A stretch of 64,000 bases of DNA from an uncultured Candidatus Rokubacteria bacterium. GTDB taxonomy: Bacteria > Methylomirabilota > Methylomirabilia > Rokubacteriales > DASRDR01. Of this stretch, positions 1-64,000 are shown one piece after another (positions within the stretch are counted from its first letter, which is position 1; each line of letters starts with the position of its first letter). A program made the position numbers and the translations under genes. A model generated the notes under the pieces. That model did not search any database. It was not told the DNA's origin and saw only the letters and a list, made by a program, of their open reading frames with translations. The stretch covers positions 535,195 through 599,194 of the forward strand of contig CAWDVE010000016.1 of assembly GCA_963805625.1 (NCBI GenBank), written 5' to 3'.

Positions 1-904
1 CATCGCGCGTCACCGGGTCGGCGTCGACGTGCTGCGCGTAGGCGAGGCACGCCTCCAGGTACTCCTTCTGGATCTCGAGGGCGGTCATGGCGCGCCCGTC
101 CTTGAGCTTCACCGTCTCCCGGAGCCCTGGGTCGTGGGAGATGTCCCGGATGGCCTGGACCGGCGACTGGAGGCTGTAGTCCCGGTCGAAATAGCCGTCC
201 TCGATCATGTCGAGGACCACGGCGGTGGTGCCGACCTTGAGGTAGGTCGCGACCTCCGACATGTTCGAGTCGCCGACGATCACGTGGAGCCGCCGGTACT
301 TCTCCGCGTCCGCGTGGGGCTCGTCGCGCGTATTGATGATGGAGCGGGACGAGGTGGTGGCGCCGGAGATCTCCTGGCAGATGTGCTGGGCGCGCTGCGA
401 CAGGCAATAGTGGAAGCCCCGCGGCGTCTGGAGGACCTTGCCGGCGCCCGCGAAGATCTGGCGGGTCACGAAGAACGGGATCAGCGCCTCGGCGAGCCGC
501 TGGAACGAGACGTCGCGTGACACCAGGTAGTTCTCGTGGCAGCCGTACGAATTGCCCGCCGAGTCGGTGTTGTTCTTGAAGAGGAGGATGTTCCCCGAGA
601 TCCCGTCCTCGCGGAGCCGCTTCTCGGCCTGGTGCAGGAGGTCCTCGACGATGCGCTCGCCGGCCTTGTCGTAGACGACCAGGTCCATCACGTCGTCGCA
701 CTCCGGAGTGGCGTACTCCGGATGGAAGCCGGTGTCGAGATAGAGTCGCGCCCCGTTCTCCAGGAAGACGTTGGCGTTGCGCGCTCCCGGAATGACCTTC
801 TCGAAGAGATAACGAGCGACGTTGTCCGGGGAGAGCCGGCGCTGACCGTTCAGCGTGCACGTCAGCCCGTACTCGTTCTCGAGCCCGAAGATGCGTCGCT
901 TCAT
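1..904 (-). CDS. pafA: Pup--protein ligase PafA (5' part; runs off the window edge)
   Basis: Not in the ORF track. Manual translation from ATG at 904 gives [13 protein letters not shown]...[20 protein letters not shown]...[17 protein letters not shown]...[22 protein letters not shown]. The start overlaps the prcA stop (ATGA). Confidence 0.93.
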
Positions 905-1626
905 GAGGTCCCCGTGGGCCGGCCGCCCTCTGGCGGGTCGGGACGCCCGAGGATCGTGCGGAGCTCGCCGTTGGCGACGCGCCGGAACTTCCGGCGCTCG
1001 CGCTTCTGGTCGAGCACCGCGACCTCGAGGTCGCGGTCCGTCAGCGTCTTGTTCTGCGTGACCGTCAGTGCACGGATCCCCAGCCGCACCGCCTCGGCGA
1101 GGGGGGTGCCCTCTCGGTAGTGCTCCTTGAGGAAGCGGCGGATCTCCTCCGCCTGGCCACCCATGGCCGCGTAGTTGCGCTCGTCCTCGATCGACCCGTC
1201 GTAGAGGACATGATACATCTCGTTCTTCCCGTTGGAGCCGTCGGCCACCTCGACGACCAGCACCTCGACCTCGAACGGCTTGAGCCCCTCGGTGAAGATG
1301 GTCCCGAGCGCCTGGGAATAGGCGTTGGCGAGCGCCTTCGCGGTCACGTCCTCACGGTGGTACGAGTAGCCGCGGAGGTCGGCGTGCCGCACCCCTGCGA
1401 TCCTGAGATTCTCGAACTCGTTGTACTTGCCGACCCCGGCGAAGGCGATCCGGTCGTAGATCTCGGAGATCTTGTGGAGCAGGGTGGAGGGGTTCTCGGC
1501 GACCAGGAGCACGCCATCCTGGTACTCGAGAGCGACGATGGACCGGCCGCGGGCGATGCCCTTGCGGGCATACTCGGCCTTGTCCTTCATCATCTGCTCG
1601 GGCGAGACGTAGTAGGGAAGGGGCAT
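901..1626 (-). CDS. prcA: 20S proteasome subunit alpha
   Basis: [29 protein letters not shown] and [24 protein letters not shown], typical of bacterial PrcA. Confidence 0.95.
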
Positions 1627-1629
1627 GGA

Positions 1630-2460
1630 TCAGCGTCCCTGGCGCCGCGCCGCCACCACGGCCTCGCACTGGGCTCGCACCTCGGCCTCGGCGACCTCCT
1701 CGAACCCGGCGCGGGTGATCACCTTCACGGTCGGGAAGATCCCGTAGGTGAAATCGGGGCCGCCGGTCCCCACGTCTTCCTCCGCCGCGTCGACGAGCGC
1801 CTCGGCTGCCCAGCGGATTCCGTCGACTCGCGACGCGCCCGTCCGGTACAGCTTCTTGAGCGTGGTGCGCGCGTCCTTGCCGCCCGACCCGGTCGCCGCG
1901 TAGTCGGTCTCCTCGTACCGGCCCCCCGTGACGTCGTAATTGAAGATCCGCCCCTCGGCGCGGCGCAGGTCGTAGCCGGCGAAGATGGGCACGACCACGA
2001 GGCCCTGCAACGCCATCGGGAGGTTCATCCGGATCATCTGGCCGAGCTTGTTCGCCTTGCCTTCGAGCGACAGGCCGTCGCCCTCCACCTTCTCGTAGTG
2101 CTCGAGCTCCGTCTGGAACAGGCGGGCCATCTCGATCGCCGGTCCGGCCGCGCCGGCGATCGCGACCGCGGAGTACTCATCGGTCTTGTAGACCTTCTCG
2201 ATCCGCCGGTGGGCGACCTGGTAGCCCTCGGTGGCCTGCCGGTCGCCGGCGACGATGACCCCGTCGGCGTACCGCAGCGCGAGGATCGTCGTCCCGGTCG
2301 GCACGCCCGGAACGCCGTGGGGCTCGGCATGGGGGGCCGGCCCGCTCACACCGGGGCGTGAGCCGAGCAGGTCCGGCGCCTCCTGGCGCAGGAGATCCAC
2401 GAAGCTCCGGTTCACGTAGCGCCCGAAGAGACCTTGCCAGGACTCGTGCATGGGGGCCAT
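1630..2460 (-). CDS. prcB: 20S proteasome subunit beta with propeptide
   Basis: Propeptide followed by G|TTILAL...AGDRQAT (N-terminal Thr nucleophile) and ATGSGG. Confidence 0.95.
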   Translation of the reverse strand: MAPMHESWQGLFGRYVNRSFVDLLRQEAPDLLGSRPGVSGPAPHAEPHGVPGVPTGTTILALRYADGVIVAGDRQATEGYQVAHRRIEKVYKTDEYSAVAIAGAAGPAIEMARLFQTELEHYEKVEGDGLSLEGKANKLGQMIRMNLPMALQGLVVVPIFAGYDLRRAEGRIFNYDVTGGRYEETDYAATGSGGKDARTTLKKLYRTGASRVDGIRWAAEALVDAAEEDVGTGGPDFTYGIFPTVKVITRAGFEEVAEAEVRAQCEAVVAARRQGR

Positions 2461-2471
2461 CCGTAGGGGGG

Positions 2472-2477
2472 ATTATA
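2472..2477 (-). promoter_or_regulatory. -10 box (TATAAT) just upstream of prcB
   Basis: Perfect TATAAT on the minus strand, 11 nt before the ATG at 2460; no good -35 box. Confidence 0.5.
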
Positions 2478-2533
2478 CAGCCGAGCTTCGCCGGGAGCCG
2501 CGCCTTCCGGCGCCCCGGGTGTCCGGCTCTAGC

Positions 2534-2654
2534 GCCGTGGCCGATCCGCATCGCATCCCGTCGTCCTCGGTCGTCGGCGGCCCTCAACGTACAGGAGTAC
2601 GCCTCGGGCCGCCTTCTCCCTGCGTCCTAGGGCTGCTCGCGTCTCGGCCACGGC
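2534..2654. repeat. 121-bp nested inverted-repeat (long hairpin) element, REP/MITE-like or structured RNA
   Basis: Terminal GCCGTGGCCGA (2534-2544) pairs with TCGGCCACGGC (2644-2654); inner GGCGGCCC/GGGCCGCC and CGTAC-AGGA-GTACG stems. Confidence 0.65.
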
Positions 2655-2754
2655 ACAAGTGGCCCGACAAGGCATCTAGAGTCCTTGAAGGACAGAACTT
2701 GGTGTGAATGAGTCAAGTTTTCGTGGGGCAACGATCTTGGGGGCGCCCACGGCT

Positions 2755-4251
2755 CTAGACGATGGTCGGCTTCGAGATGTTCTTGAGGAGATCCCGCGCG
2801 GTCGGCGACTGGTCGAACAGCCGACGCACGAGGGCCTCGGTGCCCCGCAGGGGCTCGAGCATGAAGATCTTCTTCAGCGGCCCCTCCTTGAGGTCGAAGA
2901 GCACCGAGTCCCACGAGGCCGAGACGATGTCCTCGGAGTAGCGCTGGAGGCACATCCCCCGGAAGTAGGCCCGCGTGTCGCGCGGGGGGTCGTTGACCGC
3001 TCGCGCGATCTCCTCGTCGCTCGCGATTCGCTCGACCGCCTCGGACTGCTCGAGCTTGTAGTAGAGGCCCTTGCTCGGCCGGATGTCGTGGTACTGGAGG
3101 TCGATCATCGCCACCCGGGAATCGGTCCAGCCCACTCCGTGCTTGGCCCGATAGCTCTCGAGGAGATCGAGCTTGATCACCCAGTCGAGCTCGCGGCTGA
3201 GTGACATCGGATCCTGGGCGAGCCGGTCCAGCACGTGCTCCCACCGCACCAGGACGTCCTTCGTCACGGGATCGAGCTCCCGGTCCCGGTAGTAGCGGTG
3301 GGCCAGCTCCAGGAACTCCCGCTGGAGGTCGATGGCCGTCACGGTCCGCCCGTCGCGGAGGCGAAGCGTCGACCGGCAGGCGAGGTCGCGGGAGACCTGG
3401 CGGAAGGCCTGGACCGGGCTGTCCAGCGAGAGGTCCCGGTCGATGAAGTCGTCCTCGATCATGGACAGGACGATCGCCGTGGTCCCGACCTTGAGGTAGT
3501 TCGCCACCTCCGACATGTTGGCGTCGCCCACGATCACGTGGAGCCGGCGGTACTTCTCGGGATCGGCGTGCGGCTCGTCCCGGGTGTTGATGATGGGGCG
3601 GGAATGCATCGTCTCGAGGCCGACCTCCGTCTCGAGGAAGTCCGCACGCTGCGAGACCTGGTACTCGGTGTACTCGAGGTTGTTCTCCGACCCGACCTTG
3701 CCCGCGCCGGTGAAGATCTGGCGCGTGACCAGGAAGGGCATCATGTACTGGACGATCCGCGTGAAGGGGCAGCGCCGGTCCATGAGGTAGTTCTCGTGGG
3801 TGCCGTAGCTGTTGCCCTTGGAGTCGGTGTTGTTCTTGTAGATGAGGATGCGCTGCTCGGGCGGGGAGGCTGCTTCCGCGCGCCGGCGTGCCAGGTCGAG
3901 GATTCGCTCGCCCGCCCGGTCCCAGACCACGAGGTCCCGCGGGTTCGTGCACTCCGGAGTCGAGTACTCGGGGTGGGCGTGGTCGACGTAGAACCGGGCC
4001 CCGTTGGGCAGGATCAGGTTGATGAGGCGCGACTCCTCCTTGGACGGGAGCTCCTTCTCCTCGGCGTACTCGAACCCCCGGGCGTCCCTGAGCGGGCTCT
4101 CGGCCTCGTAATCCCAGCGGATGCGGGCGGTGCGGTAGGTCTCGTAGGAGTTGATGAGGAGGAGGGAGGACAGGATCGGGTTGAAGTCCGCCTGGTTGCG
4201 GACCGTGATCCCGTACTCGGTCTCGATCCCCATCACCTTCGGGATGGCCAT
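2755..4251 (-). CDS. dop: Depupylase/deamidase Dop
   Basis: GIETEYGI, NGARFYVDHAHPEYSTPEC (Dop-type signature) and NTDSKGNSYGTHENY. Confidence 0.93.
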   Translation of the reverse strand: MAIPKVMGIETEYGITVRNQADFNPILSSLLLINSYETYRTARIRWDYEAESPLRDARGFEYAEEKELPSKEESRLINLILPNGARFYVDHAHPEYSTPECTNPRDLVVWDRAGERILDLARRRAEAASPPEQRILIYKNNTDSKGNSYGTHENYLMDRRCPFTRIVQYMMPFLVTRQIFTGAGKVGSENNLEYTEYQVSQRADFLETEVGLETMHSRPIINTRDEPHADPEKYRRLHVIVGDANMSEVANYLKVGTTAIVLSMIEDDFIDRDLSLDSPVQAFRQVSRDLACRSTLRLRDGRTVTAIDLQREFLELAHRYYRDRELDPVTKDVLVRWEHVLDRLAQDPMSLSRELDWVIKLDLLESYRAKHGVGWTDSRVAMIDLQYHDIRPSKGLYYKLEQSEAVERIASDEEIARAVNDPPRDTRAYFRGMCLQRYSEDIVSASWDSVLFDLKEGPLKKIFMLEPLRGTEALVRRLFDQSPTARDLLKNISKPTIV

Positions 4252-4326
4252 GCCGTCCTCGAGCCGGTCCGCGTCACCCGTGCCTACCGGCGCCCTCCGG
4301 CGCCCCGCTGGGAACGCGGCCGACAG

Positions 4327-4364
4327 AAAAGGGGTGAGGGGGCGACCCGCGCTCCCTCACCCCT
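4327..4364 (-). terminator. Intrinsic terminator between arc and dop
   Basis: Minus-strand stem AGGGGTGAGGGAGCG / CGCCCCCTCACCCCT ending in a short T-run, directly after the arc stop. Confidence 0.65.
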
Positions 4365-4369
4365 GCCGC

Positions 4370-6193
4370 CTACAGGTACTGGCCGGTAGTCTGACGCTCC
4401 ACGGGTCGGTGCTTGTCCTTGCTCTCGCCCGTGAGCGGCTTGACGTAGACGATCCGCTCGCCCTTCTTCCCCGCGATCTTCGCCCAGTCGTCGGGGTTGG
4501 TCGTGTTGGGCAGGTCCTCGTTCTCCTTGAACTCCTCGCGCACGGCCGCCAGCAGGTCGTCGAGCTTGACGCCCTTCTCGGCGCTCGCGATGTAGCGCTT
4601 GAGCGCGAGCTTCTTGGCGCGACGCACGACCGACTCCATCATCGCGCCCGAGGCGAAGTCCTTGAAGTACAGGATCTCCTTGTCCCCGTTGGCGTAGGTG
4701 ACCTCGAGGAAGCGGTTCTCGTCCGCGATGGTGTACATGGCGTCGACCGCCATCTCGATGAGCCGCGCGATGGCCGCCGACATGTCATCGCCGTGGGGCC
4801 GGAGCTCCTGCTCGTGCATCGGGATATCCGGCGTGAGGTACTTTGCCATGATGTCGGCCGCCGCCTGACGGTCCGGCCGGTCGATCTTGATCTTCACGTC
4901 GAGCCGCCCGGGCCGAAGGATGGCGGGATCGATCAGGTCCTGCCGGTTCGAGGCGCCGATCACGATGACGTTCTTGAGCCCCTCGACCCCGTCGATCTCG
5001 GCCAGGAGCTGCGGCACGATGGTCGTCTCGACGTCGGAGGAGATCCCCGAGCCGCGCGTGCGGAAGAGCGCGTCCATCTCGTCGAAGAAGACGACGACGG
5101 GCACGTCCTCGGCGGCCTTCTCCTTGGCCTTGACGAAGATCTCCCGGATCTTCCGCTCGGTCTCGCCCACGTACTTGTTGAGGAGCTCGGGGCCCTTGAT
5201 GTTCATGAAGAAGCCCTTGATCTTCTCCCCGCGCTTCTCCGAGACCTTCTCTGCCAGGTTGTTCGCGACCGCCTTGGCGATCATCGTCTTGCCGCACCCC
5301 GGCGGCCCGTAGAGGAGGACGCCCTTGGGCGGCGCGAGCTTGTGCTCGCGGTAGTAGTCGGCGTAGAGATACGGGAGCTCCACCGCGTCCCGGATCGCCT
5401 CGATCTGGGACGTGAGGCCGCCGATGTCCTCGTACTGGATGTCGGGGACCTCCTCGAGAGCCAGGTCCTCGACCTCGCTCTTCGGCAGCTTCTCCAGGAG
5501 GTAGCCCGACTTCGAGTCCATGAGGAGGTGATCGCCAACCTTGAGCTTGGCCGGGCGGAGCGGCTCCGCGATGACCGCGACCTTCTCCTCGTCCGCCCGC
5601 ACCGTGACGACCGCGCGCGCCTCGTCCAGGGTCTCCTTCATGATGACGACCTCGCCCTGGATCTCGTAGCCCGCCGTCTCGATGACGTTCAGGCCCTCGT
5701 TCAGGACGAGCTCCTGCCCCGGCTTGATCGATTCCTTCCCGATCGACGGGTGGAGGTTCACCTTGACCTTGCGCCCGCTCGACAGGATGTTCACCGTGCC
5801 GTCGTCGTTCAGCGAGAGGAACACGCCGTAGCTGGAGGGTGGCGCGCAGAGCTTGTCCACCTCTTCCTTCAGGGAGGAGATCTGCTCGCGCGCCTCGTAG
5901 AGCGTGTTCACGAGCTTCTCGTTCTGGTTGAAGGCCTGGACCAGCTGCCGGTTCGCCTCCCGCAGCTTGTTCTCCAGGACGACGAAGTCCTTGGGGATCT
6001 CCTCGAGCTTCTTCCGGAGATGCACGACCTCCGTCTCCATGGCCCGGGCGTGAGCCTGGAGATCCTGGATTTGGATCTCGTACTCCGTCAGGCGGCGGCG
6101 GTAGGCGGATTCCGTCATTGGCAGGAATTTTGACAGCCCCTTGACACCCTCGGAGTCACGGGGAGGATTCGCCTTCTTTTCGAACTCTTTCAT
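4370..6193 (-). CDS. arc: Proteasome-associated AAA ATPase ARC/Mpa
   Basis: N-terminal coiled coil, Walker A GPPGCGKT, Walker B FFDEMD, C-terminal GQYL proteasome-docking motif; GGGAGG RBS. Confidence 0.95.
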
Positions 6194-6280
6194 GGCCTCC
6201 CGTCCCTCTCGGCGAGCACTGAGACCGCGCCGCGCCGGCCGGGTCCGGCGCGGGCGACTCTACCCCCGCCAGCTTGAGCA

Positions 6281-6310
6281 ACTATAGGCGGCGCTGGAAA
6301 AAAAAGTCAA
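6281..6310 (-). promoter_or_regulatory. Sigma70-type promoter for arc
   Basis: TTGACT (6310-6305), 18-nt spacer, TATAGT (6286-6281) on the minus strand. Confidence 0.6.
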
Positions 6311-6475
6311 GTTGTGGAGCCATTCCCGCCCCCGTTCAGACGTGCCGTTGCCATCACGCTGCCTTCTGACGCCCGAAACCGTGCAACGCCGGTGCCAGCG
6401 ACGAGTCGGGCGCGGGTCGAAAGGTCCCGCGCGAGAGGGGTCCGCGGAGCCGAGACATCTCTATAATGGGCGCCA

Positions 6476-8095
6476 ATGCGCCCCAGGGCTGCTCGACGGT
6501 GTCGGTGTCCCCGGAGTCCGGCGCGCGCGGCAGTCCTTGTCAGCTTCATCGTACTGTTCGCCGTCACCCGTCTCGCCAGCGCGGCGCCGGCCGCCGAGCT
6601 TCACGTCGGCGTGCTCCACGTTCCTGCGAGTCTCGATCCGGCGGAGGCCACGGCGTCGTCCCAGCTCCTGGCGATGCGCCTGCTCTACCAGGGCTTGGTC
6701 GCATTCGGCGAGCGAGGCGACATCGAGCCCGCTCTCGCGACGACGTGGACCGTCTCCCGCGACGGGCTGGTCTGGACCTTCCGGCTCCGCCAGGACGTCC
6801 TGCTTCACGACGGCACCCCGCTCGGGCCCGATGAGGTCGTCGCGACCCTCGCCGAACGGATCTCCGCCGACGAGCCCCCGGACGGCGCGCCCCCCTGGGT
6901 CCGTCCCTTCCGCGGCGCGGGGCGGGTCGTCCGGGAGGTGCGACGCGGTGAGGGCGCGTCGGTCCAGATCGTCGTGGGGCAGCCATACGCGCCGCTGCTC
7001 GCGCTCCTGGCCCATCCCGGCCTCGCGATCGCCGTCGCGCGGTCCAGCGGCCCTCGGGTCGGGAGCGGGCCTTACCAGGCCGTCGAGCTCACACCCGATC
7101 GGCTCGCGCTGGAAGCGGCGCCGGTCTGGCGAGGGGACCCGCCCCACAGCGCCCGCCTGATACTGCACGCGGTCGCGGACGACGCGGCCGCTCTCGCCGG
7201 GCTCGCTCCCGGAGGTCCTCTCCATGCGGCGCTGCTCGCCGCCCCCCCGGCCTGGGCCGCGGTGGGCCTCCAGGTCATGTCCGGGCCGACCCGGCGGGTC
7301 GGACTCCTGGCGCTTCGGACCGACCGGGGTCTCACGAGCCGCAAGACGGTGCGCCAGGCCGTGGCGCTTGCCCTCGATCCCGCGCTCCTCCGCCCGGCGC
7401 TCGGGCAGTGGGCGGTGCCGCACGCCGCCTGGCTGCCGCCCGGCGCCTGGGCAATGCGCGACGCCAGCACCCTCCTGTTCGACCCCGCGCGAGCGAGGCG
7501 ACTGCTGGCTCAGGTCGCTCCGGTCGACCCGACGTTGACCCTCCTCGCGTCGGACCAGGTCTCGGGGCCAGAGGCCGCGGGCATCGCCGACGCCATCCGG
7601 CTCTCGCTGGGCGCCGCGGGCTTCCGCGTACAGGTGCGGCTGGAGCCGCCGGACGCGGCCGAGACCGCCGCGCGGCAGGGTGCGGCAGAGCTGACCCTCC
7701 ACGAGGAGACGCTCGAGGTGAACGACCCCGACATCTTTCTCCGGCGGCTCCTGGCCACCGACGGAGCCACGCCCGGGAGCGCGACCAACATCGCCTTCCT
7801 CCGGAGCCCGCTGGTCGATGGCATGCTGTCGCGCGCGGGCCAGCTCGGGTTCCGGCCCGAGCGCTTCCGGCTCTATCAGCGCCTCCAGGGGCTCCTCGGC
7901 GAGGAGTTGCCGTACGTGCCGCTCTACGTCCGGCTCCAGTGGATGGTGGCTCGACCCGAGGTGCGGGGCATGGCCCTGGATTCTGCTGGGCTGCACCGCC
8001 TCGAGCGCATGAGCCTCGAGCCTCCGCCCGTGCCCGCGCCGCCGGAGGCTCCACTGAACCCGCTCTCGGGGATGCCACCGCCCACACGTCCGTGA
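6476..8095 (+). CDS. ABC transporter substrate-binding protein, family 5 (peptide/nickel type)
   Basis: Signal peptide, SLDPA...LYQGLV...PALATTWTVSRDGLVWTFRLRQDV and GSGPY motifs. TATAAT at 6462-6467 lies 8 nt before the ATG. No permease genes are adjacent. Confidence 0.8.
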   Translation: MRPRAARRCRCPRSPARAAVLVSFIVLFAVTRLASAAPAAELHVGVLHVPASLDPAEATASSQLLAMRLLYQGLVAFGERGDIEPALATTWTVSRDGLVWTFRLRQDVLLHDGTPLGPDEVVATLAERISADEPPDGAPPWVRPFRGAGRVVREVRRGEGASVQIVVGQPYAPLLALLAHPGLAIAVARSSGPRVGSGPYQAVELTPDRLALEAAPVWRGDPPHSARLILHAVADDAAALAGLAPGGPLHAALLAAPPAWAAVGLQVMSGPTRRVGLLALRTDRGLTSRKTVRQAVALALDPALLRPALGQWAVPHAAWLPPGAWAMRDASTLLFDPARARRLLAQVAPVDPTLTLLASDQVSGPEAAGIADAIRLSLGAAGFRVQVRLEPPDAAETAARQGAAELTLHEETLEVNDPDIFLRRLLATDGATPGSATNIAFLRSPLVDGMLSRAGQLGFRPERFRLYQRLQGLLGEELPYVPLYVRLQWMVARPEVRGMALDSAGLHRLERMSLEPPPVPAPPEAPLNPLSGMPPPTRP

Positions 8096-8319
8096 GACCG
8101 GCCACGGGCTGACACCAGTCCGCCAGTCCGGCGCACCTCGTTCACGCCCCCGCCCCGGCGCCTCCCGCGGGTTCGGGTGTCATCGCGGGCCGGGTCCTGG
8201 CGGAGCGCCCACGGACGAAGGGCCCGCGGCGTGGTTTGCCGGGGGCCAGCGCCGCGGCTACAATGAGTCGGCCTCCCACACGACGGGCCACGACGGGCCA
8301 AATCACGGAGGAGTCGCTG

Positions 8320-9300
8320 GTGCCCACGGTTCGTGAGACCGTCGCCGAGATGGTCCAGTACGTCTTCCCCCAGTACGCGGGCGCACCGGGCCAGATCTAC
8401 GGCGGGCGGATGATGGATTGGATCGCCACCGCGGGAACCCTGGCTGCGTCCCGCGTGGCTCGCGGTCCGGTGACGGTGGGCGCGATGGATGAGATCGACT
8501 TCCTTCACCCCGTGCGGGTGGGGGAGATCGCGATCCTCCGGGCCCGGGTGGAGTACGTGGGGCGCACGTCGCTCGAGGTAGGGGTGCGGGTCTATTCGGA
8601 GAACGCGGCTACCGGGGAGCGCCACGTGACGCTCTCGTCGCACATGGTGTTCGTCGCGATCGACGAGGCGGTTCAGCCGCGCCCGGTCGCGGCGCGCATC
8701 GTTCCCGCCGACCCCGGGGAGGTCGGCGTCATCGAGGCCGCGCGGGCCCGGCGGGAGGTGCGTCGAGCGCGGCTCGCCTCGCGGGCCGAGCGCGCGCGCG
8801 AGGTGAGAGACGAGACGGAGGGCTTCCACTGGCGATTCGAGCAGCATCGGTTCGTGTTCCCGGAGGACGCCCTCCACGGGACACTGATGTTCGCGGGACG
8901 TCTGCTCCTCACGGTGGACGAGGTCGCCGGGATCCTCGCGGTGCGGTATGCGCGGGCCCCCCTGGCGACGGCGTCGATGGACGCGCTGGAGTTCTACGCG
9001 CCGATCCGGGTGGGCGACATGCTCACACTGCGGGGCGCCCTGACGCGCGTGGGGACGCGATCGATGGAAGTGGAGATCCAGGTGCTCGCCGAGGTGCCGT
9101 TCACGGGTGACATCCGGCACACCTGCACGGCGTACCTGACCTTCGTCAAGCTGCGCGGGGCGGGTGGACCGCTTCCACCACTGGAGGCGGCGACCGCGGT
9201 GGAACAGCGGGAGCGGGACGCGGCGGACAAGCGCCAGGCGGCGCGCGTGGCGCGCGTGCACGCGCTCAAGGAGAGCCTCGAGCGCGAGCCCGCCTGGTAA
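8320..9300 (+). CDS. Double-hotdog acyl-CoA thioesterase
   Basis: Two hotdog repeats (GQIYGGRMMDWI; GTLMFAGRLLLTVDE; VGRTSLEV / VGTRSMEV). Start placed at GTG after GGAGGAG. Confidence 0.8.
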   Translation: MPTVRETVAEMVQYVFPQYAGAPGQIYGGRMMDWIATAGTLAASRVARGPVTVGAMDEIDFLHPVRVGEIAILRARVEYVGRTSLEVGVRVYSENAATGERHVTLSSHMVFVAIDEAVQPRPVAARIVPADPGEVGVIEAARARREVRRARLASRAERAREVRDETEGFHWRFEQHRFVFPEDALHGTLMFAGRLLLTVDEVAGILAVRYARAPLATASMDALEFYAPIRVGDMLTLRGALTRVGTRSMEVEIQVLAEVPFTGDIRHTCTAYLTFVKLRGAGGPLPPLEAATAVEQRERDAADKRQAARVARVHALKESLEREPAW

Positions 9301-9383
9301 CGGGAAGCCAGCGAACCGATCGGCTGGCGGCATGCGGAGACGGGGGACGCTTTGCCCCCCGGGGAACGGAGAGGGGTGAGAGG

Positions 9384-10133
9384 ATGTCCGGTCATTCGAA
9401 GTGGTCCCAGATCAAGCGCAAGAAGGCGAAGACGGACCAGGCGCGAGGGAAGGTGTTCTCCAAGCTCGTCCGGGAGATCACGACCGCGGCGCGGACCGGC
9501 GGGGATCCGAAGATGAACATGCGGCTCAAGACCGCGATCGAGGAGGCGAAGGCCGTCAACATGCCCGCCGACACCCTCAAGCGCGCGATCCAGAAGGGGA
9601 CGGGCGAGCTGCCGGGCGAGACCTACGAGGAGATCACCTACGAGGGGTACGGGCCGGGCGGGGTCGCCGTCATGGTCAAGGTGCTGACCGACAACAAGAA
9701 CCGCACCGCGCCGGAGATCCGGCACACGTTCACGAAGTTCAGCGGCAACCTCGGTGAGGTGGGCTCGGTCGGCTGGATGTTCGACCGCAAGGGGATCATC
9801 CAGGTCGAGGCCGCCCGCGTGGACGAGGACGAGCTCCTGGGGCTGGCTCTGGATGCCGGCGCGGCCGATCTCAGGCGCGCGGACTCGGTCTTCGAGATCA
9901 CGGCGACGCCGCACGATCTCGAGGAGGTCCGGCGGGCGCTGGAGGGGCGAGGAGTGCCGATCCAGTCCGCGGAAGTGACCTACGTGCCGCAGTCGACGGT
10001 CCGCCTCGAGGGCAAGGACGCGCAGCAGGTGCTACGCCTCGTCGAGGGGCTGGAGGAGCTCGACGACGTGCAGCACGTGTACGCGAACTTCGACATTCCC
10101 GACGAGGTGCTGGAGGCGCAGGGAGCCGCTTGA
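9384..10133 (+). CDS. yebC: YebC/PmpR family protein
   Basis: MSGHSKWSQIKRKK, YEGYGPGGVA and DDVQHVYANF. Confidence 0.95.
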   Translation: MSGHSKWSQIKRKKAKTDQARGKVFSKLVREITTAARTGGDPKMNMRLKTAIEEAKAVNMPADTLKRAIQKGTGELPGETYEEITYEGYGPGGVAVMVKVLTDNKNRTAPEIRHTFTKFSGNLGEVGSVGWMFDRKGIIQVEAARVDEDELLGLALDAGAADLRRADSVFEITATPHDLEEVRRALEGRGVPIQSAEVTYVPQSTVRLEGKDAQQVLRLVEGLEELDDVQHVYANFDIPDEVLEAQGAA

Positions 10134-10660
10134 GCGGGATGGACGAAGCCTCCATCCCGCCGCGCCCCGCGCCGCGCGCCGTCGGGTTCGATCCGGGACT
10201 GGCCGATACGGGCTACGCGGCGCTCGAGGGCGGGCGCCGGGTACCCACCGTGCTCGGGACCGGGGTCATCCGGACGAGCGCCCGAGACCCGCTGGAGGTG
10301 CGGCTCGAGGCGCTGTTCGACGGAGCGCGGGACGTGCTCGAGCGGTTCGTGCCCGATCTCGTGATCATCGAGGACATCTTCAGCGCGTCGTCGATTCCGC
10401 GCACCGCCATCCTGATGGGTCATGCGCGGGCTGCCGTTTGCCTCGCTGGCCGGCGGCAGCGGGTCCTGCTCGTCTCGGTGGCGCCGTCGGAGGTCAAGCG
10501 GGCGGTGACCGCCTCGGGGGCCGCGCCCAAGGCGCAGGTCGCGCGGGCCATGCAGGTCCTTCTGGCCCTGACCGCCCCGCCGCGACCGAGCCACGTCGCC
10601 GACGCGCTCGCGCTCGCCTACACCGGCCTGTCGCGGGCCCGCGGGCTGGGCGGACGATGA
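10130..10660 (+). CDS. ruvC: Holliday junction resolvase RuvC
   Basis: GFDPGLADTGY, IIEDIF and HVADALALA; gene order yebC-ruvC-ruvA-ruvB. Confidence 0.9.
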   Translation: MSGMDEASIPPRPAPRAVGFDPGLADTGYAALEGGRRVPTVLGTGVIRTSARDPLEVRLEALFDGARDVLERFVPDLVIIEDIFSASSIPRTAILMGHARAAVCLAGRRQRVLLVSVAPSEVKRAVTASGAAPKAQVARAMQVLLALTAPPRPSHVADALALAYTGLSRARGLGGR

Positions 10661-11301
10661 TTGCCTCGCTCCGCGGGCGGCTGCGCCGCCGATTGGAGGG
10701 CCGCGTGATCCTCGAGTCGGCCGGCGTGGGGTACGAGGTCGTGCTGCCGCCCGTCGTCGCCCGCGGACTCGAGGACCTGATGGCGGGCGACGGCGACGCC
10801 GCCGCCGAGCTCGAGCTCGTGATCTACTACCATGCCACGCGTGACCAGCCCCGGCCCGTCCTGATCGGGTTCGCCAAGGACGTGGAGCGTGAGTTCTTCG
10901 AGCGGCTCATCACCGTCAAGGACGTGGGGCCCCTGGTCGCGGCTCGCGCGCTGGTCGCGCCGATCGCGGACATCGCGGAGGCGATCGTCCGGAAGGACGA
11001 GCGCTTCCTCCGCCGGCTGCCGGGGATCGGACCCCAGAAATGCCGCAACATCGTCGCGCAGCTGGAGGGTAAGGTGGCCAAGTACGCGCTCCTCCCGCGG
11101 GAGGAGGCGCCGACGCCGCCGCCGCGCGAGGAGGGCGACGAGGTGCGCGTGCTGGTCCGCGATATCTTGGTCCGGCAGATGGGGCTCAGGCCGGGAGAGG
11201 CCGACCAGGCGATCCGCGAGGCCCTGGCGCGGCGGCCGGACATCGACGCGCCGGAGGCGCTCTTCGAGGAGATCTACCGTGCTCGCCGGGGGTCGCCATG
11301 A
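10657..11301 (+). CDS. ruvA: Holliday junction branch-migration protein RuvA
   Basis: MIASLRGRL...GVGYEV and HhH motif LPGIGPQK. Confidence 0.85.
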   Translation: MIASLRGRLRRRLEGRVILESAGVGYEVVLPPVVARGLEDLMAGDGDAAAELELVIYYHATRDQPRPVLIGFAKDVEREFFERLITVKDVGPLVAARALVAPIADIAEAIVRKDERFLRRLPGIGPQKCRNIVAQLEGKVAKYALLPREEAPTPPPREEGDEVRVLVRDILVRQMGLRPGEADQAIREALARRPDIDAPEALFEEIYRARRGSP

Positions 11302-11410
11302 CGCCGACGAGGGCGCCGCTGGGGCGAGCCCGGGACAGGACCCGTGTCGGGAGGACGGTCAGGGGGCGGCAGGATCCGTCGGGGTCGGGCCGTGGCGGAC
11401 GAGGGGTGCG

Positions 11411-12433
11411 GTGAGCGAGAACCTGCTGAGCGGCACCCCACTGGCCGACGAGGCGCCGTTCGAGCGCGCGTTACGCCCGCAGCGCCTGGACGAGTACATC
11501 GGCCAGCGCGAGGCGGTGGAGAGCCTGCGCGTTTCGGTGGAGGCGGCGCGGCAGCGCGGAGAGTGCCTGGACCACGTGCTCCTCTACGGGCCGCCGGGTC
11601 TCGGCAAGACGACGCTCGCCATCATCCTGGCCAACGAGATGGGGAGCGGGCTCAAGAGCACATCGGGGCCGGCGCTCGAGCGCGGCGACGATCTGATGGG
11701 GGTCCTGACGAGTCTCGAGCCCCGCGACGTGCTCTTCGTGGATGAGATCCACCGGCTGCCACGGGTGGTCGAGGAGCTCTTCTACCCGGCAATGGAGGAT
11801 TTCGAGGTCAACTTCGTCATTGAGCGCGGGATGCACGCCCGGACCATGCGGATCCCGCTCAAGCCGTTCACCCTGGTTGGCGCCACGACGCGGCCCGGCA
11901 TGCTGAGCGCGCCGCTGCGCGAGCGCTTCGGGATCTTCCACCACCTGGACTTTTACGACGACGAGGAGCTGGCGCGGATCGTCGTCCGGTCGGCGGGCAT
12001 CCTCGGCCTCCCCATCGAGCCAGGGGGCGCCGCCGAGATCGCGCGGCGCGCCCGGGGCACCCCGCGCATCGCCAACCGCCTCCTCCGGCGCGTCCGGGAC
12101 TACGCGCAGGTCAAGGGCGACGGCCGCATCAGCCCCGGCATCGCCGACGCCTCCCTCACCATGGAAGGTGTCGACACGCGCGGCCTGGACCGGTTGGACC
12201 GACGCTTCCTCCAGGCGATCGTCGAGCAGTACGGGGGCGGCCCCGTGGGTCTCGAGGCCATCGCCGCGACCATCAACGACGACGCGGAGACGCTGGCGGA
12301 GCTGGTCGAGCCCTATCTCCTCAAGATCGGACTGGTGGTGCGAACCCCGAGCGGCCGGCGCGCGACGCCTGCCGCCTACCGGCACCTCGGCCACCGAGGG
12401 GGCGAAGGCCCTCTCCAGCTGTCTCTCGAGTAG
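11411..12433 (+). CDS. ruvB: Holliday junction helicase RuvB
   Basis: LRPQRLDEYIGQ, GPPGLGKTT, LFVDEIHRL and RGTPRIANRLL. Confidence 0.95.
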   Translation: MSENLLSGTPLADEAPFERALRPQRLDEYIGQREAVESLRVSVEAARQRGECLDHVLLYGPPGLGKTTLAIILANEMGSGLKSTSGPALERGDDLMGVLTSLEPRDVLFVDEIHRLPRVVEELFYPAMEDFEVNFVIERGMHARTMRIPLKPFTLVGATTRPGMLSAPLRERFGIFHHLDFYDDEELARIVVRSAGILGLPIEPGGAAEIARRARGTPRIANRLLRRVRDYAQVKGDGRISPGIADASLTMEGVDTRGLDRLDRRFLQAIVEQYGGGPVGLEAIAATINDDAETLAELVEPYLLKIGLVVRTPSGRRATPAAYRHLGHRGGEGPLQLSLE

Positions 12434-12453
12434 CTGGCGAGTAGGCGGAGACG

Positions 12454-12681
12454 ATGGCGGACGTCGGTCGGATGCTGGTGGTGCTCGGGGTCGTGCTGGT
12501 CGTGGTCGGCGGCGTGCTCTGGCTGGGTGGCGCCGCTGGCGGCAAGGTTCCCTTCCTCGGCCGGCTGCCGGGCGACATTCACGTCGCGCGAGGCAACTGG
12601 TCGTTCTACTTCCCGCTGACCACCTCGATCCTTCTGAGCATCGTGCTCACGCTGGTCTTGGCGCTTCTTTCCCGCCGATGA
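12454..12681 (+). CDS. DUF2905 small membrane protein
   Basis: LGRLPGDI...FYFPLTTSILLS motif, in its usual position after ruvB. Confidence 0.85.
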   Translation: MADVGRMLVVLGVVLVVVGGVLWLGGAAGGKVPFLGRLPGDIHVARGNWSFYFPLTTSILLSIVLTLVLALLSRR

Positions 12682-13850
12682 TCGAGCGCGTGAGCGGGAC
12701 GGCTCGCCGCCTCTCCGCCGGGCGGGCGATCGCGGCTGTCGTCGTCTGGCTTGCGTGCGCGGCCGGCATGGCGAGTCCGGCGAGGGCGCTCGAGCCGATG
12801 AGGATCGCCCTCCTGGACGGCCTTCGTCATGCGGAGATCGGCGTGGCCGAGGTCGTGACGATATCCGACCCGGTCGCCGGGCGGGCGCTTTTCAGACTGC
12901 CCGGTCCGCGCATCCTGCGCGTGGTGCCGTCGGGCACAGGGCTGGATGTGGTCGGGGGCCGGCGGGTGGATCTGCCTCGCATCCGCCTCGAAGTGCGACG
13001 CGGCCCCCTCCGGGTGGGCACGCGAGACTACATCGGAGCGATCGAGATATGGCGCCAGGCGGACGGGCTCCTTCTGGTGAACGAGCTGCCCATGGAGGAA
13101 TACGTTGCCGGGACGGTGCGCGGCGAGGCCTCCGAGCGGTGGCCCGTGGAGGCCCTGCGGGCGCTGGCGGTGGTGGCGCGCACGTACGCCGTCTTCCAGC
13201 AGAGCCGCGCCGCGGGGAAGGCGTTCCACGTCGTCGCGAGCAACCAAGACCAGAACTTCGCCGGCTGGGCGATGGAGGGGTCGCCCGCGCGGGAGGTCGC
13301 CCGGACGACGGCCGGGCAAGTGCTGACCTGGCAGGGTCGGGTGTTCCCGACCTTCTATCACTCGGACTCCGGCGGCTTCACCGAGGCGGCACAGAGCGTC
13401 TTCTCGGGGGACGGTGTCCCCCCGCTCGAGGGCGTCCGCGACGAGTTCTCCATGGAGTCGCCGAACTACACGTGGACCGTGACCCTCCCGCTCACCGTGA
13501 TCGGGGAGCGGCTCCGCCGGGGAGGGCTCGAGGTGGGGCAGGTGACCCGGCTCACGGTGCTCGAGCGCAGCCCCTCCTTCCGTGTCGCGCGCCTTGCCGT
13601 CGAGCACTCTCGCGGGACGGCCACGCTCCGGGGGGCCGACTTCCGGCGGCTGATCGGGTACGATGCGTTGAAGAGTACGCTCTTCGTTCCGGTCGCCCAT
13701 GATGGTGTGGTGCGGTTCGAGGGGCGCGGCTGGGGGCATGGCGTGGGCCTGTCCCAGTTCGGCGCCAAGGGCATGGCCGACCGCGGATACGCGTATCCTC
13801 AGATTCTCGAGCATTACTATCCAGGCACCGCTCTGGCGACCCTGCGGTGA
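12678..13850 (+). CDS. SpoIID/LytB domain protein
   Basis: VNELPMEEYVAG...EALRALAVVARTY and GRGWGHGVGLSQFGA...ILEHYYPG. Confidence 0.9.
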   Translation: MIERVSGTARRLSAGRAIAAVVVWLACAAGMASPARALEPMRIALLDGLRHAEIGVAEVVTISDPVAGRALFRLPGPRILRVVPSGTGLDVVGGRRVDLPRIRLEVRRGPLRVGTRDYIGAIEIWRQADGLLLVNELPMEEYVAGTVRGEASERWPVEALRALAVVARTYAVFQQSRAAGKAFHVVASNQDQNFAGWAMEGSPAREVARTTAGQVLTWQGRVFPTFYHSDSGGFTEAAQSVFSGDGVPPLEGVRDEFSMESPNYTWTVTLPLTVIGERLRRGGLEVGQVTRLTVLERSPSFRVARLAVEHSRGTATLRGADFRRLIGYDALKSTLFVPVAHDGVVRFEGRGWGHGVGLSQFGAKGMADRGYAYPQILEHYYPGTALATLR

Positions 13851-13864
13851 GAGGGGGCCGGAGG

Positions 13865-14224
13865 GTGACTGACGAGCCCCAGATCCCAGTGAGCGAGATC
13901 ACCTGGAGCGACTTCGAGCGAGTGGACATGCGGGTTGGCACCGTCGTGCGGGCCGAGCCCTTCCCGGAGGCTCGGAAGCCGGCGTACAAGCTCTGGATCG
14001 ATCTCGGCCCGCTCGGGGAGCGGCGGTCGAGCGCTCAGATCACCGACCGGTACCGGCCCGAGGACCTGCTCGGGCGCCAGGTCGTGTGCGTCGTCAACTT
14101 CCCGCCGAAGCGGATCGGGCCGTTCGTCTCCGAGGTGCTCGTGCTCGGAGCCTACGTCGACGGCCACACGGTCGTCCTTCTCCGTCCCGAGCAGGACGTC
14201 GAGCGGGGAAGCCGCATTGGCTAG
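13865..14224 (+). CDS. csaA: CsaA-like tRNA-binding protein
   Basis: DFERVDMRVGT...ARKPAYKL...SSAQIT...VVNFPPKRIGPFVSEVLVLG. Confidence 0.85.
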   Translation: MTDEPQIPVSEITWSDFERVDMRVGTVVRAEPFPEARKPAYKLWIDLGPLGERRSSAQITDRYRPEDLLGRQVVCVVNFPPKRIGPFVSEVLVLGAYVDGHTVVLLRPEQDVERGSRIG

Positions 14225-14225
14225 C

Positions 14226-15293
14226 GTGGCCCCGGTCGCCGGCGACCTCGCCCAGTTCGACTACGCGCTGCCGCCGGACCGGATCGCCCAGGAGCCGGCG
14301 GAGCCGCGCGACGCGGCGCGGCTCCTCGTCCTCGACCGACGGTTCGGCGCGCTCGGGGACGCCCGGGTGAGCAACCTCCCGCGCTTCCTCCGGGTGGGGG
14401 ACTGTCTCGTGCTGAACGACACGCGGGTCCTGCCCGCCCGCCTCCTCGGGCGAATCGAGGAGACCGAGCGCGACGTCGAGATGCTGCTGCTCCACCCGGT
14501 CGGCCCGACCAACGAAGACTGGGCCGCGCTCCTCCGTCCGGCCCGGCGCTGTCCGGTCGGGACGACGGTTGCCCTGGCCGACGGGGCTGCCCGGGCGACC
14601 GTGACCGCCCGGGAGGAGCTGGGGCGGGCGCGGGTCCGGCTCGACGGGACCGGTCCGGTCGAGACGTTCCTCGAGGTCCACGGGCTGCCGCCGCTCCCGC
14701 CGTACATCCGCCGGTACCGGAAACCCGGCGGCGAGGACTGGGCACGTTACCAGACCGTCTACGCGGCCCGGCCCGGCGCCGTGGCTGCGCCGACGGCAGG
14801 CCTTCACTTCACGGAGGCGCTGCTCGCGGCCCTCGAGGCGCAGGGCGTCGAGCTCCACCGGGTGACGCTTCACGTCGGCCCGGGGACCTTCCGGCCTGTC
14901 CGTGCCGAACGGATTGCCGATCACCGGGTGGAGGCGGAGCGATTCGAGGTCTCGGAGGCAACGGCGATGGCGGTCGGCCGCGCCCGGCGCGAGGGCCGCC
15001 GCGTGGTGGCGGTGGGGACGACGACCGTCCGGGTGCTCGAGACCGTGGCCATGCCGGACGGCTGCGTGGCCCCGGGCGCCGGCTGGACCGACCTCACCAT
15101 CGTGCCCGGGCATCGGTTCCGCGCGGTCGACGCGCTCCTCACGAACTTCCACCTGCCACGCTCGTCGCTGCTTCTCCTGGTTTCGGCCTTCGCCGGGCGC
15201 GAGCGGGTGCTCGACGCCTACGCTCACGCCGTCGCCGTCGGCTACCGGTTCTACAGCTACGGCGATGCCATGCTGATCACGGACGGCGGTTAG
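14226..15293 (+). CDS. queA: S-adenosylmethionine:tRNA ribosyltransferase-isomerase
   Basis: FDYALPPDRIAQEP, PLPPYI, AAPTAGLHFT and YRFYSYGDAM. Confidence 0.95.
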   Translation: MAPVAGDLAQFDYALPPDRIAQEPAEPRDAARLLVLDRRFGALGDARVSNLPRFLRVGDCLVLNDTRVLPARLLGRIEETERDVEMLLLHPVGPTNEDWAALLRPARRCPVGTTVALADGAARATVTAREELGRARVRLDGTGPVETFLEVHGLPPLPPYIRRYRKPGGEDWARYQTVYAARPGAVAAPTAGLHFTEALLAALEAQGVELHRVTLHVGPGTFRPVRAERIADHRVEAERFEVSEATAMAVGRARREGRRVVAVGTTTVRVLETVAMPDGCVAPGAGWTDLTIVPGHRFRAVDALLTNFHLPRSSLLLLVSAFAGRERVLDAYAHAVAVGYRFYSYGDAMLITDGG

Positions 15294-15296
15294 CCC

Positions 15297-16472
15297 TTGA
15301 CCCCATCCTTCGAGCTGCTGGCGCAGGATGGCGAGGCGCGACGGGGCCGGCTCCACACCCCGCACGGCACCGTCGAGACGCCCGCCTTCATGCCGGTCGG
15401 GACGCTGGGGACGGTCAAGAGCCTCACCCCGGCGGATCTCCGGGGGATCGGGGCCGAGATCGTCCTCGCCAACACCTACCACCTGTTCCTGCGGCCCGGC
15501 GCCGCGCTGATCGCCGAGCTCGGGGGTCTCCACCGCTTCATGGCGTGGGATGGGCCCATCCTCACCGACTCGGGTGGGTTCCAGGTGTGGAGCCTCGCCG
15601 CGCTCCGGACCATCCGCGAGGAGGGGGTGCGCTTCCGCTCGCACCTCGACGGCGGCACGGAGCATCTGCTCACACCCGAACTGGTCGTCGAGGTGCAGCA
15701 GGCGCTCGGGGTCGACGTCCTGCATCCCCTCGACGAGTGCCTGCCGCACCCGGCGTCGCGGGATGCGGTGGAGGCGTCCTTGCGGCGCACGGTCCGCTGG
15801 GCCCGGCGGGCGCACGCGGCCCACGTGGCCGGGCGCCGCGCGGGCCAAGCCTGCTTCGGCATCGTCCAGGGCGGCATGTACCCGGATCTGCGGCGCGCGG
15901 CCGTGGCGGAGACCTGCGCGCTCGGGTTCGACGGCTACGCGCTCGGCGGGTTCGCGGTCGGCGAGCCCCGGGGGCTCATGCGCGAGCTGGTCGGGCTCAC
16001 GGCCTCCGCGCTCCCCGCCGATCGCCCCCGCTACCTGATGGGGGTCGGTCGTCCCGGGGACCTGGTGGACGCGGTGGCGGCCGGGGTGGACATGTTCGAC
16101 TGCGTGCTGCCGACCCGGCACGCCCGGACGGGCCAGGCGTTCACGCGCCGAGGTCTGCTGGTCATCCGCCACGCCGCACATGCCCGGGCCCCCGAGCCGC
16201 TCGACCCATCGTGCCCGTGCTACGCGTGCCGGAACTTCTCGCGCGCCTACCTCCGGCACCTCTTCCTGGCGCGGGAGCTCACCGTGTACCGGCTCCTCAC
16301 GCTCCACAACCTGACATACTATCTCGGCTTGATGGCCGGCCTGCGCGCCGCCATCTCGGCCGGCACTTTCGCCGCGTTCCGACAGGCCGTGCTCGAGGCG
16401 TATGGCTCGGACGACGCCGAGCCGGTGACGGCGCCGGGTGGCGAACCACCCGGGCAAGAGGAGGCATCGTGA
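15297..16472 (+). CDS. tgt: tRNA-guanine transglycosylase
   Basis: TPAFMPVGT, LANTYHL, TDSGGFQV, DMFDCVLPTR and a C-x-C-x2-C zinc site. Confidence 0.95.
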   Translation: MTPSFELLAQDGEARRGRLHTPHGTVETPAFMPVGTLGTVKSLTPADLRGIGAEIVLANTYHLFLRPGAALIAELGGLHRFMAWDGPILTDSGGFQVWSLAALRTIREEGVRFRSHLDGGTEHLLTPELVVEVQQALGVDVLHPLDECLPHPASRDAVEASLRRTVRWARRAHAAHVAGRRAGQACFGIVQGGMYPDLRRAAVAETCALGFDGYALGGFAVGEPRGLMRELVGLTASALPADRPRYLMGVGRPGDLVDAVAAGVDMFDCVLPTRHARTGQAFTRRGLLVIRHAAHARAPEPLDPSCPCYACRNFSRAYLRHLFLARELTVYRLLTLHNLTYYLGLMAGLRAAISAGTFAAFRQAVLEAYGSDDAEPVTAPGGEPPGQEEAS

Positions 16473-16807
16473 TCGACCTCGCCTACGCCATGGGGCCGTC
16501 ACCGCAGCCGGGTGGTGGCGCCGCGTCCATGCTGATCCAGCTCGTCCCGATCGCGCTCGTGCTGGGCATCTTCTTCTTCCTCGTGATTCGCCCCCAGCAG
16601 GCGGAGCGCCGGAGGCGCGAGCAGATGCTCGCCAGCCTGAAGAAGGGCGACCGGGTGGTGACGTCCGGAGGCCTGATCGGCACGATCGTCGGCGTCACGG
16701 ACCGGAAGGTCAGCCTGAAGCTCGGGGACTCCATCCGCGTGGAGTGTCTCAGGAGCGCGATCACGGGGTTCGAGTCCGACGGCAAGGCCGACGCGGACAC
16801 GGCCTGA
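16469..16807 (+). CDS. yajC: Preprotein translocase subunit YajC
   Basis: IFFFLVIRPQQ...LKKGDRVVTSGGLIG. Confidence 0.92.
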   Translation: MIDLAYAMGPSPQPGGGAASMLIQLVPIALVLGIFFFLVIRPQQAERRRREQMLASLKKGDRVVTSGGLIGTIVGVTDRKVSLKLGDSIRVECLRSAITGFESDGKADADTA

Positions 16808-16822
16808 CGGGAGCAACCGACC

Positions 16823-18391
16823 ATGCCTCGTTACCTCTGGCTTCGCATCGGCGTCGTGGTGGCCGTCATCGTGGGATCTCTCGTCCTGGTGGCGCCCCGA
16901 GACTGGCGGGGCCAACCCCGGCAGCCCATCAACCTCGGCCTGGACCTCCAGGGCGGGATCCATCTGGTCCTCGGCGTGGACCTCGAGAAGGGGATCCAGA
17001 ACGTGCTCGACCGCATGGCGGGAGACCTGCGGGCGGCGCTTCAGAAGAAGGGCATCGGCGCCCAGGTCGCCCGCCAGGGGCAAACGGGGATCGTGGTCCA
17101 GCTCGCCTCCCCGCAGGCGTTCCAGCAGGCTCAGCAGGCTCTCGCCAGCTTCGTCGAGTTCGACACGCGCTCGCAGGATGCGGCGGCCGGCCGGATCGAG
17201 CTCACGCTGAAGGAGAAGGTGATCAACGAGCGCCGCAACTCCTTCGTGGATCAGGGACTCAAGGTGATCCGGAACCGCGTCGACCAGTTCGGCGTGGCGG
17301 AGCCGACCATCCAGAAGCAGGGCGAGAACCGCATCCTCGTCCAGCTGCCGGGCGTTCAGGATCCGGCCCGGGCGAAGGCGCTCATCGGAAAGACCGCGGT
17401 GCTGGAGTTCAAGCTGGTCGACGACCAGGTGGTGGACATGACCCGGGCCGTCCAGGAGGGGCCGCCCCCCGGCGACGAGGTTCTCTACGGACGGCGTGTG
17501 GACCGCACGACGAAGGCTGAGACCCGGGTCCCGTACGTGGTCAAGAAGGAGGTCCTGCTGACCGGCGACGTCATCTCGGACGCCACGGTCCGCGTCTCCG
17601 ACGTGGGCGAGCCCTACGTCTCCGTGTCGTTCGACAGCGTCGGCGCGCGCCTCTTCGGCGAGGCAACCGAGAAGAACGTCGGCAAGGCGCTCGCGATCGT
17701 CCTCGACGGCAACGTCCACTCCGCACCCGTGATCCGCGAGCGCATTCCCTCGGGGCAGGCGCAGATCTCCGGGGGCTTCACCTTCGAGGAGGCCAGTGAC
17801 CTCGCGATCGTGCTGCGGACGGGGGCGCTGCAGGCGCCGGTCCAGGTCCTCGAGGAGCGCACGGTCGGCCCCTCGCTCGGCGCGGACTCGATTCGCAAGG
17901 GCGTCATCTCGACGGCCGCCGGCGCGCTGGCCGTGTTCCTGTTCATGCTGATCTACTACCGGCTGTCGGGCGCGATCGCCGACCTGGCGCTCCTGCTCAA
18001 CCTCGCCATCCTCCTCGCGGCGTTGGCCTGGTTCCAGGCGACGCTGACCTTGCCCGGCATCGCCGGCATCGTGCTGACGATCGGTATGGCGGTCGACACC
18101 AACATCCTCATCTTCGAGCGCATCCGCGAGGAGTTCCGGCTCGGGAAGACCGTCCGGGCGGCGATCGACGCGGGCTTCCGGCGGGCGCTCACGACTGTCA
18201 TCGACACCCACGTGACGGTGGTCGTGTCGGGCATCATCCTCTATCAGTTCGGAACGGGACCGATCAAGGGCTTCGCGGTCACGCTCATGTTGGGTATCGT
18301 GGCCAGCCTGTTCACGGCGGTCTTCTTCACGCGCCTGATCTTCGACCTGGTCTACATGGGCCGCCGGCGGCTCCAGACGCTGTCCATCTGA
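16823..18391 (+). CDS. secD: Protein translocase subunit SecD
   Basis: LGLDLQGG, RVDQFGVAEP and GMAVDTNILIFERIREE. Confidence 0.95.
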   Translation: MPRYLWLRIGVVVAVIVGSLVLVAPRDWRGQPRQPINLGLDLQGGIHLVLGVDLEKGIQNVLDRMAGDLRAALQKKGIGAQVARQGQTGIVVQLASPQAFQQAQQALASFVEFDTRSQDAAAGRIELTLKEKVINERRNSFVDQGLKVIRNRVDQFGVAEPTIQKQGENRILVQLPGVQDPARAKALIGKTAVLEFKLVDDQVVDMTRAVQEGPPPGDEVLYGRRVDRTTKAETRVPYVVKKEVLLTGDVISDATVRVSDVGEPYVSVSFDSVGARLFGEATEKNVGKALAIVLDGNVHSAPVIRERIPSGQAQISGGFTFEEASDLAIVLRTGALQAPVQVLEERTVGPSLGADSIRKGVISTAAGALAVFLFMLIYYRLSGAIADLALLLNLAILLAALAWFQATLTLPGIAGIVLTIGMAVDTNILIFERIREEFRLGKTVRAAIDAGFRRALTTVIDTHVTVVVSGIILYQFGTGPIKGFAVTLMLGIVASLFTAVFFTRLIFDLVYMGRRRLQTLSI

Positions 18392-18418
18392 GGCAGCGGG
18401 ACAAGAGGGCGGCACGCG

Positions 18419-19366
18419 ATGCACCAGATCTTCGTCAACGCGAAATACGACTTCATCGGCAAGCGGCGCTGGGCCTATGCCATCTCCCTGATCGTGACCC
18501 TGATCGGGCTCGCCCACATCGCCTGGCAGGGTGGGCTCCGGTACGGTATCGACTTCTCCGGCGGCACGCTGGTGCAGGTGCGATTCCAGCAGGCCACGAC
18601 GGTCGACGCCGTGCGGAGCGCGCTGGACCGGGTTCGCCTCGGGGAGAGCGTCATCCAGGAATTCGGCGATGCTCAGGAGTACCTGGTCCGGGTCCCCGCG
18701 TCGAGCGGGGCCCTCGAGGAGACCTCCAAGAAGGTCGAGCAGGGGATCCGTGAGGCCGGGCTGCCGGGCTTCGAGGTGCGGCGGCTCGAGTTCGTCGGGC
18801 CCCAGGTGGGCCGAGACCTGCAGCTGCAGGCGGTCTATGCGGTGCTCGCGGGCATGGCGGGGATCCTCGCCTACGTGGCGCTCCGCTTCGACTTCCGCGG
18901 CGGGGTCGCGGCGATCATCGCGCTCCTGCACGACGTCCTCGTGGCCCTAGCCGCCCTGTCGTTCGCCAACCGCGAGATGTCGCTTCCGGTGCTGGCGGCG
19001 CTCCTCACGATCGTGGGGTTCTCCATCAACGATACGATCGTCGTCTTCGATCGCATCCGGGAGACGCGGGGCCGAGGGCTGCGGAAGGGCGAGACCCTGG
19101 CGGACGTCATCAACGCGGCCGTCAACCAGACGCTGTCTCGGACGGTTCTCACCTCGCTGACGGTCTTCTTGGTCGTGGCCATCCTGTACGTCGCGGGGGG
19201 CGAGGTCCTGCGGGACTTCGCGTTCGCGCTGCTGGTGGGTGTGGTGACCGGGACCTACTCCTCGGTCTTCGTCGCCGCGCCGATCATCGTGGACTGGGAG
19301 AACTGGAGCCAGGCGCGCCAGCGGGGGGCCAAAAAGACCGTGGTGAAGGCGAGCGCCGGACGGTAA
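18419..19366 (+). CDS. secF: Protein translocase subunit SecF
   Basis: GIDFSGGT, GFSINDTIVVFDRIRE and GTYSSVFVA. Confidence 0.95.
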   Translation: MHQIFVNAKYDFIGKRRWAYAISLIVTLIGLAHIAWQGGLRYGIDFSGGTLVQVRFQQATTVDAVRSALDRVRLGESVIQEFGDAQEYLVRVPASSGALEETSKKVEQGIREAGLPGFEVRRLEFVGPQVGRDLQLQAVYAVLAGMAGILAYVALRFDFRGGVAAIIALLHDVLVALAALSFANREMSLPVLAALLTIVGFSINDTIVVFDRIRETRGRGLRKGETLADVINAAVNQTLSRTVLTSLTVFLVVAILYVAGGEVLRDFAFALLVGVVTGTYSSVFVAAPIIVDWENWSQARQRGAKKTVVKASAGR

Positions 19367-19459
19367 ACTGCTAGGCTACCCGGCGGCCGTCGGGCCGCTT
19401 CCCGGGCCGGGGCGCCTAGTGCCCCGGCTGGTATCCCGCGGGCGAGCCGGGATGCGCAT

Positions 19460-21604
19460 ATGCGGACGCTGAGCGACCTCCTGATCGAGATCCCCCGCTA
19501 TCAGTCGGGCGGGGACGTCGAGGTTGTCCGCCGGGCCTACGAATTCACCCAGGAGGTCCACCGGGGCCAGCTCAGGGTGTCCGGCGAGCCCTACGACATC
19601 CACCCCCTGGCCGTCGCCGGCCTCCTCGTCGAGTTCAAGATGGACGCCACGACCGTGGCGGCCGGGCTCCTCCACGACGTCCTCGAGGACACGGCGACCA
19701 GCAAGGCCGTCCTCGTCGAGCGGTTCGGGGGCGACATCGCCGAGCTGGTCGACGGGGTCACCAAGATCGGGAAGCTCGCGTTCGGGAGCCGCGAGGAGCG
19801 GCAGGCGGAGAACTTCCGCAAGATGCTGGTCGCCATGGCCCGGGACATCCGGGTCCTGATGATCAAGCTGGCCGACCGCCTCCACAACATGCGCACCCTG
19901 CATTACCTGCCCCCGGAGAAGCAGCGCGCGATCGGCCGGGAGACCCTGGACATCTACGCGCCGCTCGCTCACCGCCTGGGTATGGCGAAGGTCAAGGGCG
20001 AGCTGGAGGACTTGGCGCTCAAGGCCCTCCATCCGGAGGCGTACGACGACCTCCAGCGTCGGGTGGCCAAGCGGCGCCTCGAGCGCGAGGCGGAGATCAA
20101 CCAGGTCATCACGATCATCACGACGAAGCTGTCGGAGGTCGGGATCTCGGGGCAGATCACCGGGCGGCCGAAGCACTTCTACTCGATCTACAAGAAGATG
20201 CAGGCGGGGCGGGAGTTCGACGAGATCTACGACCTCACCGCCGTCCGCATCCTCACCCCGACCGTGCGCGAGTGCTACGGCGCGCTGGGCATGGTCCATT
20301 CACTCTGGAAGCCCGTGCCCGGCCGCTTCAAGGACTTCATCGCGATCCCGAAGTCGAACATGTACCAGTCCCTCCACACGACGGTCATCGGGCCGAAGGG
20401 CGATCCGGTGGAGATCCAGATCCGGACGCCCGACATGCATCGGATCGCCGAGGAGGGGATCGCCGCGCACTGGCTCTACAAGGAGAAAAAGGACCGTACG
20501 GGCCTCGACCAGGCATTCGTCTGGCTGCGGCAGCTGCTCGAGTGGCAGAAGGAGATGAAGGACCCCCGGGAGTTCATGGAAACCGTCAAGGTCGATCTGT
20601 TCCCGGACGAGGTCTACGTGTTCACGCCGAAGGGCGACGTGAAGGCGCTGCCCGAGGGCTCGACGCCGATCGACTTCGCGTACGCGGTCCATACGGAGGT
20701 CGGCAACCACTGCGCCGGCGCCCGCGTCAACGGGAAGCTCGTGCCTCTTCGTCAGGTGCTCCGCCAGGGTGACATCGTCGAGGTCGTCACGTCGCCCACC
20801 CAGAAGCCGTCGCGCGACTGGCTCAAGACCATCAAATCGACGCGCGCCCGGTCCAGGGTCAAGCAGTGGCTTCGGACCGAGGAGCGGGCCCGTTCGCTCG
20901 CCGTCGGTCGCGAGCTCCTCGACCGCGAGGCACGGAAGTACCGCCTCTCGCTCACCACGATCCTCGAGTCGGAGGAGCTCCGAAAGCTCGCCGTCGAGCA
21001 CGGGTATCCCACGGTCGACGACCTGCTTGCCGGGCTCGGCTTCGGCAGGCTCGCGGCCTCGACCGTGGTCACGCGGTTCCTCCCGCCCGAGGCGCCGGAC
21101 GAGTCCCGGACGGAGGCGAAGCCCGCGAAGCCCGCCCGCCCGCGGACGGAGGCCGGCGGTGTCACGGTCAAGGGCGTGGACGACGTGCTCGTGCGGTTCG
21201 CGAAATGCTGCGGCCCCGTGCCGGGCGACCCGATCGTGGGCTTCATCACCCGAGGACGCGGGATCACCGTGCATGCGCAGGATTGTCCGAACCTCGCGGG
21301 AGGCGCCATCGACAGCGAGCGGAGGGTGACCGTGGAATGGGCGGTCGCCGACCAGCAGGCACTGCCCGTGAAGATCGCCGTGCACATTGGGCGGGACCGG
21401 CCCGGGCTGCTCGCGGACATCTCGACGGCCATCTCCTCGCGCCAGGCCAACATCGTGAAGGCCGAGGTGACGGTCACCGAGGACCGCAAGGGGCTGAACC
21501 ACTTCACCGTGGAGGTCAAGGACCTCGACCAGCTCCAGGGCGTCATGGCGGCGATCTCGGCCATCAAGGACGTCATCGACGTCGAGCGGGTCCGCGGGCT
21601 CTAG
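19460..21604 (+). CDS. relA: Bifunctional (p)ppGpp synthetase/hydrolase (Rel)
   Basis: Intact HD motif (LLHDVLED), IKLADRLHNMRTL, RFKD synthetase motif, TGS (FTPKG...PIDFAY) and ACT domains. Confidence 0.93.
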   Translation: MRTLSDLLIEIPRYQSGGDVEVVRRAYEFTQEVHRGQLRVSGEPYDIHPLAVAGLLVEFKMDATTVAAGLLHDVLEDTATSKAVLVERFGGDIAELVDGVTKIGKLAFGSREERQAENFRKMLVAMARDIRVLMIKLADRLHNMRTLHYLPPEKQRAIGRETLDIYAPLAHRLGMAKVKGELEDLALKALHPEAYDDLQRRVAKRRLEREAEINQVITIITTKLSEVGISGQITGRPKHFYSIYKKMQAGREFDEIYDLTAVRILTPTVRECYGALGMVHSLWKPVPGRFKDFIAIPKSNMYQSLHTTVIGPKGDPVEIQIRTPDMHRIAEEGIAAHWLYKEKKDRTGLDQAFVWLRQLLEWQKEMKDPREFMETVKVDLFPDEVYVFTPKGDVKALPEGSTPIDFAYAVHTEVGNHCAGARVNGKLVPLRQVLRQGDIVEVVTSPTQKPSRDWLKTIKSTRARSRVKQWLRTEERARSLAVGRELLDREARKYRLSLTTILESEELRKLAVEHGYPTVDDLLAGLGFGRLAASTVVTRFLPPEAPDESRTEAKPAKPARPRTEAGGVTVKGVDDVLVRFAKCCGPVPGDPIVGFITRGRGITVHAQDCPNLAGGAIDSERRVTVEWAVADQQALPVKIAVHIGRDRPGLLADISTAISSRQANIVKAEVTVTEDRKGLNHFTVEVKDLDQLQGVMAAISAIKDVIDVERVRGL

Positions 21605-21633
21605 GGCGCGCCGGCCGCCCGGCCGCCCCTATC

Positions 21634-22017
21634 ATGGTCGAGATCGGCCGTAAGGAGTTCGAGCAGCTCGTGGCGCGTGCCTTGCGGCGGCTGCCGCGGC
21701 GCTTCCGCGACCGTCTCGAGAACATCGCCGTCGTCATCGAGGACTGGGCCGACGACGACACCCTCGACGAGATGGACATCGAGCCGCCCGACACGCTCTA
21801 CGGCCTCTATCGCGGGACCGACCTTACGCGCCGGGACACGAACTACGGGAACGTCCTGCCGGACGTGATCACGATCTACCAGGGGCCGATCCAGGAGGAC
21901 TGTGAGACGGTGGAGGAGATGGAGGAGCTGGTCCGGGACACGGTCGTCCACGAGGTCGGGCACTACTTCGGCCTGGACGACGACCGGCTGTCGGAGCTGG
22001 AGGACGGCTCGGGCTAG
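21634..22017 (+). CDS. Zincin-like metallopeptidase family protein
   Basis: LYGLYRG...PDVITIYQGPI...TVVHEVGHYFG (HExxH). Confidence 0.85.
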   Translation: MVEIGRKEFEQLVARALRRLPRRFRDRLENIAVVIEDWADDDTLDEMDIEPPDTLYGLYRGTDLTRRDTNYGNVLPDVITIYQGPIQEDCETVEEMEELVRDTVVHEVGHYFGLDDDRLSELEDGSG

Positions 22018-22200
22018 TGGCGGCCTCCGAGCGGTCGAGGATGACGTGCAACGCCTGATTGCGATGGATTCGTGCCACGCGGCCATGGACGTTCGGGACG
22101 TGGCCGAACGGCTGGGCCGGCGCTCCGCTCGACCGGCGCCCGAGGGCTCACCCGGACCGGCGCCCGGCTGGGCGCCACCTGTCACCGGCGGGCGGGCAGG

Positions 22201-24060
22201 GTGACCCGGTATCCCATCGCCGTCCGCCAGCGAGCCCTGCTCATGTTCGTGGCGGCGAACTTCCTCGCCGCCGGTCTGCACGCCCAGCGCTTCCTCTTCG
22301 CGGAAGACGGGCTGCCGTCCAGCCTGGGGCTCGCGTTCACCGCGCTGGCGTTGCTGGCCCAGGTGGGCCTGGCAACGCTGGCCCTCCATGCCGTGCTCGG
22401 CGCGGTCGCGCTCGTCGACTCCTGGGCGCTCGCCACCCGCTGCGTGGCGGCGCTCGCCTTCACGCTGCTCCAGACCTTCATCTACGTGGACGCGCGGATC
22501 TACGGCTTCTTCAGGTTCCACTTCAACGCCCTCGCGCTGAACGTCCTCCTGACGCCGGGCGGCTTCGAGTCGATGGAGCTTCCGAGCCGGGACATCGCGA
22601 TGGCGTGCGTCGGCATCGTGATCCTGCTCGGCCTCGAGCTCCTCGGCTACACGGCCCTGCTCAGGTGGGCCGGATCGGCCACATGGCCGGTCCGGCGTCG
22701 CTGGCTCGCGCTCGTGGTCACGGTCCTGGGGCTCTTCGCGGCCGAGCGGCTGACCTACGCCGCTGGTGACCTCCTCGATATCTCCGGGGTTGTTCGCCAG
22801 ACGCGCCTGATCCCGCTCTATGAGCCTCTCCGGCTCCGAGAAGTTCGGCAGCGGCTACGGATCCGGGGCGATGCCGGAGCTCTAACCTATGATCCGAGCG
22901 GGAGCGCTTTGAACTACCCGCGGGTGCCCGTCGTCGGGACGGTCAGGGCGGACCGCCGATGGAACGTCGTGTGGATCCTGGTCGAATCCTGGCGCGCCGA
23001 CACGTTCACCGCCGACAATACGCCGAATATCTGGCGGTTCTCCCGCCAGGCGCAGGTGTTTCGTCAGCACCTGAGCGGCGGCAATTCGACACGCTTCGGG
23101 ATCTTCTCCATGATCTACGGCCTGCATGGCACGTATTGGTGGCCGTTCCTCGCCGAGGGCCGGGAGCCCGTTCTCATCGCGAAGCTCGCCGAGGCGGGTT
23201 ACCGCTTCAGGATCTCGTCGAGCACCTCCCTCGGGTACCCCGAGCTCCGCCGCACTGCGTTCGTCTCCGTGCGGCCCTTCCTCGTCGACCGCCTCCCAGG
23301 CGGGACCACGGCCGAACGGGACGTCCAGCAGGCGCGTGCGTTCGAGGCGTTCCTGGAGGAAACACCTCGAGAGGAGGCGTTCTTTGGCTTCCTCTTCTTC
23401 GGCGCGCCCCATTTCCCGTTCCTGTTCCCGCCGGAGCACGCGAAGTTCCTGCCGGTCCTGACGAAGCCCACGATCGCGCAGGCCCAGACGCCAGAGGGGG
23501 CACGCCGGATGTTCAACGGCTACCGGAACTCGATCCACCACGTCGACTCGGTGGTCGGGCCGGTCCTGGCGACCCTGGAGCGGCGCGGCTTGCTCGACCG
23601 AACGATCGTCGTCATCACGGGGGACCACGGCCAGGAGTTCTACGAGCACGGGTTCTTCGGGCACGGCAGCGCGTTCACCCCAGAGCAGACCCGCGTCCCG
23701 CTCATCATGCGCGTGCCTGGGCTGCCCTTCGGCGAGCACGATCACCTGACGCAGCACCAGGACCTGCCGGCCACGGTGCTAGCGCTCCTCGGAATCGACG
23801 ACCCACCGGAGGGCTACAGCCTCGGCCGGAGCATGCTGGAAGGGAACGGGCGGTCGTATGCGGTCGTGTGCGGCTTCCGGGAGTGCGCGCTCCAGGACTC
23901 GGAGGGCTGGGTGGTCTTCGGGGTGGAGGGCAAGACCTCGCTTTCGCTCGAGGCGCGCGACCGCGACTACGCCGAGATCGACGATTCAGGCCCCGCCGTG
24001 AGCCGGCGCCTCGGCCAGCTGACCGCGATCATGCGGGAGATGCGGCTCTTCGCGCGGTAG
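22201..24060 (+). CDS. Membrane-anchored sulfatase-like protein, YejM/PbgA-like
   Basis: N-terminal TM helices followed by ILVESWRAD, HLSGGNSTRFGIFSMIYG and ITGDHGQEF. Confidence 0.75.
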   Translation: MTRYPIAVRQRALLMFVAANFLAAGLHAQRFLFAEDGLPSSLGLAFTALALLAQVGLATLALHAVLGAVALVDSWALATRCVAALAFTLLQTFIYVDARIYGFFRFHFNALALNVLLTPGGFESMELPSRDIAMACVGIVILLGLELLGYTALLRWAGSATWPVRRRWLALVVTVLGLFAAERLTYAAGDLLDISGVVRQTRLIPLYEPLRLREVRQRLRIRGDAGALTYDPSGSALNYPRVPVVGTVRADRRWNVVWILVESWRADTFTADNTPNIWRFSRQAQVFRQHLSGGNSTRFGIFSMIYGLHGTYWWPFLAEGREPVLIAKLAEAGYRFRISSSTSLGYPELRRTAFVSVRPFLVDRLPGGTTAERDVQQARAFEAFLEETPREEAFFGFLFFGAPHFPFLFPPEHAKFLPVLTKPTIAQAQTPEGARRMFNGYRNSIHHVDSVVGPVLATLERRGLLDRTIVVITGDHGQEFYEHGFFGHGSAFTPEQTRVPLIMRVPGLPFGEHDHLTQHQDLPATVLALLGIDDPPEGYSLGRSMLEGNGRSYAVVCGFRECALQDSEGWVVFGVEGKTSLSLEARDRDYAEIDDSGPAVSRRLGQLTAIMREMRLFAR

Positions 24061-24185
24061 GCCCGTAGGGAGGCGTCCCCGCCTCTGCGCCCGGTCGCCC
24101 GGCCGAGCTCGACTCCTGACGGTCCGCAGTGGTCGCTGGCCGGTCGCTGGACCGTCTGAACCACCTGCCGTGCCCTGTCAACTGA

Positions 24186-24274
24186 ATGACATCTTTGTCA
24201 TGTTTCTTCTTGACAGGCCCTTTCACTCAGAGCTACGCTTTCAGCGCACGCTGAAAATGCTCGGACAAGTGAAA
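24186..24274 (+). promoter_or_regulatory. Sigma70 promoter overlapped by palindromic operators
   Basis: TTGACA 24210-24215, 18-nt spacer, TACGCT 24234-24239. Palindrome ATGACA-N4-TGTCAT at 24186-24201. Dyad TTTCAC...TTTCAGCG-CA-CGCTGAAA...GTGAAA at 24221-24274. Confidence 0.7.
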
Positions 24275-24276
24275 GT

Positions 24277-25329
24277 ATGGTTCGGATCGTCGAATTCAAG
24301 AAGGAAGCCGCGGAGCGGCTCCGCGGGTTATTTCCGCAAGTCGCGGAATGGCAGGAGTCTTTAGATGCAACCGTCGGAGACCAGACGGTGGATGTACTCG
24401 TCCGGTTCAAGATGGGGCAGGCGCAGGAGACCAAGACTCTGATCTGTGAGATCCGCTCCCGGGGCGAGCCCCGGTATCTTCGAGAGGCCATCACCCGACT
24501 TCGCGAGCTCCGGCCGCATCTGCCGGGGGCTTATCCGATCGTTGCTGCTCCCTACGTAACCCCACAGTCGGCAGCGCTCGTCAGGAGAAATAACTGTGGT
24601 TACTTAGATCTTGCTGGCAACTGCTATATCGCCTTTGACAACGTCCTGATCCAGAAGGAGGGGCGGCCCAACACCGGGCTAGTTCGCCGCCCGCTCAAGA
24701 CCCTCTTCGCTCCCCGCGCGACGCGGGTTGTGCGGGCCCTTCTGGTGGAGCGGGACCGGGCCTGGCGCCTGGACGAGCTGGGGCGCGCCGTCGGCGTGAG
24801 CCTCGGCCATGCCCACAACGTGATCAAGCGACTCGAGGAGCTCGACTGGGTCGAGCGGGGTCGGGACGGGCTCTACCGGCTGCCTCGTCCGGGCGAGCTG
24901 CTCGACGCCTGGCGCGACGCGTACAGCTACCGCGTCAATGGGCTCAGCGCCTTCGTCTCGCCCGCTGGAGACAAGCGCCGGGTCATGGAAGCCCTCACCC
25001 GGCACGCGACCGAGCTTGGCATGAGCTACGCGTTCACCCTCCACGCGGGGACGTCCCTGATCGGGCCGCACACGCGGGTCTCGGCCGTGCACTGCTACGT
25101 GAGCGGCGACATCGAGGCGCTGGCCCGGATCCTGGGGCTCCAGCCGGTGGAGGGCGAAGGATCCGTCTATCTCATGACCCCGTACGACCCGGGCGTCTTC
25201 TACGCGCCCGTGATCAAGGGGGGATTCCGGGTGGTCAGTCTCCCGCAGCTCTACGTGGACCTCCATAGCCACGAGCGGCGCGGGCGCGAGCAGGCGGAGA
25301 AGCTCCGTCGTGACGCGATGGGGTTCTAA
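24277..25329 (+). CDS. AbiEi-family (type IV TA antitoxin-like) wHTH protein, with no cognate toxin adjacent
   Basis: YLDLAGNCYI, central HTH (LDELGRAVGVSLGHAHNVIKRLEELDWV), PGELLDAW and C-terminal VVSLPQLYVDL...RGREQAE match the AbiEi_2-like family as I recall it. Confidence 0.65.
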   Translation: MVRIVEFKKEAAERLRGLFPQVAEWQESLDATVGDQTVDVLVRFKMGQAQETKTLICEIRSRGEPRYLREAITRLRELRPHLPGAYPIVAAPYVTPQSAALVRRNNCGYLDLAGNCYIAFDNVLIQKEGRPNTGLVRRPLKTLFAPRATRVVRALLVERDRAWRLDELGRAVGVSLGHAHNVIKRLEELDWVERGRDGLYRLPRPGELLDAWRDAYSYRVNGLSAFVSPAGDKRRVMEALTRHATELGMSYAFTLHAGTSLIGPHTRVSAVHCYVSGDIEALARILGLQPVEGEGSVYLMTPYDPGVFYAPVIKGGFRVVSLPQLYVDLHSHERRGREQAEKLRRDAMGF

Positions 25330-25362
25330 CCGCGCTCACGGCGACGGAAGGAGGTGAACACG

Positions 25363-25398
25363 ATGGCGAAGAAGAAGGCGGCGAAGAAGAAGAAGTAG
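25363..25398 (+). CDS. 11-aa lysine-rich micropeptide MAKKKAAKKKK, copy 1
   Basis: AAGGAGGTGA Shine-Dalgarno just upstream of ATG GCG AAG AAG AAG GCG GCG AAG AAG AAG AAG TAG. Confidence 0.65.
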   Translation: MAKKKAAKKKK

Positions 25399-25472
25399 TG
25401 TCGGAGGTGTCGCTCGAAGGGGGTGCAGCCCCTTCGCGGGACCGAAACCAAAATGAAGGGAGGTGATCATCA

Positions 25473-25508
25473 ATGGCGAAGAAGAAGGCCGCGAAGAAGA
25501 AGAAGTAG
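25473..25508 (+). CDS. 11-aa lysine-rich micropeptide MAKKKAAKKKK, copy 2
   Basis: GGGAGGTGA Shine-Dalgarno; same peptide as copy 1 with one synonymous change (GCG to GCC), starting 110 nt downstream of copy 1. Confidence 0.65.
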   Translation: MAKKKAAKKKK

Positions 25509-25567
25509 TGTGTGTGATCGGGTCAGGGGACGATGCCAGCCCTGATCCAGTGTGACTTGTCAGCGCA

Positions 25568-25600
25568 GGCCGCCGGGGGCGACTGGCACCCCCGGCGGCC
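25568..25600. terminator. GC-rich hairpin between convergent transcripts (micropeptides and rpmB)
   Basis: GGCCGCCGGGGG / CCCCCGGCGGCC 12-bp stem, with no clear U-tract. Confidence 0.45.
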
Positions 25601-25605
25601 GGTCC

Positions 25606-25797
25606 TCAGACGGCCTTGATGACCTTGCCCCCTCGCAGGCAGCGCGTGCAGACGCGGACCCGCTTGGCTCGGCCCCTCACGACCGCCCGCATCGATACCA
25701 GGTTCGGCAACCACCGGCGCGCGGAGACGTTGTGCGCGTGGCTGATCTGGTTGCCCACGACCGGACCCTTCCCACAGACATCACAGCGCTGGGCCAT
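25606..25797 (-). CDS. rpmB: 50S ribosomal protein L28
   Basis: MAQRCDVCGKGPVVGNQISHAHNVSARRWLPNL...VCTRCLR. Confidence 0.95.
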   Translation of the reverse strand: MAQRCDVCGKGPVVGNQISHAHNVSARRWLPNLVSMRAVVRGRAKRVRVCTRCLRGGKVIKAV

Positions 25798-25943
25798 GCT
25801 TCTGGACTCCTCGGGAGAGATGGGGCCCCGGCGGCTCCCCGGTCCCGGAACGGGCCGGCTTGCCGCCGAGCAACGCACTTCTATACCATGGGGCTCGAGG
25901 TGAGACAAGCCTGGCACCTCGAGCCCGCGCGGTCGTCCCTTCC

Positions 25944-28037
25944 GTGAACCCGGCCGCCAAGGCGCCCGCCGGCCTCGACACCCTCCTCCAGTACCTCAAG
26001 GGTGTGGGGCCCCAGCGCGCCCGCCTGCTCGAGCGGCTGGGGCTCGTGACGGTCCGGGATGCGTTGAACCACTTTCCCCGGGACTACCAGGACCGCCGGG
26101 AGTTCGTGCCCTTCCACAAGCTCCCCCTCGGGGGGATGGGCGTGGTCCAGGGGACCGTCTTCGGCGTAGCCCCGCCCCGCCGCGGCTCCCGGGCGCCGGT
26201 CCAGGTGACCTTCCGCGACCAGACGGGCTACTTCACCGCGCTCTGGTTCGGGCGGGGCTTCCTCGCGCAGGTCTTCAAGCGGGACCAGCGGGTCGTCCTC
26301 TACGGCAAGAAGGCCCTCACTAAGGACCGCCGCGTCGTTCTGGAGGGCCCCGATTTCGAGATCGTGGAAGAGGACGACCTGGCGTCGATCCACATGGGCC
26401 GGGTGGTTCCGGTCTATCCGCTCACGGAGGGGTTGTTCCAGCGCCCGTTGCGGTCGCTCCTCCACCGCCTGGTCGAGGCTCATGCCGGGGAAGCCCCCGA
26501 CATCCTGCCGGACGAGCTCTGCCGCCGGCGGAATCTCCTGCCGGCGGCCGCGGCGTACCGGAGCGTGCACTTTCCCGAGCAACTGGACGACGTGGAGGCG
26601 GCCCGACGGCGCTTCGCCTTCGAGGACTTCTTCGTGCTGCAGGTTGGCCTGACCCTCCGGCGCCGGCGGCAGGCCCGCGAGCCCGGACGTTCGCTCGCGC
26701 CTCCGGGTGCGCTGGTGGCGCAGCTTCTTCGCCAGCTGCCGTTCGCCCTCACGTCTGCCCAGGAGCGCGTCTGGTCCGAGATCCGGTCGGACCTCGCGCG
26801 CCCGGTGCCCATGAACCGGCTCCTGCAAGGGGACGTGGGATCCGGCAAGACGATCGTCGCGGTGATGGCGCTCCTCACGGCCGTGGAGGCGGGATGCCAG
26901 GCAGTGCTCATGGCCCCGACCGAGATTCTCGCCGAGCAGCACGTCCGGACGCTGCGGAGCCTCGTCGAGCCGCTCGGGCTCTCGGTCGCGTGGCTCTCCG
27001 CCGGCCAGCGCGCCCGGGAGCGCCAGGCCGCACTGGAAGCCCTCCGGAGCGGCGCTGCCGCCATCGGCGTGGGGACGCACGCGCTGATCCAGGACGCGGT
27101 CGAGCTCCAGCGCCTCGGTTTGGCTGTCGTGGACGAGCAGCACCGCTTTGGCGTCATCCAGCGCGCGTCGCTTCGCGGGAAAGGGGAGCACCCGCACGTG
27201 CTCGTCATGACGGCGACGCCGATCCCGCGAACGCTCGCGCTGACGCTCTACGGCGACCTCGACGTCTCCGTCCTCGACCAGCTGCCGCCCGGGCGGACAC
27301 CCATCCGGACCGAGTCGCGCTACGAATCGGCCCGGGAGAAGATCTACGACTTCATCCGAAGCGAGCTCCGGGCCGGGCGTCAGGCGTACGTGGTTTGCCC
27401 GCTCATCGAGGAGACGGAGGCGAGGGACCTCAAGGCGGCGACGGAGATGGCCGAGCGCCTCCAGGCGGGTCCCTTCCGGGACTTCCGGGTCGGCCTGATC
27501 CACGGCCGGCTCGCGTTCGACGCGAAGGACGCGGTGATGCGTGCGTTCAAGGCGGGGGAGATCGATGTCCTGGTCGCCACGACGGTGATCGAGGTCGGGA
27601 TCGATGTGCCCAACGCCTCGGTGATGCTCGTCGAGCACGCCGAGCGGTTCGGCCTGGCGCAGCTCCACCAGCTCCGCGGCCGCGTGGGTCGCGGGGCGGC
27701 CAAGTCCTATTGCATCCTACTGGCGAGCGAGCCCATGTCCGAGGACGCCCGGCAGCGACTGGACGCCATGGTCAAGACCCAGGATGGGTTCCGCCTCGCG
27801 GAGGTCGATCTCGAGATCCGTGGGCCGGGGGAGTTCTTCGGAACGCGCCAGTCGGGTCTCCCTGAGTTCCGGACCGCCGGCCTCGTTACCCACGCCCGGC
27901 TCCTCGAGGAGGCGCGGCAGGATGCCGCCCAGCTGGTGGGGCGTGATCCCGGGCTCCGCCTCCCGGAGCACCGGGCCCTGCATGAGGCGCTCGTCGCCCG
28001 CTGGCGGGAGCGTCTCGAGCTGGCGTCGATCGGGTAG
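25944..28037 (+). CDS. recG: ATP-dependent DNA helicase RecG
   Basis: LKGVGP, LLQGDVGSGKT, VVDEQHRFG, TATPIPRTL and QLHQLRGRVGRG. Confidence 0.95.
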   Translation: MNPAAKAPAGLDTLLQYLKGVGPQRARLLERLGLVTVRDALNHFPRDYQDRREFVPFHKLPLGGMGVVQGTVFGVAPPRRGSRAPVQVTFRDQTGYFTALWFGRGFLAQVFKRDQRVVLYGKKALTKDRRVVLEGPDFEIVEEDDLASIHMGRVVPVYPLTEGLFQRPLRSLLHRLVEAHAGEAPDILPDELCRRRNLLPAAAAYRSVHFPEQLDDVEAARRRFAFEDFFVLQVGLTLRRRRQAREPGRSLAPPGALVAQLLRQLPFALTSAQERVWSEIRSDLARPVPMNRLLQGDVGSGKTIVAVMALLTAVEAGCQAVLMAPTEILAEQHVRTLRSLVEPLGLSVAWLSAGQRARERQAALEALRSGAAAIGVGTHALIQDAVELQRLGLAVVDEQHRFGVIQRASLRGKGEHPHVLVMTATPIPRTLALTLYGDLDVSVLDQLPPGRTPIRTESRYESAREKIYDFIRSELRAGRQAYVVCPLIEETEARDLKAATEMAERLQAGPFRDFRVGLIHGRLAFDAKDAVMRAFKAGEIDVLVATTVIEVGIDVPNASVMLVEHAERFGLAQLHQLRGRVGRGAAKSYCILLASEPMSEDARQRLDAMVKTQDGFRLAEVDLEIRGPGEFFGTRQSGLPEFRTAGLVTHARLLEEARQDAAQLVGRDPGLRLPEHRALHEALVARWRERLELASIG

Positions 28038-28045
28038 GGAGCGTC

Positions 28046-28627
28046 ATGCGTGTCATCGGCGGCCACGACCGAGGGCGGCGTCTCCGGGCGCCGCGGGGTC
28101 TCCGGACACGCCCGACGGCCGACCGGGTGCGCGAGACCCTGTTCGACATCCTCGGGCCGGCCGTGGCGGGCGCCCGGGTCCTCGACCTCTTCGCCGGTAC
28201 CGGGGCGGTGGGCATCGAAGCGCTGTCCCGCGGCGCGGCGCGCGTCGTCCTGGTGGAGCGCGACCAGTCGGCGCTGCGCGCGCTGCGCGCCAACCTGGCG
28301 GCCCTTGGTGCATCGCGCGCCGCCGCGCGCGTGATGGCTGGCGACGTCCTCCACGTGCTCCCGGAGCTCGGCGCGCAGGAAGGGCCGTTCGACTTCGTGT
28401 TCGTGGATCCGCCGTACGCGACGGCGCTGGCTGGGCGCACGCTGGAGGCGCTGGCGCCGGCGCGGATCTGCCGTGACGGGACGGAGGTGGTGGTGCAGCA
28501 CTCCACGCGGACCGTGCTGCCGGTCGTGCCGGGTCTTGCCGCGCATCGCCGACCGCGTCAGTTCGGCGACACCGCCTTGACTTTCCTTCGAGCCGGGGAG
28601 TACACTCCCGACGGCTCGAGGCCCTGA
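28046..28627 (+). CDS. rsmD: 16S rRNA m2G966 methyltransferase RsmD
   Basis: RPTADRVRETLF, LDLFAGTGAVGIEALSRGA and DPPY. Confidence 0.92.
   Translation: MRVIGGHDRGRRLRAPRGLRTRPTADRVRETLFDILGPAVAGARVLDLFAGTGAVGIEALSRGAARVVLVERDQSALRALRANLAALGASRAAARVMAGDVLHVLPELGAQEGPFDFVFVDPPYATALAGRTLEALAPARICRDGTEVVVQHSTRTVLPVVPGLAAHRRPRQFGDTALTFLRAGEYTPDGSRP
28577..28606 (+). promoter_or_regulatory. Internal sigma70-like promoter upstream of coaD
   Basis: TTGACT, 18-nt spacer, TACACT within the 3' end of rsmD. Confidence 0.45.
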
Positions 28628-28728
28628 GTGCGTCAGTTCGTCGCCGCCGTGCGGCTCCGATCGCTCCTTCTCGACGTGAGCCGCCGCGGCCGTCAGTTCA
28701 CCTAGCGCCGAGACAGCAGGAGCGATTC

Positions 28729-29214
28729 GTGGCCGTCCGCGCCGTCTACCCAGGATCGTTCGACCCGCTGACCAACGGGCACCTCGACCTCATCGAGCGG
28801 AGCCTCCGACTCTTCGACGAGCTAGTGATCGCGGTCGTGACGAATCCAGCCAAGATCGCCCTGTTCACGGACGACGAGCGCGTCCACATGATCCGGGAGG
28901 CGACGCGGCATCTGCGCGAGATCGAGATCGTCGTGTTCGACGGGCTCCTCGTCGATCTCACCGCCCGGCTCGGCGCGAGCGCGATCATTCGCGGGCTCCG
29001 GGCCGTGTCCGACTTCGAGTACGAGTTCCAGATGGCCCTGATGAACCGGAAGCTGCGCGAGGAAGTCGAGACGGTCTTCCTCATGCCTCACGAGGCGTAT
29101 TCGTACATCTCCTCGCGCCTGATCAAGGAAGTCGCCGGCCACGGGGGCTCGGTCAAGGGCCTGGTTCCCGCCGGCGTCGAGCAGCGGCTCCGGGATAAGC
29201 TGCGCCGCGGCTGA
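28729..29214 (+). CDS. coaD: Phosphopantetheine adenylyltransferase
   Basis: YPGSFDPLTNGHLD and RGLRAVSDFEYEFQMA. Confidence 0.95.
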   Translation: MAVRAVYPGSFDPLTNGHLDLIERSLRLFDELVIAVVTNPAKIALFTDDERVHMIREATRHLREIEIVVFDGLLVDLTARLGASAIIRGLRAVSDFEYEFQMALMNRKLREEVETVFLMPHEAYSYISSRLIKEVAGHGGSVKGLVPAGVEQRLRDKLRRG

Positions 29215-29254
29215 TCCTGATCCGCGAGACCCCCGAAGAGGAGTGAACGGACCT

Positions 29255-30445
29255 ATGCTGGCCGAGCGCGCCCGCCGCCTCACCCCGTCCCCGACCCTGG
29301 CCCTTTCCGCCCGGGCTCGCGCCCTGCGGGCCCAGGGGATCGACGTCCTCTCCTTCACCGCGGGAGAGCCCGATTTCGACACCCCCGAGCGCGTGAAGGA
29401 CGCCGCAATCCGCGCCCTTCGCGAGGGGAAGACAAAGTACACCGACGCGGGCGGAATCCCGGAGCTCAAGTCCGCGATCTGCGCCAAGCTCAAGCGCGAC
29501 AACGGGCTCGACTACGAGTCCGCCGACGTCATTGCCTCGGTCGGGGCGAAGCACACCCTCTACAACATCTGCGCGGTCCTCGTCGACCCCGGGGACGAGG
29601 TCCTCGTGCCCTCGCCGTACTGGGTGAGCTACACGGAGCAGGTGCGTCTCTGCGATGGTGTCCCCGTCGTGGTGCCGACCGACGAGCTCCGGGGCTTCCA
29701 GCTTGATCTGACGGCGCTTCGCAGCGCGGTGACGCCACGGACCAAGCTCCTCATCCTCAACAGCCCCAACAACCCCACCGGCGCCGTCTATCCCCGGGCG
29801 GACCTCGAGCGCGTCGCCGCTCTCGCGCTGGAGCGTGGATTCTATGTCGTCTCCGACGAGTGCTACGACGCGTTGTCCTACGAGGGACGCGTGCCGAGCA
29901 TCGCGGAGCTGGATCCTGAGATCAAGGCGCGGACGATCCTCGTCAACACGTGCTCGAAGGCATACGCGATGACGGGGTGGCGTCTCGGCTTCGCGGCTGG
30001 CCCTCGCGAGATCGTCAAGGCGATGGGCGATCTTCAGGGGCAGTGCACGTCGAACCCGACCTCGATTGCCCAGTGGGCGGCCGTCGAGGCGCTCGCCGGG
30101 CCGCAGGACGAGGTCGCGAAGATGGCCGGCGAGTTCGACCAGCGGCGGCGCGTGATCGTGGCCGGCCTGAACCGCATCCCCGGCTGGCGGTGCCCGATGC
30201 CGCAGGGCGCCTTCTACGCCTTCCCGGACGTCTCCGGGCTGTTTGGCCGGCGCTTCAACGGTCAGACGCTGCGCGGCTCGGCGGACGTGACGACGTTCCT
30301 GCTCGACGCGGCGCGCGTGGCGGTCGTGCCCGGCGTGGATTTCGGTTCCGACCGGCACCTCCGAATCTCGTACGCGTGCGGCCTCGAGCAGATCCGCGAG
30401 GGCCTCGCGCGGATCGAGGCGGCCTGCGCCGGGCTCGAGGGCTGA
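29255..30445 (+). CDS. PLP-dependent class I (aspartate-type) aminotransferase
   Basis: GEPDFDTP, NSPNNPTG, SDECY and SKAYAMTGWRLG. Confidence 0.9.
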   Translation: MLAERARRLTPSPTLALSARARALRAQGIDVLSFTAGEPDFDTPERVKDAAIRALREGKTKYTDAGGIPELKSAICAKLKRDNGLDYESADVIASVGAKHTLYNICAVLVDPGDEVLVPSPYWVSYTEQVRLCDGVPVVVPTDELRGFQLDLTALRSAVTPRTKLLILNSPNNPTGAVYPRADLERVAALALERGFYVVSDECYDALSYEGRVPSIAELDPEIKARTILVNTCSKAYAMTGWRLGFAAGPREIVKAMGDLQGQCTSNPTSIAQWAAVEALAGPQDEVAKMAGEFDQRRRVIVAGLNRIPGWRCPMPQGAFYAFPDVSGLFGRRFNGQTLRGSADVTTFLLDAARVAVVPGVDFGSDRHLRISYACGLEQIREGLARIEAACAGLEG

Positions 30446-30618
30446 GCCGCCGGAGGCGCTCGCCGGCGTGAGCTCGGGCCCGCGCCTCTCGGCGGCGGCC
30501 TCCCGGGCGACCGACGTCGCCGAGCGGGCCATGGTCGTCGAGACGCCGGTCCCCGAGCGCGCCATTGTGGGCGTCCGCCTCGGGCGGTACCAGATCCGCT
30601 GACCCTGGGACAGACCCC

Positions 30619-31533
30619 GTGAGCAAGATCCTCCGGCTGGCGGAGGCGCTCCGGTGCCATGTGCCCGACGGCGCATCGGTGGCGCTTGGCACGGCGCTCG
30701 AGTGCCTCATCCCCTTCGCGGCGGCGCACGAGCTGATCCGTCAGCAGCGGCGAGACCTCACGCTGGTGGGGCCGATCTCGGACATCTGCTTCGAGCTGCT
30801 GATTGCCGCCGGCTGCGTGCGGAAGGTCGTCGCGGCGTGGGTCGGCAACGTCCAGCACGGGGCGGCCTACGCCTTCCGCCGCGCGCTGGAGCAGGGCGTC
30901 CCGCGCTCGCTCGAGATCGAGGACCACTCGAACTTCTCGATCGCGCTGGCCCTCGAGGCGGCCGCGCAGGGCGTGCCGTACCTGCCGACCCGGAGCCTGC
31001 TCGGTTCGGACCTCCTGGCTCGCAATCCCTGCCTGCGCGTGGCGCCGTGCCCCTTCACGGGCGTCCCGCTGGTCCTGGTACCGGCGCTGGCGCCGGATGT
31101 CGCCATCCTCCACGTCCAGCGGGCGGATGCGGACGGGAACTGCCACGCGTGGGGACCGACAGGCGTCAGCGCGGCGGCCGGGAAGGCCAGCCGGATCGTG
31201 ATCGTCGTGACGGAGGAGCTCGTCGAGCCCGCCGTGATCCGGAGTGATCCCAACCGGACTCTCGTGCCCGGGTTCCTGGTGACTTCCGTCGTCCACCTGC
31301 CCGGGGGGGCCCACCCCTCGCCCGTCCAGGGACACTACAACCGCGACCACGCGGTCTACGCCGACTGGCACGCGCGCTCGGCGACCGCGGAGGGCGCGGC
31401 GGCCTGGCTCGACGAGTGGGTACGAGACCCCGGAGATCACGCCGGCTACCTCGCGAAGGTCGGCCAGGCCCGGCTCGACCGCCTTCGGCCCCGCGCGGCC
31501 CGGCTCGCGGCGCCCGTCGACTACGGGTGCTGA
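30619..31533 (+). CDS. CoA-transferase subunit A (glutaconate/3-oxoadipate type)
   Basis: IPFAAAHELIRQ, IEDHSN and PDVAILHVQRADADGN. Confidence 0.85.
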   Translation: MSKILRLAEALRCHVPDGASVALGTALECLIPFAAAHELIRQQRRDLTLVGPISDICFELLIAAGCVRKVVAAWVGNVQHGAAYAFRRALEQGVPRSLEIEDHSNFSIALALEAAAQGVPYLPTRSLLGSDLLARNPCLRVAPCPFTGVPLVLVPALAPDVAILHVQRADADGNCHAWGPTGVSAAAGKASRIVIVVTEELVEPAVIRSDPNRTLVPGFLVTSVVHLPGGAHPSPVQGHYNRDHAVYADWHARSATAEGAAAWLDEWVRDPGDHAGYLAKVGQARLDRLRPRAARLAAPVDYGC

Positions 31534-31549
31534 CGATGAGGGTCTCCGC

Positions 31550-32320
31550 GTGCCCCTGAACTACACGCCGGCCGAGCTCATGGTGGCTGCCGCCGCTCGC
31601 GAGATCCGGGACGGTGAGGTCGTGTTCGTAGGCATGCGGCTTCCCCTTCTCGCGTTTTGCCTGGCCCGGTCGACCCACGCGCCGTCGGCGGTGGGTCTCT
31701 TCGAGAACGGCGTTGTCCGCGACTCGCCCGCGCTCGCGTTTCTGGTGACCATGTCGGACGGTCCCAACGTGACCGGCGCCGTCTGGTGCACCGAGATGCG
31801 CGAGGTCATGGGCCTCATGCAGTCGGGAAGGGTGACGCTCGGATTCATCGGCGGCGCCCAGGTGGACCGCTTCGGCAACCTCAACACCACGTACGTCGGC
31901 CCACGGGACAAGGCCCTCCGCTTGCCCGGATCCGGGGGTGCTCCTGACATCGCCTCGCTCGCGCGCCGCCACGTCGTGATCATGGCGCACGAGCGCCGGC
32001 GGTTCGTGGAGCGGGTCGACTACGTGACGTCGCCGGGGCACGGCGAGGGTGGTGACTGGCGGGCGCGGACCGGGCTGCCCGGCGGCGGCCCATCGGCCGT
32101 CATCACCACGCTCGGGCTCTTCCGCTTCGACGCGGTGACACGGGAGATGGTGCTCGCCAGTGTGCACCCCGGGGTGACCGCCGAGGAGGTCCAGGTCGAG
32201 ACGGGCTGGCCGCTCCGCCCCCCCCGCCCGGTGATCGAGACGCCGCCGCCGAGCGCCGACGAGCTGGCGATGATCCGGCGGTTCGACCCCGAGGGCTTCT
32301 GGACGGGCGCGCGACGCTGA
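31550..32320 (+). CDS. CoA-transferase subunit B
   Basis: GFIGGAQVDRFGNLNTT, LPGSGGAPDIAS and RVDYVTSPG. Confidence 0.85.
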   Translation: MPLNYTPAELMVAAAAREIRDGEVVFVGMRLPLLAFCLARSTHAPSAVGLFENGVVRDSPALAFLVTMSDGPNVTGAVWCTEMREVMGLMQSGRVTLGFIGGAQVDRFGNLNTTYVGPRDKALRLPGSGGAPDIASLARRHVVIMAHERRRFVERVDYVTSPGHGEGGDWRARTGLPGGGPSAVITTLGLFRFDAVTREMVLASVHPGVTAEEVQVETGWPLRPPRPVIETPPPSADELAMIRRFDPEGFWTGARR

Positions 32321-32323
32321 GCC

Positions 32324-33148
32324 GTGCGGTTCCTCGGCGTCGACCTCGCCTGGAAGGAGCACAACCCCTCGGGTGTGGTCGTGCTCGAGGGGCCCCGGTT
32401 CCCGCTGCGCCTGGTCGAGGGGCCCCGGACGCTGCCCACCCACACTGCGGTGCTCGACTGGCTCGCCGGATGGCTGGATCGACCCGGGCCCCGGCTGGCC
32501 ACGGCCGTCGGCATCGACGCGCCACTCCTCGGCCTCGCCGGTGCCCGCGGGCGGCGGGAGTGCGACGACGAGGTCTCCCGGCTCTTTGGCCGGTTCGCCG
32601 CGTCCGTCCACAGCCTGTCGGCGTTCCGGGGGATGCTGCAGTGCTTCGCCGCCCAGCTCCAGGCGCGCTGCGCGCGGGCGGATCTTTGCCCCGACGGTCG
32701 CGCCGCGCCCGGTCGGCCGGTCATCCGAGAGGTGTATCCCAATGCGCTCCAGGTGCGCCTCTTCGACCTCGACCGGCCGCCGGTGCGGAAGAAGTACGTC
32801 TACAAGCAGCGGAAGTTCCGCTCCAAGCGCGAATGGGTCGAGGGCGGGCTCGGGCCGTTCGTGGAGAAGTGCGTCACGGTGGTCGAGGCGCGCGGGTACG
32901 TCGCGCGCGACCGGGCCTGGCAGGCGCTCGTCCGGGACAAGCCGAGCGCCGGTGATCGCGGGCGCGCGCTCAAGGCGCTCGAGGACCGCTGGGACGCGCT
33001 CCTCTGCGCGCTCGCCGTCGCGCTCGAGCATCTCGAGCGCGGCGGCATGCACGCCTACACGGGGCCGGAGCCCGGGTCCTGGCGACAGGGATACATCCTG
33101 GCGCCGACCCTACGGCTCCCGAGGGATCCACGAATCGTGGTGAGCTGA
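32324..33148 (+). CDS. DUF429 family protein (RNase H-like fold)
   Basis: MRFLGVDLAW, VGIDAPL, REVYP and DRWDALLCA. Confidence 0.7.
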   Translation: MRFLGVDLAWKEHNPSGVVVLEGPRFPLRLVEGPRTLPTHTAVLDWLAGWLDRPGPRLATAVGIDAPLLGLAGARGRRECDDEVSRLFGRFAASVHSLSAFRGMLQCFAAQLQARCARADLCPDGRAAPGRPVIREVYPNALQVRLFDLDRPPVRKKYVYKQRKFRSKREWVEGGLGPFVEKCVTVVEARGYVARDRAWQALVRDKPSAGDRGRALKALEDRWDALLCALAVALEHLERGGMHAYTGPEPGSWRQGYILAPTLRLPRDPRIVVS

Positions 33149-33200
33149 GGGCCACGCCTCCACCTTTCGGTGGAGCCGCGCCCGGGGTCGGAGGGACCGG

Positions 33201-33921
33201 ATGGTTCGCAATGCAGACGTCGTCGTGATCGGGTCGGGCGGCTTCGGCGCCACCACCGCCTACTTCCTGATGCGCCGAGGTGGCCGGCGGGTCGTCCTGC
33301 TGGACCGGCACGCCCTCGCCTCGCAGACCTCCCCGCGCGCCGCCGGTAACGCCGCCGTGCTGCGTTCGACCGACCTGATGAGCCGGCTGGCGGGCCGCGC
33401 CGTGGAATGGCTCCTCCGGCTCACCGCCGATACAGACGAGCCCCTTGAGATCGTCCGGTCGGGGAGTCTGAAGGCGGCGCGGACGGCCGAGGACGCGGAG
33501 ACGCTCGCGCGCGAGGCTCGCCGGGGCGAGAAGCTGGGGCTCGAGACCCGGCTCGTCTCGCCGGAAGCGGCGCATCGCATGCACCCCTTCTTCCAGCCCA
33601 GCGGGGTACGGTCGGTCCTCCATACCCCGGGCGACGTCTACTTCGAGCCTTCCCACGTCGCGAGTGGCTACGCGGCCGCCGCCGGCAAGCTGGGCGCGAC
33701 GCTGCTTCCGAGCACGACGGTCACCGGGGTCCATGTCCAGGACGGCGCGGTGCGCGGCGTCGAAACGGATCGGGGACGAATCGAAAGCCCGGTCGTGGTC
33801 GACGCGGCCGGGGCCTGGGCCCGTCAGGTCGCCGCCAGCGCCGGGGTCCACGTGCCGATGGTCCCCACACGCCACCAGGGAGTACTGGCACTTCTACTCG
33901 TACGACGCCCCGAGCGGCTGA
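33201..33921 (+). pseudogene. Truncated FAD-dependent (DAO/sarcosine oxidase-like) oxidoreductase joined to the tail of another gene
   Basis: VVVIGSGGFG and VVDAAGAWA motifs. Similarity ends at PMVPTRHQ (~33878); another frame then reads EYWHFYSYDAPSG*. The family's C-terminal half is missing. Confidence 0.65.
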
Positions 33922-33928
33922 GGTTTCC

Positions 33929-34762
33929 ATGCGCACACAGGCGGAGAGAGCGGCCGCGTTCCGCGCCCTGCACCAGCGGTCGGGCGCCTTCATCATCCCG
34001 AATCCGTGGGACGCCGGCACGGCCCGGCTCCTCGCGTCCCTCGGCTTCGAGGCCCTCGCCACGACGAGCCTGGGGCTGGCGAACAGCCTTGGGCGTCCCG
34101 ACGGAGCCGGCGCCGTGAGCCGGGGCGAGGTCCTCGAGAACTGCCGGGCGATCGCCGGCGCGATCGACCTCCCCGTCAACGCCGACCTGGAGAACGGGTA
34201 CGCGCACGAGCCGCGCGCCGCCGCCGAGATGATCCGGCTGGCGGCGGAGGCGGGGGTCGTAGGCGGCTCGATCGAGGACACCACCGGGGAGCCGGCGACG
34301 CCGATCTACGAGTTCTCCTTGGCGGTCGAGCGCGTGCACGCCGCGGCCGAGGTGGCGCGGTCCCTGCCGGTGCCGTTCATGCTGACCGCGCGGGCGGAGA
34401 ACCTCCTGCACGGCCGCCTCGACCTCGACGACACGATCCGGCGCCTCCAGGCGTTCGAGAAGGCCGGAGCAGAGGTGCTTTACGCGCCGGGCCTCCGGGA
34501 CCTCGACACCATCCGCACCGTCGTCTCCGCGGTGACGCGTCCCGTCAACGTCGTGGCGAGCTTCATGGATCCGTCGATCACGCTGGCGCAACTCGCCGAG
34601 GTGGGGGTCAAGCGCATCAGCGTCGGCGGCTCGCTGTCGCGGCTCGCCCTCGCGGCGTTCCTCGAGGGCGCGCGCGAGATGAAGGACACGGGCGGGTTCA
34701 CCTGGCTGCGCAACATGATCCCGATCAGCGAGCTACGGGCGATCTTCACCGCGAAGGGATAG
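33929..34762 (+). CDS. Isocitrate lyase/PEP mutase family protein
   Basis: PNPWDAGTAR, ATTS, PVNADLENGY, GGSIED and ARAEN. Confidence 0.88.
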   Translation: MRTQAERAAAFRALHQRSGAFIIPNPWDAGTARLLASLGFEALATTSLGLANSLGRPDGAGAVSRGEVLENCRAIAGAIDLPVNADLENGYAHEPRAAAEMIRLAAEAGVVGGSIEDTTGEPATPIYEFSLAVERVHAAAEVARSLPVPFMLTARAENLLHGRLDLDDTIRRLQAFEKAGAEVLYAPGLRDLDTIRTVVSAVTRPVNVVASFMDPSITLAQLAEVGVKRISVGGSLSRLALAAFLEGAREMKDTGGFTWLRNMIPISELRAIFTAKG

Positions 34763-34775
34763 GGGGGATGAGCCG

Positions 34776-35140
34776 ATGAGCGCGAATCGCGCCGTCGTGG
34801 TCGCCCCGGAGGTGCCGGGCCGCACCCTCGGGACGGCGCTGGCTGCGCTCGTGCCTGGGGGGCTGCGTCTCCCTCGGCGTCTCGGCCTCCGCCGAGGTCA
34901 CCTTCGACGCGCGGCAGTTGTTCCTCGCCGGGCGCGCGACGCTCGACGGCTTCTACATCTTCGCGGAGCTCGGGAGCGAGCCCTCGTCCGTGGGCTTGTG
35001 GCGCCTGGCCGACCTCGTGGCGACGGGGCGGCTCGTGGCGCACATCACCGTGGAGCGGCCCCTGGACCGAGATCGCCCAGGTGGCCCAGGACCTGATCGC
35101 GCGGCGCTTCCCGGGCAAGGCCGTCCTGACGCTCGACTGA
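34776..35140 (+). pseudogene. Internally deleted, frameshifted zinc-binding dehydrogenase/quinone reductase-like gene
   Basis: N-terminus MSANRAVVVAPEVPGR is joined directly to C-terminal segments (TLGTALAAL...AEVTFDARQLF...RLADLVATGRL...RRFPGKAVLTLD*) spread over different frames. Confidence 0.55.
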
Positions 35141-35329
35141 TCCGGAAGACCGTTGACCCCCGAGGGCGGTCGGCATAGCATCGGAGGGAAGACAGTCCGG
35201 CCGAGGGGGACCGAGAATGCCCCTGACGCGGTTACCCGGACAGCTGCCTGGCGCCCCCACGGGTCATGGTGATGACCGTCGGGGGTGTTCGTGTCTTCGG
35301 GGGACCTCGGGCCGGCACGAGGTGCGGGG

Positions 35330-35764
35330 ATGAAGAAGCTGCGGGAGATCATGCGTCCGGGGTTCGTCTTCGCGGTGCCGCGCCACGCGACCGTCGCCGA
35401 GGCCACGCGGCTGATGGTCGCCGAGAACGTCGGGATCGTGTCCGTCGTCGACGGGGACCGGCTGGTCGGGGTCTTCTCCGAGCGGGACGTGACACGGCGC
35501 GTGGTCGCGACGGGCCTGGACCCCGGCAGCGTGCGGGTCGATGACGTGATGACGTCGGACCTGATCGTCGCCGACGCGGAAGAGGACTACCAGTCGGCCA
35601 TGCTCAAGATGGATCAGGCGAACATCCGACATCTGCCCGTTGTGAGCGACGGCCGGCTCCTCTCCATGCTCTCGATCCGGGACCTCATGCGGGTTCACAT
35701 CGACCACCAGGGAGAGGAGCTCCGCTACCTCCACGAATACCTCTACCAGGTGCCTTCCGCGTAG
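35330..35764 (+). CDS. CBS domain pair protein
   Basis: LVGVFSERD, VMTSDL and IRHLPVV...SIRDL. Confidence 0.88.
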   Translation: MKKLREIMRPGFVFAVPRHATVAEATRLMVAENVGIVSVVDGDRLVGVFSERDVTRRVVATGLDPGSVRVDDVMTSDLIVADAEEDYQSAMLKMDQANIRHLPVVSDGRLLSMLSIRDLMRVHIDHQGEELRYLHEYLYQVPSA

Positions 35765-35868
35765 CCGACCGCCTCGCTCCGGCGGCCTGGCACTGAGGTC
35801 GCCTCTGACCGGACCCGCCATGGCATACTCGGGCCATTCCCGACGCCATTCCCGACGGAGGTGTGACC

Positions 35869-36723
35869 ATGTCCTCGCTGCGGATCGCGCTCGCGCAATG
35901 CCGCCAGACTGCCGACTTCGACACGAACGCCGCGACCATCTTCCGCATGATCGACGAGGCCGCCCGACAGCGCGTCCAGGTCCTCTGCTTCCCGGAGACA
36001 CAGACGGTCGGCTACCGCGTCGACATCGGCACGCCCGACCAGCCGGTCCCGGTCGAGCAGCTCGCCGAGCTGGAAGGCCGCGTCGCGGAACGCTGCGCAG
36101 CACTGGCCATGGCGTGCATCCTCGGGACGGAGACGCCCCTCGAGTCGAACCCCCGACGCGGCAAGCCGTACAACTCGGCCCTCGTGATCTCCGAGACGGG
36201 CAAGGTGCTCGGGGTGCACCACAAGACCCGGCTCACGCCCCTCGATGCGCTGGCCTACACGCCCGGTCACGGCTTCCAGACGTTCGAGCTGTTCGGGGTC
36301 CGGGTCGGCGTGGTGATCTGTTTCGAGGGCCTTCGGTTCCCGGAGACGACGCGCGAGTGCGTTCGCCAGGGCGCCCAGGTCATCTTCCATCCCCAGAGCA
36401 ACACCACGCGGGCGAACGACTGGAAGGTGCCCGTGCACCACGCCATGATCGTGACGCGGGCGGCGGAGAACACGGTGTGGTTCGCCTCCTGCAACGCCTG
36501 CCTGGTGCCCCACCAGAACTCCCGCTCGCTGGTCGTGGCGCCGGACGGCCAGATCTGGGCCCAGACCGAGCTCCGGCGGGAGGAGCTCCTGGTGACCGAT
36601 CTGGACGTGGCGCGGGCCACCCGGGCCATGTTCGAGTTCGAGCGGGGCGGGATGGCCGACGTGCTGTTCGGAACCACGGTCCGGCCGGAGGAGTTCGCGG
36701 CCGCGGGCCCGATGACGTCGTGA
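35869..36723 (+). CDS. Carbon-nitrogen hydrolase (nitrilase superfamily)
   Basis: E-K-C triad motifs FPET, HHKTRL and ICFEG; GGAGG RBS. Confidence 0.85.
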   Translation: MSSLRIALAQCRQTADFDTNAATIFRMIDEAARQRVQVLCFPETQTVGYRVDIGTPDQPVPVEQLAELEGRVAERCAALAMACILGTETPLESNPRRGKPYNSALVISETGKVLGVHHKTRLTPLDALAYTPGHGFQTFELFGVRVGVVICFEGLRFPETTRECVRQGAQVIFHPQSNTTRANDWKVPVHHAMIVTRAAENTVWFASCNACLVPHQNSRSLVVAPDGQIWAQTELRREELLVTDLDVARATRAMFEFERGGMADVLFGTTVRPEEFAAAGPMTS

Positions 36724-36812
36724 CCCGGAGCCGCCCGTAGGCGGCCCCGGGCGTCCTCATGCGGCTCTCGGCCCGCAGCCGGACGCGGCGCCCGCCGACC
36801 CGCTGAACCCCT

Positions 36813-39338
36813 TCACCGCTGCCACAGGATCTCATGGGCCTCGAGGGGGATCGAGGCATCGGGATGGTGCGGGAGGAGTCGCGGCGTGTAGTCACCGGGC
36901 GCTCGCGCCGCCGGGATGCTCACGCGGTACTCGTAACCGGCGCCGGCCTCGTCGAGCTTCCGGGCCGGCACCATCGGGTGGCACTCGGGCTCTGCGTCGT
37001 CGACCGCGTTCGCGTACAGCTCGACGCGCACCGCCTCGGGGTCGAGACCGCCGAGATGCACCTGGACGGTGACCCGGTGCTCGGCACCGTGCGTCTCCAC
37101 GCGAAGGGCATCGAAGCGCGCCTCCGGCCAGTGCGTGGCGAGGGCCTGTCGCCACGCGATCAGCTGGCCCCCGAGTCGGCCCCGGTCCGCGGCTCGTGCC
37201 CGGTACCCTGATGCGAGCGGCAGGTAGTACGTCTCCGTGTACTCACGCACCGCCCGGTTCGCCGAGAACCTCGGCGTCAGACGCGCCATGCTCGCGCGCA
37301 TCTTCGCGATCCAGGCAACGGGAATGCCCCCCGCGTCGCGTGCGTAGAACGTGGGCACCACCTCGCGCTCGAGCAATTCGTACAGGGCCTCGGCCTCCGC
37401 CGCATCCCACGCGGGATCGGTGTCGTGCTCGCGCCCGTCCCCCAGCGCCCAGCCGACCTCGGGAGTGTAGGCTTCCGCCCACCACCCGTCCAGCTCCGAG
37501 AGGTTCAGGCCCCCGTTGACCAGCACCTTCATGCCGCTCGTGCCGCTCGCCTCCCAGGGTCGCCGCGGCGTGTTGATCCAGAGGTCCACGCCCTGCACGA
37601 GGTGCTCGGCGGTGTGCAGGTCGTAGTCTGGCAGGAAGATGACGCGGCCCCGGACCTCGGGGCGCCGGATGAACTGGATCCATTCTCGGATCAGGTCCTG
37701 GCCGGGCTGGTCGGCGGGGTGCGCCTTGCCGGCCATCACCAAGTGCACGGGGCGTTCGCGGTTCGAGAGAAGCCGGAGCAGCCGGTCCGGGTCGTGGAGG
37801 AGCAGGTTGGGGCGCTTGTAGGTGGCGAAGCGGCGGGCGAATCCCAGCGTGAGCGCGTCGGGGTCCAGGCACGCGCGGAAGGCCGCGGCCTCGTCCGGCG
37901 TGGTATCCCAGAACTCGACATGCGACGTCATGCGCTCCCGGACGTACGCGACGAGCGCCGTGCGGCCGTCGGCTCGCATCGCCCAGAGCTCGTCATCCGA
38001 CGCGCAGGCCACGCCCCGCTCGATGGTCTCCATGGTGCCCCGCCACCGCTCGCCCCCGCACGTCCGGGTCCAGAGCGCGTCGGCCTCGGCCGAGTCCCAC
38101 GTGGGCGTATGCACGCCGTTGGTGACGTGCGCCACCGGTACCTCGATCTCGGGCCACCGGGGGAAGAGCGACTGGAGGAGGCGGCGGCTCACGGCGCCGT
38201 GCAGGCGGCTGACGCCGTTGACCGCCGCGCTGCCGCGGATGGCGAGGTACGCCATGTTGAACGGCTCGTCCGGGTCGTCCGGACACTCCCGTCCGAGCGC
38301 GAGGAGCCGGCCGGGCTCGATGCCCAGCCGCTCCTGGGCGTACCGGCCGAGGTACCGCTCGACGAGCGAGGACGGGAAGCGGTCGAGGCCGGCTGGCACC
38401 GCCGTGTGAGTGGTGAACAGGGTGCCGGCTCGCGTGACCGCCAGGGCCACGTCGAAGGGCTGGCCGCTCTCTTCCATGAAGGCCCGGGCCCGCTCCAGGA
38501 CCGCGAAGGCCGCATGCCCCTCGTTGAGATGACAGACCTCGGGTTCGAGCCCGAGGGCACGTAGAAGCCGCCACCCGCCGATCCCCAGCAGGAGCTCCTG
38601 CCGCAGGCGCAGCTCGAGTCCGCCTCCGTACAGCTCGCTGGCGATGCCGCGGACGGCCGGCGGATTGGCCGGGTCGTTGCTGTCCAGCAGGTAGAGCACG
38701 ACCCGCCCGACCTGGACCTGCCAGGCCCGGAGCCAGATCGTGTACCCCGGCAGCTGGATCGAGAGCCGGAGCCATTCGCCGCCCGGACCCCGGACCGGGG
38801 TGATCGGGAGCTGGGCTGGCTCGTTGTAGGGATAGAACTCCTCCTGGCTCCCATCGGCGGCGATCATCTGGCGGAAGTACCCCTGCTGGTAGAGGAGCCC
38901 CACGCCGACCACGGGCACCGCGAGGTCGCTCGCCGCCTTGAGCTGATCCCCGGCCACGTTCCCGAGGCCGCCCGAATAGATGGGTAGGGCCTCGCTCAGG
39001 GCGAACTCCATGCTGAAATAGGCCACGCGGCTCAGGGGCGTCTGGGCGTGATGCTGCTGGAACCACGCCGCCGAGTCGAGGTATTCGCGCCGCTGTGCGA
39101 GGAGGTCCTCGATCCGCTTCCGAAAGGCCGGGCGCGCGAGGAGCGCCCCGACCCGCGTGGGCGAGGCAGTCTGGAGAACGAGCCACGGGTTCTGGGTGAG
39201 GGCCCAGAGCTCGGGATCGAGCTGACTCCAGAGCTCGTCGCTGCCGTGATACCACGACCAGCGAAGATCGAGCGCGAGCTCCTTCAACGCATCGTTCCCG
39301 ACGTCTCTGGTCCCGCCAGCTCCCTTCTTCTTCGTCAT
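36813..39338 (-). CDS. glgP: Alpha-glucan (glycogen/maltodextrin) phosphorylase
   Basis: YFSMEF...YSGGLG, HLNEGHAA, FARRFATYKR and EASGTSGMK. Confidence 0.93.
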   Translation of the reverse strand: MTKKKGAGGTRDVGNDALKELALDLRWSWYHGSDELWSQLDPELWALTQNPWLVLQTASPTRVGALLARPAFRKRIEDLLAQRREYLDSAAWFQQHHAQTPLSRVAYFSMEFALSEALPIYSGGLGNVAGDQLKAASDLAVPVVGVGLLYQQGYFRQMIAADGSQEEFYPYNEPAQLPITPVRGPGGEWLRLSIQLPGYTIWLRAWQVQVGRVVLYLLDSNDPANPPAVRGIASELYGGGLELRLRQELLLGIGGWRLLRALGLEPEVCHLNEGHAAFAVLERARAFMEESGQPFDVALAVTRAGTLFTTHTAVPAGLDRFPSSLVERYLGRYAQERLGIEPGRLLALGRECPDDPDEPFNMAYLAIRGSAAVNGVSRLHGAVSRRLLQSLFPRWPEIEVPVAHVTNGVHTPTWDSAEADALWTRTCGGERWRGTMETIERGVACASDDELWAMRADGRTALVAYVRERMTSHVEFWDTTPDEAAAFRACLDPDALTLGFARRFATYKRPNLLLHDPDRLLRLLSNRERPVHLVMAGKAHPADQPGQDLIREWIQFIRRPEVRGRVIFLPDYDLHTAEHLVQGVDLWINTPRRPWEASGTSGMKVLVNGGLNLSELDGWWAEAYTPEVGWALGDGREHDTDPAWDAAEAEALYELLEREVVPTFYARDAGGIPVAWIAKMRASMARLTPRFSANRAVREYTETYYLPLASGYRARAADRGRLGGQLIAWRQALATHWPEARFDALRVETHGAEHRVTVQVHLGGLDPEAVRVELYANAVDDAEPECHPMVPARKLDEAGAGYEYRVSIPAARAPGDYTPRLLPHHPDASIPLEAHEILWQR

Positions 39339-39659
39339 TGGATCGCTCCCGAAGGGCTGCGGACTTCTTGCCGTCTCCTCAGCGCCCGCCCCTCGCTCGC
39401 AAGACGTGTCAGATCGCGGCCAGCGCTTGCACCTGGCGCATGGCCGGGCTCATGTCCAGCGCGACCGCGGTCCCTTCCGCGCCTACAAGATGTGCGTCGT
39501 GCCGGCCACGCTGCCCGTGCCACACGCCACATCCAGAGCACGTTCGCCGAGCTTCCGAGCCGCGTACTCAAGAGGCGAGCCCGTCCACGGGGTGGAGATC
39601 AGATGTGGCCTCGAACCGTGCGAACCGGGCTCGTCTCGTAGAGCTTCCGGTGAGACCCG

Positions 39660-42023
39660 TCACGGCACCGTCCATGTCCAGTCGCGGATCTCCGGCATGT
39701 CGTCGCCGTGCCGGTTGATATACGCGCGGTGCGCGGTCCGCTTGTCCCGCATCGCCTGCTCGACATGGGCCGCCCGGTACCCCAGCGCGGGGACCCGGTC
39801 GATCACGTCCATCACCAGGTGATAGCGGTCCAGGTCGTTCCGCACCACCATGTCGAAGGGTGTCGTCGTCGTCCCCTCCTCCTTGTAGCCGCGGACGTGG
39901 AGATTCGGGTGGTTCGTCCGCCGGTAGGTCAGGCGGTGAATGAGCCAGGGGTATCCGTGGTAGGCGAAGATGATCGGCTTGTCCGTGGTGAACAGGGAAT
40001 CGAACGCCGCGTTCGACAGGCCGTGTGGATGCTCCTCGGCCGGCTGGAGTCGCATCAGGTCCACCACGTTGACCACCCGAACCTTGAGCGTCGGCAGGTG
40101 CTCGCGCAGCAGGCTCACCGCCGCCAGCGTCTCGAGCGTGGGCACGTCCCCGGCGCAGACCATCACGACGTCGGGCTCGGCGCCCTGATCGTTGCTCGCC
40201 CACGTCCAGATCCCGATCCCCGCCGTGCAGTGGGTCACGGCCGCGTTCATGTCCAGGTACTGGAGCGCCGGCTGCTTCCCTGCGACGACGACGTTCACGT
40301 AGTTCCGGCTCCGCAGGCAGTGGTCCATCACGGACAGCAGGGTGTTCGCGTCCGGCGGCAGGTAGACCCGGATGACCTCCGCCTTCTTGTTGACGACGTG
40401 GTCGATGAACCCCGGGTCCTGATGGGAGAAGCCGTTGTGGTCCTGGCGCCAGACGTGGGAGGTCAGGAGATAGTTGAGCGACGCAATGGGCTCGCGCCAT
40501 GGGATCGCCCGCGTCACCTTGAGCCACTTGGCGTGCTGGTTGAACATCGAGTCGACGATGTGGATGAACGCCTCGTAGCTCGAGAATAGTCCGTGCCGGC
40601 CGGTCAGGAGGTAGCCCTCGAGCCAGCCCTGGCACGTGTGCTCGCTCAGGATCTCCATCACCCGACCGTCCGGGGCCAGGTGGTCGTCGTCGGGTTGCCG
40701 CTCGGCGACCCAGGTCCGATCGGTCGCCTCGAAGAGATCCGACAGGCGGTTCGACGCGGTCTCGTCCGGGCCGAAGACCCGGAAGTTCCGGCGGTCCCCG
40801 TTGAGCCGCATGACGTCCCGGAGGAAGCCGCCGAGGACGCGGGTCGCCTCCGCCATTGCGGTGCCCGGCGTGGACACGTCGACGGCGTAGGTCCGGAAGT
40901 CGGGCATCCTCAGATCCTTGAGAAGGAGCCCCCCGTTGGCATGGGGGTTCGCGCCCATGCGGCGCGGCCCGGCCGGCGCCAGCGCCGTCACGGCCGGGAT
41001 CGGCGCCCCCTGCTCGTCGAACAGCGCCTCGGGCCGGTAGCTTCGCATCCAGGCCTCCAGTGCCTGGAGATGCGCCGGGTGCCCAGTGAAGTCGGCCATC
41101 GGCACCTGGTGCGAGCGCCATGATCCCTCGGTCGGCTGGCCGTCGACCTCTTTGGGCCCGGTCCAGCCCTTCAATGTCTTGAGCACGATCATCGGCCAGC
41201 GGGGACGCGTCGCGGTCCCGGTGATGCGCGCCTCACGCTGGATCGCTCGGATCTCAGCGAGGACGGCGTCGAGCGTCGCGGCCATCTGCTGGTGCATCGC
41301 GGCGGGCTCGGAGCCCTCGACCCAGTGGGGCGTGTAGCCGTAGCCGGCCAGGAGGTGGTCCAGTTCGTCCCGCGGAATGCGGGCGAGGATCGTGGGGTTG
41401 GCGATCTTGTAGCCGTTCAGGTGCAGGACCGGGAGCACCGCCCCGTCGGTGACGGGGTTGAGGAATTTGTTCGAGTGCCACGCGGTCGCCAGTGGGCCCG
41501 TCTCCGCCTCCCCATCGCCCACGACGCAGGCCACGATCAGCTCCGGATTGTCGAACGCCGCGCCGTAGGCATGGGCCAAGGCGTACCCGAGCTCACCCCC
41601 CTCGTGGATCGACCCCGGGGTCTCCGGCGCCGCGTGGCTCGGGATCCCACCGGGGAAGGAGAACTGGCGGAACAGCCGCCGCATCCCGTCCTCGTCCAGC
41701 GACACGTTGGGATACCGCTCGCTGTAGCTCCCCTCGAGATACGTGCTGGCGACCATGGCCGGCCCGCCGTGGCCCGGACCGCAGATGTAGATCATGTCCA
41801 GGCCGTCCCGCTTGATCACGCGATTCAGGTGCGCGTAGATGAAGTTCAGTCCCGGCGTCGTGCCCCAGTGCCCGAGCAGCCGTGGTTTGATGTGTGACAC
41901 CTGCAACGGCTCCCGGAGCAGCGGATTGGCCAGGAGATAGATCTGGCCGACCGACAGGTAGTTCGCCGCGCGCCAGCAGGCGTCGATCGCGTTCAGCTCG
42001 GCGGCCGACAGCGGTCCCTCCAT
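39660..42023 (-). CDS. xfp: Xylulose-5-P/fructose-6-P phosphoketolase
   Basis: [30 protein letters not shown] and [13 protein letters not shown]. Confidence 0.95.
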
Positions 42024-42227
42024 CACGCCCTCCTCGCGCCCACGGCGGTGACCGGGGACTTGACGAGCCGCGCGGGCATGGAGCTCGTCGTACACACCCT
42101 GGGGGCCGACACCCGCAATCCAGGTGCCGGCCTCATGCCTCGGAGCGTCCAGTCGACCGGTCCAGCGCGACCCGGTCGTGACCAACACGTCCAACTCTGA
42201 TTCTCCCCGCCCAATCGCTCGTGCTCC

Positions 42228-43460
42228 TTACCTTCGAGGGACGTCCGTCGATCGCGCGACGCACGCGACGGTCTCTCGCGCGATGACCGGTTCCTCGTCG
42301 GCGGCGATGACGTAGGCCTTGAGCGCCGCGTCCGGGGGGCTGACGCAGCCCTCCGCACCGACGGCAGCGGCGTTCCGCGCGGGGTCGAGCCGGAGGCCGC
42401 ACCAGTCCATCCCGGCGCAGATGCGGGCGCGAATCTCCGGCGAGTGCTCCCCGATTCCGCCCGTGAAGACCACGGCCCGGACGCCGCCCAGGGCGGCCAC
42501 ATACGCCCCGATGTACTTTCGCGCGCGATAGCAGAAGACGGCGATGGCCAGGCGCGCGCCGGGATGGTCTCCCTCGCGCGCGAGCAACTCGCGCATGTCG
42601 GAGCTGAGGCCGGAGATGCCGAGCAGGCCCGAGCGGGAATTGAGCCACTCGCTGACCGTGTTCACCGGCACGGCCTCGCGCCGAGTCAGGTATTCGACGA
42701 TCGCGGGGTCCAGGTCGCCCGCGCGGGTGCCCATCACCAGGCCTTCGAGCGGCGTGAACCCCATCGAGGTGTCGACGGAGCGACCCTCCTTGATGGCCGC
42801 GGCCGAGCACCCATTGCCGAGATGAAGCGCGACGAGCGTGGCCGCCTCCTCGGGCGTCTCCGTCATCTCGGCGTATCGGGCGAGCACGGACTGGTAGGAG
42901 AGCCCGTGGAAGCCGAAGCGGCGGATGCTGTGCCGGTCCGCGAGCTCGCGGGGGATGGCGTAGGTCGAGGCGTGATCCGGGAGGCTCGCGTGGAAGGCCG
43001 TGTCGAAGACGGCCACCATCGGTACGCGCGGCCCGAGCGTCGCCCGCGCCGCCCGGATTCCCGCCAGGCTCGGCCGGTTGTGGAGGGGCGCCAGCTCCTC
43101 CAGCGCCTCGAGCCCGGCCACCACCGCGTCGTCGATCAGGACCGGATGACGGAACCGGTCCGCGCCGTGGACGACCCGGTGCCCCACCGTCGCGATCGGG
43201 GGCAGGCCCGATCGCTCGCCCGCGGCCAGCCGGGCCAGCACGTGCCGAATCGCCGCCTCGTACCCATCGAGCGGGACCCGCGCCTCTTCGACTCGCTCGC
43301 CGATCCGGAGGCGGACGGTGGCGTCCCCGGTGGAAAGGCCGTCCACCTGGCCACGGGCGAGCGCCTGCGGGCGGCGGCCACCCGCGGCGTCGTCGGGGCC
43401 GACATGGAACAGCCCGAACTTGACAGAGGAGCTCCCGCAGTTGAAAGCCAGCACTGCCAT
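42228..43460 (-). CDS. ackA: Acetate kinase
   Basis: NCGSSSVK, GHRVVHG, FDTAFH and TSMGFTPLEGLVMGTRAGD. Confidence 0.93.
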   Translation of the reverse strand: MAVLAFNCGSSSVKFGLFHVGPDDAAGGRRPQALARGQVDGLSTGDATVRLRIGERVEEARVPLDGYEAAIRHVLARLAAGERSGLPPIATVGHRVVHGADRFRHPVLIDDAVVAGLEALEELAPLHNRPSLAGIRAARATLGPRVPMVAVFDTAFHASLPDHASTYAIPRELADRHSIRRFGFHGLSYQSVLARYAEMTETPEEAATLVALHLGNGCSAAAIKEGRSVDTSMGFTPLEGLVMGTRAGDLDPAIVEYLTRREAVPVNTVSEWLNSRSGLLGISGLSSDMRELLAREGDHPGARLAIAVFCYRARKYIGAYVAALGGVRAVVFTGGIGEHSPEIRARICAGMDWCGLRLDPARNAAAVGAEGCVSPPDAALKAYVIAADEEPVIARETVACVARSTDVPRR

Positions 43461-43846
43461 CAGGGATGGACTGCGTGGATGGCAGTCCGAGGGACGCGCC
43501 TCATGGGATCCTCTCCCCGCCCTTCATGGGCCGCGCTTCGCCCCGAAGGCACGCGCGTCCGCCGAGCCTGTGAGTTCGAGCCCGGCGAGATACTCGTCCA
43601 TGCTCGACCCGCAGAGGGCGAAGGTCAAGCCATGCAGGAGCTCTTTCGAGCTACCATGCGCGCACTTTCTAGGCCGCGTCCGCCCGATGGAATATGTGGG
43701 ACGAAGAAGTCGTGACCGCGCCTGAAGTGCGCTCACGCGGTCGGAGCGTTCGCCGCGTCGTGCACGGCTCCCGGCGCACGTCGATAGCCGCGCTTACCCT
43801 GCAGGCCTTCCGCCCTATAATGGCCCTTGCCGGAGGGGAGACAGCG

Positions 43847-44074
43847 ATGAAGGCCTACGACTTCAAGGTGCTCTTGGAACCGAATGAGACCGGTGGGTAC
43901 GTCGCGACGTGCCCCTCTCTTCCAGGCTGCTACAGCCAGGGCGACACGGTCGACGGGGCGCTGGACAACATCCGCGAAGCCATCGAGCTCTGCCTGGAGG
44001 ACATACAGGCCCACGGGGAGGTCATCCCGGATCCCTCCCGCGTCCTGGTCGGAAGCGTCGTCGTCACCCGATGA
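43847..44074 (+). CDS. hicB: HicB family antitoxin (short, no DNA-binding domain)
   Basis: GGYVATCPSLPGCYSQGDTVDGALDNIREAIEL; TATAAT at 43816-43821 and GGAGG RBS. Confidence 0.88.
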   Translation: MKAYDFKVLLEPNETGGYVATCPSLPGCYSQGDTVDGALDNIREAIELCLEDIQAHGEVIPDPSRVLVGSVVVTR

Positions 44075-44307
44075 CGTCCGGGCTTCCCGTCGTCTCCGGA
44101 CGGGAGGCCATCCGCGTCTTCGAGCAGCTCGGCTACACCGTCGTCCGGCAGCGCGGTAGCCACATCCGGCTCCGCCATGCGACTGATCCCTCCAGAAGGC
44201 CGCTGACGATCCCGGACCACCGCACGCTCAAGGCGGGCTTGCTGCGACACCTGATGCGCGACGCGGAGGTGGACCCCGAGGAGTTTCGCCGACTGCTGAA
44301 TCAGTAG
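44071..44307 (+). CDS. hicA: HicA family mRNA interferase toxin
   Basis: VSGREAIRVFEQLGY...RQRGSHIRL...TIPDH...GLLRHLM; ATGA overlap with hicB. Confidence 0.88.
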   Translation: MTSGLPVVSGREAIRVFEQLGYTVVRQRGSHIRLRHATDPSRRPLTIPDHRTLKAGLLRHLMRDAEVDPEEFRRLLNQ

Positions 44308-44767
44308 TGCGAACGTCTCGCGAACCAGTCTGGACCGACCGATTCCGCTATGCCCGAAACTATGCCCGCGACCGCCCTCCCCAGGCCCGAAACCACCCCC
44401 CGCCAGCCAAGCACCCAAAGAAAAACCCCTCGGCAAGTCCGCGACTTACCGAGGGGCTTCTATTTGCCCGCCTGCTTGACAGGCCAGCGTGGTAACCAGG
44501 CTCCACCACGACCCCGCCCTTGCAGATTAGCTACTTAGCGGATACCGGTCAAGGGCGAAACGACGTGGAAATGAAATCAGCTATACCCAACGTGCACACT
44601 GGCCTTTCGGCCAGGGATTTTCAGTCAGCAACATGCGTCGTTGGCCTGAATAGCGGCACACACGCCTGTTCCTGGCCAGAGCCCGGGTCGCTGGTTCAAA
44701 TCGGGGGCTGGATTTGCGTTGTGGAGGCGACCCGACTTGAACTTCGAGTTCGTACTCGAGTACTAGC

Positions 44768-44802
44768 GGACTCGAACCCGTGTTTCAGCCTTGAGAGGGC
44801 GG
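44768..44802 (-). other. tRNA-Glu(CUC) fragment (anticodon arm + T arm), probable att-site remnant
   Basis: Minus strand reads CCGCC-CTCTCAA-GGCTG-AAAC-ACGGG-TTCGAGT-CC; no D arm or acceptor stem. Confidence 0.6.
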
Positions 44803-44994
44803 AGACACGGTCTGCTGCGGCGCGGACTTACGCGGCGGTTGCCACCCGCGGTTGCCACGGCGCCTTCGAATGGGCAAGGGTTCTTGCCCCGTCATCGCCT
44901 CGGCGGCAACTTGAAGGGTGTGAGCGGTGACCGCCGTGGCGACGCGATCCCCAGTATAGCCAGCATTGAGTGCCATGGTCCCGCCGTAGTGTAC

Positions 44995-45390
44995 CTCCGC
45001 CAGTGCGAAGCTTCGAAGACCTGGCGGACTACACCGGGCTCCGTCTGGCCGATGGACCGCAGTCTCTCGGCCCGGCCCTTGAACGCGATGAGTGTTCTCT
45101 CCTGCGTGACCTTTCAGGCGCGAAGCAGATACCTACTCGAATCCAAGTCGACTTTGAACATCTTCACTTTGGAAAACGCAGGATCCGTCGAGTCCTATGC
45201 ACGATGGGTTCCTGCTTCTTGCAGGTGGTTCACCGCGGAGCAGTACCAGAGGACGATACCCTCGCCGGCCTCCTGAGCGGCCGCGAAAGCCTTCCGGTCG
45301 AAGTTCACGACGCCAGTAGAGGCAAGGCATGGCGACGCCGGCCAGCGCGACAAGGGCCGATGCGGCCATGATGAGGGTCCGGCGATCCAT
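44995..45390 (-). pseudogene. Decayed exported thioredoxin-like gene
   Basis: Signal-like MDRRTLIMAASAL, then across frames FDRKAFAAAQEAG, R*TTCKKQEPI (degenerate WCxxC) and FKVDLDS...TLIAFKG. Confidence 0.5.
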
Positions 45391-45833
45391 GGAGGAACTC
45401 CGGTTCCGAGGTGTCAGTTCGAAAGGGTTAGCACGCGGCGCGCCCCGAGTTGTCAGGGACGAGTCAGATCCGCGCGGCGTCCGGGCTCATCGGCGACCCG
45501 ACCGCCGCTCGTTCATATTGGCAGGCAGCAATTCCACTCCGCCCGGGCGTCGCGGCGCCCGGCGCCTCAAAAAGGCATCGGCGGGAGCAGGCACGTCGCG
45601 ATCTCGCTCGTCGAAACGTCGCGGACCCAGCGTCAACGATTGAGCAGAAAGCGTGAAACGCCGACGCGGAGCGCGAAGCGACCGTTCACCCGTAACACGG
45701 CGCACGTTCCGCGCGGCTTTGCCTTGTCGAGCAGCGCGTTCGCTAGGGCGAGAGCGGTTGTATCGGTCGCTTCCCGGCGGAGCTGAGCGACAAGCAACGA
45801 TTCACGCTCGCCGCGGGTTTGCATGCGTGCCAA

Positions 45834-47163
45834 TCACTGCCTCGGCACCCGCCAGAAAGGCCCCGCGATGTGTTCGAGGGGCCGGCCGGGCTCGTTAGGC
45901 CGTAGGCCGTACCGCAGCAGCGCGATGATGTCGGCGCTCACGTGCGGATTCGAAGTGAAGTAGCTGTGGCCGAAGAAGTCGCTCGTCCCGCTCACCTGGA
46001 TGATGTCGACCGCGCGCAACAAGGCGATCGCTTCGATCTGGTCAGCGCTGAACATCGTCGCGTCGATCCGCCCGAGCCGGGCGATGCTGCCGAACAGCCA
46101 GCTCGCCGTCGCGAGCGCCTTGTCGTCGGGCGAAACGTAGAGGGTGACCCTGAGGCCAGGTGAAGGGGGGATGACGGCGCCCGGGTCCGGTTTCCCGCCG
46201 AACGGCAAGTCAGGGTCGGAGAACGACTTTGAAGATCTTGGTCAGCGCGACGTCGCCATCAAGGTCGGGAGCGACGAGGACAACATTGCCGATGTGAAAC
46301 TCGCGATCCGGTGAGCTCTGGAGTGTGTAGGCTTCGACGCTGAGCTCGGCCAGCGCCGATGCGAGAGTGTCCGTGCCGCGGCTATGCGCGATGAGGTGGA
46401 TACGCTCCACGCCCGGCGTCCGGGCGACGATCCGGATCGCCTTCAACAGGTCCTCGACCGCGTATTCGGCCGACTCGCGGTCGACGTTGTAGCCGAACAG
46501 TATGCCGCGCCGTCCGCCGGCGGGCCACGTGAAGATGCCGCACACGAACTCCCGTCCTAGGAAATGGCACAGCTCGCCCATCGTCAGCGCTGCACTCTCG
46601 AAGCTGCTGTGGTAGCCGTGCACGAACAGCACGACTTCCTTGCGGCGCGCGATAGCGATCCGCCTCGCAATCTCGGCTTGCAGCTGCTGCTTCGCCTTTT
46701 CGTACGCCTCGACGACGGCGGGTACACGTCTTATGCCATCCGGAGCGACAACGACTTCATACGGTATGGCCGGAAAGCGACCGAGCTCCGTGGTCGGCCC
46801 GAGCTTGAGCTGCAGTGGATTGACGCGTTGCGTCGCGGTGCTTTCCTTGACCAGCACGTCCCAGGAGACGTCTTCGCCGAACTCGATCATCGCCGATCCG
46901 AACGCCATCGAACGCGATCGGCCCGCGGTATACGGCAAGTCACCGGCTTGCTCTGCCGGTGCGCGATCGGTGATGAACAGCAGATCGAGAGACGGCCGGC
47001 GACTGTCGATCGACAACTCGGTGAAAAGCGGCCTCGCATTCTCCCCTGTGTAGAGCACCGGGGTCGGCATCATCGGGTGGTTCGTCGCGCAGCCCGTCAG
47101 GACGAATGCGATGGCGGCGATGACGATGGCTGATCGCGCTCCGGGCGAGGACGTCCTTGCCAT
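45834..47163 (-). pseudogene. Alpha/beta hydrolase lipoprotein (DUF900-like), split by a one-base frameshift near 46224
   Basis: Lipobox LTGC, LFVHGY, FTWPAG and IAHSRG. Reading continues as FSDPDLPFGG...YVSPDDKAL...GHSYF in the next frame. Confidence 0.7.
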
Positions 47164-47425
47164 GCATCTCGGAGCACGCTTAGACATGGCCGCGAAGCAA
47201 ATCGATCGAGGTTCGGCGCACCCACACGCACCGCTGCTCCTCGCAGTGCGGGAGCTCGCCGCTGCGCACGCATTCGCCGATCGGGTGAGCTACGCCGCTC
47301 GGCAGCAGCAGGCGCCGACTTGTGGCACGTGATCGGTCATCGCTAAACCGGAATTGAGCGAGCCCGCCAGTACGGTCGCGCCCTGCGAAACCGTGATTCG
47401 CTTCAGAGTTGCCGACGACAAGCTG

Positions 47426-47968
47426 TCATGAGCCCGCATCTGCTGCATTCTTGCTTTCTTCGGCGGGCGGGACGCCGATTGGGGCGTCGCGCAGACGACC
47501 GACATCGCGCCACGCGTCACGAGCCGCAATCACCGCCCAGACAACGAGGTAGCTGAAACTCCACCACCCTAGATACTGGCCCCATCCCCAGATGATTGTG
47601 CCGAATGCCGAGAGTGCCAATCCCAGTTTCGCTGTATAGATGTCGTCCAACAGTTCGACCATGCTCGACCGTGACTCCTTGTTTCTCTGCAAGATCGCCA
47701 GCTCGAGGACGCCGTATCGGAGATATCTCCTCGACGCCAGCAGAAGACCGATCGCGGTCGTTAGGGAACCAGACCTTTCAAAGAGGTCCCAACGGTCGGG
47801 ACCTTTCGCAAACCCGGCGCAGATGAGCGGCGGACTCACAGCCAGGATAATGACGGCAACCCTGCGGGCACGATACGCGCCCGGAGTTCGCAAGCGAAAC
47901 CACTCTCGATAAGTACGCGTCAGGACATAACCCTTACAGATCGTAAGTGACCATGACTGTTCTCGCAC
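47426..47968 (-). CDS. Hypothetical membrane protein
   Basis: 180-aa ORF with several hydrophobic segments; start uncertain. Confidence 0.45.
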   Translation of the reverse strand: MREQSWSLTICKGYVLTRTYREWFRLRTPGAYRARRVAVIILAVSPPLICAGFAKGPDRWDLFERSGSLTTAIGLLLASRRYLRYGVLELAILQRNKESRSSMVELLDDIYTAKLGLALSAFGTIIWGWGQYLGWWSFSYLVVWAVIAARDAWRDVGRLRDAPIGVPPAEESKNAADAGS

Positions 47969-48090
47969 ATCACAATGAACTGGCGTGGGCGGCCCTGGTC
48001 AGTCACGACGTGATCGTCAACCTGATCGGAGCGACGAAGACCGCATCCGGTCTCCGCGTGAAGGCGCGCCTCGACCAACGCAGGTACCGA
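47957..48090 (+). mobile_element. ISAzo13-family transposase fragment
   Basis: Reads LFSHITMNWRGRP/LVSHDVIVNLIGATKTASGLRVKARLDQRRY with one frameshift, matching the C-terminal motif of that family. Confidence 0.75.
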
Positions 48091-48126
48091 TGGTTGAACA
48101 TGTTACTGCGGCTCTGACGGCCTCCG

Positions 48127-48798
48127 CTACGTGTTCCCAGTTGCTGATGCTGCGTCGTCCCGAACCGGCCGCCTCTGGTTCTGCGGGCGCCAAGCCGCGG
48201 CCCGCCGGAAGCGCAGCGACGCGAGAAGGATCACGATCCCGAAGACGATCGCGTAGGCGGCGAGGGCGAGCACGACGCGGTCCGAGCCGGCGTAGGGCGT
48301 GCCGAGCACCAGGCCGAGCACCCCAAGCGCGAGGAAGATCGAGAACGCGCCTCCGGTGCCGACGAGCCAGTGGGCGGCGAGCTTGGGCGGCAGCCCCACC
48401 GCGGCGACGATCTCACAAATCCCGGTCAGCACAGCCCACGCGATCAGGACTCCGATCGCCCCGCGCGGAAGAAACGGAAACGGCCAAACCAACGCCAGCA
48501 GTCCGAAACAGACGCTGATGATGCCTTCGAGCGCGATCGGCCAGCCCGTCATCCGCGCGGGGGCTGCTCGGAGCGCCGAAGCGATCGCCAGAATCCCGTC
48601 GGCGATCGCGTATGTGCCGAAGGAGACGATGGCAGCGTCGAACACCGGGATCCGCCAGAGCGCGATCGCAACTCCGAATAAGACCGCCAGGACACCGCGG
48701 CCGGCCACCATCCACCAATTCTTCACCAGCGGCTGCAGCTCCGCCGCAGCCTGCCACTCCGAGGCGCCGCCAGACGATGCAGTCGATCGCTGTGTCAC
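48127..48798 (-). CDS. HdeD/DUF308 family membrane protein
   Basis: NWWMVAGRGVLAVLFG, FGTYAIADG, WAVLTGICEI and AYAIVFG. Confidence 0.75.
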   Translation of the reverse strand: MTQRSTASSGGASEWQAAAELQPLVKNWWMVAGRGVLAVLFGVAIALWRIPVFDAAIVSFGTYAIADGILAIASALRAAPARMTGWPIALEGIISVCFGLLALVWPFPFLPRGAIGVLIAWAVLTGICEIVAAVGLPPKLAAHWLVGTGGAFSIFLALGVLGLVLGTPYAGSDRVVLALAAYAIVFGIVILLASLRFRRAAAWRPQNQRRPVRDDAASATGNT

Positions 48799-49402
48799 TG
48801 TATTATGCGAGACTCAGTAAGTGCGTCCCACGCCTTCTGATTGCCGCGATCGAAGGCCTTGCGCGACTCCGCCAAGGCTGCACTCATCGCCGCCCAGGAT
48901 TCGCTGCCCGCCTGCTTCAGCTTCTGCAATCGGGCTTCGGCCTCCGCCGCGTCCGTCTTCATCTGCTTCACCGCCGCATCGACATCGGCGCGCCTCGCGG
49001 CTGCGACCTTGGTGGCTTCACTGTGGAGCTTGTCGACCGCCTCTTGCCACGCCTTTGCATGCGCGGCGGTAACGTCCCGGAACGTGTCCTGTTGCTGCTC
49101 GATTTGCTTGCCGACGGTGTCAAAATAGGTTTTGACCTGCGCTTCAAAGCCGTGCCACTGCGACTCCAGATGAGCTTTGCTGGCTTGCATAGCGGCTTCG
49201 CCCGCCTGAGCCTGCGCCTTGGCTTTGGCTTGAAACTCGCCCCGCCGCTTCTTCATGTCGGCGAGCATTTGATCGGCTTTTGCCTTCGACTCGGCCTTCA
49301 CCTGACCCGCTTTGGCTTCGAGTGAAGCCACGTGGCATCCATCTCGTCAATTCGCTGCTTGGTCCAGTTCACGTACGCATGCATTCTGCTCTGTTCTGCC
49401 AT
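48795..49402 (-). pseudogene. Ala/Lys/Gln-rich coiled-coil protein with a frameshift near 49331
   Basis: MAEQSRMHAYVNWTKQRIDEMDAT continues as ASLEAKAGQVKAESK in the adjacent frame; GGAGG RBS. Confidence 0.55.
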
Positions 49403-49552
49403 GATCGCCTCCAATGCGCCGTTGTAATGCACGTCGGAACGGTGTTCACGATCACGTCGCCCGCCGGAATCACCTGCCACATGCCGCCGCCGATCGGCAC
49501 TGTCCCATTTGTGATCAGGTTACGCTACGTGTCGGAGCACCGATGTCCGCGC

Positions 49553-49621
49553 ATGCGCATCGCCGAACAAAGCTCCGGCCCGCGCGTCCTGCTGCACGGG
49601 CTCTCTGAATGCAACTACTCC
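49553..49621 (+). pseudogene. N-terminal fragment of an epoxide hydrolase-like alpha/beta hydrolase
   Basis: MRIAEQSSGPRVLLHGLSECNYS resembles the typical MHIAEQGxGPLVLLxHGFPExWYS start. Confidence 0.4.
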
Positions 49622-49678
49622 CTGCCGACAATACATCGTCCGTCTGGTCTAAGAAGGTTTTGCTGTGCGCTTGAATAT

Positions 49679-50569
49679 TCATTTGAACAGCGTCCCAGTA
49701 ATCAGCTTCGGAATCACCGGTGTGATTTGGAGCTGGACGTTCCATTCCGGGCCGCCCGTGGGTCTCTCCACGAAGTACTGTCCGCCGATCTGGATTTGCA
49801 CAGGGAGCTTCCCCCCCATCATGACCACCTTGGCTACCGATAGTCCGAGGGGCACAGTCCAGCGCTCACCGCTCCGCGCTTTCCAATCGGCCAGAATGCT
49901 GCCCGAGTAGCCGACGCTCCATCCGTCTCCGAAGAAACGGTAGATCAAAGGCAAGAGATTCAGCTGGCTTGTGTCCTTGCGGTCCCCGTCTCCGGCGAAA
50001 GACCACCATTGCTGGGCCAAGGCGGCGATCATGAACTCTTTCGTGATGTAGCCACCTCCGACAGCTGGCCCAACCTGCCACTTACCTTGGCCCGTGAAAT
50101 CCGAGCCAGCGGTCGGGAATATCCAGGTAGGTCCTACGCCAAAGATCCACGGCTCGGTGCCGGCGGGTGAAAGCACTTGCGCCAGGATGATGTCGCCGAA
50201 CGTTGTTTTCCGGTCGCTGCTATCGGGTCCCGTGGGAACCGGCACGCTGTTGTAGAGCGTGATCACGGGCCGGGTGATTAGATTGATGTCCTTGGTCAGG
50301 CTCACCGGCATGACGGGCTGAAAATAGAGGTTGTACACCCACTCCTCGCTCACCGGGCTGACATCCGCGCTCTCGAGTCTCACGTTGTTGAACTGAAACT
50401 GGAGCTGCCAGAGGCTGGTGACCGGGTTCGAGATCTCCTTGGCCAATTCACTAGCGGAGAGAGCTGCAGTTGCAGGAGCTGCCTGCGGCCAAGCGGGGGT
50501 GGCCTCGATAACGAGAGCAAGCAACGTAACGCCCACAATGACCTGCCACTCTCTCAGCCGCGTCGCCAT
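49679..50569 (-). CDS. Exported, probable outer-membrane protein (family often labelled 'neuromedin U')
   Basis: Signal peptide, ELAKEISNPV, FQPVMPVSL...LITRP, GPTWIFPTA, GKWQVGPA and WTVPLGL. Confidence 0.7.
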   Translation of the reverse strand: MATRLREWQVIVGVTLLALVIEATPAWPQAAPATAALSASELAKEISNPVTSLWQLQFQFNNVRLESADVSPVSEEWVYNLYFQPVMPVSLTKDINLITRPVITLYNSVPVPTGPDSSDRKTTFGDIILAQVLSPAGTEPWIFGVGPTWIFPTAGSDFTGQGKWQVGPAVGGGYITKEFMIAALAQQWWSFAGDGDRKDTSQLNLLPLIYRFFGDGWSVGYSGSILADWKARSGERWTVPLGLSVAKVVMMGGKLPVQIQIGGQYFVERPTGGPEWNVQLQITPVIPKLITGTLFK

Positions 50570-50576
50570 ACCATGT

Positions 50577-50860
50577 CCCCCTCGTCTCGATACGACGCTA
50601 CGGCCCTCAAGCGTGCGACGCTAGGGGGAACTTGGTCGCGACAGCTGACCGCCCCACGACATCGCGCGATACTTTCGTACTGGCGCGCGCGACGTTGGGC
50701 TTGAGGAGGGAGTGTTTCTACCTTGGTGGTAGCGCCTGGTTGGCCGCGGTGATGCCGAGCCGGTCGGCCATGCGAACGAGCTCCGGCAGCGTTTCCGCCT
50801 GCATCTTCCGCATGATCTGACCGCGAAGCGCCTTGACCCTGGTCTCACTGAGATTGAGAT
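50577..50860. repeat. 284-bp direct repeat, copy 1 (3' end of response regulator plus downstream intergenic DNA)
   Basis: Ungapped near-identical match to 56889-57172 (offset 6312). Confidence 0.9.
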
Positions 50861-51255
50861 GGCCCCGTGGGATGCGGCACGCTCTGGTACAGGGTAATCA
50901 CGGGGCGTGTGATTAGATTGAGATCGTTGGTGAGACCCACCGGCAGGACGGGTTGAAAATAGAGGCTGTACACCTACTTCCCGCTCTCAGGGTTCGAATT
51001 CCCGGTCTCAAGTCTGTAATTGTTGATCTGGAACTGGAGCGACCAGAGCTCGGTGACCGGGTTCGTAATCCCCTTGGCCAATTCACTCGCCGACAGTTCA
51101 CTAGCCGAAATCGCAGCCGAACTCCCTTGCGCACAGGCTGACGTTGCACAGGCAATGACCGTCACGAGCGCCAAGGCCGTTGTGCATATTGCTTTGGCCA
51201 ACACATTCCCGATGCTCGCCGCCGGGAGAGCTCTGACGTGCTCATAGAGCCTCAT
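50861..51255 (-). pseudogene. Truncated paralog of the 49679-50569 outer-membrane protein
   Basis: ELAKGITNPVTELWSLQFQINN...GK*VYSLYFQPVLPVGLTNDLNLITRPV; internal stop at 50974-50976, cut off at the repeat boundary. Confidence 0.75.
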
Positions 51256-51620
51256 GGTTCTCCTCCATCTGGGAAACCGGTTCGCTTTCTTCCGCGCGGG
51301 CCTGCACTACCAAATTAGTGTCGCTACCTGGGTCGTGTCCTGCTTGATGTGGACAATGCGGGGGCGCACCTTCCGGTGCGCGCGTGATAAAGGGCGGCAT
51401 CGCTTGGATCCGGATCGCGCGACACGGGCACTTCTCGGGAATACCCCAGATAAGGGTCGGGCCGTCGCCCTCGATCCATGGCGCATTGCACCCGGTGGCC
51501 GCATGGCCTGGCGGCTCGCTTCGGGTTCGCCAACTCCCAACAGCCGGAGGAATGCGCCATTCCCTCTTTCCGCACCAATCGGGCCCCGACCGCTACCTCG
51601 CTCCCGGAATGGTTGTTGCT

Positions 51621-53207
51621 CTACTGCGCTAACGTTTTAACCGCGTTCCAGACGACGTGAAGGTCGTTACTCACTCGTGGGAACGGGTTTGGTTCCTTGG
51701 CGAGATTCAGCAGTTTGAAGACCGCCATTTGCGCGGAGCGCACCGAATATTCCATCGTGAACACACAATCGTCTGGCACTTCAACGAACTGACCGGTGAG
51801 GGCCACGTTGGTTGAGCCTTTCGGAACAACATCAGGTCGGTCAGTAACCTTTCTCTTCAAAAACTGGCTTGTGACGAACGGCATCCTGCAGGGGATGACA
51901 TTCGACGAATCGAGAATCCGCTTCAGGTCGGCGTCGAACTTCAAGTGATGCACCAACTCCTCTAGAATCTCTCTTCCGGTGCATTCACCCATTGGTTTGC
52001 GGACATAGTCGCCGATTTTGTCAGCGTAGAGACCCAAGCCGTAGAACACGTACACGCCTGCTGCCTGGTTCTGGTAATACGGCTGATGGTTGAGGATAAA
52101 CGTCAGCGACCAACTGGACTCTGGAAACGAGGTGATCCCGTTCTTACCAGCTTCTTGCCCGCTGAACTTCTCCATTAAGTCGAAGAACCGCCGGTCCTTT
52201 TGGGTCACCGTGAATGACGTGAATGACGACTCGTCGATGTGACCGGTGAAGACCGACGGATCACGAAAGATGTCCTTGCGCTTGCGAGCCAGAGTCTCCC
52301 ACAGTGCCCATTTCCCCTCATGCGTCGACGACGTGATCAGCTTCGGCGCGGAACTATTCGAGCCAAATGAGGCATTCGCGACCATCGAGCCCAGCGTCGC
52401 GATGACAATGGCCTCCGGCCTGACTTCAACCGTCCTTTGCTTTCCGTCCTGGACCATCGTGATCCCGTGGGCGGTGAGTTCGCCATCAGGGTCGTTCCCG
52501 AGGTCGATATCGGTCACTCGTGTGTCCCCCACGTACTGCACACCACGGTCGGTCAGCCACTTGAGGATCGGGCGCACCATCGAATCGTACTGGTTATACC
52601 TGGTGTGGTGGAGCAACGTTTGAGTTGCCATGTCTGGGAACAGATGCATGAATCTCAGCAGGTAGCGGCGCATTTCAATGGCGCTGTGCCATGGTTCAAA
52701 GGCAAAGAGTGTTTTCCACATGTGCCAGAAATTCGTTGTAAAGAAGTGCTCCGAGAAGACGTCGTTGATACGCTTATCGTTCGACGCTCTCTCCGGTTTG
52801 GAAGTCAACGCGAGGAGCTCTAGCTCGTCTTTCGCACTAAACCCGTAAGAGCGGAAGTTCATAATCTTACCGTTGTCGACCAGGCGAGCCTTGTTGTTCC
52901 ATCGGTAGGCCTTAGTGAACTCGAGGGTGTCCTGCTTGATCGTTTTCGTCGGGTCATCCACTGAGGGGATGAAAGACAGCAGATCGTACATGCAGACGTA
53001 ATTCTCCTCGAACATGCGCTCGCCGCGCATGAAGTAGCCCTGTTCGGGAGCGCCAGCTGAGTCAAGACATCCGCCCGGTAGATGTTCCTCTTCGTAAATG
53101 GCGATGTTCGCGCCCGAAAAGCCGCCGTCTTTGATCAGGTAGGCCGCGGCAGCCAGATTGGCGATGCCTGACCCGACCAGGTGTGCCTTGCGTCCTTCAT
53201 TGTTCAT
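51621..53207 (-). CDS. Oleate hydratase (MCRA family), short type
   Basis: AHLVGSGIANLAAAAYLIKDG, GGCLD, RGERM, TRYNQYDSMVRP and FTMEYSVRSA. Confidence 0.88.
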   Translation of the reverse strand: MNNEGRKAHLVGSGIANLAAAAYLIKDGGFSGANIAIYEEEHLPGGCLDSAGAPEQGYFMRGERMFEENYVCMYDLLSFIPSVDDPTKTIKQDTLEFTKAYRWNNKARLVDNGKIMNFRSYGFSAKDELELLALTSKPERASNDKRINDVFSEHFFTTNFWHMWKTLFAFEPWHSAIEMRRYLLRFMHLFPDMATQTLLHHTRYNQYDSMVRPILKWLTDRGVQYVGDTRVTDIDLGNDPDGELTAHGITMVQDGKQRTVEVRPEAIVIATLGSMVANASFGSNSSAPKLITSSTHEGKWALWETLARKRKDIFRDPSVFTGHIDESSFTSFTVTQKDRRFFDLMEKFSGQEAGKNGITSFPESSWSLTFILNHQPYYQNQAAGVYVFYGLGLYADKIGDYVRKPMGECTGREILEELVHHLKFDADLKRILDSSNVIPCRMPFVTSQFLKRKVTDRPDVVPKGSTNVALTGQFVEVPDDCVFTMEYSVRSAQMAVFKLLNLAKEPNPFPRVSNDLHVVWNAVKTLAQ

Positions 53208-53604
53208 TACAGTCGCCTTTCCGGTCTGAGCGGACATTGAATGTACCGTCGCGCTCTCCGTCCTCTCGTCGGCTATTGCCATGCCTCCTCAGGGCGTGCC
53301 ACGAACCCCGTCCCGTCTCATACCGAGCGCGGTATATGCCGTCGGCGATGAGCTTCTGATACAGCTCGACGCCGGTCGTCCCCGGCATTCGATGTCGGAC
53401 AGAACTTTGGCGTTGGGAGGCGACCAATTGGACTCAGGCTCTTTCCAAGGTGCGCCGTCCGCTGAAGGCAAAGGAGGACTGGAGCACGCGCGTAAAACGG
53501 CCCCCAGTCCTCCGCTAACAGCCGAACCAGCCCGATCTTGCAACTTGACAGTCCCGGCCCATTCACCGCGATCTGAATCGTCAGACTGCCGTCTCTCCGC
53601 TGGT

Positions 53605-55462
53605 CTAGAGGACCGTGCGAGTCACCCGCGGAGGGTTCTTGTGTATCGCGACCGTGAGCTCGTCGTCGCCGAGTTCGCCGATCCACCCGTAGTCCCGCAG
53701 CAGCTCGCCGATTTCGGTCTTCTCCAGATCTTGAACGCCGGTGAGATATCGAATCAACGCCTCGATCGGGGCGGGCAGCTTTCAGCTTCTCGCCATCCCG
53801 CAGCACGGGCGCCGAGTTGAGCATCGCACGAATGTCGTACTGCGAGCCCCACGGCTCCGGCACGCCCCGCTCGATGTCCAGCAGGGTGTAGACCGCTTCC
53901 ATCGCCGTCCGCGCGGAGTATTCGACGGTGAAGATGACGTCCCGCGGGTGGCTCTCGGCGAGCTGCCCCAGGAACCCGAAGTTGACCGCTCCCTCGGGCA
54001 CCACCTTGGGACGGTCGCCGTCACGCCGGGGCATGAAGAAGGCCGTGATGTAGGGCATCATGCACGGATGCACGATCACCGACTTGGCCGCCAGCTGGTT
54101 GATCTGATCGTCCGGCACCCCCAGGTGGTAGAGCCATTCCCGGGCGATCTCCTCGCCGGTGCAGTCCTTCAGCGCCTTCTTGACGTAGTTGCCGGGCCGG
54201 TCGAGGCTGTACGTGCCGTAGGCGTGGATCATCAGCTGGCCCTTCGGGTGGTTCCTGAAGTGCGGGTTGCGCTCGACGTTCCACGACAGCATCCAATTGG
54301 AATCGCGCACGGTCACCAAGCCGCCGGTGATGGGCTTCCCGTCGTGACTGGACGTTTCGCGCTGGCAGATCCGCTCGATGTAGGGCGGAATCTTGTCGTC
54401 GAGGGTGCGGATGCATGCCGACTCATAGCTGGTCTTGTCGGTGTGGGCACAGAACTTGTCGGGCCGACCGAAGGCGGGGTCCTGGGCGGCGATGTTGCGC
54501 CACATCGCCCAGATGCTGCCCTCCTGGATGTCCCTGTTCCACTTGGCCGGGGTGTGGTGGTCCCCCCACGCGGTGTTTTCGACCGCGGAGCCGTTGGTAA
54601 TGAGGACGAGGTCGTTCTCGGTGACGTCGCGTCCTCCGCGCTTTCCGCCCTGGATCCACTCGATCCGGCGAGCGACCTTGCGTTCCGGGGTGATGTCGAA
54701 CACGACGTTGGTGACCTTCGTGTCGTACACAATCGTGACGCCTTGCTGCTCGAGCCACTTGACTAGCGGGAGGATCAGAGAGTCGTACTGGTTGAGGCGA
54801 GTGAACTTGATGGTGCTGAGATCATGTAACCCACCGAAGTGCTGGACGAAGCGTTGCATGTAGAGCTTCATCTCCAGGGCGCCGTGCCAGGGCCCGATGG
54901 CGAACATCGACAGCCAATACACCCAGAAGTTGCTCTTGAAGAACTCCTCGCCCACGAATTCCTCGAACCGCTTGTCGTATAGCTCTCTTCGGTGGGTGAA
55001 GAAGAGCTTCATCAGCTCGCCCTGCGCCTTGGGGGTCAGGAGCATCTTGCCGTCGGTCGGGAAGGGCTGCCCGCGCTTGTGAGTGGTCCGGCACAGGGAG
55101 TAGTTGGGGTAGTCCTTGTTGATCTGGTAATAGTCTTCAAGGACCGAGGCGCCCTTGACATCGAGCGACGGGATCGAGCGCATCAGATCCCACAGGCACT
55201 CGTAGTGGTCCTCCATCTCGCGCTCGCCGCGGAAGAGGAAGCCCTCCTTTGGGTCCTCGATGCCGTCCAGGCAGCCGCCGCAGATATTGCTCGCCTCGTA
55301 GATGGTGATGCGTTTGCCGTCCATCTGCCCGTCGCGGATCAAGAAGCCCGCCGCCGCGAGCGAGGCGATGCCACCGCCGATGAGATAGGCAGACTTCTCG
55401 TCCACGCCCTGCGGCTTGCGGGGACGAATGAACGCTTCGTAGTTACCATTGCTGTAGAACAT
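53605..55462 (-). CDS. Oleate hydratase (MCRA family), long type; single-base frameshift near 53781
   Basis: MFYSNGNYEAF start with AAGGAG RBS, GGGIASLAAA, RGEREM and FTVEYSARTAMEAVY. Removing one A restores KLKLPAPIE...TEIGELLRDY to a stop at 53605. Confidence 0.85.
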
Positions 55463-55539
55463 GTGTCTCTCCTTTCTGGCGTTGTTGAAGAACGTAGGAG
55501 GTGCTAGCGACGTTTCTCGGTCCCGCTCCCCGTACACCC

Positions 55540-55882
55540 GTGCTCGCGCCTCGGCACCCAGGCCGCACTCGTCCCGCCGCCGCGCCGGCCCTTGCTGGCG
55601 TACCATGGCCTGCTCGCCCCCCGCGCCGAATGGCGATCGGCGATCATCCCGAAGCTGGCCCCTGACGGCGCGCGCGCGGACGCAGGCTCGCGATCACCGG
55701 GACGGTGGCCCTGGGCCCGGCTCCTCCGCCGGGTGTTCGCGATCCAGGTGCTCGTGTGCGAGCGCTGCGGGGGCGCGCGCCGGATCCTCGGCGCGGTGAC
55801 GGAGCCGCACGCGGTGCGGCGGGTGCTCTGGTGCCTTCGGTCCAGCGGCCGATTGTCGAAACCCAGCCTCGGGCCGAAATAA
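55540..55882 (+). mobile_element. IS91-family transposase C-terminal fragment
   Basis: YHGLLAPRAEWR...WARLLRRVFAIQVLVCERCGGARRILGAVTEP motif. Confidence 0.75.
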
Positions 55883-55928
55883 GGCGTCGCCGTATTCTGA
55901 ATTCCGATTGGCAGGAGCGGCGACATAC

Positions 55929-56822
55929 TCATGGTGAGATAGCTCTGGGTGGCCCAGGCGGATTCCCAAGTGGGATGGTGATGCGAACGTTTACGCTGAT
56001 CAGGGAGGCGCCGTAATTCTTCTCATACACGTCGGTTGTAACGTACCCTTGTAAAACTACTTGTTTGAAGTAATAGCCGACAAGCGGCCCCAACTGGAAT
56101 TGGCTTTGCTTTTTGTAGCCGGCAATCGGCGCGTTGAGATCGGTGGAATACCCACCTACCGCCCCCAACTCCCAGTTGCCGAACCTCTTGGTCGCCGTCA
56201 AGTCGACGTTGAGGAAGTCCGGGTTACAGCCATTGTGAGGGTGGGCGGCCGAAACCGGGCACGGCGATATTTGTGGCTTGCTTGTGACCTCGTCAAATTG
56301 GATACCCCAGATAATGTTCGCGGTCAGGTTCCATCCGTTGCCGACGTAGCTGAGCGCGAAGCGCTGATTGAGCGAGTCTGAGCTATACCCGACCGGGCTA
56401 CCAATGTCGATGTAGCCGCCGAGCAAATAGCTGACGCCGAAGTCATGGCCGAGATCCCAGGCCAGTTGAGCCCCAACATACGGATTGAACAGGCCGCTCT
56501 CGCTGACCGTGTCGTAAATTCGAACGTTCACCGGAACCACAGGCGCGGTGGACAGTACCAGTCGTCCGCCAACAATCGTCCAGGGGGTCGACCAAACCAA
56601 GACGGGGACATCGTCTAGGACAGCGGTGCCATGCGGGCTTGTGGCCCGGTAATCCTCGGTCAGTTGATTCTGGAAATAGACGCCTGGAGGAAGCGGCATT
56701 CCCACCGCAGCGCCAACTGTGTCACCCGGACGCGTGACGGAGCCACCAAGCGCCGGCGCAGCGGCGCCAATCGACAGCACAGCGGCTGCCGCCCCCGCGA
56801 TCAACTTCGCGCTCAATCTCAT
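55929..56822 (-). CDS. Phenol_MetA_deg-like outer-membrane transporter
   Basis: Signal peptide, GMPLPPGVYF, alternating beta-strand pattern and NVDLTATKRFGNWELGAVG. Confidence 0.65.
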   Translation of the reverse strand: MRLSAKLIAGAAAAVLSIGAAAPALGGSVTRPGDTVGAAVGMPLPPGVYFQNQLTEDYRATSPHGTAVLDDVPVLVWSTPWTIVGGRLVLSTAPVVPVNVRIYDTVSESGLFNPYVGAQLAWDLGHDFGVSYLLGGYIDIGSPVGYSSDSLNQRFALSYVGNGWNLTANIIWGIQFDEVTSKPQISPCPVSAAHPHNGCNPDFLNVDLTATKRFGNWELGAVGGYSTDLNAPIAGYKKQSQFQLGPLVGYYFKQVVLQGYVTTDVYEKNYGASLISVNVRITIPLGNPPGPPRAISP

Positions 56823-56888
56823 TCCGTCCTCTTCTCGCGGATCCATGCGTCGTCGTCCACGATCGCGATCACAGGCCGTTACGCCATA

Positions 56889-57172
56889 CCCCCTCGTCTC
56901 GATACGACGCTACGGCCCTCAAGCGTGCGACGCTAGGGGGAACTTGGTCGCGACAGCTGACCGCACCACGACATCGCGCGATACTTTCGTACTGGCGCGC
57001 GCGACGTTGGTCTTGAGGAGGGAGTGTTTCTACCTTGGTGGAGGCGCCTGTTTGGCCGCGGTGATGCCGAGCCGGTCGGCCATGCGAACGAGCTCCGCCA
57101 GCGTTTCCGCCTGCATCTTCCGCATGACCTGACCGCGCAGCGTCTTGACCCTGGCCTCACTGAGATTGAGAT
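56889..57172. repeat. 284-bp direct repeat, copy 2
   Basis: Matches 50577-50860. Confidence 0.9.
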
Positions 57173-57678
57173 CGCCGGCGACCTGCTTGTTCAGGCGCCC
57201 GCTCACCACGTGCCGCATGACGTCCTGTTCGCGTGGCGTGAGTGCGGCGAAGCGTCGGCGGAGCTCCACGAGCACGCGCGCATCGGCACGGCGGGCGCGG
57301 TCGCGCGCGATGGCCGCCTGGATGGCGTCGATCAGATCCTGATCACGGAACGGCTTGGTGAGGAACTCCACGGCACCGGACTTCATCGCTCGCACGGTCA
57401 TCGGGATGTCGCCATGGCCGGTGATGAAGACGATCGGAAGCTCCATGTCTGTGCCCACGAGAGCTTTCTGGAAGTCGAGACCGCTTTGCTCGGGAAGTCG
57501 GACGTCGAGGACGAGGCAGCCCGGCGCGTCGGGCCGTCGTGTCTTCAGAAATTCCCCCGGCGAGGCGAAGAGCCGGACGTCCAGGCCAACCGACTGCAAC
57601 AGATCCTCGATCGTCGTCGCGAACCAGGGCGTCGTCGTCGACGACGAAGACGATCGGCTGCTCGGACGGCGCAGGCAT
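57030..57678 (-). CDS. FixJ/NodW-type response regulator (REC + LuxR HTH); frameshift near 57614
   Basis: IVFVVDDD, LVLDVRLP, FITGHGDIPM, FLTKPF and LTPREQDV...LNKQVA. Confidence 0.85.
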
Positions 57679-57689
57679 GGGCAGCGTCG

Positions 57690-60538
57690 TTATGCGACGC
57701 CCGTGTCGTCGGACACGAGGGGCAGCCAGAACTGGAAGATCGCGCCGTGAGGGGAATTGGGTATCGCGCTGATCTTGCCGCCATGCGCTTCGACGATCGA
57801 CTTGCAGATCGAGAGCCCCATGCCGAGTCCACTCTGCTTCGTCGTGTAGAACGCCTCGAACACTCGGGCCCGCGAATCCGGAGCGAGCCCTACGCCCGAG
57901 TCGCGGACCTCCACGTGCACGTTCTTGCCAGCCTCGGAGCGTGACGCGACCCACACCTGGCGGGAACGGCCCTCGATCTCACGCGTCGCGTCGATCGCAT
58001 TGAGGATCAGGTTCAGAACCACCTGCTGCAGTTGAACGCGATCTCCGGGAACGGCGGGCAGCTCTTCCGCGAGGCGTGTCTTGAGCGACACCCCGGACCG
58101 CTGTAGCTCATGGCGAACCATCGCGATCACGTCACGGACGATCTCGTTGAGGTCGACGGGCTCGACGCGCAGCGGCTGGCGCTTGACCAGCGTGCGGACG
58201 CGGTCGATGACGGCGCTCGCACGGGTGCCCGCCTTCATGATCCGCTCGAGCGCCCGCTGCGCCCGTTGCAGGTTCGGCGGCTGGGCGGCGAGCCAGCGCG
58301 AGCAGGACGAGGCGCTGCTGACGATGCCGAGCAACGGCTGGTTGACCTCGTGCGCAATCGACGCGGTCACTTCTCCGAGCGTCGTCACGCGCGTCACATG
58401 AGCGAGCGCCGCTTGTGCCTCTCGCAGGGCGTGCTCCGCTTGCTTTCGTTCCGTCACGTCCCTCACGGTGCCGAGCACCTCGACGACGTCTCCAGCTCCG
58501 TTGAGCACAGGGTGGCAGGTCGCCTGCACGTGTCTCACAGTTCCGTCGGGCAGGAGAATCCGGTACTCGTGTTCGAGGTCGACCTTCTCGCGGACGGCCC
58601 TCGCACGGACGCTGTGCACGCCCTCGCGATCGTCGGGGTGAAGTCGCTCGTCGATGACGTCTCGGGGCGGTGGTTCGTGCTGGGGATCGAGATCGAACAA
58701 CCTGAACATCTCTGCGGACCAGGACATTGTCCCGGACGCGCGGTCCCAGACCCAGCTGCCCGTGTGGCTCAATCTCTGTGCTTCGGCCAGCGTGGCCTCA
58801 CTTCGCCGAAGCGCTTGCTCCGCCCTCTTGCGATCTTCGTCGGCAAGCTCGGCAAGGTGCGCCGCGAGGGCGTCCCGCTCGAGCGCTGCCGCCAGGAGGC
58901 TCCCCCACATGGCCATGTTGTTCGGACGCTGGGCGGTGTAGCCGCCGTGGGCTTCGATCGGGCCGCGGAGGGCGAGGACTCCCCAGTCGCGTGACGCGCT
59001 GGCGACCGGCACGAGCATCAGCACGTCGGTGCCGACGGCGGATCCCGGCACCTGGCACCACTCGGCCGGCGGGAACGCGCCGGCGATGAAGTGCGTGCCT
59101 CGATCCGGCAAGGGCGGCCCGGACAGGCGATACGTGCCAGCAACCGTCAGCGTGCTCGTTGAAGAGCGCGTCGCGTCGGCGTAAAGCGCGAGACATCCCC
59201 AACGCGCCGGGGTGAGCCTGAGCCAGTCGAGCTCCTGCGCCTGCTCGGTCTTCCCGGAGAGCAGCATCATCGCAAGCCTGGGCGAGTCCTGCGTCAGCTC
59301 CTCGAGATGCGTCATCTCCTCATGCCGATAAGCCACTCGAGCGCGCCAGAGCTTGAGCTCGGACCGCGCGAGGAACGCCGCGAGGCGGTGAGCGCGATCC
59401 GGGTCTGGTGGCATCGCGGCCAGGCGCTGCGCTCCGGCACGAGACAGGAGCGCGCTCATCGCCCGCAGCACATCCAGGTCGCGTGTCAGGCGCACCGCCT
59501 GCTGCCACGCCTGCCTCAATGCCGCCGGGGTCGGTTCAGGGTCTCCGGCGAGCGCGGCATCGATTCCGCCGATCAGCGTCTCGACGCCTGGCCAGATGTC
59601 GCCGGGAACCTGGGCCGGGTCGGAAGGCACGGGGAACAGCGCCATGCGCACGAGGTGAGCGGCGAGGGCGCTGTTCCCGCACGCGGCGAGCGACTTCCGC
59701 GCCTGGCGGCTGCGCAAGGTCGTCGGCCATATCGCACCCGCACGAGCGCCGACGAATCAGCGCGACCGGCACGCGATGCGCGGTGCGCGGGACCGCACTC
59801 CCGCTGATCTCATCGAGGAGGAGACTCGCGGCCCGCCGGCCGAGCTCGTCGAAGCGCGTGCGAAGCGTGGTCAGCGGAGGATCGGCGAGATCCGCGACCG
59901 TCCGATCGTCGAAGCCGACCACCGCGACGTCCTCCGGGACGCGGAGTCCGGCCGCCCGCAAGACCTCCATGACGCCGACGGCATTCCGGTCGGTCCCGGC
60001 CACCACCGCCGTGCACGGCCAGGCGGCGCGCTCAAGGAGCTGTCTGGCGCCCGCGCGGCCACTGGCTGTTTGCCTGTCATCGACGTCGATGACCAGTTCG
60101 GGCGAGCAAGGCAGTCCGCTCTCCGTCAGCGCGTCGCGATAACCCTCGTACCGTTCCGCGATCGCGGGATACTCGAGCCAGCCGATGAAGGCGATGCGAC
60201 GGTGGCCGTGAGCGACCAGGTGGCGCACAGCTTCGCGAAGCGCCCTGCCGGTTGTCGGCGACGACCGCAGGGCACCCGACCTCCGGATCGTGGTAGGCGA
60301 CGGTCACCAGCGGCAGCCCGAGGCGGGCGAGGGCGGCCAGCCCAACGGGCGAATGAACCGCGATCCACCCGCGGACCTCGCGAGCGAACGGTGCGACGGC
60401 AACGTCGCCCGGTGTCCCGCGGAACACCAGGAGTCGAGCGTGACGTTCGCGTGCCACGCGCCCGATACCCTCCAGAATGCCGCCGTAGTATTCGCCGCCC
60501 AGGACTTCCATCACCGCGCCGATCGTGAGATCGCTCAT
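57690..60538 (-). CDS. Sensor histidine kinase with N-terminal LacI-type ligand-binding domain and PAS; split by frameshifts near 60236 and 59700
   Basis: ADNRQGA...HLVAHGHRRIAFIG...RVPEDVAVVGFDD...PPLTT (LacI sensor), EAQRLSHTGSW (PAS), IAHEVNQPL (H box), LNLILNAID and GLGMGLSIC. Confidence 0.75.
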
Positions 60539-61036
60539 GGAACTCTCAGTGCGTCAGGGCGACGGCATCCGGCAACACCGGTCGATTCGCCCGCGATGGA
60601 TCGAGCCGCGCGACGAGCGCGACCAGGGTGCGGTGGCAGGTGGGCCTCGAGCCTAGCCCGGTGCTCGCGCCAGGCCTCCTCGCCCGGTTCGAGGTGCGGC
60701 ACCTCCCAGCGCGTCTTGACGATCTCCCAGTCCACGGCCGGCGCATCGGCGAGGTGCTCGAAACACTCCTGACGGGTTAAGCGATGCTGCGCGTTTCCCG
60801 ATAGACGTCGAAGGAGAATTGCACGAGCGTGCGGAAGGCGCAGCGCATAGACCGCGCAGACGCGTTCGCCTGGAGATCGCTTGCGATGGACTCGACCAGT
60901 GCATCGGGATTCGCGTCGCTGCGTACTTTCAGGACGTCGGTACGCCGGCTGGGGTACTTGGATTCGGGGTTGAGAGTCATGACAGATGTGGGATAACCAC
61001 ACTGCAGGACAGCATAGCCGTATCCAACTGTCGATT

Positions 61037-61057
61037 GGTAAGCAAACGGTAAGCAAA
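61037..61057. promoter_or_regulatory. 11-bp-period direct repeat (GGTAAGCAAA x2), candidate winged-helix regulator site
   Basis: GGTAAGCAAA-C-GGTAAGCAAA in the intergenic region upstream of the kinase. Confidence 0.5.
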
Positions 61058-61369
61058 AGGTCGATGTTCGGTCTGAATGCGGTGCGCGCACTGCCGGGCT
61101 CAAACGAGCGCCCTCACCGAGACCCGGGAAGGCGGGAAGTCGCGAGCCGGAAAATCGCTGGTCCGCACGTCGGCGAGCCAGTCGGTCAGTCGCGGTGCGG
61201 ACGTAGCTTCGCGGTCGGCAGGAGAGGCGACGCGGCAGAGTGACGGAGATCAACCGCTCGGCATCCTCCCTGCCGGGCGCGTGAAAGTCGCCCGGGGGCG
61301 GACGTCATTCCCGCTAACGGCCCCGGAGCAAAGAAATCACAACACTGATCCGTCCACCGCTAGGTGGAC

Positions 61370-64000
61370 TTACTTACGGCTCTTACTCCGAGTCTTCTTG
61401 AGCAATGTCCGGGCTTTTTCGACCGGCGCCGTATCGAGACCTTCGGTAAGTTGGTCCAGTACGAGACGCAGCGAGGCCACATCCTTGGCGGTCTTATCCT
61501 CGCGCTCGCATAGCGCCGACAGCGCACTCACCTGGAACCAAAGAGACTCCTGAGCGCGCGCTTCGGCGACTGCCTGCAGCGTCGATTCGCGCGCCCGGGC
61601 CGGCTCGTCGAGCGCATCGGAGATCCGGGCATCGAGGAGCAGCAGTGGCGTCAGATACTGCCGTTCGCCGATCGCGTTGGTGCACTGCAACGCTTCCTCG
61701 AGCTCCTTCCGCGCCGCGCTCCAATCACCGGCACGCGCGAGCGCTTCGGCAGCGTAGCCATGCGTTTCGCTACCCCACGCCCGTATGCCAAGCCGTACGG
61801 CCTGTTCGCAGCCCTCGCGTATGAGGCGATAGCCGGCACGCGGGTCCCCCAGGTGGGCTTCCGCCCAGCCGCGGAACCAGAGATGCGGCGCCCTGGCCTC
61901 CAGCGCGTACTCGTCGACCAGCGCTCGCAGCTGTTCGCCCACATCTCTTACGCGTTCGGGCTCGCCCATCAGCACCCCGAAAAGGGCGTCCCACCAGAGC
62001 ACCGCCGCTTGCGGCCCCGGCGCACGCACAGCACGGGCACGCGCGTGCGCCGCGCGCATGCGCGCACGCCCCTGGTCGACGAATCCGAGGTGCAGCAACT
62101 CGATCGCGAGGAAACCGAGGAGGAGGACGCCAAGGTCGGCGGCGAACACCGCAGGTGGCGTTTGATCGAGCCCCTCTAGCGCTGCGACGCCTCTCTCGAG
62201 CCATTCGCGCGCGATTCGCGGCCGGCCGCGAAAATGCTGGGCCAGCCCGTGGATGAAGCCCGCGCAAGCGAGCACCGTGGGATCTCCGGTCGCAAGCGAT
62301 AACGCCTCCGTGCGCTCGGCGAGCGCGTACGCATCGTCCAGTTCTCCCCTGAGGCAAAGCACAAGACCGTACCCGTGGAGGAACGAGCTCCGCAATGGAT
62401 GCTGCGGCACGCGATCGAGCAACGAGTAGGCGCGCTCAAAGGCGCGCTTCGCCTCGATCGAGCCGGCGCCGAGCGCTTGTACAGCTGCCATACCCTGCAG
62501 CGCGGCGAGCGTGATCTCCAGAGTGGCGCGCGCGTCGCTCGCCTCGGTCGGCGGAAGAAGCGCAAGTGCGCGTTCCGTAAGGCTCATCGCTTGCGAGGGG
62601 CTCACATGCATCAGCGCCGACTCGGCGGCTTCGGCGTAGTAGCCCAACGCCGGCATCGGGTCGCGGCCGAGCTCGAAGTGCAACGCCAGCTCGGCCGCGC
62701 TGACATCGCGTCCATCCGCGCGATCGCGCTCCAGCGCAGCCGCGGCTTTGCGATGGAGCTCGACACGAGCGAGTGGGCCGATGCGCCGGTAAAGCACCTC
62801 CCGGTACAGCGCGTGCCGGAAACCATACCCTGCATCGGGTACCCCCGCGCACGGCGCGAGCGGGACTTCGATCAGCCATCGCTGCTGACGCGTAAGCTCA
62901 GCAAAGGATTCGGTTACCGATGCAACATCACGCTCCAGCATCCTCGCGACCGTCCCAGATCGGAACTCGACGCCGCACAGGCTCGCCGCTTCCAGCAGCG
63001 CACGTTCCCCGGGCGTCAGCTGCTGGATATAACGTTCGATGATGCCGGTCAGGCTCTCCGGAACCGCGATTGAATCCAGGCGCACCAGGGCGGACGATTC
63101 ACCTTCGATGCCGGGCTCACCGCGCGCGATGAGATCGCTCACCACGTCCGCCACGAACAGCGGCAGCCCGTCGGTGCGGCCATGCAGCGCGCGTACGAAT
63201 GCTTCCTCGGCCGCGAACGCCGGAATGCGCGCGGCCAGGTATTCGGCCACTTCTCTTTCCGAGAATGCATCGAGCACGATCTCCTCGGATAGCCCATGAA
63301 GGCGAAGCTCGTGGCGCACGGCCCGGAGCGGATGGTTCCCGGCGATGATCTCCGTAAGGCGGAAGCTGGCGAGCCACAGCAGTCGAGAACGGCCGCGGCG
63401 GCGGGCGATGTAGTCCATGAGCTGCACGGTCGCGCTGATCGCTCCAGTGCAAGTCCTCCGTGATGAGCAGCAAAGGACGATTCGCCGTGTAGCGGTCGAG
63501 CAGCTCGCCCATCTCGCGCAGCATGCGCTCCGGGCCGACGCCCGCGAGCTCCTGTCGCAGCGCGTCGCGCTCTTCGGCGGTGCTGAGCCACGGTAGCTGC
63601 AGCAGCCAGGTCGGAGCCACGGCGCGCAGCAGGGTCGGTACTGCGCTGTCGCTGCGGCACAGCTCCGCGATGGCTTCGAGGACAGGAAGATACGGCTCGC
63701 CGGCACCGTACTGCTCCACGCACTGCCCGCGCGCACTGGCGACTTCGCCGAGCCCAGAGACGAAATGCTCGATCAGTGTGGTTTTGCCGATCCCCGGCTC
63801 GCCCGCAACCCAGACAACCGCGCGCCAGCCGCCGCACGCAGTATCCCAGGTGCTGCGAAGCCGCGACAGCGCTTCCGCGCGGCCAATGAAGGACGGTGCC
63901 TGCAACGAGCGGTTTGGCGCAACGGTCGTGCCCGCCGGCGATGAGGCGCGTATCGCGGTAGTGGCGGCAATGAAACGATAGCCTCGCCGCGGCACAGTTT
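61370..64000 (-). CDS. OmpR/CadC-type winged-helix + AAA ATPase + helical-repeat transcriptional regulator (5' end outside window; frameshift near 63436)
   Basis: TVPRRGYRFIA (end of Trans_reg_C), FIGRAEAL, GEPGIGKTT, EDLHWSD and TDGLPLFV. Confidence 0.8.

Follow-up and report, generated by a model that had tools for sequence, protein, structure and literature searches.

Lysine-rich micro-genes behind a toxin-less AbiEi-type regulator across Rokubacteriales: a candidate minimal nucleic-acid-binding polycation

In the 64,000-nucleotide stretch of Candidatus Rokubacteria DNA analysed here (the window), two micro-ORFs on the forward strand, at 25363-25398 and 25473-25508, both encode the 11-residue peptide MAKKKAAKKKK. 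Comparison of the genomes of the order indicates that these micro-ORFs are under selection at the level of the peptide, and that the regulator in front of them descends from a family whose other members pair with AbiEii-type toxins. Outside the order, a second regulator derived from a toxin-antitoxin (TA) module precedes peptide genes of the same kind. Both the TA ancestry of these independently recruited regulators and the fixation of the AbiEi version throughout the order are new. We lean, with a little more confidence than doubt, towards a ribosome-made minimal polycation that resembles the tail of histone H1 and whose dose is set by an autorepressing former antitoxin.

The features of the locus, in window coordinates, are:
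24210..24239, forward strand: putative sigma70-type promoter (-35 TTGACA at 24210-24215, 18-nt spacer, -10-like hexamer at 24234-24239)
24221..24274, no strand assigned: nested palindrome with its core at 24239-24256, built of two TTTCA and two TGAAA boxes; the repressor encoded downstream likely uses it as operator
24277..25329, forward strand: AbiEi_2-type regulator of 350 aa without a toxin partner (Pfam, structure model, 61/61 genomes of the order)
25348..25398, forward strand: micro-gene 1 (Shine-Dalgarno 25348-25357, ORF 25363-25398, MAKKKAAKKKK), RBS duplex -18.2 kcal/mol
25415..25436, extending to about 25406-25445, forward strand: hairpin after copy 1, likely mRNA-stabilising (spacer fold -25.1 kcal/mol)
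25459..25508, forward strand: micro-gene 2 (Shine-Dalgarno 25459-25466, ORF 25473-25508, MAKKKAAKKKK), RBS duplex -17.9 kcal/mol
25516..25599, no strand assigned: two hairpins (25516-25547 and 25569-25599; RNA folding) that close the unit against convergent rpmB
25606-25797, reverse strand: rpmB, convergent (Pfam L28)

Re-reading the sequence upheld the layout given in the original prediction. The two ORFs start 110 nt apart, each behind the Shine-Dalgarno (SD) sequence GGAGGTGA, and differ by a single synonymous base in an Ala codon; copy 1 begins 33 nt past the stop codon of 24277-25329; and a hairpin follows each copy, at 25415-25436 and 25516-25547. To these we add the third hairpin at 25569-25599, ahead of rpmB, which was absent from that list. 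None of the three hairpins has a U-tract, and a consensus promoter and terminator scan listed neither them nor the promoter, which fell below its threshold. Seven loci compared at genus level keep the copy-1 hairpin, L005 showing a single two-sided change (an eighth row was left out as the wrong strand). No same-strand gene follows the micro-ORFs, since rpmB is convergent; by motif search rpmB adjoins the unit in 56/62 flanks. Rfam gave 0 matches over the whole window, including no leader family, and the locus holds no modification or export genes. Elsewhere in the window, positions 44000-58000 have a lower GC content (0.585-0.64), were probably acquired, and carry two tandem MCRA-family genes (51621-53282 and 53318-55606), two Phenol_MetA_deg genes and a DUF900 hydrolase.

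The micro-ORFs behave as genes. In 61/61 genomes of the order, an orthologue of the upstream gene is followed by one to three SD-led Lys/Ala micro-ORFs, the counted genomes being kin. Downstream flanks were read at 30/30 loci, then at 31 of 32 fetched, plus one remaining genome; the single miss was a wrong flank, one genome carries two copies, and micro-ORFs were present in every genome. The 115 copies of the order contain 916 Lys, 305 Ala, 43 Arg, 33 Thr and 29 Gly and no Asp or Glu; they start with ATG (98) or GTG (17) and stop with TAG (72) or TAA (43). The 11-mer occurs as 24 copies in 8 DNA variants and the 12-mer as 21 copies in 12, and these variants leave the residues of the Lys frame unchanged but alter those of the +1 frame, with start, stop and SD spacing preserved. 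In the wider peptide family, Lys codon choice tracks the GC content of the host: AAA makes up 138 of 276 codons below 45% GC and 36 of 719 above 60% (rho 0.75). The selection on the peptide that had been proposed is thus borne out by both the codon-level variation and the codon choice. The search of related genomes that had been suggested, here for the SD-plus-peptide-start pattern, matched 137/201 genomes of the phylum and 0/201 in the reversed control. Within the order, neither absence from relatives nor frame-breaking variation, both named beforehand as points that would count against the micro-ORFs, was found, and because 61/61 genomes carry the unit and the control is empty, chance and an assembly artefact are excluded as its source. 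All seven Lys codons of each copy are AAG, as had been noticed, and we reject this as a special signal because 90% of Lys codons in the long ORFs of this genome are AAG (14692 against 1558 AAA); 14/14 AAG in two copies has a p of about 0.24, and AAA supplies half of the Lys codons in low-GC hosts.

A genome scan for short Lys-rich ORFs revealed a third copy, VAKKKATKKKK, at G000:C10:712627 (L031:8628-8663). It is stand-alone, with a strong SD, its own TTGACA...TAGGAT promoter-like site and a hairpin, and is without the operator; its neighbours are presumably tsaB-like, nrdR-like and glyA-like genes. Paired with the genome's own anti-SD, the three copies reach -18.2, -17.9 and -18.0 kcal/mol, and only 3/1895 long ORFs have an RBS of -16 kcal/mol or below. 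Further families of the order also have this stand-alone locus (L070-L075). In G038, two regulator copies (C254 and C266) each have two peptides behind them. A record labelled Deferrimicrobiaceae (L194/L342, G207) holds the full Rokubacteriales unit, with a regulator of 57% identity, the same peptides and rpmB, and is likely mis-titled or mis-binned.

The regulator matches Pfam AbiEi_2 at 21.3 bits against a cut-off of 21, and PADLOC and NCBIfam return nothing for it. Its model (pLDDT 88) consists of an N-terminal PD-(D/E)xK-like domain, a winged helix and a C-terminal NTase-fold domain. Structure comparison of the model gives Z 11.6 to 1y88 for the N-domain, and Z 10.6 to 4xje, 10.3 to MenT1 and 8.2 to AbiEi 6y8q (rmsd 3.4, 105 aligned) for the C-domain. 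The description of this gene as an orphan of the AbiEi type stands in that no toxin accompanies it, but it is otherwise a core gene, single-copy in 60/61 genomes of the order, vertically inherited and not mobile. Full-length relatives outside the clade share 31-40% identity. In the sister-order relatives that we fetched, the next gene, of 250-295 aa, matches AbiEii or NTP_transf_8; 4/6 of these toxin-candidate genes tested over the cut-off and 2/6 under it. The micro-ORFs had been placed in the slot of the AbiEii toxin, and the nearest relatives indeed carry AbiEii-type toxin genes at that place. Micro-ORFs occur at 0/18 of the loci fetched from these relatives, and this genome has 0 matches to AbiEii PF08843 and a best tblastn E of 0.057 with the toxins of three relatives. 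In a tree of 37 rows, a 100/100 branch separates the peptide-linked regulators, which follow family lines, from 15 toxin-side relatives; 22/45 peptide-linked sequences were kept, one frameshifted, one duplicate and one partial sequence were dropped, and the root is a midpoint only. In some toxin-paired relatives (L043/L052, L065, L067) the match to one of the two genes is split, that to the antitoxin in L043 and that to the toxin in L065 and L067, which suggests decaying bacterial TA copies.

Two regions of the regulator have fared differently. Position 60, the lysine of the E-x-K motif, is R, T, S, A or G in 42/45 peptide-linked copies and K in at most 2, and the lysine is present in 6/8 toxin-paired relatives; as a group, the peptide-linked regulators lack the E-x-K lysine expected of a catalytic PD-(D/E)xK domain. 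In the C-terminal domain, D328, R335 and G336 are kept in 45/45 peptide-linked and 8/8 toxin-paired copies, and E338 is E or D throughout. This conservation may point to a second role of the C-domain, in ligand or partner binding, beyond what simple autorepression explains.

The upstream region suggests how the unit is controlled. TTGAC lies in the same place in 29/30 printed upstream regions of the alignment; in two regions the alignment search chose a second TTGAC, the correct one being present. The nested palindrome spans the -10 region and the start, and its core, TTTCA-N8-TGAAA, is found in 30/30 orthologous loci and also ahead of the toxin-paired relatives L039, L041 and L042. The exact core occurs once in the 7.27-Mb genome, with no further exact copy that would point to a regulon beyond the locus. 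AbiEi and Rv2827c are reported to repress themselves through inverted repeats in their own promoters (PMC7319586). By analogy, the palindrome is likely the operator for autorepression by the regulator.

In the sister order Methylomirabilales, the peptides lie behind a different pair, a wHTH protein of 189 aa with a HEPN protein of 149 aa (Pfam HEPN), which matches PADLOC PDC-M05A (E 1.9e-42) and PDC-M05B (E 1.3e-12). A model of a Nitrospirota homologue has the MNT fold (8xeh/8xeo). Among the 31 Methylomirabilales genomes searched, 27 have an orthologue (one partial), and one to three peptides follow at 27/27 loci; distant paralogues with an intact GS...SDxD motif have peptides at 0/3, one of them with only 208 nt of flank. 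Scored by what we take to be the catalytic motifs, the MNT motif has decayed to varying degrees in the peptide-linked copies, and the HEPN protein of the peptide-linked module is without R-x4-6-H. A palindrome lies over the -10 of the wHTH-MNT gene, with a two-sided change between genera. In four genomes in the phylum of L129 (Nitrospirota by label), the same HEPN gene is followed by 2-3 peptides. An orphan Nitrospirota version without HEPN has a peptide behind it at 74/74 evaluable metagenome loci (80 in total, 6 too short to evaluate); all are close kin, and they are not independent events because they are at least 81% identical to one query. The peptide-linked wHTH-MNT regulators cluster at 100/98, against only three intact paralogues. 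The AbiEi-type regulator in Rokubacteriales and the wHTH-MNT(+HEPN) module in the sister order and Nitrospirota are thus two unrelated TA-derived regulators recruited to the same peptide genes. The simplest history, on an unrooted comparison, would be an old MNT-HEPN-peptide unit whose regulator was replaced by AbiEi in the ancestor of Rokubacteriales. A complex prediction with the Methylomirabilales MNT and HEPN proteins and their 32-aa peptide scored 0.00, which counts on neither side. In family f7 of the sister order (L322, L324-L327, L330), the first peptide has 23-32 residues, ends in Gly-Cys and lies about 490 nt after the MNT gene; L344-L346 have similar Cys endings. The Cys ends of family f7 could possibly serve as a disulfide or as a lipid or metal anchor.

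Further afield, a scan of one genome per species found at least 120 loci with a family-like pattern. Among the matches listed, 77 in the first 80 and 38 in the remaining 40 are closed ORFs of at most 40 aa, and most stand alone, at least 100 nt from the preceding gene. Those listed fall, by label, into Acidobacteriota, Eisenbacteria, Planctomycetota, Nitrospirota, Verrucomicrobiota, Patescibacteria, DPANN and other archaea, some of which may be mis-binned. An acidic residue occurs in 3/115 of the wider matches listed, and those three may be unrelated. Near-universality is established only for Methylomirabilota, because a strict pattern occurs in only 7/81 and 4/81 genomes of two phyla outside it. 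Six pattern matches in viral contigs include no closed Lys-rich micro-ORF.

Family members range from 11 to 39 aa; at a planctomycete locus that several of them share they span 18-109 aa: the 18-, 22- and 39-aa members have their downstream neighbour in common, and the 39- and 109-aa members a common upstream neighbour and a similar terminator. On the H1-like Hc2 models (PF07382, NF038052, NF038053) the 109-aa, H1-like member scores 22.2 bits for a cut-off of 40, 21.9 for 80 and 19.2 for 135. The 20-39-aa members have zero matches on HC2 models, the 11-mer is below the minimum length of the tools, and 0/10 relatives of 20-109 aa are present in a collection of 15 billion proteins. In three planctomycete loci (L078, L143, L153), a gene that we assume to be lysA-like lies 229-326 nt 3' of the micro-gene, with a terminator and a separate promoter-like site in between. 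In L077 and L134 (Acidobacteriota), a long gene, presumably for a polyphosphate kinase, stands 106 nt ahead of the peptide gene. L100:1680-2301 (reverse strand) holds an operon-like run that joins an HTH_17 gene, a third kind of HTH regulator seen ahead of a peptide, to a Lys-rich micro-ORF of 20 aa and a Lys-rich protein of 100 aa containing an internal repeat. This last protein, which is reminiscent of archaeal CC1, has no match in Pfam, NCBIfam or PDB, falls only into unnamed Atlas clusters and carries no weight in our argument. Our literature search found no account of these micro-genes or of this pairing; supplementary small-ORF catalogues might list such peptides.

Assemblies of RNA libraries (8 of the 24 listed runs, all contigs) contain contigs of relatives that bridge the regulator 3' end and copy 1 (X3 record 12, X7 record 19, X9 record 26, X10 record 5) and copies 1 and 2 (X3 record 13, X9 record 27). 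They are compatible with one transcript, strand, level and RNA origin not being given by contigs. In several runs the summed contig depth peaks over the peptides; we set this aside because contig depth is no basis for ranking genes and Lys-rich sequences of other organisms supply much of it. Gaps over neighbouring genes carry no evidential weight.

We propose that the regulator and both copies would lie on one mRNA, the peptide part of which would be shielded by the hairpins, and that translation would initiate very strongly at both copies. The initiator Met is as a rule removed before Ala, which would leave a 10-mer with seven lysines. This 10-mer would neutralise charge and compact nucleic acid non-specifically, as polyamines or H1 tails do. 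Through likely repression of its own promoter, the regulator would likely set the peptide dose; the third copy, free of the operator, would keep up a basal supply, and the output of the autorepressed tandem pair would be adjustable. Binding to nucleic acid, already suggested in the original prediction, remains the best reading of the peptide; it is predicted purely from composition, and RNA, ribosomes and polyphosphate fit as well as DNA. Against an H1-like role, all characterised H1-like proteins are much longer than the 10-mer, whose binding would be weak, and the genome already holds three HU/IHF genes. The HC2 family has no match in this genome.

The unit is wired like an AbiE operon, yet is not an AbiE system. 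With AbiE (AbiEi PF09952/AbiEii PF08843; S. agalactiae AbiEi, M. tuberculosis Rv2827c) it shares the AbiEi_2 match, the winged helix and the NTase-fold C-domain (Z 8.2 to 6y8q), the regulator as first gene, promoter inverted repeats whose binding is predicted, and toxin-paired nearest relatives. Of the features of the AbiE type IV/VII toxin-antitoxin system, it has the AbiEi-family gene and the promoter inverted repeats and lacks the downstream AbiEii; it further differs in its extra N-terminal PD-(D/E)xK-like domain, its core inheritance and the 11-aa peptide genes in the toxin slot. The peptides resemble Hc2 PF07382, Bordetella BpH1 and NF038053 in their acid-free Lys/Ala/Thr/Pro composition, and the 109-aa member scores weakly, but they are 10-20 times shorter, have no pentamer periodicity, come as tandem micro-genes and stay below all cut-offs. 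The likeness is thus one of composition and not of family membership by score, and DNA binding is predicted. MNT-HEPN pairs of the PADLOC PDC-M05 type match the sister-order regulator pair in both components, in Pfam HEPN and in the MNT fold (8xeh/8xeo); the sister-order pair is a counterpart from other lineages and not the gene of the window, and it differs from such MNT-HEPN pairs in its decayed MNT motif, its HEPN without R-x4-6-H and the peptide genes behind it. Polyamines and protamine-like proteins are small, highly cationic and presumed to bind nucleic acid non-specifically; the polycation here differs in being gene-encoded, Lys- rather than Arg-based and, as proposed, under a dedicated repressor.

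The peptide could instead act as effector in a functioning switch of the TA kind, directed at stress or phage, in which derepression would release a flood of polycation, condense the nucleoid or block translation, and lead to dormancy. Hc1 and Hc2, reported to condense DNA and to repress transcription and translation (PMC2848022), underlie this main rival and the H1 analogy alike. The toxin-slot position behind two unrelated regulators of TA or defence origin, the match of the second to the candidate defence system PDC-M05A/B and the extreme RBS strength also fit a switch, and titration of AbiEi by foreign DNA has been proposed (10.64898/2026.01.19.700257). However, the gene is core, vertically inherited and at a fixed housekeeping locus, the same genome carries a strongly promoted stand-alone copy that lacks the operator, most of the other-phyla copies among the matches listed have no regulator gene directly upstream, and none of the 6 viral matches is such a micro-ORF. 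We consider a working switch unlikely, if worth keeping in mind. Alternatively, the peptide might associate with ribosomes or RNA as a small basic protein, or act as a general RNA chaperone, and be no chromatin component at all; small basic ribosomal proteins such as bS22, bTHX and eL41 offer a comparison, the peptide is short, very basic and strongly initiated, and rpmB usually adjoins it. But rpmB is on the opposite strand and is not a neighbour in Methylomirabilales, Nitrospirota or other phyla, and the free variation in length and low-complexity sequence (11-109 aa) is not expected of proteins that fill a fixed ribosomal pocket, which makes this reading quite unlikely.

The other possibilities are much weaker. 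An NTase-fold domain in both recruited regulators and the invariant C-terminal motif of the AbiEi type would suit a substrate or precursor that serves as a signal once modified, for example by that domain or by an enzyme encoded elsewhere; with the MNT catalytic motif decayed in peptide-linked copies, no SET domain found in the genome and no modification or export genes at the locus, this is very improbable. A leader-peptide role, in which charged Lys-tRNA is sensed to control a neighbouring gene, would explain seven Lys in 11 codons, the hairpin behind each copy and the lysA-like gene presumed downstream in the planctomycete loci. Unlike at an amino-acid attenuator, no same-strand operon follows here, and no Rfam leader was found; the planctomycete copies end in a terminator before a separate promoter-like site, the 109-aa orthologue has a different downstream gene, and tandem and stand-alone copies with varied neighbours do not look like attenuation. 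Since AAG use is the bias of the genome, AAA takes about half of the Lys codons in low-GC hosts and rpmB is convergent, the Lys-tRNA sensor of the original prediction is unsupported, and we give it hardly any credence. Least probable of all is a purine-rich non-coding RNA with an incidental reading frame. Its (AAG)n repeat resembles ARN triplets, a protein-binding RNA motif, and the flanking hairpins are conserved, but the changes are silent in the Lys frame and alter residues in +1, start, stop and SD spacing are preserved, AAA replaces AAG in low-GC hosts, and neither Hfq in the genome nor an Rfam match was found.

Returning to the H1-like polycation, a bolder version, which we think doubtful, would make the ribosome-made 11-residue peptide an effector of chromatin or dormancy in a phylum-wide, unannotated 'micro-H1' system. 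TA modules would have been domesticated twice to control it, as a decayed MNT-HEPN module in Methylomirabilales and Nitrospirota and as AbiEi replacing MNT-HEPN in the ancestor of Rokubacteriales; the logic of derepression by stress or phage would have been kept and the enzyme toxin swapped for a nucleoid-condensing peptide.

These micro-genes point to a class of peptides, probably abundant and predicted to bind nucleic acid, that would escape both gene callers and tryptic proteomics and that is carried by an abundant soil lineage and many other uncultured groups. Cultured or enriched carriers are, by label, Fontivita pretiosa (L150) and Methylomirabilis (L130). The locus also offers a clean, twice-repeated case of a TA regulator that appears to have become a core transcription factor, with a defined putative operator that is directly testable.
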